From Scyliorhinus canicula (lineage: Eukaryota), in assembly GCF_902713615.1 (NCBI RefSeq), contig NW_024055654.1:4021185-4085184 (forward strand): a DNA stretch of 64,000 nt, given 5' to 3'. Each line of letters opens with the position of its first letter. Within the stretch, counting starts at the first letter, position 1. The position numbers were made by a program, and so were the translations under genes. The notes beneath the pieces are model-generated. The model had not been told where the DNA came from. It did no database searches and saw nothing but the letters and a program-made list of their open reading frames with translations. Positions 1-64,000 of this stretch are shown here, piece by piece.

Positions 1-1
1 A

Positions 2-2097
2 GCAGAGCTAGCAGCCATAGCGTACATAGTGGACCACCCCGATTCTTTCCCCAGCCCAGCAGACATATATTCAGACAGCTTATATGTCTGTAACAGTGTA
101 ACAGATTTTCTGCCCCTGTGGAGGACACGAGGTTTGTCTCCGCAGACGAAAACCCCTTCCATCAGCCCCCTTACCTCCAGCATATCCTAGATAAAGCGAA
201 GGACAGGACCTTCGCATAATAAAAGTAGAAGCCACCTAGGGTCTCACCCCCTGGGAAGGTAAAGGCCGACGCGTTGGCTAAGGGCAGGTTCCAGGAGAGG
301 ACACTTATGGACCCCCCCAGCTAGCGCACCAGCTAGCGCCCCTGTGAGCGCAGTCCAAGTCTCACAGACTGATATTAAAGATCTCGTGGCAGCACAGAAA
401 CAGGACGGAGACCTCAGGGAGGTTTTCAAGGGAAACTTTGTGCCTGCTTACGAGCACTTTAAACACGCACTGACCACACATGAGGGTGTGATCATTAAGG
501 ACCAACTTTATGTGGTCCCACAGCAGGACAGGAATCAGATGATTTGCCTGTTCCATGACGGACACGGGCATCAGGGAATTGATGCAACAACGAGGCACCT
601 CAGGCAACTCTGTTGGTGGCCTAATCTCAGGAATGATGTAACGCACTACATAGAGAATTGCCTGATTTGTGCTCAGAATAACCCGGAGAGGTATTCTAAG
701 AAGCACAACTTCGGCATACTCGCCCAGTTAACGGCCCTGGACAAACCTCCAGATCGACTTTATAGGTCCATTGCCCCCTTGTCGGAATGGCTATAAATAC
801 GTTCTGGTGGTGATAGATACCTTTACCAAGTGGGTAGAGGCATTTCCCTCACGAACAAATACAGCAAGACAGCTGCAAAGATCCTGACCCACCACATCTT
901 CACGAGATGGGGTTTACCCCGAAGTATCGATTCGGACCAGGGATCTCACTTTACAGGACGGGTCATGAGGAACGTCCTGACAATATTCGGAATCAACAGA
1001 ACTTCCACATTGCGTATCATCCACAGTCCAGCGGGATTGTGGAGCGCATGAATCGGACCCTAAAAACTACCCTTCAGGAAAATGGTCAAGAGAACATTCC
1101 ACATGGGATTCAGTGCTCCCCATTTGCACTTATGTTCATAAGGAACACTGTCTCCACATCGACAGGATACACACCACACACACTCATGACCGGACGCCCT
1201 ATGAAAGGTACAGAATTCCTTTTAGGACTGGACATGACAAGCCCCGAATTGACGGCCCTCACACATGAAAAGGCAGTTAAAGATCTAGTTGAGACTGTGA
1301 GGTCTGCACAGCTCGCAGCCGCAGTCCAGCTAGGGAAACGCCGACAGCAACGTACTGCCTGTTTCAATAAGACCGTACACACCACAGAATTCCAGGTTGG
1401 GCAACAGGTAATGTTATCTGTTTATAACCCCAGCAGTTTTTTGGCTCCAAAATATTCCGGTCCCTACTCAATTTCGGACAAAATTAGCCCTCCGTTTACA
1501 GGATAAAGTATCCTAATGGGAAGACCGCGTGGTTCCATATAAACCAGTAAAGGCATATGGAACACAGGCCAACCATGCTCACCATGTCCTGCTGGATGCA
1601 GCAGAACACTTCACCCCGCCCACCAGAGACACTTTTCCACCATCCCCCTCACAGACCAGTTCATCAACGGACTCGCCCACGACTCCGCCACAGACCACTA
1701 CAGACCACGCCCCGACACGCCCACAAGCTGCCACAGCAGAGACAGCAGGACATGACACTGACTCTGAAGACAGCGACACCACACAGCCATACAGCCCACA
1801 CTGCACCAACTACGACCCCGACTCCAGTGACCCCATGGAAGTCACCTACCTCAAATATCCAGAACCACCACCCGACCCCGACTACCCCGACAACACACTC
1901 GACGCTACACAATGGCACAGGGACAATTCCTACAGACTTGTCCGCAATGACGAGAGTGACCCCCGGTCACACAATCCAAAATAGCATGCCTGATCCACAC
2001 AAGGGTGTGGGATCCGGGAGAGCAGGACGACACGGTGTCTGACTCCCGACACGGCAACCCCTTTGTGACCCTGTTCACAGAGGCAGAATCAAAGTGA
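2..2097 (+). pseudogene. pol: pol C-terminal half: retroviral-type RNase H, integrase (HHCC zinc finger, DDE core, GPY/F) and a P/T/D-rich extension; frameshifted as assembled
   Basis: Frame 2 from base 2 reads AELAAIAYIVDHPDSFPSPADIYSDSLYVCNSVTDFLPLWRTRG (RNase H E and D motifs). ORF 344-796 has HDGHGH...CLIC. Stitched frames give WTNLQIDFIGPL, VVIDTFTKWVEAFP, SIDSDQGSHFTG, YHPQSSGIVERMNRTLK and KYSGPYSI. ORF 1529-1984 is the frameshifted continuation, with a probable stop TGA at 2095-2097. Confidence 0.9.
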
Positions 2098-3024
2098 GGT
2101 GTCCAGATGATGTAAGATAGGAATCGTTTGAGGGAAACGATGTCCTTTCTGATGGAACCTGCACGTATGTTTGTCTTCGTTTATGTTTGTTGTTTTCAGG
2201 AATGTAAATGTTTCAGCTGGAGGATGGACATCTTCTTTTCAGCTGAAAAGATTGTGACCACCTCACATACACGTTAGCTTGTCCTGCCGAACTTGAGAAC
2301 TTCGGTTTGATTGGAGATCTTTTCCAAAGTTGTAAGGCCACACGCCAAATAGCTTGTCCGCAGATATCTCTGGAACTTCAGTGATGTCCTCAGTTGGAGC
2401 ATCTGGCTCCCTTGGTTTTTTAGGTGCCCCTCTATTCGGCGAAATAGAGGCTGCAAGTCATGGTAAACACATTCGTACCCGTTTTTTTCCAGGTTACTCA
2501 GGCAGTGGACAAACGGCACTGAGGACCCGCCCTGTCTGAGAACCAACCCTTGGTCAGCCAAGCTCGGGTATGGCACAGCACGCCCTACCCGGGGATCCCA
2601 TCCAACTCATACCCGTCGCGGCCCATACGCAACTCATTCGGATGTTTGTTTCCAAGTTTGTTTTCATTTTACGTTAGGTACGCCCTTCGGCCACCATCCC
2701 ACATGCTATTTACATCGGGAACATTCGGATGGTAAATCAGCAAAGCCTGCGAGACGGCTCGCAGAAGGAAGGATTGTTAGGTGTATGCTGGTCTTTAAAT
2801 TCGCTTTTTGAAAAAAAAATGAGGGAGTCACAGGGTGTGACTTAGCCAGTCATTTTAAAGGGTCAATTGGGATTTGAAAGACAGATGCACTAACAAGTAA
2901 GGTCTTAAACTGTGTATTGACAGATACTGTGCTTGATCCCAAAGGTTTCAAAGGACGAGACAGAGGTCGAAGCCAGGATTGTCAATACCGGAGGAAGAAG
3001 GAAGAGAAAGAAGAAGAACAGCAA

Positions 3025-3378
3025 ATGATGGAAGCCCACTTATTACTGTTTAATGTCATATGTATATGTGTGGAAACAAGACACGTTTCCCCCACAACCC
3101 CCACCGTAAATGTTAGTACAACAAACCCCCAGTGCTCAGCTCTGATCAGCGAGGTTCAGACCTGGTGTACTAAATTCATGACGTGGTACTCCATGTCCTA
3201 CATAATCGAATCACTGTTGGTGATCGCGATCCTCATCGTCCTAGTGCAGACCCTCAGGTTGAGGAAATGGAAGAGGAGAGCCTCTCGTTCCAGCACCTCA
3301 CCCATCTATAGAGTGCAATCCCCCATCTTCGGATTCCACCAAACCCCTCAACCCCTCACTGATTACAACACTCTGTAA
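3025..3378 (+). CDS. 117-aa small single-pass membrane protein in the env position (FAST-fusogen-like architecture)
   Basis: ATG at 3025 is in frame with track ORF 2917-3378. MMEAHLLLFNVICICVET is signal-like; then an S/T/P-rich segment with an NVS sequon, C-X10-C, hydrophobic YSMSYIIESLLVIAILIVLVQTL and polybasic RLRKWKRR. The frame is uninterrupted, unlike pol. Confidence 0.7.
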   Translation: MMEAHLLLFNVICICVETRHVSPTTPTVNVSTTNPQCSALISEVQTWCTKFMTWYSMSYIIESLLVIAILIVLVQTLRLRKWKRRASRSSTSPIYRVQSPIFGFHQTPQPLTDYNTL

Positions 3379-3697
3379 ATAAAATTCAGCCATGTATTAT
3401 ATTGTTCCATACTCGACTGCCGAGTTGGGAAGTGTGATGTTGTGGTGTGAATGGTTAAGGTTTAGAGTGATTAAATGTTTAAGTTAAGGTTAAGGTTAAT
3501 AGTGATAGGTAGAGGTTCCCAGTTGTAGTAATGCATGTCCTTTTGACATAGGGCCAAGTAGAAATGTTAGTTAAAAATTTTTTTCTCTTCTTCCCATAGT
3601 TTAGAACAGAGTAGAACAGGAACTGGCAAGAGGTCAGAACACAAGGAAGGCAAAGTACATAGGTGATCCTTCACAATAGTATGATTGTGAGGATCAC

Positions 3698-3707
3698 AAG
3701 GAGGGAA
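3698..3707 (+). promoter_or_regulatory. Polypurine tract of the LTR element
   Basis: AAGGAGGGAA lies immediately before the TGT start of the LTR and is preceded by a stem-loop at 3663-3697. Confidence 0.8.
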
Positions 3708-4656
3708 TGTAGCCATGCTGGCCACGCAAAATGGACACTGAGCCAAACTAAAATAGAAGACTGCTGGGAAACAGACAGTTTAGCCAGAACAGCAGTCTGC
3801 AAAGAGCAGTTTGCATTCTGCAGCAGCAGAAACCAGTTTGGGCTCAGGTGAAAAGACCTTAGCTAGGTGCAAATGGCAAAACACTTTGCATGCTAATGAG
3901 GCCATCAGACTTGAACACCCACACAATAGATACATTTGGTTCTGAATGGACACATTCTAATCAAGACCCAGACATCGAGGCACCAGAAACCTCCAAACAA
4001 AAGGACATAAGAAACGCCCCCTCCATCACGGAGACCCCCTCGCATTGGGGAATTAATCCAGTATCGATAAGAAATTGATCCAATAGGTAGAGCCCGCCCG
4101 AGAAGAGGGAAGGACAATGGAACCCCTATAAAAGATAGGGACCTCGTGTTGTCCGGTCTGTTAAACCCGTGCTCCGGCTCTGACTGACATCTTGCATCCT
4201 GACTCCAGCCGTTGAGCACCAGCCGCCGAAACCGTAAGTTCAACGCTCGCTACGCGATCCAAGCCCACTAGACTCCCAAGTACCAGAACGCTTGCTGAAG
4301 GCTGCAGTGCCAGACCAGGACGAAGGCCTCGTTCTCTGACCTTGCCTGTTCCTGTTAGATAAGTATTCTGTTTGCTTAAGTTTAGTTATAGCTTAGTCTC
4401 TTAGTGTGTGCATGAGTATTTATTATAACTGTATAATAAATATTGATCGTTTGAACTTTACTAATCGGTGTATCGTCTTTATTACTTTGAACTTGACCTT
4501 GGAATACTTGTGACGTTGCCTATACGGCAACTGGCGACTCCAGAGCTAAATAATTACATAGAACAGAGCCTAGCAGTGTTAAGCACACGTCGAACTCGGA
4601 GGCGTGTTAATACACTCCAATAAACGCGTTTTACGCCCATAGTAAAACGTGCAACA
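3708..4656 (+). repeat. 3' LTR (~949 bp)
   Basis: TG...CA termini with an imperfect inverted repeat (TGTAGC/GCAACA), TATAAAA at 4127-4133, AATAAA at 4435 and 4619. The 5' LTR is not in the window, so the right boundary is inferred from where the flanking repeat resumes. Confidence 0.75.
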
Positions 4657-5085
4657 TGCCATTGAATGTCAAGGGGCGGTGGTTAGATCCGTTCTTACTG
4701 GAGATGGGCATTGCCTTCAATTGGGTGACTTGACTGTTACTTACCACTTGTCAGCCAGAACCTGATGTAGTCTCCATGTTGCTTTATTTACACATAGATT
4801 TATTCAGTGACTGCACAGTTGAAAATTGTGCTGAACTTGGTGCAATCATCTGAGAACAATCCCAGTTCAGACATTATGATGAAAAGGTCATTGATGAATA
4901 AGCTGAAGATGGTTTGTCCGAGGACACTGCCCTGAAGAAGTCTCGCAGTGATGTCCTGGAATTGAGATGATTAGCCTCCAGCAATGGAATCCATCTACCT
5001 TGGTGCTAGGTATGACTCCAACCAGCGGAGATTGTTCTCCTGATTCCCATCCATTCATTAATAGAACCATCCTTGGATTAGAAAC
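4657..5085 (-). mobile_element. Old non-LTR retrotransposon remnant (target of the LTR insertion)
   Basis: Similar to 60540-60800 in the same orientation. Confidence 0.5.
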
Positions 5086-5140
5086 AGGCATTCTTTGGTT
5101 GGGCTCCTTAAGGTCACACGTTTAAATGATGCCGTGATTT

Positions 5141-5450
5141 GGCGGCACTGTAGCACAGTGGTTAGCACTGTCGCTTCACAGCACCAGGGATCCGGATTCC
5201 ATTCCCACTTGGGTCATTGCCTGTGTGGAGTCTGCAGGTTCTCCCCGTGTCTACGTGGGTTTCCTCCAGGTGTTCCGGATTCCTCCCTCAAGTCCTGAAA
5301 AACGTCCTGTTAGGTGGTTTGGATATTCTGAATTATTCCTCTGTGTATCCGAACAGGCGCCAGAGTGTGGCGTGTAGGGGATTTTCACAGGACCTTCATT
5401 GAAGTGTTAATGTGAGCCCACTTGTGACAATAGTAAAGATTATTATGTTT
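5141..5450 (+). mobile_element. tRNA-derived V-SINE (HE1-like) with a third tail type
   Basis: GGCGGCAC...GTGGTTAGCAC head, V-domain GGTCATTGCCTGTGTGGAGTCTGCAGGTTCTCCCCGTG, tail ACAGGCGCC...CACTTGTGACAAT...ATTATT. Confidence 0.8.
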
Positions 5451-5486
5451 ATTATTGATGTTAGATTCAGTCGCTCTCATCTGTGT

Positions 5487-7340
5487 TTCTGACAATGTGT
5501 GTGTGTCTGCGTGTGCGTGTGTGTGAGAGGGAGAGTGTGGGTATGTGTCTGAGAGCGTGTGTCTGTGCATATGTATGTGTCTGCATTCGTGCGAGAGATG
5601 GATGAAGAGAGTGGGAGAGAGAGTATGCATGTGGGTGTGTGTGTGAGAGAGAGTATCTCTGTGTGTCAAAGAATATCTGTGTGTGAGAGCGTCATTGTGT
5701 GTATTTGTGCGAGCGAGAGGATGTGTGTGTGTGAGGGAGCAAAATAGTGTCCACAGGAGAGAGACTGTATGCGCAAAACTGTATGAGAGAGCATGTATGC
5801 ACCAAAGCATGCGAGTGAGACAGCATATGTGTGAGAGAGCATGTGTGCCAGACATCATGTTTGTGAGAGCATGTGGGTGAGAGAGTGTACGTGTGAGAGA
5901 ACGTGAGCACGAGACAGTATGTGTGAAAGAGAACATGTGTGCAAGAGAGCACACGTGCAAGAGAGCATGAGTATGAGAAAGCATGTGTGAGAGAGCATGT
6001 GTGTGAGAGAGCATGATTGTGAGAGCACGAGACACCATGTGTACAAGAGAACGTGTGTGAGAGCATGTGTGCGAGAGAGCATGTGTGTGAGAGAGCGTGT
6101 GTGCAAGCGAGAATGAGAGAGCTTGAGTGTGAGTGAGTGTGCAAGAGAGAATGAGAGAGCGTGTGTGTGAGAGAGCGTGTGTTGGTGAGAGCATGAGTGT
6201 GTGAGAGTGAGTGTACGAGAGAGCGTGTGAGTGAGAGGGCATGTGTGTGGGGGAGCGTGTGTGCAAGATAGCGTGAGTACGAGTGATATGTGTGTGAGAG
6301 AGCGTGTGTGTGAGAAAGCAGGTGTGGGAGAGTACATGTGTGTGAGAGAGCATGTATGCAACAGAGCAAGTGTGTGTGAAAGCATGTGCTCTAGAGAGCA
6401 TGTGCATCAGCGAACATGAGTGTAAGCGAGTGAGAGATTGCGTGCGGAGAGAGTGAGTATCAGAGCGCATGTGCATAAGAGAGTATGTATGAAAGAGAGG
6501 ATATATGTGTGTGAGAGAGCAGGAGTACAAGAGAAATTAAATGAAAATCGTTTATTGTCACGAGTAGACTTCAATGAAGTTACTGTGAAAAGCCCGTAGT
6601 AGCCACATTCCGGCGCCTGTCCGAGAATCGAACCGTGCTGCTGGCCTGCTTTAAAAGCCAGCGATTTAGCCTGGTGAGCTAAACCAGTCAGCATGTGTGT
6701 GAGAGAGGCCGTGTGTGTGAGAGAGCGTGTGTGTGAGAGGGTGTGTGTGTGAGAGCATGTGTGTGAGAGAGCATGAGAGAACGTGCGAGCGAGAGACGAT
6801 GCATGTCAGAGAGAGTGTGAGAGAGAGCGTATGCATAAGAGAGTGTGTGTGTGAGAGAGCGGATGTGTGAGAGATGTCTGTGACAGAGCATGTGTGTGAA
6901 CGAGTGTGTGCGCAAGAGATAACGTGTGCGAGAGTGCATGTGTGTGAGTGTGTGTCTGCGAATGATTGTGTATGTGAGTGAGATTGGTAAAACTTGTAAG
7001 AGAGAGTGTGTGAGAGAGTGTGAGAGGGAGATTGCCTGTGAAAGAGAGAGAGGAATAATGTGCCTGTGCCTGTGAGAGAGCGAGTGACAGTCTGTTGGTG
7101 TGTGAGGGAGATTTGGAGCGAGATAAAGTTGGAGACAGTGAGTATGTAAGAAACTGAGTGTGTGAGGCAGTGCGTGTGTGTGCCCGAGTGTGTGTGTGCG
7201 AGAGACTGTGTGTTTTTGAAGAGCTATTGTGTATGTGAGAGTGTCTGTGAGAGAGTGTCTGTGTGTTTGAGGAATAGTCTGGGTTTGTGGGAGAGAGGGA
7301 GTGTGTGAGGGAGAAACACTGTGCGCATGAGAGAGTATTT
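5487..7340. repeat. Degenerate (GT)n/(GA)n compound array with a recurrent GAGAGCATGTGTGT unit
   Basis: Read directly; it accounts for the His/Thr/Ser/Leu-rich spurious ORFs at 5385-7357 and is interrupted by a SINE at 6536-6686. Confidence 0.95.
6536..6686 (-). mobile_element. Short tRNA-derived SINE (CTGGTTTAGCTCAC... family)
   Basis: Reverse complement matches the copies at 21121, 26843, 52890 and 59400; tail TGACAATAAACGATTTTCATTT. Confidence 0.8.
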
Positions 7341-9254
7341 AGTCTTTCAAATTTCACTCTGAAACACAGGGGAACGAATCATTCAAACTGCTCGATTCTA
7401 ATTGATAAATGGTCAACTTACGACAATAACAATTCAATAACCTTTTTGAAATGAAACTGATATTAATTTCAAAACTCCCTTCGCCTTTCAGCTATTTCTC
7501 CTGTCTGTCTGAACTGGGCACAATGTATTATCACGGAGAATGATCACATTAAATATAACAGATTGAGGGGAGTTTAATGTCCGTGGCAAAGATCCAGTGT
7601 TTGCTAAGAAATAAACAAACCAGGAAACATTCACATTGGAAACTGATGACCTGATTTGATCCAATTTTCTAATTAAATATAATCAACAAAACAATCGAGG
7701 CGGGTCGACTCTTCAACCTGAGTAAATAAATGTATTGTTTTGTAAATTATTTTCAGTACAATTAAACATTCTCTAATAGCTTTGATATCGCACGCCAGTG
7801 TACTACTCAATTGTAGGGTTAATTTATGTTGAATTAGTTAGTACTAATGTCACATTGCCAATTGTCAATTAGTTGACCTGTCAGCTGATTTGTACTCTAT
7901 AATATAAATAATAAAACATGGTTCTCTGTAATTCAAAACCTGCTCCTGTCTGAAATTTGATAAATAGTTTGGATTTAATTAAATATTAAACTTCAAATTA
8001 TCGGATGGAATAATTCAGACATGTGCAATATCTCATCAGTTTGTTAAAGCGGTACTCCCGAATTGATAAACTATTGTAACTCGAAACTATATCTCTAACA
8101 ATAAAGTCCTTGGTAGTTTGTGACCAATAAAAGTGTTTCGAGATTTAATCATTCAGCAATTCGATTAACTTTATTCTTGAAAATATTGCTTAAAGAAAGG
8201 AGATCCAAATTAATCAGTGCAACACTTAATGAAAACAACTCAGTCAGATCCTCTACAGCACTGAAACATAATCAGAAAATGATGTAGAAATGTTCTTGTT
8301 CAATTTATGATTTAATAAGAAATAAGCTTGAGGCTCAGATATAATCTATTCTTCTATTGTATAACTTGTTTTATTTCTATAATGTTATATTATGCACAGC
8401 ACAGCTCTGCGAGACAGGATGTTATTATTTTTTGCAAAGCTAATATTCTCCTTTTGTAATTAAATTAATATCTTTGAATTTCAAGCTTTTACTGTGTCTC
8501 CAGCAATGAGCAGTATGAACATTCCTACAATTTAGATAAAATCATAAGAACAATTCCTTCACTGTCAGCGACTTCCACCTCTGACAAAACTCTTTATGAT
8601 TATATCAGAGACAACTACAAATGACGCTGAAGAGATAATATACGAGCTGCTGCACATAAGTAATATAATAACCGGATACATAAATTGCCAAACTGCAATA
8701 TAAAACTCCTACTTAAGTAACTGCAAACGTAATCAGAGAAATAAAAAAATAATTCAAATATATATTGTGCAACTGAACAGTGCTGTAGAATCAGTATATT
8801 ATTATTAAAACAGTTTCATAAATAATCAGAAAATATTTCCAGTTTAGAAACTTTTCTGGTCATGCTGATGGAGTGCAGAGCAGAGCAGAATTGTGAAAGG
8901 CGATTGATGATTAATGATATTAATATGAAAATATATTTGGATAATGTGGTTATAACACAGCATTATAATTGTTTAAGTTATATTAATTTTACTCACTAAT
9001 TTGAAAACGTTTTAATTAAACAGTTTCAGATTGCAGTAACAAATTGCATTCTTAATGACGCCATGGTTTAGTTTAATCAGTAATCATCAGGTAAAATTTA
9101 AATATGTCTATCAAATCTTTAATTGCTTTCTTTATTTTCGAAACCTGCCGCGTTTACTCCCTACAATTGTGTTTCAAGGAGATTCAAACGCGCAAATCTT
9201 TCGACATTAAACCAGAAAACGTGTAACTGCTCAATGTCACCCAGTTTGAACAAT

Positions 9255-10345
9255 GCAGAAACAACGGAGAAACAGAAATCGCTTCACAAATTGTACTTAT
9301 TCAAAGTCACCCAGACACACTATCTCCTCAGCAGGAAAACACCAAAACTCAACGTAAGGACTGAACTCGTTTCATTGAGAAACAGCTAAATTCTACATTC
9401 AACAGTGTGAAACGTAACATTTCAAAAACATCTGAATATCGAATCCAGCGAACCAGTTCGCCGTCAAATGTATGAATTATCAAACTAAATAGAAATACAG
9501 AATAACAGTAATATCGTTGTCAGGATGTGGGGTATGTCCAAAATATTTTAAAAACTTTACCACATTCTATACAGGTTGGACCGTATTTCAAACGCATTTA
9601 AACAGTTGGAAGGATTGATAAAAGCTGCATCCATCAATCCCACCAAGATGGAACATTGCAGAAAAGCCAGGATGTCATTGCAGTAACAAATTATGTTCGG
9701 AAAGAGCATTATAAACTGTGGCTTAATTTAATCTGCAATCATCACTTTTAAAAAACACTATAAAATCATGACTGTTTTCCACCCACAGTCGTGTACCAAG
9801 CAGTTTCAAATACGTTTCTTGTTTTCATTCAATTACAAAAATGGGACCGCTCAGTATCATCGAGTTTAAAGAATATAGAAACGCCAGAACCGTTTCACAA
9901 ATTCTACTCATTCAAAATCAACCAGCCACAAACTCTTCAGCAGAAATACAGCAAATTACATCACCGAGGGGCTGAAATCGGTCTCATGGAGAACCAGCTC
10001 GATTCTACAAACACTTTCAACAGAATCAAACAGCATTTCAAGAAAATTCTACCCACCAAATCCGCCTTTCAGCAAGTGAATGAACAATTAAAACACAGAA
10101 ATATGGAAGAATATCATCAGCATTGTCAATAAGCGGGAAGTGTTCAATAAATTGACACAGATACTTCAGCATATTTTGTGAGTATTGGGTTAGATTTCTA
10201 ACACTTGTGCAGGAGATGGTAAAACCTGCTCAGATGTCGCCGAGATTAAACATTGCAGAAATACCAAACTGTTTAACAGGCGTTAGGTATTTAAAGTACC
10301 CAGCCACACAGTATCCTCAGCAAATAAACACTAAATCATAACAAC
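9255..10345. repeat. Three degenerate copies of a ~170-bp unit just downstream of JH
   Basis: ~9255-9430 aligns by eye with ~9870-10050 (TTCACAAATT.TACT.ATTCAAA.TCA.CCAG.CACA...TCAGCAG); a partial third copy lies at ~10250-10345. Confidence 0.65.
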
Positions 10346-10552
10346 CCGGCACTGAATCCCTCAGCAGAACCTTTTGTCAAGAGGCAGAATAATTCCTTTT
10401 TCAGCAGAATCACATGAAACATTACAACAAAATCTCAATACAGAATCCAGCAAACCCGCAATTCAGTGAACGGATGCATACTTAAAATAGAAAAAACTAA
10501 ATAAAACAAAGACTGAAGTAAAACAGTTCATAAATAATGGAAAGGTTCTTAC

Positions 10553-10609
10553 CTGCAGTCACCGTCACCATGGTGCCTTGTCCCCAGTAGCCCAAGATGT
10601 ACCAGGTAT
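10553..10609 (-). CDS. IGHJ: Joined D2-JH exon of an IgH cluster (TWYILGYWGQGTMVTVTA)
   Basis: Minus strand ATACCTGGTACATCTTGGGCTACTGGGGACAAGGCACCATGGTGACGGTGACTGCAG|GTAAG: WGxG J motif, phase-1 donor, open in the J frame, preceded directly by a 12-RSS. Confidence 0.92.
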
Positions 10610-10637
10610 CACAGTGAGACACAGCGTGTCAAATACT
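10610..10637 (-). promoter_or_regulatory. 12-bp-spacer RSS 5' of the DJ segment
   Basis: On +: heptamer CACAGTG 10610-10616, spacer AGACACAGCGTG (12 nt), nonamer TCAAATACT 10629-10637. Confidence 0.9.
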
Positions 10638-10932
10638 GCGGCAGACTGTTAACTGTAAAACACAGATTTAATTTCAGTGCGCTCTCAAAAAACTATGTTT
10701 CTTCCAAGAGCGAATGTGTGAGTTATTTCAGCTTGTCCTGATCACTACATTAATAAAGAGGATCGGAACACTTTTAGACGCTCTGGGCAGGTTTAGCCTG
10801 TTGGTCAACAGAGATAAAGTGGAACATTTTTATACCTTTTTCCAAAATAACATTTTGTTTTATTTAAACCTCATTAACATTGACGATCCTGCTGGGGTTC
10901 TGATCACCAATTTGAACAAGCTCTTTCTCTGA

Positions 10933-11013
10933 GGTTTTTGTATGAGGATGTCTCTGTGCACAGCACTGTGACCCACTGCTGTAGTCACAGTGACAGACAC
11001 CCGCACACAAACT
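10933..11013 (-). other. IGHD: IgH D1 segment (ACTACAGCAGTGGGT, 10971-10985) with 5' 12-RSS and 3' 22-RSS
   Basis: On +: GGTTTTTGT (10933-41), 22 nt, CACTGTG (10964-70), 15-nt D, CACAGTG (10986-92), 12 nt, ACACAAACT (11005-13). This matches the shark 12-D1-22/23 configuration; D1 is open in all three frames. Confidence 0.95.
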
Positions 11014-11382
11014 GCACTCACTCTCTGTTCAGTTCTGCCGCTCAATATTCACTTCAAATAGACGATTACCCCTAATCTAATTTACAATTTAGGCAACAGT
11101 TTATCAAACTCAATGTACATGGATTTTCCCAAGTATCACAATAATAAAGCGAGGATTATATCCACGTCTGTAATAGCTGAAAGTGTTAACAGTAAATGTA
11201 AACAGGCAAAGGCTCATCCTATTAGATCGATTGGTTTGTTCGGTTTTACTGTTTAATTTTATCTGTGTGAGTTATGTAAGAAGCAGCTTGTGTTTAGATT
11301 CTGATCACTGGCATCAATATTACATTTGGATCAAGTGCTGACCTTCAGGTTAAGCTGCAAGTTGCTGAATTCCCTCTCGAGC

Positions 11383-11421
11383 TGTTCTTGTGCGGGTCCA
11401 GCCCTGGTTCCTCTCGCTGTG
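11383..11421 (-). promoter_or_regulatory. 23-bp-spacer RSS 3' of VH
   Basis: Minus strand CACAGCG (11421-11415), 23-nt spacer, ACAAGAACA (11391-11383). Confidence 0.92.
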
Positions 11422-11726
11422 GTTTCTTGCACAGTAATAGATGGCGGTGTCTTCGGTCTTCAGGTTCGTCATGGCCAAAGAGAAGCTGTTGGTTGAAGTG
11501 TCTTTGGACGCAGTGAATCGATCTTTAATTGCTGCGGCGTAGTTGTTGTTGGATGAACTATAGTAATATACCAACCACTCCAGCCCCTGCCCGGGAACTT
11601 GCCGGATCCAGAACATATTGTAGCTGCTAAGATCGAAGCCGCTGGTTTTACAGGTCAGTGTCAGGGAGCCTCCGGGACGCCCGGTCTCTGCCTCCGGCTG
11701 AGTCAACACAACATCCGACTGGACAC
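11422..11726 (-). CDS. IGHV: IgM-type VH exon (leader part 2 plus V domain), intact
   Basis: Acceptor TTTTTACAG| then (R)[100 protein letters not shown]. Conserved Cys, Trp and YYC are present; the FR1/FR2 signature is of shark IgM VH type. Confidence 0.97.
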
Positions 11727-11854
11727 CTGTAAAAATATATCAAAAAGCCCGAGGATTAATGCTGGTGAAATGATTGGTGACTCTGGAACATTCCAGAGAG
11801 AGACTAACACTGAGACAGTAACAGTGAGAGACTTGGACAATAAAAACTACTCAC

Positions 11855-11912
11855 GGGATAAGTAAGTCAGCAACAAACTGAGAGAAATGGCCCACCTCAT
11901 CCTTCTGGTCAT
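11855..11912 (-). CDS. IGHV: VH leader exon (MTRR-MRWAISLSLLLTYLS; ATG at 11912 or 11900)
   Basis: Hydrophobic signal ending TTA TCC C|GTGAGT; a 128-bp phase-1 intron (11727-11854) joins it in frame to the V exon, giving ...YLSRVQS. Confidence 0.93.
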
Positions 11913-11990
11913 TTGGGGAAATGGTTGTGTCAGGAACTCAGTGAACAAACCAGCTCCCGGACTGTTGGATTCGGGTCCCAGTGATCGGCA

Positions 11991-12223
11991 TTTAAATACC
12001 CGGCAGAAGGGGGCGGCTTTCCAGGCGCCGCCTGTTGATTCCCTGGTGGAGGCGGCGCCTGGATCCACGTCCCGCCTTCCACACCCCCAACAGAATGGAC
12101 ACAGAGATTTACTATAGAATATTATTAAAAGTGGATATTTATGTGTATCTGGATAGTGGTTTGTCTGACTAGATTCTTAGTGATGTCCTAATTGGTTCGA
12201 TTGGCGAAATTACATTTGCGCAT
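11991..12223 (-). promoter_or_regulatory. Putative VH promoter
   Basis: TATTTAAA at 11998-11991 (~80 nt upstream of ATG), two sense CCAAT boxes (12195-12191 and 12204-12200) and AGTGATGTCC at 12179-12188 resembling the TCR-Vbeta/CRE decamer. No canonical ATGCAAAT octamer nearby. Function is inferred. Confidence 0.55.
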
Positions 12224-14835
12224 CTGTTAATAAAAAACGATTCCATTGTAAATCCAGTCCCTTTATTTCGACAGACAGCAGAAGGGAATAAGCATAAACA
12301 GATTGAATTCTATTGTCAGGGAATAAGTCGTCTATCAGTCTGATTTGCAACACTCCAAGTCGCTATCCGATTTGCAAAAAAATATAATTTATCTGGGGAA
12401 TTGTCAGCGATTAATTTAACTAAATGCGGGAATGATGATCACGATTCCATTCCCAGTGTGGAACAATGTGGGTTTGGAGACAAGAAGAAACTCTCACATT
12501 ACACAATGTCTCTCTTCACATTTCTGGAACTGTCCCTGAGCCTCAGACAGCCCTGTGAACATTAGCGGTAAAAGAAGCCGCTTGCCTGATAATTCAGCAG
12601 TCAGTTGACAGAGAAACATAAAATTCAGACCAGCTTTTGACGGAGAAGTTAATGAATCAGAACGGACGCGGCGATCAGCAAAGTTATCCTTCAGCATCCA
12701 AATCATTGCCGCTAATTTTATTGGTCACCGGTAGTCTCACATTCACTGGTATTGGGAACACAGGATATCAGGACTTTGCTGCATATTACACAATATCACA
12801 AGAATAAATGTTTTATCTTCCACGGAAGCAGGTTATGAACTGGTAATTTCTCCACTCATTGGCAGCAATGAGGGAGATTGTTAAATAATAGAAATCAGCA
12901 CAACTTAAACTGTACAGAACACGGTGTTAATCGGGTATAAGAGACGCCTCCGTTTGAATGAAATTAACAACTCGGAGAATAATCCAGGAATTCCGGCGGG
13001 TTGAAGGCAGTTTTAAGACTTTCTTTTAATTTAACTTATTTTTTTTTGCAATTCTACTGATTTTATTGGGCTTGGGGATTGGATCCATCAACACCACTCA
13101 CTCTCTCTTGATTAGGTTAAAAAAAACGGACTTTAACAACTAGTGACCTTTACTCGGAACGAAGATAAATTAAATAACCTCAGAGTGAACAGAGAATTCA
13201 GTGAATATATTTATTTAGATGAAATACCATCTAAAACTTTTACTTCATGTGCGACTGAAATATTTACTGTTTGAATGGATACATCCCATTTAATCCATTC
13301 ATATTCAGGCTAATCTGCCTCACACAGTATTTGGCAGCAATCCAGCCGCCTGCAGTCAGGGAGGCTCGAATGTTCAATGTTGTTTACAGGAAGCATCTGG
13401 ATTTTATTTTCAAAGATCTGTTTGCTCAGTACTGACCGCTTGGCTGCAAGCCAACTTCAAACTCGTAACATTGTCAATGAGGACTATTTATAAACAAATC
13501 TACCCAGCAACAGTACTGGAGATCATTTTACGTTTTAAATTGTGAACCTATTTGAATTGTTCCCATGTCTAAGGAGAGTTATCCAGCTTCTCTTGCCACT
13601 CTTAGCAACATAGCCGGCTGAAGGATCTCTCCCACATCACATAACATTGTGATGATGGATAGAAATACAATTGGACTATCAGACAGGGGCCCATTTGTAA
13701 CAAATCAACATGTATATTCTTGTCTTTTTTCCTATATGTTTCCATGGAACGCGGGACTCACTGGCAAGATCGCCACGTGTTCCCTGTCCCTAATTGCTGT
13801 TGAACTGAGTGGTTTGCTGGGCCAGCTCAGAAGGAACTGAAGAGTCAGACATGTTGCTGTACGACTGAAGTCACATGTATGTGAGACCAGGGAAGGTTGT
13901 CAGATTTCCTTCATTGGTGAAGCAGAGAGGATTTCATGGTCACAGTTAGTCTGTATTCCAGATTTATTAATTTAACTCAAATTCCCCCACCGGCCATGGT
14001 GGGATTTGTTCCCGAGTTCCCACAGAATTAGCCCGGGCCTTTGGATTATTGGTTCAATGGCATTAATACTCCCCCGCCCGCCCACCCAAAAGATAAAGGG
14101 ATTCCTGCTTTGATATCGGGATGGATGTTGGTTGGATGCCTGAATATTTTGATTGAGGAATCAGTGAATGGTGTTGATGGATGGATAGATGGTCTGAAAG
14201 ATGTTGTTCTACATTCTCAGTATTGCGCTTGATAACTTCACAAATTAAAGCAGGTCCTCTATAGTTTGCGTCAGAATGGCACAATCGGTGGCTGAAGATT
14301 TTCTGGGTGAATTCCATCCCCAGACGATCGGGAACTGACGAGCTGGACGTCACTAAGAGGAAACTGGAGATATTCCTGCGGTTCTGGCGATTCTTCTCTG
14401 CTGATCGTGAATCTTTATCTCAAAGACAGAAAGCGGGAACATGATTACGTTGAGGAGGGACAGTTGTAATATTTGGAGCATGAGGTCATTGCATGTACAA
14501 TACGTCAATCCAGATGTCCTCACCCAAATTAATGAAGACACCAGACTAAAAACATATTAAAGTGAAAATAGAAATACGGTGAAACTCAGTGGACAGCTGC
14601 AGACATTGAATTACTTTACAAAACAGTGTAATAATAAATCGGGATTTAAAGGTGCATTAACGTCATTAATACAGACATTAGATACAGACATTTTCATTTC
14701 CACCATCACTTTAAAAATCATCTCACTCTCCAGTCTGGAGATTCTGAGGTGATTACTGACCACTGCAGCGCAGAGGCTGCTGGGTAGCTGCACATAATCC
14801 TTGGTCTGGTTTTATTCCATTTCACTTTGAATTCT

Positions 14836-15060
14836 TTTCTTTTATAAATTTAGATTACCCAATTATTTTTTCCAATTAAGGGGCAATTTAGCATGGCCAA
14901 TCCACCTACTCTGCACATTTTTGGGTTGTGGGGGCGAAATCCACGCAGACACGGTGAGAATGTGAAAACTACACACGGACAGTGACCCAGAGCCGGGATC
15001 GAACCTGAGACCTCAGCGCCGTGAGGCGGTTGTGCTAACCACTAGGCCACCGTGCTGGCC
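14836..15060 (-). mobile_element. Short poly(A)-tailed V-SINE
   Basis: tRNA head plus V-domain, tail AATTGGGTAATCTAAATTTATAAAA; near-perfect 16-bp TSD TTTCAC(T/A)TTGAATTCT at 14820-14835 and 15061-15076. Confidence 0.9.
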
Positions 15061-15489
15061 TTTCACATTGAATTCTGATGCATATGTGACTTCTTGGTGA
15101 CAGAATGGTCAATGCTATCTCAATTAAGTTTACTCTGAATAAATTATGTTAAACATACGAATATAGGAAAGAGGAGCGGAAGAAGGCAATTCAGATCTTC
15201 GAGCCTGCTCCGTCATTCGATCATCATGGCTGATCTCTTCCTGGTCTCAAATCCACCTCTCTTAAATGAATTGCATTTACATTTTGTAAAAGAAAATGCG
15301 GATCATAATTGGTGAATATAACTTTTTATGTAGTGAGTTGATGATAATTGATTAATATCATTATTTAACTTTGTGAATTGTGACAATTGGTAATATTCGC
15401 CACGGAATTGCTGAACAATGACCATCTCCAGGAAAGTAGAATCTAACCATCGCTCCTTGACATTCAGTGATATTGCCATCGCTGAATCC

Positions 15490-16190
15490 CCCACGATCAA
15501 TACACTGGGGTTACCACTGACCAGAAACTGTACTAGACTAACCATATAAATGCTGAGGCTTCAAGATACGGTCAGCGTCTAGGAAGCCTGCGGCGAGCAA
15601 CTCACCTCCTGACTCCCAAAGCCTGTTCACCATCTGCAAGGCACAAGTCAGGACTGTAATTGAATACTCTCCAGTGGCCTGGCTGGGTGCAGCTCCAACA
15701 AAATTCAAAAAGCTCGACACCATCCAGGCCAAAGCAGCCCCGCTTGACTGCCACCCTCTTGCCACTCATTCCATCCACCACCGACGAACAATGACAATAA
15801 TGTACCACCCACAAGATGCACTGCAGGAACGCAGCAAATCTTCTTTGGAACACGTTCTAAACCCAGGACCATTACCTCCCAGAAGGAAAATATAGCTGAC
15901 AAATGGGAAGATCACCACTTGGAAATTCCCCTCCAAATCTTCTAGTCCCTTCCCTGCTGACGATGTCGAATGTTTATTGAGATTGATGAAAGTATGGTGA
16001 AGAGGTCTACCTCCAAATCACTCACTATCCTGACTTGGAAATATATCACCGAATCTTCGCTGTCGCTGGTTCAAAAACCTACAGCTGCCTTCCTAACAGC
16101 ATCATCGGTGTACCTACACCAGAGTGACTGTAGAGACTCAAACAGGCAGCTCACCTCCTCTTTGTGAAAGGCAATTAGCGATGGACAATA
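15490..16190 (+). mobile_element. Old non-LTR retrotransposon RT C-terminal remnant
   Basis: Translates to CKAQVRTVIEYSPVAWLGAAPTKFKKLDTIQAKAA; related copies at ~18880-19110, 45370-45960 and 59930-60800. Confidence 0.75.
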
Positions 16191-16369
16191 AGTCATTGCT
16201 TAGCCTTCGACGGCCCCACCGTATAACTTAATTTAAAACTGTACTTTGTGGAACGATGGCAATTTGTGAATCTAACTACTTATATTCATAAATAAATGAA
16301 AATTGGTGAACATAATTGCTATGCTTCTGAACATTTATGACCTTCGCCTTCTCTGCTGGAAGATATAAG

Positions 16370-17260
16370 ACATCCCAGAGGAGATTCATGATGCAAAATC
16401 ATAACCAATACCGGAAAACAAAGTGGACAGAGGAGACTGCAGCAACTATCGACATATATCATTCACAGCAGCACTGGGAAGGCTTCTCCACTGGTCACAC
16501 TTTAAACACTTCATTTGCTTGCAGGCTGAATGTTGCTGAGAGCAATGTGTTTGCGTCGCTAGATTTACTCTGGACATGATCTGCTCCCTCTGCCACATGT
16601 CTACCTCTTCACCTTACTTTCGTCAATCTCAATAAACATTAGACACTGTCAGCGGAGTAGGGAATATAAGATTTGGGAAAGTTGGCTGTGTCCTAAAGCT
16701 CCCCTGTCTCAATCACTTCTTCCATGGCAAAATGCACTGCATTGTACAGTTTGATGATTCCACTTAATCCAGATTCTAAGTGAATAATTGAGTGAAAGAG
16801 GACCATGTCCCACACCCAATTCTATTCTGCAGCTTCCTCTCCAAGCTGCTGATCTTCGCTTTCCCTGAATATATGGATGATTCCCCTTGCACACCAGGCC
16901 AGGCTGCAACCTCTACAACCTTTCAGTCATGAAAACGGAGATATAATCACAATATATCCTTATCAAATAATTTCTCTACGCTGAAAATTCGGTCATCCAA
17001 AAAAAACATCATCTACAGAGACTCATGGACTCTCTCCCCAGTGCCTGTAACTTGCTTCCTTCCTATTTACTGGCCGGACAAAATCAGTTCTCTCAAAGAC
17101 AGAGCATTCAAGTCTCTCCAAGATAATTAAAAAGAGGAGGCTTGCACATTTCCAGTGTGGTCCCTAAATCGGCCATGGTCACACGACCAAGGAATTTCCA
17201 CTTTGCGAAGTAGCCGGAGCCACGCACCCAGTGGGAAGGCCGATATTCCGCTTCAAGGAT
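16370..17260 (+). mobile_element. Decayed RTE-clade LINE remnant
   Basis: Degraded PEEIHDAKII and SNYRHISF...ALGR motifs resemble RTE/BovB RT domain 0-1; heavily disrupted. Confidence 0.5.
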
Positions 17261-18769
17261 TCTTCCAAGTGTGACATAATGTCCTTAAACCTAAACATTG
17301 AACATCGCAACTGGGTGTCACCAGCTGCAAACTGAAAAACCAACTTAAGCTTAAGGTGGGCTGGAGTGAACCACCAGGACCAGCGGATTTAGCAAGTTTG
17401 AAATAGACACAAACCAAGAAAATGACAACCCAGAACGACAATTGGGAGCTTCATGTTCTACATTTGTGGAAATATTTGCGGTGTATCTATTGGAAATAGA
17501 AGGATGTCGTGGCCTTTGTGAAATTTAGTTGTACGCAACATATGGTTCACACAAACACAGACACACACACACACACACAGTCTCTCACACACGCATTCTC
17601 TCTGACTTCCACGCACACCCACATTTCCCCATTAAAATTAAAATCCCATATTAACTTCCTGGGAAGCTTCGGAGACATTGATCCCAACCATTTTCCAGGT
17701 GGTATAATGAATCAATAACCTCTCCCCAACACTATGTTTGTTAGATGAATGTTACATTTCCCATGGACTCCATACAGCGCCCAGGTAAACATTCCTCTAT
17801 TTAACAAAGATGAACAAAAATGCATGACCAGGAATTGAGCCGCTTTGCTCTGTTTCTGATCTCAATGTGGGAGAATCAGCCAGCGCCACCTACAATTAGT
17901 TACACCTTATATTTGGCATCTCCCGCAGAAGGCGATGTGGTATTACGTTTGTGGAAAAAGGATTAGTGATACATCATCATCATGGATCATACCTGACAAT
18001 GACATTACACAGTAACTGCAATTGCACAGCTTGGCCAGCAGATGGTATTTACATCGAGATGCCTGACGATACATGAAGCGGACATTAACTCAATAATTAA
18101 TGCAGTGATTCCCGTCTCTGTTAATTTTAAATTGGACTCCATCTGTATTTTTGTTAGACTAGACTCTGTCTTTGTTTATAATACACGACACTCTGTGTCA
18201 ATTAATACTGCACCAGTACATCTCAATGCGTACGCCACATAATTGCTGTGATCCCATTTTCAATGTTTCGGATCTGCCTTTGCAGTTTTGCCACATCCAG
18301 TCCTGAATAGTAATAAACAAATAAACAAAATGCTGGAATAGGAGCCTCAATAAAATTCCCCTCTTCAGTTATGGGGGAGCCCAGCACATCAGTGCAAAAA
18401 ACAGGACTGAAAGTTTCTGTCAGCCTTGCCGAGGATGATCCATCTCGGCCTCCTCCGGTGGTCTGCATCATCATGGATGTCAGTCTTCAGCAAATTTGAT
18501 TCACTCCACACGGTATCAAGAAACGGCTGACGGTGATGCAAATGTTATTATTCCTGGCAGCATTCCAGCAACAAGACTGAAGATTTGTGCTGCAGAACTG
18601 GCTGCGCCCCAGACAAGTTGCTCCCGTGCAGGTACAGCACTGCCATGTACCCAACAATGTGTAACATTGCCAAACATGACCCGTCCACAAAAGGCAGGAA
18701 AAATCCAACCCGGCCAATTATTTCCCTATCAGTCCGCACTCGGTCATCAGCAACTTCATGAAAAGTCAT

Positions 18770-18838
18770 GATGTGGAGATGCCGGCGTTGGACTGGGGTG
18801 AGCACAGTAAGAAGTCTTACAACACCAGGTTAAAGTCA
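18770..18838 (-). mobile_element. Short terminal fragment of the Penelope-like repeat
   Basis: GATGTGGAGATGCCGGCGTTGGACTGGGGTGAGCACAGTAAGAAGTCTTACAACACCAGGTTAAAGTC matches 43000-43070; flanked by a CATGAAAAGT duplication. Confidence 0.7.
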
Positions 18839-19195
18839 TGAAAAGTGTCAAGGTTCATCCTGTCACGTATAGTGTCCTAGCATAGTGCCCCCAGCCCTAG
18901 CTTCACCCTTCATCATAAAGTCAGAACTGGGAATGTTCGCTGATGAGTGCACAATGTTCTGCACCATATTCGACTCCGCAAATACTGAAGCAGTCTGTCT
19001 TCATATGCAACAAGACTTGGAAAACATCGGCCGTGTGTCTATCACATTGCAACAGGCTCTGTCTCAGTTTTCCTGCACTCGGCTGAATATCAGTTGTTAA
19101 TATACAGGCACACACCCTATTTATATTACAAATCATTAATAATGACTGCACTGCCTCATGTCTGGGTGAATCTAGCAAGAAACAGGGGCTGCTTT

Positions 19196-19400
19196 AGCAC
19201 TCTGGGCTAATTTAGCATGGCCAATCCACCTAACCCGCACATCTTTGGACTGTGGGAGGAAACCGGAGCACCCGGAGGAAACCCACGCACATAGGGGGAG
19301 GACGTGCAGACTCCACACAGACAGTGACCCAGCCGGAAATCGAACCTGGGACCCTGGAGCTGTGAAGCATTTATGCTCACCACCATGCTACCCTGCTGCC
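19196..19400 (-). mobile_element. HE1-like V-SINE (partial)
   Basis: Reverse complement has the GGGCAGCAGGGTAGCATGGT head and V-domain; near identical to 37880-38073. Confidence 0.85.
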
Positions 19401-19491
19401 CTCAGTTTATGTCTCAATTTGTATTAGTCGACACCCCGCTTGACCAGAACTCAGTTTAGAGTGAACTAGACCCAATCTCTGCTTATGTTCC

Positions 19492-19765
19492 CGGCGGCAC
19501 GGTGATACCGTGGTTAGCACTGCTGCCACATAGCTCCAGGCTTCAATTCTTGACTATGGTGTGGAGTTTGCACTTTCCCCCTGTGTCTGAGTGGCTTTCC
19601 TCCGGGTGCTCCGGTTTCCTCCCACAGTCCAAAGATGTGTCGGTTAAGTTTATTGGCCATTCTAAATTGCCCATTAGTGTCCAGGGATGCGCTGGGCAGG
19701 GGATTGGGGAGGGTGATCTTTCATAGGTCGGGGCAGATGCTATGTGTTGAGTGGCGTTCTGCCCT
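19492..19765 (+). mobile_element. Older V-SINE copy
   Basis: GGCGGCACGGTG...GTGGTTAGCACTGCT head and V-domain TTTCCTCCGGGTGCTCCGGTTTCCTCCCACAGTCCAAAGATGTG. Confidence 0.75.
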
Positions 19766-21120
19766 ATAGGGATTCTATATTTGATCCTGAATCTGTCTAT
19801 TTTTTCCGAGAAATGCTCCCCTTCATTAATGCACCAGATGATGCCTCTGCTTTTAACTGTGGGCGCGTTATTCCACATGTCTTTGAGATGGAAATATAAC
19901 ATAATAAATACGTATTTTGGACAAAAATCAGTGTCTAGCAACAGCCTGAAACGGGATGTATAGAGTATACAGTGTATGCTATGCAACATTTGATATTCAT
20001 TTTAAGTCAGTCAGCAGAATTAGATTTCAATTGGCATTTATTCTTTGCCAGTACCCAAGACCAATTCCTACCCCAGAGAGCTGTATGTGTAGGAGGATGC
20101 AGAGTATTGTGTTCCCATGTGCTTGTTGCCCGTGTAATTCTCGGAGGTCTCTAGTATGGAAGGTGCTGTTGAAGAATTCTTGGCGAGTTGCTGCAGTGCA
20201 TCCCGTCGATGTTACACAATGCAGCTGCCGTGTGCCTGTTGTGAAGCGAATGAATGTTGCTCATTAGGTACTCAGTTACTTATCTAATGGTCCTTTGTTT
20301 ATGTTGCACAATTACAACTAGTCAATTCCTTTAATTTATTGCACTAGGCCCAGGCACTAGAAGTTCAGTTGTACAATTTGAAGTGGCTGCAAGAAGATCA
20401 GGGAGATCTGCGGTTGTCTGTACACACATCTAGGGCACTGCCAAGACAGATTATGACGTTTATCTGGACATAGATTAGCATTGCTCGCTAAAGAATTTTA
20501 CATTATTACTGTTCCCTTAGTTTTTTTTATCTTCACAATTTCCACCCCAACCACTTTCCACATTACTGTGCATGCTCTTCCGCAGCAATGATTGAGGCCG
20601 GGTCCAGTATAATATGAACAATGCAGTACTGAGGCTGTATCTAATGTAACACACAGACAGATTTAAATTAATAGAAACAGAGTCAGGTTCTAGGTTAATG
20701 TAAACAGAGACAACCGGATACATAAGTCTATAAGATATAGGAGTAGAATTAGGCCATTCGACCCATCGAGACTACTCCGCCATTAAATCAAGGCCGATAT
20801 GTTCCTAATCCCCATTCTCCTGCCTTCTCCCAATAACCCCTGAACTCCTTATTGATCAAGACAGTCCTCTAATTGGTGGCCTAGTTTAATATGAACAAAC
20901 AGAAAAAGCTCCTTATTGAATATAAACGGACACAGGTACGAGGTGGTATAACACAAACAGAGACGGGTTCACGGCCAGGTACAATACAGAGGCAGGGCCG
21001 ACTGTCCCTTTAAACACTCGCAACACAGTTGGATCACTGGTTGGAGACAAGACTTCGCCAGGACCTCTTCAATCACACTGTCCCCATCAAACAGTCCCAG
21101 AGCAGCTGCAGATTGGAAGA

Positions 21121-21290
21121 GGGGCTGGTTTAGCACTGTGGGGTAAATAGCTGGCTTGCAATACAGAACAATGCCATCAGCGCTGGTTCAATTCCCATAC
21201 CGGGCTCACCAAACAGGCGCCGGAATGTGGCGACTAGGGGCTTCTCACAGTGACTTAATTGAAGCCTACTTGTGACAATAAGCTATTATT
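21121..21290 (+). mobile_element. Short tRNA-derived SINE
   Basis: GGGGCTGGTTTAGCAC...GGTTCAATTCCC...ACAGGCGCCGGAATGTGGCGACTAGGG...CTTGTGACAATAAG. Confidence 0.8.
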
Positions 21291-23829
21291 ATATAGAATG
21301 AAATTCCCTCTACATAACTCGCTGAAACACACTAAAGGTCTGGAAATCAAGGGTTCTATGCCAGGTAAAACCTCTTCTGCACTCGTCCTCAGAGATCCCC
21401 AAGACAGTTTGACAGTGGGGTAAAGAAACCTATACATTTACTGGGTAAAGCAACCTGTGCATTTTTCCATCAAACTCACCCAGGTCAGGTACAGCATAAT
21501 TCAGATACAGAGTAAATCTCCCTGTGCACAGTCATATAAAACACTCACAGGGCAGGTTCAGTGCAGGTTACATGCAAGTAAAGCTTGCTCTACCCTGGGC
21601 AATCAAATGCTCCAAGTCCACGGCAGCTTGGTGAAGTACAAGGAAAGATTCTCCGGCCCTGCCATACCAAATCTTCGCCACCATGTGCGGCCCAAATTAG
21701 ATACAGAGTAAAATTGTCTCTGCAGTTCTCATTAAACACTCCAAGGTCATTGACTGCTCCAACCAGAGTTTAGAGTCAAACGCCCTCTATTTATTCCAAT
21801 TCAATGGATTCAATCCATTTAGTTGTAAGCCAACGGGGTGAGATAGGGCTGAGAGTATGTATTGGCCACATGTTGACTTCATGTTGTCGATTAAAGACAG
21901 TAACCCTTCGTGGAGAGACAGGAGACAGAACCAGTTATGAGAAAGACACAGAGCGAGGTAGGATACAGGAAAACTCTACGAACACAATTCGCATGTCTTT
22001 ATATTTAGAGATTTGAGGGAATTTTTCCTAATTCGAAACATGGCTATCATCATGACATTTTTCTCATATAACTGATGAATAAAAAATGTCGATAAACAAT
22101 CAATACTGGAATCCGTTGACCTATTTGCATCATTGGCTCTATTTCTGTGCTGTGTTGGTGGGGAAACATTTGTTTTGTTTTTCTCAGTCCGCAATCTAAT
22201 CTCGATCTTCTATTTCTGTGTTTATTTACATAAACACCTCACTGGTCACAATGAAATGTCCATTTCAGCAAAACGAAATAAACACAGTCACTTATTGATT
22301 AGTTTCAACTCAAAATAGCGGTTTATTTTAAGAATATTGACAGTTGGTTAAAATGAATAGAAACTTCCATTAGAACAGATGTTACTTAATTGAAAGAAAA
22401 AATACATTTAAATTAAGTATTCATTCTGAAAGTTCTGATGCCTCAATTAATAAAGCATCTTTAACCAGCTACCTTTCCACTGAATGTTAATTTGATTTAA
22501 ATATTAACCAATTTAAAGAAGATAAATTAAAACATCAGGCAGAGGAGAGATCTGTAGTCACATTAATCTCAGATCTTTCGACACATTGCAATTTGCATTT
22601 TAAAATATAAACATTTGGAGAGAGCTTGCTTTTGTAAAATGCTTTACCCGACCTCAGGTAATCCCAAGGCCCTTAGAACTCACTGATATATTTTTGCTGA
22701 ATTTAGTCACTGCTCTAATGTTGGAAACAGAGCAGGGAATTTATGCACAGCAAGCTCCCACAAACTGAGAAGTGATAAGTGACCAGCTAATCTGTGATTT
22801 TAGTTGAAGAACGGACATTGGTCGAGGATACTGTGGAAAAGCAGCTCTGCTCGTTGGAATTATGTCAGTGAGGTAATCCACCTGAAGTGTGAGGCTGCTC
22901 CTCTCTCTGCTGATGCCACTGACCTGCTGAGCAGCCTTTTTTGTTGTTTTTGTTTTAGATTTCCAGAATCTGCAGCACTTTGCCCAGTTTTGGATTCATT
23001 TTCGCCACATAGCCATCAGTGACAAAGTCAGCATTAACTGACCATCCTGAGAAGCCGGATGTAAACCACGTTTTTGATAAGGTGCACTTAGGGCGGTTAA
23101 TTCACATTTGACTTTCTGTAGCATCTTCCCGTCAGCTGACTTGCTTGCTCGGCAATATCAGAGATAGTTAATAGTCAACCCATAATTGTTGAACTAGAGT
23201 CACATATGGGCCTGATAGGATAAGGAGGGAAGATTTCTTCTTCTGAAGGATGTTGGTGAACCTTCTGGGCTTTGGGAAATTTCGATAAATTATTATCGAA
23301 AGTATTATGAATGACAGGACAATTCGTTCTGATTCATTAATTCATTCAATTGAACTTCCCCTCAGCTGCCATAAAACCATAAGATGTAGGAGCAGAATTT
23401 GGCCATTCGACCCATGGAATATGATCTGCCATTCAATGACATCGTGGCTAATCTGACAAAATCCTCAACTCCACGTTTCCACCTTATCCCCATCACCCTT
23501 GATTCCCTTACTGATGAAAAATCTGCCTGTCTCAGCCTTGAACATATTTCTTGACCAGGCCAACTCTCTACGGCAAATAATTCTATAGATGCACTACGCT
23601 CTGAGAGAAGAAATTCCTCTTCATCCTCGTCTGAAATGAGTGGCACCTTACACTGAGATTGTGCCCTATGGTCCTAGACTCTCCAAAAAGCGGAAATAGC
23701 CTGGCGCATCTACATTGTCAAGCCCCCTGCGAATACTGTATATCTCAGTAACTTCACCTCTGATTCTTCTGAACTCCAATTCGTGTTGGCCTGACCGTCT
23801 TAAGCTCTCCCCATTTCAGTCTCTGTGGT

Positions 23830-24034
23830 CACAGTAAGACGTCTTACAACACCAGGTTAAAGTCCAACAGGTTTGTTTCAAACACGAGCTTTCGGAGCAC
23901 TGCTCCTTCCTCAGGTGGGAGCAGTGCTCCGAGAGCTAGTGGTTGAAACAAACCTGTTGGACTTTAACCTGGTGTTGTAAGACTTCTTACTGTGCTCACC
24001 CCAATCCAACACCGGCATCTCCACGTCATTGCCA
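23830..24034. mobile_element. Fold-back Penelope-like terminal element with a 13-bp target duplication
   Basis: Inverted arms at ~23830-23907 and ~23918-23994; CAGTCTCTGTGGT at 23817-23829 and 24035-24047; the paralogous site at ~27460 is empty. Confidence 0.85.
23883..23917 (-). ncRNA. Minimal hammerhead ribozyme (Penelope-type)
   Basis: Minus strand CAC-CTGAGGA-A-GGAGC AGT GCTCC-GAAA-GCT-C-GTG: intact core, stem II hairpin, palindromic AGCT stem III, CUC cleavage triplet. Confidence 0.7.
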
Positions 24035-26842
24035 CAGTCTCTGTGGTGCAATTGGTCAACGTGTTTGGCTGTTTACCGCAAGGTCTGCGTTTCAATGCCG
24101 GATTCTTCTTTATTTGCTGACAGATAGAGTAACGATGGGCCGAGGAGCCTCTTTCTGCGCTGTGAAATGCTACCTACCTTTGAAAATCCCTCCACACTCG
24201 GAATTTACCTAAAGAACCTTCGCTGGACTGCCTCCTAAATATCTATCCTTATATAAGGAGACCAAAACTGTTCACAACATTACAATATGCCCTGATGGAA
24301 TTTGTACTCCTGTTTCTGGAGAGTTATTAGTTCAGGCCTCCAGATTACCAGTTTTGTAATAATATTGCGAGACTATCTAGAAGACTGTAATATCCCCCCA
24401 TCGAAAAGATGGAACAATTGAACATTAAACACTCCGTCTGCATTGGATCACAGGCTGGATCATGGGCTCAGGTATCTGTTGCGGGAGGTGATAGTGATTC
24501 CACTGAGACAAGACTGTTAACATATCATGGTTTGCATTTTGACATTCTGAAACGTTGCTCGGTGAATCTAAAGTTCAAACTATGGGTCCAGTCTTACATG
24601 GGTCAATTTTTCAGAGGTTGGTCTTTTACTAGTCTTGGGTCTTATTTTGACACGATGGCAATGGTGATAGGGAATTCCACTGGCTCCATATAAAATATCA
24701 GTTTTTCCAACAATAGCACACCAGTCTCTGTTTATATTACACCGAACCACATACCTGTTGCCTGTCACGATATTCTAAATGATTGTATATATTTGCTTAT
24801 TTGTACGAGTACAATCATTGTTGATTTGGAGGTTATATTAATTCTTGTTAATACCTATAAGTAGTTCTATGAAATTTTTATTTGCTCTGCTATCATGTGG
24901 GTAATATTGAGTTTAATATTTTACCACCGTCCCAGTAATGAACTGGCCTTGAGGGACAGGCCAGCATGTGAACATCGCTGCACTGTAATTTATAAAAGTT
25001 AATGGAAATCTCTGTTTTGTTCAAAATGATGAATTTACTCTACACATTGGAAAATTGTTTCGTGGTGAGGATTTCTTTTCCTGCCTCGTTTTATATTCAC
25101 CAAACGCCTAATACACTGGCAGTGGTAGACAGATCAGTGCTCTCACAGAATCACCAGATTGGCACCCACAGGATAAATGTCCACCCAATCATAGAACTCT
25201 CATCTGGTTAATCATCGAATCATAGAATTTACAGTGCAGAAGGAGGCCATTCGGCCCATCGAGTCTGGATTCATTGGATTCGATCCATTTAGTTGGAAGC
25301 CAATGGGGTGAGATTCCGCTGAGAGAATATATTGGGCACATGTTGGCTTCATGTTGTCGATTAAAGGCAATGACCCATCGTGGAGAGACATGAGACAGAA
25401 CCAGTTAGGAAAAAGGGACAGATGTCAGATACAGGAAAACTGGAAAACTCTGCGAACACATTTCGCATGTCATTATATTTCGAGATTAGAAGGACACTTT
25501 TTTAATTGTGAACATGATTATCATGATGACATTTTTCTCATATAACTGATGAAGAAACAAATGTCAAAAACAATCATTACTGGAATCCGTTGATCTATTT
25601 GCGTCTTTGCCTCTATTTCTGTGCTGTGTCGGTGGGGAAATAGTTGTTGTGCTTTTGTCAGTGTATAATCTAATCTGAGACTTCTATTTCTGTGTTTATT
25701 TACATAAACACCTCACTGGTTACAATGAAGTGTTCGTATCAACAAAACGAAATAAACAGTCATTTATTGATTAGGTTCAACTCAAAATAGCGGGTTATTT
25801 TAAGGACATTAGCAGTTGGTTGAAACGTACAGAAACATCCATTAGAACAGATGTTACTTAATTGAAATGAAAAATAAATTTAAATTAAGTATTAATTCTG
25901 GAAGTTCTGATGCCTCAATTAATAAATCATCTTTAACCAGGCTGTTCCACTGAATATTAATTTGATTGAAACATTAACCGATTTAAAGGAGATAAATTAA
26001 AACATCAGGCAGAGGAATGACCGATAGTCACATTAATCTCAGATCTTTCAACATATTACAACCTGCATTTTAAAATGTAAACATTTGGAAAGAGCTTGAT
26101 TTTGTAAAACGCTCTACCCGACCTCAGGTCATCCCAACGCCCTTAAAACTCACTGATATATTTTAGCTGAATTTAGTCAGTGCTCTAATGTTGGAAACGG
26201 AGCAAAGAATTTGTGCACAGCAAGCTCCCACAAACTGAGATGTGATAAGTGACCAGCTAATCTGTGATTTTAGTTGAAGAACGGACATTGGTCGAGGATA
26301 CTGGGAAAAACAGTTCTGCTCTTTACAATTATGTCATTGAGGTAATCCACCTAAATGTGAATCTCTTTCTCTCTCTGCTGATGCTCACTGACCTGCTGAG
26401 CGGCCTTTTTTGTTTTTGTTTTAGATTTCCGGAATCTGCTGCACTTTGAACAGTTTTTAACATTCATTCTCGGAATATGACCCTCACTGGCACAGTCAGC
26501 ATTAACTATCCATCCTGAGAAGCCGGATGTGAACCTCCTTTTAGATAAGGTGCACTTCGGATGGTTGAATTCACATCTGACTTTCTGTGGCAGCAGACCT
26601 TGAACTGATTGGCTTGCTCGGCAATATCAGAGATAGTTACGCGTCAACCACATCACTGCTGAACTACTCACATAGAGGCCAGACAGGGTAAGGAGGGAAG
26701 ATTTCTTCTCCTGAAGGACATTGGTAAACCTGCTGGACTTTGGAAAATTTCGCTAGCTTCATGAGTATTATGAATGATGCGACAATTTTATTTCTGATTT
26801 ATTAATTCATTCAATTGAAAGGCCCCCAGCTGCCAAAAAACA

Positions 26843-27020
26843 GGTGCTGGTTTAGCTCACTGGGCTAAATCGCTGGCTTTTAAAGCAGAGCAAGCAGGCC
26901 AGCAGCACGGTTCGATCCCCGTACCAGCCTCCCCGAACAGGCGCTGGAATGTGGCGACTAGGGGCTTTTCACAGTAACTTGATTGAAGCCGACTTGTGAT
27001 AATAAGCGATTTTCATTTTC
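26843..27020 (+). mobile_element. Short tRNA-derived SINE
   Basis: GCTGGTTTAGCTCACTGGGCTAAATCGCTGGC...GGTTCGATCCCC...GATAATAAGCGATTTTCATTTTCA; absent from copy 1 of the duplication. Confidence 0.85.
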
Positions 27021-28065
27021 AAACCATAAGATGTAGGAGCAGAAGGTGTCCATTCGGCTCATGGAATATGATCTGCCATTCAATGAGATCGTGGCTGATC
27101 TGATAAAATCCTCAACTCCACTTTTCCGCCTTATCCCCATAATCCTTGATTCCCTTACTGATGACAAATCTGTCTGCCTTAGTCTTGGACATATTTATTG
27201 ACCCGACCTCCCCAATTCTCTGCACCATAGATTCACTCCCCTCTCAGAGAAGAAATGCCGCTTCATCCTCGTCTGAAATGAGCGACACCGTACTCTGAGA
27301 TGGTGCCTTACGGTCCCAGACTCTCCCACAAGCAGAAACAATCTCTAGCATCCACACTGTCAAGCTCCTTGAAAATACTACATAGCTCCGTAAGTTCGCC
27401 TCTCATTCTTCAAAACTCCAATGCATGTAGGTCTTCCCTACTTAAACTCTCCTCATGTCAGTCTCTGTGGTGCAATAGGTCAACACTTTTCGCTGTAAAC
27501 CGAAATGTCTGTGTTTCAAGACTATCCAGGGCCGTATTCTTCTCTATTTGATGACAGGCGCAGTAATGATGGGCCGAAGAACCTCTTAATTCCAGCTACC
27601 CATGAAAATCCGACCATACCCGAGTTTAACCTAATGAACCTTCTCTGGACTGCCTCCAAAGTATCTACCCTTTGTTAAGGAGACCCAAACTGCTCACATC
27701 ATTGCAATACGCCCTGGTGGAATTTGTACTCGAGTCTCTGGAGTAATAGTTCAGACCCCCGGATTACCAGTCCAGTAATAATATTTCGAAGCAGCCCGAA
27801 GACTGTAATATCATCACATGTAAAAGATGGAGCAACTGAAACATAAAATACTCCTGCATTGGATCACAGGTCTGGATCATGGGCTCAGGTATCTGTTGTG
27901 AGAAGTGATATTGATTCCACTGAGACAAGACTGTTAACCTATCATGGTTTGCATGTCGACATTACATTCTGAAATATTGCTCAGTGTATCTAAAGTTCTA
28001 ATTCTGGGTCCAGCCTTACATGGGTCAATTTAATTTTCAGAGGCTAGTCTTTTCTTAGTATTGTG

Positions 28066-28258
28066 TCTTATTATAAATTTAGAGTACCCAATTATTTTTT
28101 TCCAAATCAAGGGGCAATTTTGCGCAATCAATCCACGTATGCTGCACATCTTTGGGTTTTGGGGGTGAAACCCACGCACAGACGGGGAGAATGTGCAAAC
28201 TCCACGCGGAGAGAGACCGAGAGCCGTGAGACAGCAGTGCTAACCACTGCACTACCGT
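28066..28258 (-). mobile_element. Poly(A)-tailed V-SINE, degraded
   Basis: Tail AATTGGGTACTCTAAATTTATAATAA and V-domain, as at 14836 and 34452. Confidence 0.7.
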
Positions 28259-29569
28259 CTTGTGTCTAATTCGGACACGATGGTATTGGTGAATGGGAAT
28301 TCCACTGGCTCCATATAAAATGTCAGTAATTACAAAAATAGCATCTGAACACAAGCAAGGCAGAAAAATATATAGAACTGGGCCTTCCCACTGCATGAGC
28401 TGCACGGTCAGAGCGGTTGGAAGCCGGGATTGTTTTCCTTAGAACCCAGCAGTTTTTGGGAGGTGTGGTAAAAATGGTCACAATTATGAAGGGTTTTGTT
28501 TGATTAATTAGGAAGAAACTTGATTCACTGGCAGGAGGGTCAGAAATCAGAAGACACTAATCTATACTCCACTGTTCTGTTTGTGCTGCAAGAACATGCA
28601 TGGGATTATATTACATTAAGTTCCGCCTCTTCTATATTCCACAGGAATTTGTATCTTTACATCTCACCAGGGCCTGTATCTGTTGATATTACACCGGACC
28701 ATGTTCCTGTTGTCTCTCGATTTATATTAACCAATCACCTGATGCACTGGCAGAGTTAGACAGAACCGTGTTTTCACAGTCTCGCCACGATGCTAATGGT
28801 GGGCACCCATCGGAGAAATGTCCACCCAATGATACAACACTCATCTGGTTAAGAAGAACAGCGAAAATCGCTGCACAAACGTATTGGTTGTTAGTGTAGG
28901 TGTGTATATGAAACATTTTTCTTAATTTTTGCAACTCCAATCGATCAAGACGTATTGTTATCTTCAGAATTATTTGGTTCACTTTACGATGTCTTCATAT
29001 GCTTCAGTCCTAAACTCTAGCATTCATTCCCTACTCCTCTTTACCTCAATTCCCTTATTAAAATCATCCCATAACATGCCTCGTCAACCACGTTTTTGAT
29101 AATCTGCCTTAATAACTCTTTACACATGTTTAATCCAGACCCTGACCAGGAATGACTGCAATAGACCTTGCCTCAGTTTATAATATTCTAGATACTGTAT
29201 CAATAATCATTGCTTTAGATCCTGTCTCATTTAAGTTTAATCAATCTTTGTATCAGTAATCGCTGCAGTAGAACCTGTCTCAGTTTATGGTAATCTGGAC
29301 CCTGTATCAGTAATCACTGCACGAGATTCAATCTCAATTTAGGTTAATCTACACCCCGTATTAGTGATTATTGTTTTTGACCCTGTCATAGAGTCGTGGA
29401 GTCTGAGAGTTTTACAGGAAATAAAGATGCCCTTCCACCCATCATCTCTGCGATGGCAATCAAGCACCTATCTATTCTAAGATCGCCCAAAAATGGTCTT
29501 CCTGCCATAAAATCATAAAACATGGGAGCAGAACCCGGCCTTTCAGTCCATCCAGTCTGCTCCGTATTC

Positions 29570-30114
29570 AATCATGACTGTTATGGTTCTAATCCCCATT
29601 CTCCTGCCTTCTCCCCATAATCCCAGGTCCCCTTATTAATCAAGAGCCTGTCTATCTCCATCTTAAAGGCACTCAGTGATTTGGCCTCCACAGCCTGCTG
29701 CGGGACTGAGTTCCACAGATTCAAGACCCTCTGGCTGAATAAATTGCTCCTCTTCTCAGTTTTGAAGGATCGTCCCTTAAATCTGAGGCTGTGCCCTCGG
29801 GTTCTAATTTCACCTACTAGGCCTCTCGCTATTCTGTAACTTTCAATGTGACCCCACCCCCGCCCCGCGCACCACTCCCCTCACAGCACCTCATCCTTCT
29901 AAACTCTACCCAATACAGGCCCAGAGTCCTCAACCGCTCCTCATATGACCAGTCCGTCATTCCGAGGATCAGTCTTGTGAATCTCCTCTGGAGCTTCTCC
30001 AAGGCCAGCACATCGTTTCTTAGATAAGCTTACCAGAACTGCTCACAATATTCCAAATGGGGTCTGACCGGAGCCTTATAGAGCCTCAACAGTTACATCC
30101 CTGCTCTTGTAAAC
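29570..30114 (-). mobile_element. CR1 LINE 3' remnant (host of the hAT insertion)
   Basis: ALEKLQRRFTRLILGM...YEERLRTLGLY motif; the remnant resumes after 34399. Confidence 0.7.
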
Positions 30115-30122
30115 TAGCCCTC

Positions 30123-33100
30123 CAGCGGCGTGCAGAGGTCTGGTGATGCCCGGGGCCAATCTTGATTATATGCCCCAAAGACTCAAGTATAAGGCCTAAT
30201 ATACTGAGAAATATTATGAGAAAGGAAAACATTTTGAATATATAAACACAGATGAAACATGAAATAAACGCTATATTCGATTTTAATATTAATCAATCAA
30301 ATTTATTAAGTTATTTTCCCCAAATGATACCTCCTGTCACAAAACACCTGAACTACTTCACTTTTTACATCAGCTGTGAGAAATTCTTTTTCAATGCTTA
30401 TTAAAGCCAGGTTGGTCAGTCGCTCCTGTGACATAGAAGACCTCAGATATGTTTTTATTAATTTCAGTTTTGAAAATGACCTTTCACAGCTTGCAACTGA
30501 AAATGCAATTGTAAGCAGTAATCTGTATGAAACACACAGCGTCGGAAAGACATCCCTCCCATACTGCAGTAAAGACTCCAGAGCATCTTTAGGATCAGGG
30601 GGAACTCTATTCCCTCCAGCTCGAAGGAGCATCACAAAATCAATAATTTCGTCATATAACTGAATTGCAACCACATCATTGTCATAATAATTTGCAAAGT
30701 CTGAACATTCCTTTTTTAATTTCTCTCTTTCTTGTTCATCTTCAATCACTACTGAATTCAAGTTCAGAAGAAAAGAAAATCGGTCACTGAGTCTTTGAAG
30801 ACGGACACTGCGGTCTTCAATTTCAGTTTTTAATCTGTTCACAATCTCTACCATTACTCTATTCATTTCTTCTTGTGCCGTCAGTCCACTATCTCTTGCT
30901 GACTCTCCAGGCATTCTTCTTCTTCTCCTTGTTTGTGCAATTGGTATTCCCCAATTTTCACAATATTCATTGGCTAAATCTATTGGATTGTGGATAATTT
31001 CGTCATTCTTCAAATTCAAGATATGAATAAGTCCTCTCAGATAACAAGAAGCTTCATGGAACCCCATTTTCGGATCCTGCAAACGTTTTGAGACTTTCTC
31101 CACTGATGATAAAACTGAGTACCAAAAATTTAATAAAGCTATAAACGGGAACTGTTGAATAGAGTTAAGTAGCGATCCTGCATCAGATTTAGTTTCCCTT
31201 GAAAATTCTCCTTCCAGCAGGTGTTGAAGGCTTGCAATAACGTTGTCACACTCTTCGTGGATTACTTGCACAGCATCATGGCTGGAACTCCATCTTGTGT
31301 CACATTGTCTTTTCACAGTCCGAGTGACAAATGATTTTAAGACTTCCCAACGAGAAGTAGATGATGAAAAAAAAGTAAAGAGTTTTTCTAGAATGCCAAA
31401 AAATGTAACAACAGGTTGCACCTCACTTGCATGGACACAGGCCAAATTGAGGCTGTGGTTCTCGCAGTTCACAAACACAGCTTTTGGGTTAACTTCAAGA
31501 ATTTTTGTTGAACCCCTCCTCTCACTCCAGCCATAACTGCTGCGTTATCATATGCTTGACCACGACAGTCATTCATGGAAATTTTGTCTTCTTCCAATTT
31601 TTCCTGAATTTTATTTACCAGGCTGACTGCATCTTTCTTGTTGACTTGAAAAAAATCCCAGAAATGTCTCCTTTATTTCTACTTTTCTGTTTCATCAATA
31701 TGAACGTAACGCAGAATTTCAGAAACCTGATCTTCATGGGCAATATCTGGAGTTGAATCCAGCATTATGCTAAAATATTTTGCGTCCTTAATTTTGGAAT
31801 TATATTTTTCTTGACAGTTTCACCAAGAAGATTGATTATTTCGTTTTGAATTCTGTTGGACAAGTAGGTGACACTTTTTGGGTTCTCTTTCCCGCTCTGC
31901 AAGTGTTTTGCTAAGAAGTCATCATATTTGGCCAAAAGTCTGATTGTTGCTAGAAAGTTTCCTGTATTTTCACTGACTGTCTCCTCTGGCTCTGATAACC
32001 CAGATATTGTTTCTCCTCGATGTCCACGATAGGCCAGATTCTGTTTTGCCAGAAAGGATATAACCTCGACAATCCGTTCAGTTATAGCTTTCCACCTTTT
32101 CTTTTCAGCAGACATTTGCTGTTGAAGTTCAGCATCTATCGTAGTTGAATGATGGAGTCGAACTACGAGGTTCAGGTATTCCCTCATGTGAGCTCTATGA
32201 GAAGGGCTTTTCTCATGATCAGGTATTCTTGGATTTAATTTTCTCCAAGTGGAGAAACCGTCTTCCTTTCCAAAGTTTAACACAGACGACAAATGCTCCT
32301 TTGAAAATAAAAAGCAAACAAAACAGTAGCATGCTTTCCGATATGGAGAGTATAACAACCATTTTCTCTCCACAATTTCTCCGTTTGTGGAAACTTTATC
32401 AAACCACTGTTTGGAAAATGATCTCCCATCCTTCTCAGCAAATGGACCACTTTTATTCTGATATCTTTCAGGGCCATGTTGTAATATTGTCATCTTCAAA
32501 TGATCTGGAATCGGTTTCTTCAAACAGCCAAAATCGCTTCTTTGCAAAAATATGCTAAAATCTTCTTTATTTTCTTCACATGGATCATCATCCTGACAAC
32601 GAGACTGAGGAGAGAGTATTATGTTCTGACATAGCTGAATCCGTAGCAGAAAAATCCTTCTCTGCACCCACATCATCTTTTACTTCTCCAGGTCTCCTAC
32701 TTCTTCTTTGCTTCATTTTATCCATGCATCTAATGCCCCTCTTTGATGGGACTCTTCTTCGACTCTGGCCCTCTTTTTTTTTCCTGTTCTGTGCTCCACT
32801 CGGTTGTACACGAAATGCTCTTAACATTTCATTTTCTATCTCAAAAAAAATGGGAAGAAAATGGTAAACAATCGGTCAGTTGCAGACGGATAAACCATAT
32901 GTCATTTCTTTGTTCCTTCGTATCAAATTATTTCACACTGATTCTCGACTGATAATTTTGTGCAATTTATATCATAGACTTGCAAATTAGTGGTATCTGT
33001 ATTCGAATATTAGCATGTTAAGGAATAAATGTCTCCTATTCCGAGATTAAATGCCATAGCAGTCCTCTGATCATCCAGGCTTCACTCTTACTACATCCCA

Positions 33101-34391
33101 CGTAAATATTTCATTAAATATCACCAAAAAACCTATAAAAAACGTAGTTGCACCCGTTCTAGAGCTATTCACTGACCTCTTTATCTTTGCCATCTCTAAG
33201 GTATAGGACGGCTGCCTGAGGTTAAATTGCGCTGTAAGTTAGTCAATTTCCCCTTAGCGCTGGGATTCTAGGGATATTGTTCTCTTCTTCAGTCATTTTG
33301 CTTTGCAGCAATGGGTGAGATGTTATGTCTCAAAAGTTGTGCCTCCCTCCTCTGCAACCCCCATGGAGAAGGATAAGAGCAGCAACGTCATGGAAATACT
33401 GTTATGACCCTTGTGGAAACAACTACAAACAACCCAACTAAGACCAATATACAAGACTTCACTTTTATATTAGCAATCACACCAAAATCAACGTAAACTA
33501 AACATGAATTAACAGGAAAATTGCAATAATATGACCGATAAATTACACATAGCAGATACAAAGACATATCTCACACATTTCGGTCAGCTCATTCAGCACG
33601 TATCGCTTTCATTTCAGCCACAATATCCTTCAAAACGTTGAACTTCTTCAAATCAAATTCCATCTTCATTTCTCTAAAGCTTTAGCACCAAGTCTCATCA
33701 AACTACTTCACCCAATTTCCACCAATATAATTTTCACAGTCAACACATTTCCAGATCCCTTCTTCTTCACAAAACCCTGGTCATGTGTGGCCTGTTTTTG
33801 CACTATGCCAGTGCATAAAGGGGTCCCCAAATCCAGATATAAAAGCTCTGTTCAAGATCCGAGCTCCAGCAGCTTGCAGTCAAGTCCTCTGAGAATCTCC
33901 CATTTATAGGACCCTGGGCTTTAAGTATAAAGGGTAAAGGGCAAAAGTTAAGAGGCCATAATGAATCTTTATAAAATACTGGTTCTGTCCCAAATGGGTG
34001 CCCCGGCCCAATGTCAATTCTGGGCACGACAGTTTAGTAAGTTGACAGCTACATAGAGGGTGCAGAGAGAGTTTAAAATAGATCAAATATAAAGATAAAG
34101 AATAAATAAAAACTCACCCATGGTGGTATTGCCGTCCGATTCTGGAGAATTCGCGCCCTTTCTGCTCCTTCTCCAGCCCGACGACGTCCAAAGCTCCACC
34201 CGACTGCGGTGCGCAGGCACGCTCCACCCCGACCGCGGTGCGCAGGCCGCGCTCCGGCCGACCGCGGTGCGCGGCGGCGCTCCGGTACCCGACCGCGGTG
34301 CGCAGGAGCGCTCCGTTCTCTTCGCTGCTGCCCCCATCCAACGCTGCCCGGGGCCAGCGCACCGTCGCCCCCCCCCCTCTGCACGCCGCTG
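30123..34391 (-). mobile_element. hAT DNA transposon (4269 bp)
   Basis: Perfect 16-bp TIRs CAGCGGCGTGCAGAGG (30123-30138 and 34376-34391), 8-bp TSD TAGCCCTC (30115-30122 and 34392-34399), internal transposase, four subterminal GAC(C/T)GCGGTGCGC repeats at ~34199-34305. Confidence 0.96.
30306..34121 (-). CDS. hAT transposase (TTF-type zinc finger/DUF4371/hAT dimerisation, ZMYM1-like); predicted spliced, frameshifted as assembled
   Basis: Stitched ORFs give WLLYSPYRKACYCFVCFLF, MLDSTPD, AYDNAAVMAG, CENHSLNL, TRWSS, SVASCERSFSKLKLIKTYLRSSMSQERLTNLALISIE. Predicted exon 1 ACCACCATGG|GTGAGT (34121-34118) splices in frame to the acceptor at 32835. Confidence 0.85.
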
Positions 34392-34451
34392 TAGCCCTCG
34401 CAACACGACTTGCATTTGCCTTCCTAGCTGCCAACTGAACCCGCATGTTAA

Positions 34452-60800: not shown

Positions 60801-62245
60801 GACCACTACCCTGAGGAACGTGGCAGATTCAGGTAAAGCAATAACTGAGACAGTGGCTCAGGTAATACAAACAGGAGCTAGTTCTGGTTAGTATCAGTTG
60901 AGTCTAGTGAAGTAACAATCCAGACATGGACATTATAATAACCGATTCCATGCTGTTGTAACCTCCTCAATACAGTGTAATATAAAATGGGCCTTAGTTC
61001 ATAATGTTAACAGCTGAGATTGACCACAGTAACAACTGAGAACTGCTGTCATAAAATCAGTAACCTGACCTAACCTAACAGTTTCCAGGGTCCTTGGCAG
61101 TCACAATTGAGAAATTCTCTGCTTCATGTAATGTCAGCAATCACGGTGTCACTGCCATCAACTGGCCAAACCTTGCTATTGCAGTTATTGATTTAAAAAA
61201 TATATTTCACTAGATGTGGCCCTCACAGGCAAGGCTAGCGGTTGTTCACCATGTTACCTGGTAAGTTACAGGGCCATTCTATTTGCATTTTTCAAGCACA
61301 CTGTCAGCTGCAGCAGGATTTGAACACGGCCTCAGTGACTGAGGCTGGGCATCTCAATTACTGGCCCAGTGACATGCCAGCTAACCCACTGCCGTTCCCA
61401 TTAAACATAGTCAGAGGGTGTTTTAAGTAGAGAAAAAGGCCGTTTGGACCGACATATATGCGTCGGCCCTCTAATGATGCAATTTGCGGAATGCCATTAT
61501 TTTCCCCGTAGTCTAGCATTGTTTTTCTTTTTGAGATTATAATCTAATTCTGCTTTGAAAGCATCAATAAACCCTACCACCACCACACAAACGAACAGTC
61601 CGGTCCACATCCTAACCACTCACTGGGTTAAAATGTTTGTCCTCATGTCTCCATACTTATTTCCCTAATTCCTTCAATCTGTGACCTCAGGTACTCGGCC
61701 CTCTCACCAGTGGGATAGTTTCCTCCATATCTACTCTGTCTAGAACCCTCATGATTTTGAATATCTCCGTCAGATCACTTCGTAACCTGATGGTCAAGGG
61801 AAATAGTCGCAACTTGTCCAATCTATCTTCGTAGATTAAGTTGCTCATCTCTGGAGCCATTCCCGTGGGCATTTTCTGCACCCACCCTAATGACTCACAT
61901 TCTCCCCTCAGTGTGATACCCACAATGCTTCAGTTCAGTGGGTTCAGGATTTAATACAAGTTTAACATAACGTCCTTTCCTCTGTATTTTATATACCCAT
62001 TGATAATTCCCATTAATTGTTTCAATGACCGGTCTCTCAATTGTCCTACCCTCACCAGTAAGTTATCTACATATACATACAGGTCTCTCTGATAAAAGCA
62101 AATTACTGCGGATGCTGGAATCAAAAACCAAAAGAGAAAATGCTGGAACATTTCAGCAGGTCTGGCAATTCTCACAGTAATTTCATTGAAAAATAAGCCT
62201 ACTTGTGACAGTGAATATTATTATAGCATCTGTAAGGAGAGAAAA

Positions 62246-62286
62246 GAGCTAACGTTTCGAGTCCAGATGACCCTTTGTCAAAGCTC
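62246..62286 (-). ncRNA. Minimal hammerhead ribozyme, U3-A8 variant
   Basis: Minus strand GAGCT-TTGACAA-A-GGGTC ATCTG GACTC-GAAA-CGT-T-AGCTC: 5-bp stem I, 5-bp stem II, palindromic ACGT stem III, C3-G8 replaced by U3-A8. Confidence 0.62.
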
Positions 62287-63200
62287 CCTCCGATCCTGAA
62301 TTATTCGTTTTATGTTATTTTGCCTTTCTGCATTCTGCAGGACATTTGAATTATTTCACATTTTTCTGCACTAAATTTAATCTGCCAATTTCCCGCCCAT
62401 TCCACAAACTTGTCTTTGTTGTTTTGAAGTTGTACATTATCCGACCGATGGTTCGCAATGTTGTCATATTTCATATCATCCATAGATATCGATAAAATCG
62501 ATAAAATCGCCCCTCTCAGACAATATAAAATGCTGCAATGCTGATCCCTGCAACATTCACTACAAATCTCCCTTCACTCCGAAAAACAGCTGGTCCACGC
62601 TGTTAGTTGTTTCCTGGAAATTTCCTTTCGATCTTGCTGCTGCCCATTTTACTTCAGGAGCTCCATTATTGCTCACAAGGTGGCGCTGCAGCACATTATC
62701 AAATTTTATTTCGAAGTTCATCAACAGAAATACTCAGACCAACCATCTCTGCTCCTCATCAGAAAATTTAAGCAACTTAATTAATCACGATTTGCCCTTA
62801 ATAAATCCTCGCACGGCTTAATTTATCAACAAAGCATTTCCACTGATGTGCCAGTTCATCACTTTCGCTGGTGGTCCCAACATTTAAATTGCAGCTAATT
62901 GCAGATTAGTGTAGGTTAAAGGCAGCTAAATGGCAAAGTGCGTCAATTGCTGTTAATTTATTTTTCTGATTGCCTTAGTTGAACAGAGGAATGTGCAGCT
63001 ATGGGAACCACATGTTGAAATTTGAGCAATTGAATGGACCTAATAACCTAAACCTGAAGTGAAATTAATCAAACTTAAAATCCTGATTAATTATTTCCAT
63101 TGGTTGAAAAGGAAATAAACATTTGCTACTCTGTATTAATTTCGACTCCACATCATCCCTTCTTAACACTTTAGCTTCATTTCACGACAATAATCATTAT

Positions 63201-63555
63201 CAGGGGCAGCATGGTAGCATGGTGGTTAGCATAAATGCTTCACAGCTCCAGGGTCCCAGGTTCGGTTCCCGGCTGGGTCACTGTCTGTGCGGAGTCTGCA
63301 TGTCCTCCCCGTGTGTGCGTGGGTTTCCTCCGGGTGCTCCGGTTTCCTCCCACAGTCCAAAGATGTGCGGGTTAGGTGGATTGGCCATGCTAAATTGCCC
63401 GTAGTGTCCTAAACGTATGGTTAAGGGGAGGAGTTGTTGGGTTACGGGTATAGGGTGGATACGTGGGTTTGAGTAGGGTGATCATTGCTCGGCACAACAT
63501 CGAGGTATACACCCAGAAGGGCCTGTTCTGTGCTGTACTGTTCTATCTATCTAGT
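63201..63555 (+). mobile_element. Full-length HE1-type V-SINE with CR1 tail
   Basis: Near identical to 53193-53540. Confidence 0.9.
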
Positions 63556-64000
63556 GTCACAGTAGGCCGACATTAACACTGCAATGAAGGTACTGTGAAA
63601 CGCCTCTAGTCATCATACTCCGGCGCCTGTTCGGGCACACAGAGGGAGAATTCAGAATGTCCAATTTACAGACAGAATGAGAAGAATTTGACGGGTCTCC
63701 TTTGACACATAGAATCCCTGAGACTTTCTGCATCAAAACAACAGTGGGATTTCAATGAGTTGCCTGTGAACATTGGCGCTGTCCGCGTGAACTACACTTC
63801 CTGGCCGCCCATGGAAATAGTCTTCTTGTGCTGTCAACAAGTTTGCCTGAAATGCGATCCAAGACCTCGGGAATGGGTGTAGCATCTATCCTTTCCTCAC
63901 CGGCCTCATTCACATCACGGATACACCCAGAATGTGCTTGTCTGCAAAATATAAACCCATCCATTCAAACCTTTTCTCCAAAAGAGTCCTCTGTGTAGTC

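Follow-up and report, generated by a model that had tools for sequence, protein, structure and literature searches.

A small membrane-protein gene conserved in the env position of an env-less catshark retroelement is probably a cut-down env

ERVs that lack env are usually taken to let this gene decay, and the element described here, from the catshark Scyliorhinus canicula, raises the question of why an env-less retroviral element holds an intact small membrane-protein gene in the place of env, and what this gene may be doing. An earlier note on this DNA had read the gene product as resembling the FAST fusogens of reoviruses. The window (the whole stretch of DNA analysed, 64 kb in length) opens inside pol and continues on the forward strand through a 927-nt spacer, a 117-codon ORF, a polypurine tract and a 949-bp LTR. 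The 5' half of the element is not readable in this copy, and the whole element is described from sister copies.

The visible 3' part of pol (1..2097), which ends in a TGA stop at 2095-2097, encodes RNase H, integrase (Pfam RNase_H, Integrase_H2C2 and rve pieces) and a long S/T/P tail. It carries many small indels, with 24 gap openings over 2,114 columns against one sister copy, and in the same window copy the small ORF is intact and the LTR has 2 gap openings against the sister copy; the pol indels are possibly assembly errors. From the pol stop to the polypurine tract (3698..3707) there is indeed no env-sized frame, as had been noted before, and the uninterrupted ORF is present in the letters at 3025-3378 with the features first described for it: a hydrophobic N-terminus, an NVS sequon at residues 29-31, C37-X10-C48, a single hydrophobic helix, RLRKWKRR and a short tail. 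The env position is otherwise taken up by a non-coding spacer (2098..3024) with no frame common to the copies; a second ORF considered within it was dropped because its frames vary between copies. The 3' LTR (3708..4656, TGT...ACA) shares 97-99% identity with either LTR of the sister copies and contains a TATA signal (4127-4133) and an AATAAA signal (4435-4440), with poly(A) loose ends in RNA run X22 falling at the matching place. Repeats also occur in other parts of the window: a long tandem tract rich in GA/GT, large inverted repeats that are ~75-90% identical, a 78-nt tandem array and numerous short interspersed elements (5485-7055; 38300-51800; 55528-56172; scattered).

Sister copies (n=19, selected for an intact small ORF) consist of an LTR, a gag of ~611 codons, a single stop, an in-frame pol of 1,408 codons, the spacer, the small ORF and a second LTR, and both large frames are open in 13 of the 19. 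The distance from the pol stop to the ATG of the small ORF is 932-955 nt in all 19. Pol comprises protease, RT, tether, RNase H and integrase domains; Gag has one zinc knuckle and begins M-A-M-Q, without Gly2. The gag stop sits in the context UGA-CGG, which PMC13517186 gives as a type II read-through context for VEEV and CTFV. Among 14 LTR pairs we counted 0-3 differences (0 in 9 pairs), with an exact 4-bp target duplication in 12/14, and insertion was therefore very recent. Head-to-tail tandem copies occur at L003/L010, L049, L175 and L301.

A search of the genome with the core motif pattern of the small ORF returned 3,221 matches against 20 for a reversed control, and in a protein search of the same genome all 150 scored matches, the best of 5,325 first-look candidates and hence selected for likeness, were 99-100% identical and stop-free. 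When 30 copies were instead picked by their pol tail, the ORF was open in 28, frameshifted in one and without a match in one. The copy in the window belongs to subfamily A. The older subfamilies B (~85% DNA identity), C, E/F and G were found with diverged queries and their copies are often broken; the small ORF is carried by A, B, C, E/F and G alike, down to pol pieces of 55-75% identity, and no env match was found in any of these subfamilies. The primer site behind the 5' LTR varies within single subfamilies, between a form matching a genomic tRNA-like end and several degenerate forms (L032-L050, L095-L110).

Conservation across subfamilies is not confined to coding sequence. A non-coding block at 2500..2750 retains an identity per 50 nt of 0.72-0.88 to subfamily C and 0.64-0.83 to E/F, compared with only 0.10-0.25 at 2200-2450, and is likely, judged by this pattern, a cis-acting RNA element. 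Together with 2100-2200 it outscores the small ORF in cross-subfamily conservation; an Rfam search of the conserved non-coding blocks gave no match, and the two may represent RNA export or packaging signals.

With respect to its placement among retroviruses, the RT of the element is 48% identical to that of SnRV (a 10,688-nt record taken as SnRV), versus 36-42% for three other reference retroviruses (WDSV, gammaretroviruses), and the closest relatives in the databases, elements of frog and coelacanth, reach at most 51% identity. In the tree a 100/98 branch splits the element from a Loki-like protein and from Ty3/gypsy, and the grouping with SnRV has a support of 40.8/42, which is weak, in a tree built without a foamy reference; because of this weak joining the label SnRV-like rests on identity and layout. 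The layout includes Gag-Pol expression by predicted stop read-through, a single zinc knuckle, a dual RNase H, the order PR-RT-tether-RNase H-IN and a PBS that starts TGGCGA in the element and in SnRV alike. The primer site of SnRV is that of tRNA-Arg; the PBS variant of the catshark element matches 21 genomic sites, where tRNA-Arg(TCT) was called in 1/4 at a relaxed threshold and 0/4 at the default one. In contrast to SnRV, the catshark element lacks env, has one small ORF without a match in SnRV and occurs in thousands of young copies, and its gag stop reads UGA-CGG rather than UAG-GGC. SnRV-like ERVs have been described from cartilaginous fish (PMC4422223, PMC4977317), and the catshark element agrees with SnRV and the ERVs like it, among them CmiERV lineage I of the elephant shark, in having gag and pol in a single frame interrupted by one stop (PMC12193657, PMC4977317, PMC4422223). 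The dual RNase H is also described for Lokiretroviruses, and database relatives of the element carry NYNRIN-like names that are likewise tied to that group (PMC7947760). Membership is contradicted by the 100/98 branch and by the RT motif, compared by eye, which is LPQG in the catshark element and C/MPFG in Lokiretroviruses as given there.

Purifying selection has kept the small ORF in no fewer than six subfamilies and in two species of catshark. Pairwise counts over distinct natural copies (22 from A, 15 from B, 12 from C) gave dN/dS values of 0.20 (0.10-0.34) for A/B, 0.35 (0.20-0.53) for A/C and 0.25 for B/C, with codon-bootstrap intervals below 0.55 and thus, as the earlier note had called for, below 1; gag/pol values were 0.07-0.18. 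These counts leave out 2/30 A loci and 13/25 C loci (broken or with no start found) as well as 6 duplicates, and include one C row (L123) with a shifted tail. Selection acts most strongly on the membrane-proximal motif, on a single side of the helix and on a motif in the tail: the core, residues 46-86, has a dN/dS of 0.05-0.21, and the linker alone, at 0.56-0.62, is not distinguishable from neutral. All 19 rows of alignment A3 share W47, C48, F51, W54, Y55, S56, S58, Y59, E62, L64, L65, Q75, T76, K81, Y95, S99, P100, I101, Q106 and P108.

The protein measures 111-123 residues in 13 of the 14 proteins checked and has one helix. Residues 1-18 (3025..3078) form a signal peptide predicted from hydropathy, the N-terminal value staying at 1.7-3.7 in 14/14 proteins though the letters change, with small-x-small residues at ~16-21. 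The following linker (3079..3159) is S/T/P-rich (fraction 0.42-0.57) and contains, in 13/14, an N-x-S/T sequon (N29 in the window). The aromatic membrane-proximal motif with Cys48 then leads into the TM helix with Glu62, Gln75 and Thr76 (3160..3255), whose best 19-residue hydrophobic window in the window protein starts at residue 56 with a mean hydropathy of 2.46. Next come the juxtamembrane basic cluster RLRKWKRR (3256..3279; 5-7 K/R in 14/14) and a cytoplasmic tail with a Y-x-x-x-S-P-I motif and the stop (3280..3378), which is disordered at a pLDDT below 50 in a structure model of low confidence (pTM 0.31) that places a helix at 35-89. The expectation that both cysteines, the helix and the basic cluster would be conserved therefore held for Cys48, the helix and the cluster and failed for Cys37, which is present in 22/22 A and 15/15 B copies, is Ser in 12/12 C copies and is absent from E rows. 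Subfamily F has a second ectodomain Cys at a spacing other than that of A/B, and C and E have none (L186, L237, L240, L243). Given a hydrophobic start and sequon that are retained, a Gly2 that is absent and a Cys37 that is lost in C, the small protein looks like a predicted type I glycoprotein.

Where might such a gene come from? The genome holds decayed enveloped relatives, family D and env2. The A3 profile matched the env2 anchor at E 2.4e-4 among 11,208 segments, over profile positions 20-104, and hhalign against this anchor gave a score of 27.8 and a probability of 46.7, above 200/200 block shuffles (mean 14.1 +/- 3.4, max 25.7). The match is weak, needs a 10-residue gap and concerns a family picked after several env families had been seen; it spans the W-x-x-x-F-x-x-W-x-S and post-helix T-x-basic-x-basic-basic-W motifs, and env2 also has an S-P-hydrophobic tail motif at a similar distance. 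Env family D, at a score of 16.0 and a probability of 1.3, was rejected as the source, its anchor match being no better than composition, and three env2-family hits from the D search beat 30/30 shuffles each, which 12 other rows did not. Against a further family, H, the anchor probability fell to 1.9, and with the two sets combined it was 16.5.

The DNA immediately before the small ORF also matches that immediately before env2. Acceptor-region scores were 34-46 for C, E, F and G, compared with shuffle maxima of 28-33; the window's own acceptor region, at 21 against a shuffle maximum of 27, did not beat its shuffles. At locus L254 a predicted env2 signal peptide starts 39 nt behind the shared acceptor motif, and the likeness of the signal-peptide profile to env2 is not significant (84/500 shuffles reach the real score; pairwise P < 0.05 in 5/16). 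The env2-type integrase is 52-62% identical to that of the element versus 35-46% for family D loci, in short partial alignments, and by these comparisons the env2 type is the closest enveloped relative found. Taken together, we consider it probable that the small gene is the old env of the sister family env2 minus its receptor-binding and fusion parts, likely an Env reduced to its signal peptide, a short linker, the membrane anchor and the tail. The caveat in the earlier note that the ORF could be an env remnant names the better-supported origin, given the env2 matches, but what we see is a remodelled gene under selection and not a decaying fragment.

In family H (L282-L299), which consists of old elements, the env2 ectodomain is deleted between acceptor and anchor in 18/18 loci checked, leaving no signal peptide. 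Family H shows that env deletions of the kind proposed for the small gene occur and spread, and represents a second, parallel shrinkage of env. Its among-copy dN/dS of 0.93 (0.75-1.17; 16 rows, 3 out of register) indicates neutral decay of the present copies, which may or may not have had a function earlier. Separately, a solitary open env-like frame of 765 codons lies at L161:3190-5484 on the minus strand, with a furin site, a hydrophobic peptide and a C-terminal helix; it has no gag/pol match within 20 kb and no Pfam or PDB match, and is a candidate host-domesticated env.

If the gene descends from env, it may also use the env splice site. The acceptor had been sought at 2915-2923, where a signal does exist, although TATTGAC at 2915-2921 looks like a branch point and the acceptor is more likely the predicted AG at 2943-2944, judging by conservation of the branch point and AG and by S. 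torazame models. This motif (2915..2944), common to the env of the enveloped sister family, is found in 29/29 A, 15/15 B and 19/23 C copies, the window's copy, like subfamily A, having a weak AAG acceptor, and two S. torazame RefSeq models, themselves predictions, join different upstream exons at the matching site. The spliced transcript that had been anticipated did not emerge, as none of the 8 joints listed from three RNA runs and one contig set is a GT-AG joint, read depth around the acceptor being 18-58 in the two bulk runs. The ORF is transcribed: in two oligo-dT runs, about one third of each being used and strand assumed from the usual library rule, presumed-sense depth over it was 41-44 and 93-105, that of the other strand 3-7 and 5-14, and gag-pol depth at most 10 and at most 45. 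We dropped this 3' rise as proof of a subgenomic RNA because the libraries were made with oligo-dT and because reads from sister subfamilies cross-map within the conserved block. In RefSeq models P0113-P0117, which come from two catsharks, host exons (HEPACAM2-like, EP3 receptor isoform) are spliced into the ERV region, possibly an exonisation through the env acceptor.

What, then, would an Env without its fusion machinery do? The membrane-proximal, helix and tail parts of retroviral Env serve sorting and contact with Gag. The parts kept here by selection are the aromatic membrane-proximal motif, the polar helix face, the basic cluster and the tail motif, and there is no fusion peptide or receptor-binding fold; SnRV Gag is presumed not to be myristylated in the account available (PMC2717909). 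On the grounds of this selection pattern and of a Gag lacking Gly2, a membrane dock for Gag or capsids is favoured. The best explanation as a whole, to which we give a little under an even chance, is a conserved gene and probable cut-down env whose product is predicted to act as a membrane dock for Gag or capsids instead of a fusogen. The old env spliced mRNA would encode the small protein, which would be routed into the secretory path as a type I glycoprotein and would use its helix and tail to bring the non-myristoylated Gag to a membrane, where it would assemble, bud or be passed on at contacts between cells; we hold this sequence of steps just as tentatively. Ranked by what the sequences suggest, the membrane dock would come first, an accessory action on host proteins second and fusion third.

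Vpu offers the comparison for accessory action on host membrane proteins. A Vpu-like small protein would bind a restriction factor or receptor of the host through the polar helix face with Glu62 and sort this target away through its tail motif. The helix residues Glu, Ser, Gln and Thr and the Tyr motif of the tail, all of them invariant, would suit such a role, as would the small accessory ORFs reported for SnRV and fish foamy-like ERVs (PMC12193657, PMC5210030, as far as these accounts go), but the profile finds nothing in SnRV (best E ~7), and Pfam, PDB and Atlas yielded no match above chance. We regard this reading as unlikely; it is compatible with descent from env and competes with the membrane dock on function only.

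The third possibility, which appears slightly less likely again, is the fusogen that the earlier note had in mind: an analogue, not a family member, of FAST or insect sORF2 proteins that would cause transient cell-cell fusion and let capsids pass, for instance out of the soma into the oocyte. According to PMC7412057 and PMC3952855, a FAST protein is small and acylated, crosses the membrane once and has an ectodomain of fewer than 40 residues and a basic cluster. The catshark protein resembles p10, p14 and p15, as portrayed there and in PMC12945298, in its ~100-200 residues, its single pass, its disordered tail and its basic cluster after the helix, and its ectodomain would be similarly short, ~37 residues, if the signal is cleaved (55 if not). 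The most constrained part, the aromatic membrane-proximal motif, would fit a fusogen, as would the second ectodomain Cys that A/B and F each possess, at differing spacings. A further parallel is sORF2 of the Drosophila MDG1-group retrotransposons (10.1101/2025.03.14.642691), likewise a small selected membrane ORF in an env-less LTR element. According to that study it measures 63-107 residues, candidates having been filtered for a myristoylation motif, and insect sORF2 genes can sit downstream of pol (7/22 Lepidoptera); the elements that carry it are Metaviridae, whereas the catshark element belongs to Retroviridae.

Against this stand several differences. FAST proteins, as characterized in PMC3952855, have neither signal peptide nor glycosylation, whereas the small protein retains a signal peptide, predicted by hydropathy only, and a predicted N-glycan sequon, and is likely Env-derived. 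A myristoyl Gly2, typical in the available accounts of p13, p14, p15 and most sORF2, is missing in 14/14. The cystine noose described as conserved in p10 (PMC7412057, PMC3952855) has at best a counterpart in the C-X10-C pair limited to subfamilies A and B, position 37 being Ser throughout the C copies, and the palmitoylated di-cysteine that follows the p10 helix is not found in A3, a single Cys within the helix occurring in C/E only. The ectodomain is mucin-like, and the 17 residues before the helix have a low moment (0.07-0.22) in 11/14 proteins. What survives of the earlier reading is a selected small single-pass protein with a juxtamembrane basic cluster in the env position of an env-less vertebrate element; what does not is membership of the FAST family. 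In our estimate the evidence lowers the claim that it is a FAST protein more than the claim that it works like one, and the element may still spread from cell to cell.

A viroporin, in which helix oligomers would form an ion channel, is improbable: the polar helix residues, the invariant Cys48 that could link chains and a neighbour in the Atlas, influenza M2 (score 0.85, no more than a lead), might point that way, but Atlas scores below 0.9 are common for shuffled proteins, and a channel needs neither signal peptide nor glycan linker. We judge it more improbable still that there is no working protein, with the frame a passenger or kept for an RNA signal; the missing splice junction and weak AAG acceptor of subfamily A would agree with this, but freely diverging synonymous sites have reached a dS of 0.5-1.5 while the protein was kept, and the signal-peptide character persists despite changed letters. 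Least credible is a captured TMEM156-like host gene, since the PF15106 signals in 19/19 related members (best E 0.0012) are all below the Pfam cut-off and not independent, and a genome search gave nothing past the cut-off, with 9/10 best places being ERV copies.

Database searches set the family apart. A single-sequence search with the small protein returned no hits, and profile searches found just 5 and 3 proteins, each of them a Scyliorhinus RefSeq model containing ERV sequence, so that five models of S. canicula and S. torazame are the only database homologues. Two metagenome hits were discarded as chance matches in unrelated frames. The PDB profile search gave no match, Pfam none above chance, and the best Atlas score was 0.89, a lead only. 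In the open-access literature searched, we found no paper describing this family or an Env anchor retained as a gene in its own right; the sORF2 study covered arthropod consensus sequences and viral proteins, and its available text does not mention sharks (10.1101/2025.03.14.642691). Small membrane ORFs are already known from env-less insect elements.

Env-less mammalian ERVs are known, and Suppressyn and Refrex-1 are restriction factors made of truncated Env. The catshark element resembles them in combining env loss with strong amplification and in a shortened Env kept by selection. In those cases, however, the receptor-binding part is kept or env decays, whereas the catshark element itself keeps anchor and tail across its subfamilies.

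Overall, a successful and recently inserting lineage seems to have retained and refined nothing of Env but its anchor and tail, in no fewer than six subfamilies and in two species, which points to a non-fusion job of the Env anchor in replication, or to Env-independent movement between vertebrate cells. Since the gene is small, near-identical in many copies and transcribed, its function is directly testable. A bolder extension, which we think has a low probability, is that a vertebrate Env anchor turned into a miniature cell-to-cell transfer factor, by which capsids would cross contacts, for example from follicle cell to oocyte, with no fusion peptide or receptor-binding domain left. If true, a vertebrate, Env-born counterpart of insect sORF2 would lie behind the insertion burst and would have powered thousands of insertions.

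Follow-up and report, generated by a model that had tools for sequence, protein, structure and literature searches.

Germline-joined IgH clusters have been known from sharks since the 1980s. These joined antibody genes serve as the standard case for a V(D)J recombinase that can act in germ cells and reshape antigen-receptor loci over evolution. Type III IgNAR carries its D1 and D2 segments fused in the germline, and the TCR beta and TCR delta loci share an RSS layout of V-23, 12-D-23 and 12-J.

The germline forms named in reviews are VD-J, VD-DJ and VDJ (PMC5192425, PMC4279169). The order in which shark IgH segments join is not fixed, and V-D-DJ is among the intermediates that arise somatically (Malecek 2008, PMC2435157). 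Joining by RAG in germ cells has been argued for the shark Ig genes (Lee 2000, PMC2193156). As a germline form in sharks, V-D-DJ is absent from the reviews examined, and a literature search, with the older primary papers outside its scope, returned the somatic intermediate only. A V-D-DJ germline configuration has rarely, if ever, been described, and an earlier report is possible. A first-pass annotation of the DNA treated here had remarked that joins of D and J alone appear to be less commonly reported than VD-type joins, which fits the three forms named in the reviews.

Here, we describe an IgM-type cluster of the catshark Scyliorhinus canicula in which D2 and J are probably fused in the inherited DNA, giving the configuration V-D1-D2J.

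Layout of the catshark cluster

The cluster lies on the minus strand of the window, by which is meant the whole 64-kb stretch of DNA that was analysed. Read 5′ to 3′, it consists of a VH segment with a 23-RSS, a D1 segment with 12- and 22-RSSs, a single 12-RSS and a 57-nt coding segment, as established by direct reading and an RSS scan. A TATA-like box (TATTTAAAT, 11990–11998) was identified upstream of the leader; no perfect octamer was found within 600 bp upstream. Leader exon 1 (MTRR/MRWAISLSLLLTYLS, 11855–11912) lies within an ORF at 11847–12068, starts with an ATG at either 11912 or 11900 and ends at a gtgagt donor followed by an intron. VH exon 2 (11422–11726), comprising the end of the leader and the V domain, was placed by translation, Pfam and protein matches. 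Its reading frame is open, and the translation contains the conserved Trp and both conserved Cys residues. Pfam assigns the V domain to V-set (E = 2.4e-19); it is matched best by unnamed proteins of Scyliorhinus torazame (80–85% identity) and Chiloscyllium punctatum (81%), and its identity to the Ig heavy-chain V region HV01 of Heterodontus francisci is 76%.

The V 23-RSS (11383–11421), found both by reading and by the scan, is made up of the heptamer CACAGCG (11421–11415), a 23-nt spacer and the nonamer ACAAGAACA. The heptamer thus differs from CACAGTG, which counts against the reading of this locus as V-D1-D2J. D1 is a 15-nt coding segment (ACTACAGCAGTGGGT, 10971–10985) that aligns to the D1 of two bamboo-shark clusters, L001 and L005. 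It is preceded by a 12-RSS (10986–11013) with the nonamer AGTTTGTGT, a 12-nt spacer and the heptamer CACTGTG, again from both reading and scan, and is followed by an RSS (10933–10970) in which a perfect CACAGTG heptamer and a perfect nonamer, ACAAAAACC, are separated by a 22-nt spacer. Three traits expected of a cartilaginous-fish IgM heavy-chain cluster are seen here: the leader of the VH is split and its RSS is of the 23 type, D1 sits a few hundred bp downstream of V between a 12- and a 22-RSS, and the JH has a WGQG motif and a splice donor. Judged by its sequence, the locus comprises the V, D and J segments of an IgM-type heavy-chain cluster of the catshark.

Within 10001–12200, the RSS scan returned the four RSSs in the order expected, without any other convincing candidate; neither a D2 3′ RSS nor a J 23-RSS was found anywhere in this interval. 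The first-pass annotation had given the same layout, V-23RSS, 12-D1-22 and one 12-RSS (10610–10637) abutting the last segment, and had reported that no D2 3′ RSS or J 23-RSS is present. Direct reading and the scan bear out both the coordinates and the description, and the spacings that it had put at ~400 bp from V to D1 and ~360 bp from D1 to the segment were measured as 436 bp and 361 bp, respectively. A stricter scan of the whole window found strong RSSs in this cluster only, copies of a dispersed repeat aside, and J-motif, YYC-motif and RSS scans revealed no further Ig or TCR segments in the 64 kb. A YYC-motif match at 42966 was considered as another V and rejected, as it is not a V. The dispersed repeat occurs at 6587, 21246, 52946 and 59449 and carries GGCGCCGGAATGTGGCGACTAGGGGCTTTT, then CACAGTA/G, 22 nt and ACAATAAGC. 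This arrangement resembles a 22/23-RSS, and false RSS matches are to be expected in scans of the catshark genome.

No constant-region exon was found in the 10.5 kb downstream of J within the window, nor any Ig-like ORF on the minus strand of 1–10552. A tblastn search with the ORFs of bamboo-shark DNA downstream of J matched only repeats and transposon pieces. In the bamboo shark, the first 5 kb after J likewise contain no C exon, and the catshark C exons probably lie beyond the start of the window. Several repeated elements occupy the downstream region. Retroelement pol fragments are found at 344–2042 on the plus strand, opposite to the cluster and presumably within the J-C intron, and include an ORF at 344–796 that encodes an H2C2 integrase zinc-binding domain (Pfam E = 1e-19), with further integrase-like ORFs after it. 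At 5640–7263, 3–5 kb downstream of J, are ~1.6 kb of degenerate 14–16-nt TG/AG-rich tandem repeats (e.g., TGTGTGAGAGAGCATG, ~39 copies), in which long ORFs with many H, T, L and S residues arise spuriously. Just downstream of J, the AT-rich stretch at 8800–10450 contains several similar ~550-bp units with recurring aacattgcagaaa, cccagccacac and ctcagcag; these units are missing from the output of Tandem Repeats Finder, in which periods were limited to ≤500.

The fused D2-J segment and its borders

The 12-RSS that follows D1 (10610–10637, minus strand) has the nonamer AGTATTTGA at 10637–10629, a 12-nt spacer at 10628–10617 and the heptamer CACTGTG at 10616–10610. It is directly abutted by the 57-nt coding segment (10609–10553), which runs without any RSS into YWGQGTMVTVTA and a gtaaga splice donor and translates as (AT)TWYILGYWGQGTMVTVTA.

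IgH clusters of other sharks were obtained through V-protein matches, five from the bamboo shark Chiloscyllium punctatum (L001–L005) and one from the whale shark Rhincodon typus (L006). Two of these six outgroup clusters are V-D-D-J (one of them degenerate), three are VDD-J and one is VDJ; none is V-D-DJ. L005 is a complete, unrearranged cluster with a V 23-RSS, a D1 with 12/22 RSSs, a D2 and a 48-nt J with a 23-RSS. Its D2, ATATAACTGGGGTGA, is flanked by a 5′ 12-RSS (AGTATTTGA, a spacer of 12 and CACAGTG) and by a 3′ 12-RSS of the CACTGCA type. L005 was chosen over L001 as the reference for D2 because the D2 3′ RSS of L001 seems to be deleted. In L001 (7268–7330; C. punctatum BEZZ01001580.1), the D2 5′ 12-RSS is kept, and from ~11 nt onward the sequence corresponds to the mid-part of the spacer that separates D2 and J in other clusters (GTGTTACTCTGTGAAG...). 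L001, otherwise unrearranged, seems to have lost the 3′ end of D2 and its RSS by deletion and is possibly a crippled cluster. Three of the five clusters sampled in the bamboo shark, L002, L003 and L004, are germline-joined as VDD-J: their V-D-D is fused, a CACTGCA-type 12-RSS comes next, and the J has a 23-RSS. The whale-shark locus L006 (Rhincodon typus NC_063338.1) is a fully joined VDJ.

In blastn, the window at 11500–10607 is collinear with L001 6405–7298 from the end of V as far as the third base of D2, taking in D1, the spacers on either side of it (V-D1 and D1-D2) and the D2 5′ RSS. The next blastn block pairs 10598–10542 of the window with the J of L001 at 7508–7563. Against L005, positions 10675–10607 match the D2 5′ RSS (4140–4206) with 83% identity, and 10589–10542 match J (4624–4671) with 90%. 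The placement is taken from local blastn, as a global MAFFT alignment with L005 put J wrongly on the D2 ‘ACTGGGG’. The nonamer before the fused segment is the same as the D2 nonamer of both L001 and L005, and this identity, together with the homology of the flank to bamboo-shark D2, identifies the 12-RSS before the segment as a D2 5′ RSS. The J part of the fused segment has 88–90% identity to the 48-nt J segments of the bamboo shark. Missing from the window is exactly the stretch with the 3′ end of D2 and the adjoining 12-RSS, the spacer between D2 and J, and the 23-RSS of J, amounting to ~400 bp in comparison with L005 and 209 bp in comparison with L001.

The D2 and J borders in the catshark itself come from Logan contigs aligned to 10100–12100 at 90% likeness, drawn from catshark DNA sampled in 2019 (X1) and 2024 (X5), from DNA of a related species (X11) and from RNA (X15). 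These contigs are short, and the 90% likeness brought in those of many close paralogues, whose loose ends mark the germline borders of D2 and J. X1 contigs that fit J diverge after 10600 and continue as CACAGTGT (plus strand), that is, with a J heptamer immediately next to the position corresponding to 10600. A further X1 contig matches the window down to 10602; beyond this point its sequence, in sense, is GG CACAGCA / GTTACTGTCAAT (12 nt) / ACAAAAAGC. This end is a D2 3′ 12-RSS of the type found in the bamboo-shark VDD-J clusters L002–L004. From the loose ends at 10602 and 10600 it follows that the germline D2 of the family is ATACCTGGGG and that the germline J starts with ACATCTTGGGCTAC...

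By these borders, the 57-nt segment falls into three parts. The D2-derived part, ATACCTGG (10602–10609), ends at the loose end at 10602 and lacks 2 nt of the germline D2 of the paralogues. It is followed by a single T at 10601, which lies between the two borders, and by a 48-nt J-derived part (10553–10600; ACATCTTGGGCTACTGGGG...; YILGYWGQGTMVTVTA) that appears to be untrimmed and extends to the gtaaga donor. The junction therefore reads ATACCTGG-T-ACATC, with one non-templated nucleotide. For this T, the candidate origins are P addition at the J end (T/A or GT/AC), N addition and an ancestral difference. It is established V(D)J biochemistry that P nucleotides go with untrimmed ends, and here a palindrome is formed by the T with the first base of J, or by GT with its first two, as would result from P addition to an untrimmed end opened from a hairpin; as P-nucleotide evidence the T is weak, as a chance match is expected 1 time in 4 and an N nucleotide is equally possible. 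As far as the letters tell, a D2 minus 2 nt, a T and an untrimmed J constitute a typical RAG coding joint. As expected of a partially germline-joined cluster, two segments are contiguous with no RSS between them, unjoined relatives exist among the same-species paralogues and in the bamboo shark (L005), and the junction lies at the heptamer borders and has coding-joint features.

The first-pass annotation had proposed that RAG joined D2 to J while V and D1 stayed recombinable, and this core reading, with a coding joint of RAG type, is now supported both by the bamboo-shark homology and by the same-species borders. It had further suggested an alignment to unrearranged paralogues, and the same-species contigs have indeed delimited D2 (ATACCTGGGG), the T and the start of J at 10600. 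Its proposal of trimming or N-addition at a TWYILG junction holds in part: D2 is trimmed by 2 nt and one T is non-templated, but YILG belongs to the germline J. Other J-bearing contigs and transcripts share ...TTGGGCTACTGG, and the junction shrinks to the W/Y boundary.

Probable origin and predicted consequences of the join

In the most likely course of events, RAG would have cleaved the 12-RSS on the 3′ side of D2 and the 23-RSS of J in a germ-line cell, removing ~400 bp as gauged by the homologous bamboo-shark interval. The coding ends would then have been joined as in a lymphocyte, with the loss of 2–3 nt from D2 and the addition of 1–2 palindromic (P) nt to an untrimmed J. The presence of the join in the assembly consensus suggests that it arose in a germ cell and was inherited. 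The recombination units that remain in the sequence are V-23RSS, 12RSS-D1-22RSS and 12RSS-DJ. Under the 12/23 rule, lymphocytes could still make V-D1 and D1-DJ joins from these units, or a single direct V-DJ join. By either route there would be one junction fewer, and the C-terminal part of CDR3 would be fixed as (T)WYILGYW; the predicted C-terminal CDR3 signature of this DJ is ...CCTGGTACATCTTGGGCTAC.

The V and J of this family are strongly covered, at high depth, in the RNA run (X15). In RNA contigs the splice falls exactly at 10553, and the sequence beyond it reads, in sense, ATPSPPFLYG, a Cμ1-like start; paralogous J segments may be the source of these contigs. An RNA contig with a joint of 10602 to 11428 (GTACATC...) was considered as proof of DJ use and rejected: it may come from this DJ, but equally from a paralogous J to which GT was added as N or P nucleotides. 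A search of RNA runs with the DJ segment, with 5 sampled words only, matched a conserved J word in many species.

Alternatively, the reference might contain a mis-assembly or a D2-J join made somatically in a lymphocyte or thymocyte, with the inherited locus being an ordinary V-D1-D2-J, but this is improbable. The junction does look exactly like a somatic coding joint, V-D-DJ is a real intermediate in shark lymphoid tissue and thymus (PMC2435157), and among the contigs listed, none demonstrably bridges this cluster's own junction in a second individual. However, V-D-DJ is among the rarer intermediates (PMC2435157), and a single somatic joint makes up a tiny share of cells and should not win the assembly consensus. 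The flanks of the cluster assemble cleanly, and the sole assembly gap, a run of N at 45996–46171, is ~35 kb away.

Two sets of contigs bear on what the sampled catsharks have in common. A 299-nt contig spanning 10631–10929 with zero differences is found in two DNA samples from different studies (2019 and 2024), so the D1-D2 spacer of this cluster is not private to one data set. Germline-joined paralogues are also common to individuals of the catshark, which speaks against a somatic origin. One fully joined VDJ paralogue (joint 10595 to 11428) has a 30-nt junction, TCTACAGCGGTGGGATTGGATGGCAATACG (sense), that is identical in both DNA samples and reaches a depth of 38 in RNA; it is an expressed germline-joined IgM V exon elsewhere in the genome. 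Since its junction is identical across both DNA samples, germline-joined IgH genes exist in the catshark and are common to individuals, in this case at a different locus.

More improbable still is that the D2-J interval was deleted independently of RAG, through replication slippage, microhomology-mediated end joining or unequal crossing-over. Losses of a few hundred bp are common, and the bamboo-shark cluster L001 is itself an apparent example involving the D2 3′ RSS. However, both break points in the catshark cluster lie at coding/heptamer borders, one exactly at the border of J and the other 2–3 nt inside D2, and the chance that a random deletion within ~400 bp on each side would do this is estimated at ~1e-4 or less. 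Moreover, D2 and J share no homology to drive an unequal exchange.

Least credible, and already largely refuted, is a primary single-D cluster without any D2-J join, in which an ordinary J has always carried a 12-RSS, an alternative raised in the first-pass annotation that falls on the D2 5′ RSS homology and the paralogue borders: V23 / 12-D-22 / 12-J would obey the 12/23 rule by itself and has the layout of the TCR beta and delta loci, but the segment is 57 nt long against 48 nt for J in the bamboo-shark clusters and catshark paralogues, its first 8 nt are the start of the paralogues' D2, its RSS and ~70 bp of 5′ flank are homologous to the bamboo-shark D2 5′ RSS with an identical nonamer, and its J homology begins exactly where the J heptamer of the paralogues abuts.

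If D2 and J were indeed joined by RAG in the germ line, the clean junction, with its untrimmed J and putative P nucleotide, would show directly, in the sequence, that hairpin-mediated joining by RAG takes place at a heavy-chain locus in germ cells. Such joining has been noted as hard to dissect for H chains (Lee 2000, PMC2193156). It is conceivable, if rather doubtful, that V-D-DJ clusters form a recurrent, maintained subclass of catshark IgM loci, or that the join is still polymorphic, with joined and unjoined alleles. A polymorphic join would point to recent RAG activity in the germ line. A maintained subclass would represent single-D, TCR-beta-like mini-loci with a hard-wired C-terminal CDR3 and one-step V-DJ joins.

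Comparison with known joined clusters

The partially joined IgM clusters of other elasmobranchs (VD-J and VD-DJ; horn shark, skates and sandbar shark) are among the closest known counterparts of the catshark cluster. These are likewise cluster-type IgH mini-loci that have lost an RSS pair and the intervening DNA, and they have coding-joint-like junctions and remaining live RSSs; VD-DJ holds the same kind of D2-J join. They differ in that the catshark cluster is joined at D2-J only, with V and D1 both free.

The clusters L002–L004 of C. punctatum and L006 of R. typus are like the catshark cluster in their V family (66–81% protein identity), in their J and RSS types and in being joined in the germline. 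However, they are joined from the V side, as V-D1-D2 or throughout, and keep either the J 23-RSS or no RSS, whereas in the catshark cluster the joining is on the J side and three units with flanking RSSs remain.

The somatic V-D-DJ intermediate of nurse-shark IgH (Malecek et al. 2008, PMC2435157) is identical in configuration and in junction type and demonstrates that a D2-J join can come first and stand alone. The nurse-shark form is transient and occurs in single lymphocytes or thymocytes, whereas the catshark form is present in a genome assembly and is presumably inherited.

Two further systems share single features with the cluster. Type III IgNAR is likewise joined only in part in the germline, with a portion of its CDR3 hard-wired and the other joins still to be made, but differs in isotype and in the segments involved. 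The TCR beta and delta loci have the same RSS layout as the joined catshark cluster, but the V, the J (WGQG) and the splice pattern of the latter are those of an Ig heavy chain.

Beside VD-J, VD-DJ and VDJ, a cluster joined at D2-J only would supply the missing J-side single-join form, which fits the unordered joining of segments in sharks, and its clean junction would be a readable footprint of the joining mechanism. Functionally, with one junction fewer and part of CDR3 fixed, an antibody V exon would be possible by a single V-DJ step. The overall picture is unchanged, and the catshark cluster would represent a new configuration of a well-known phenomenon.
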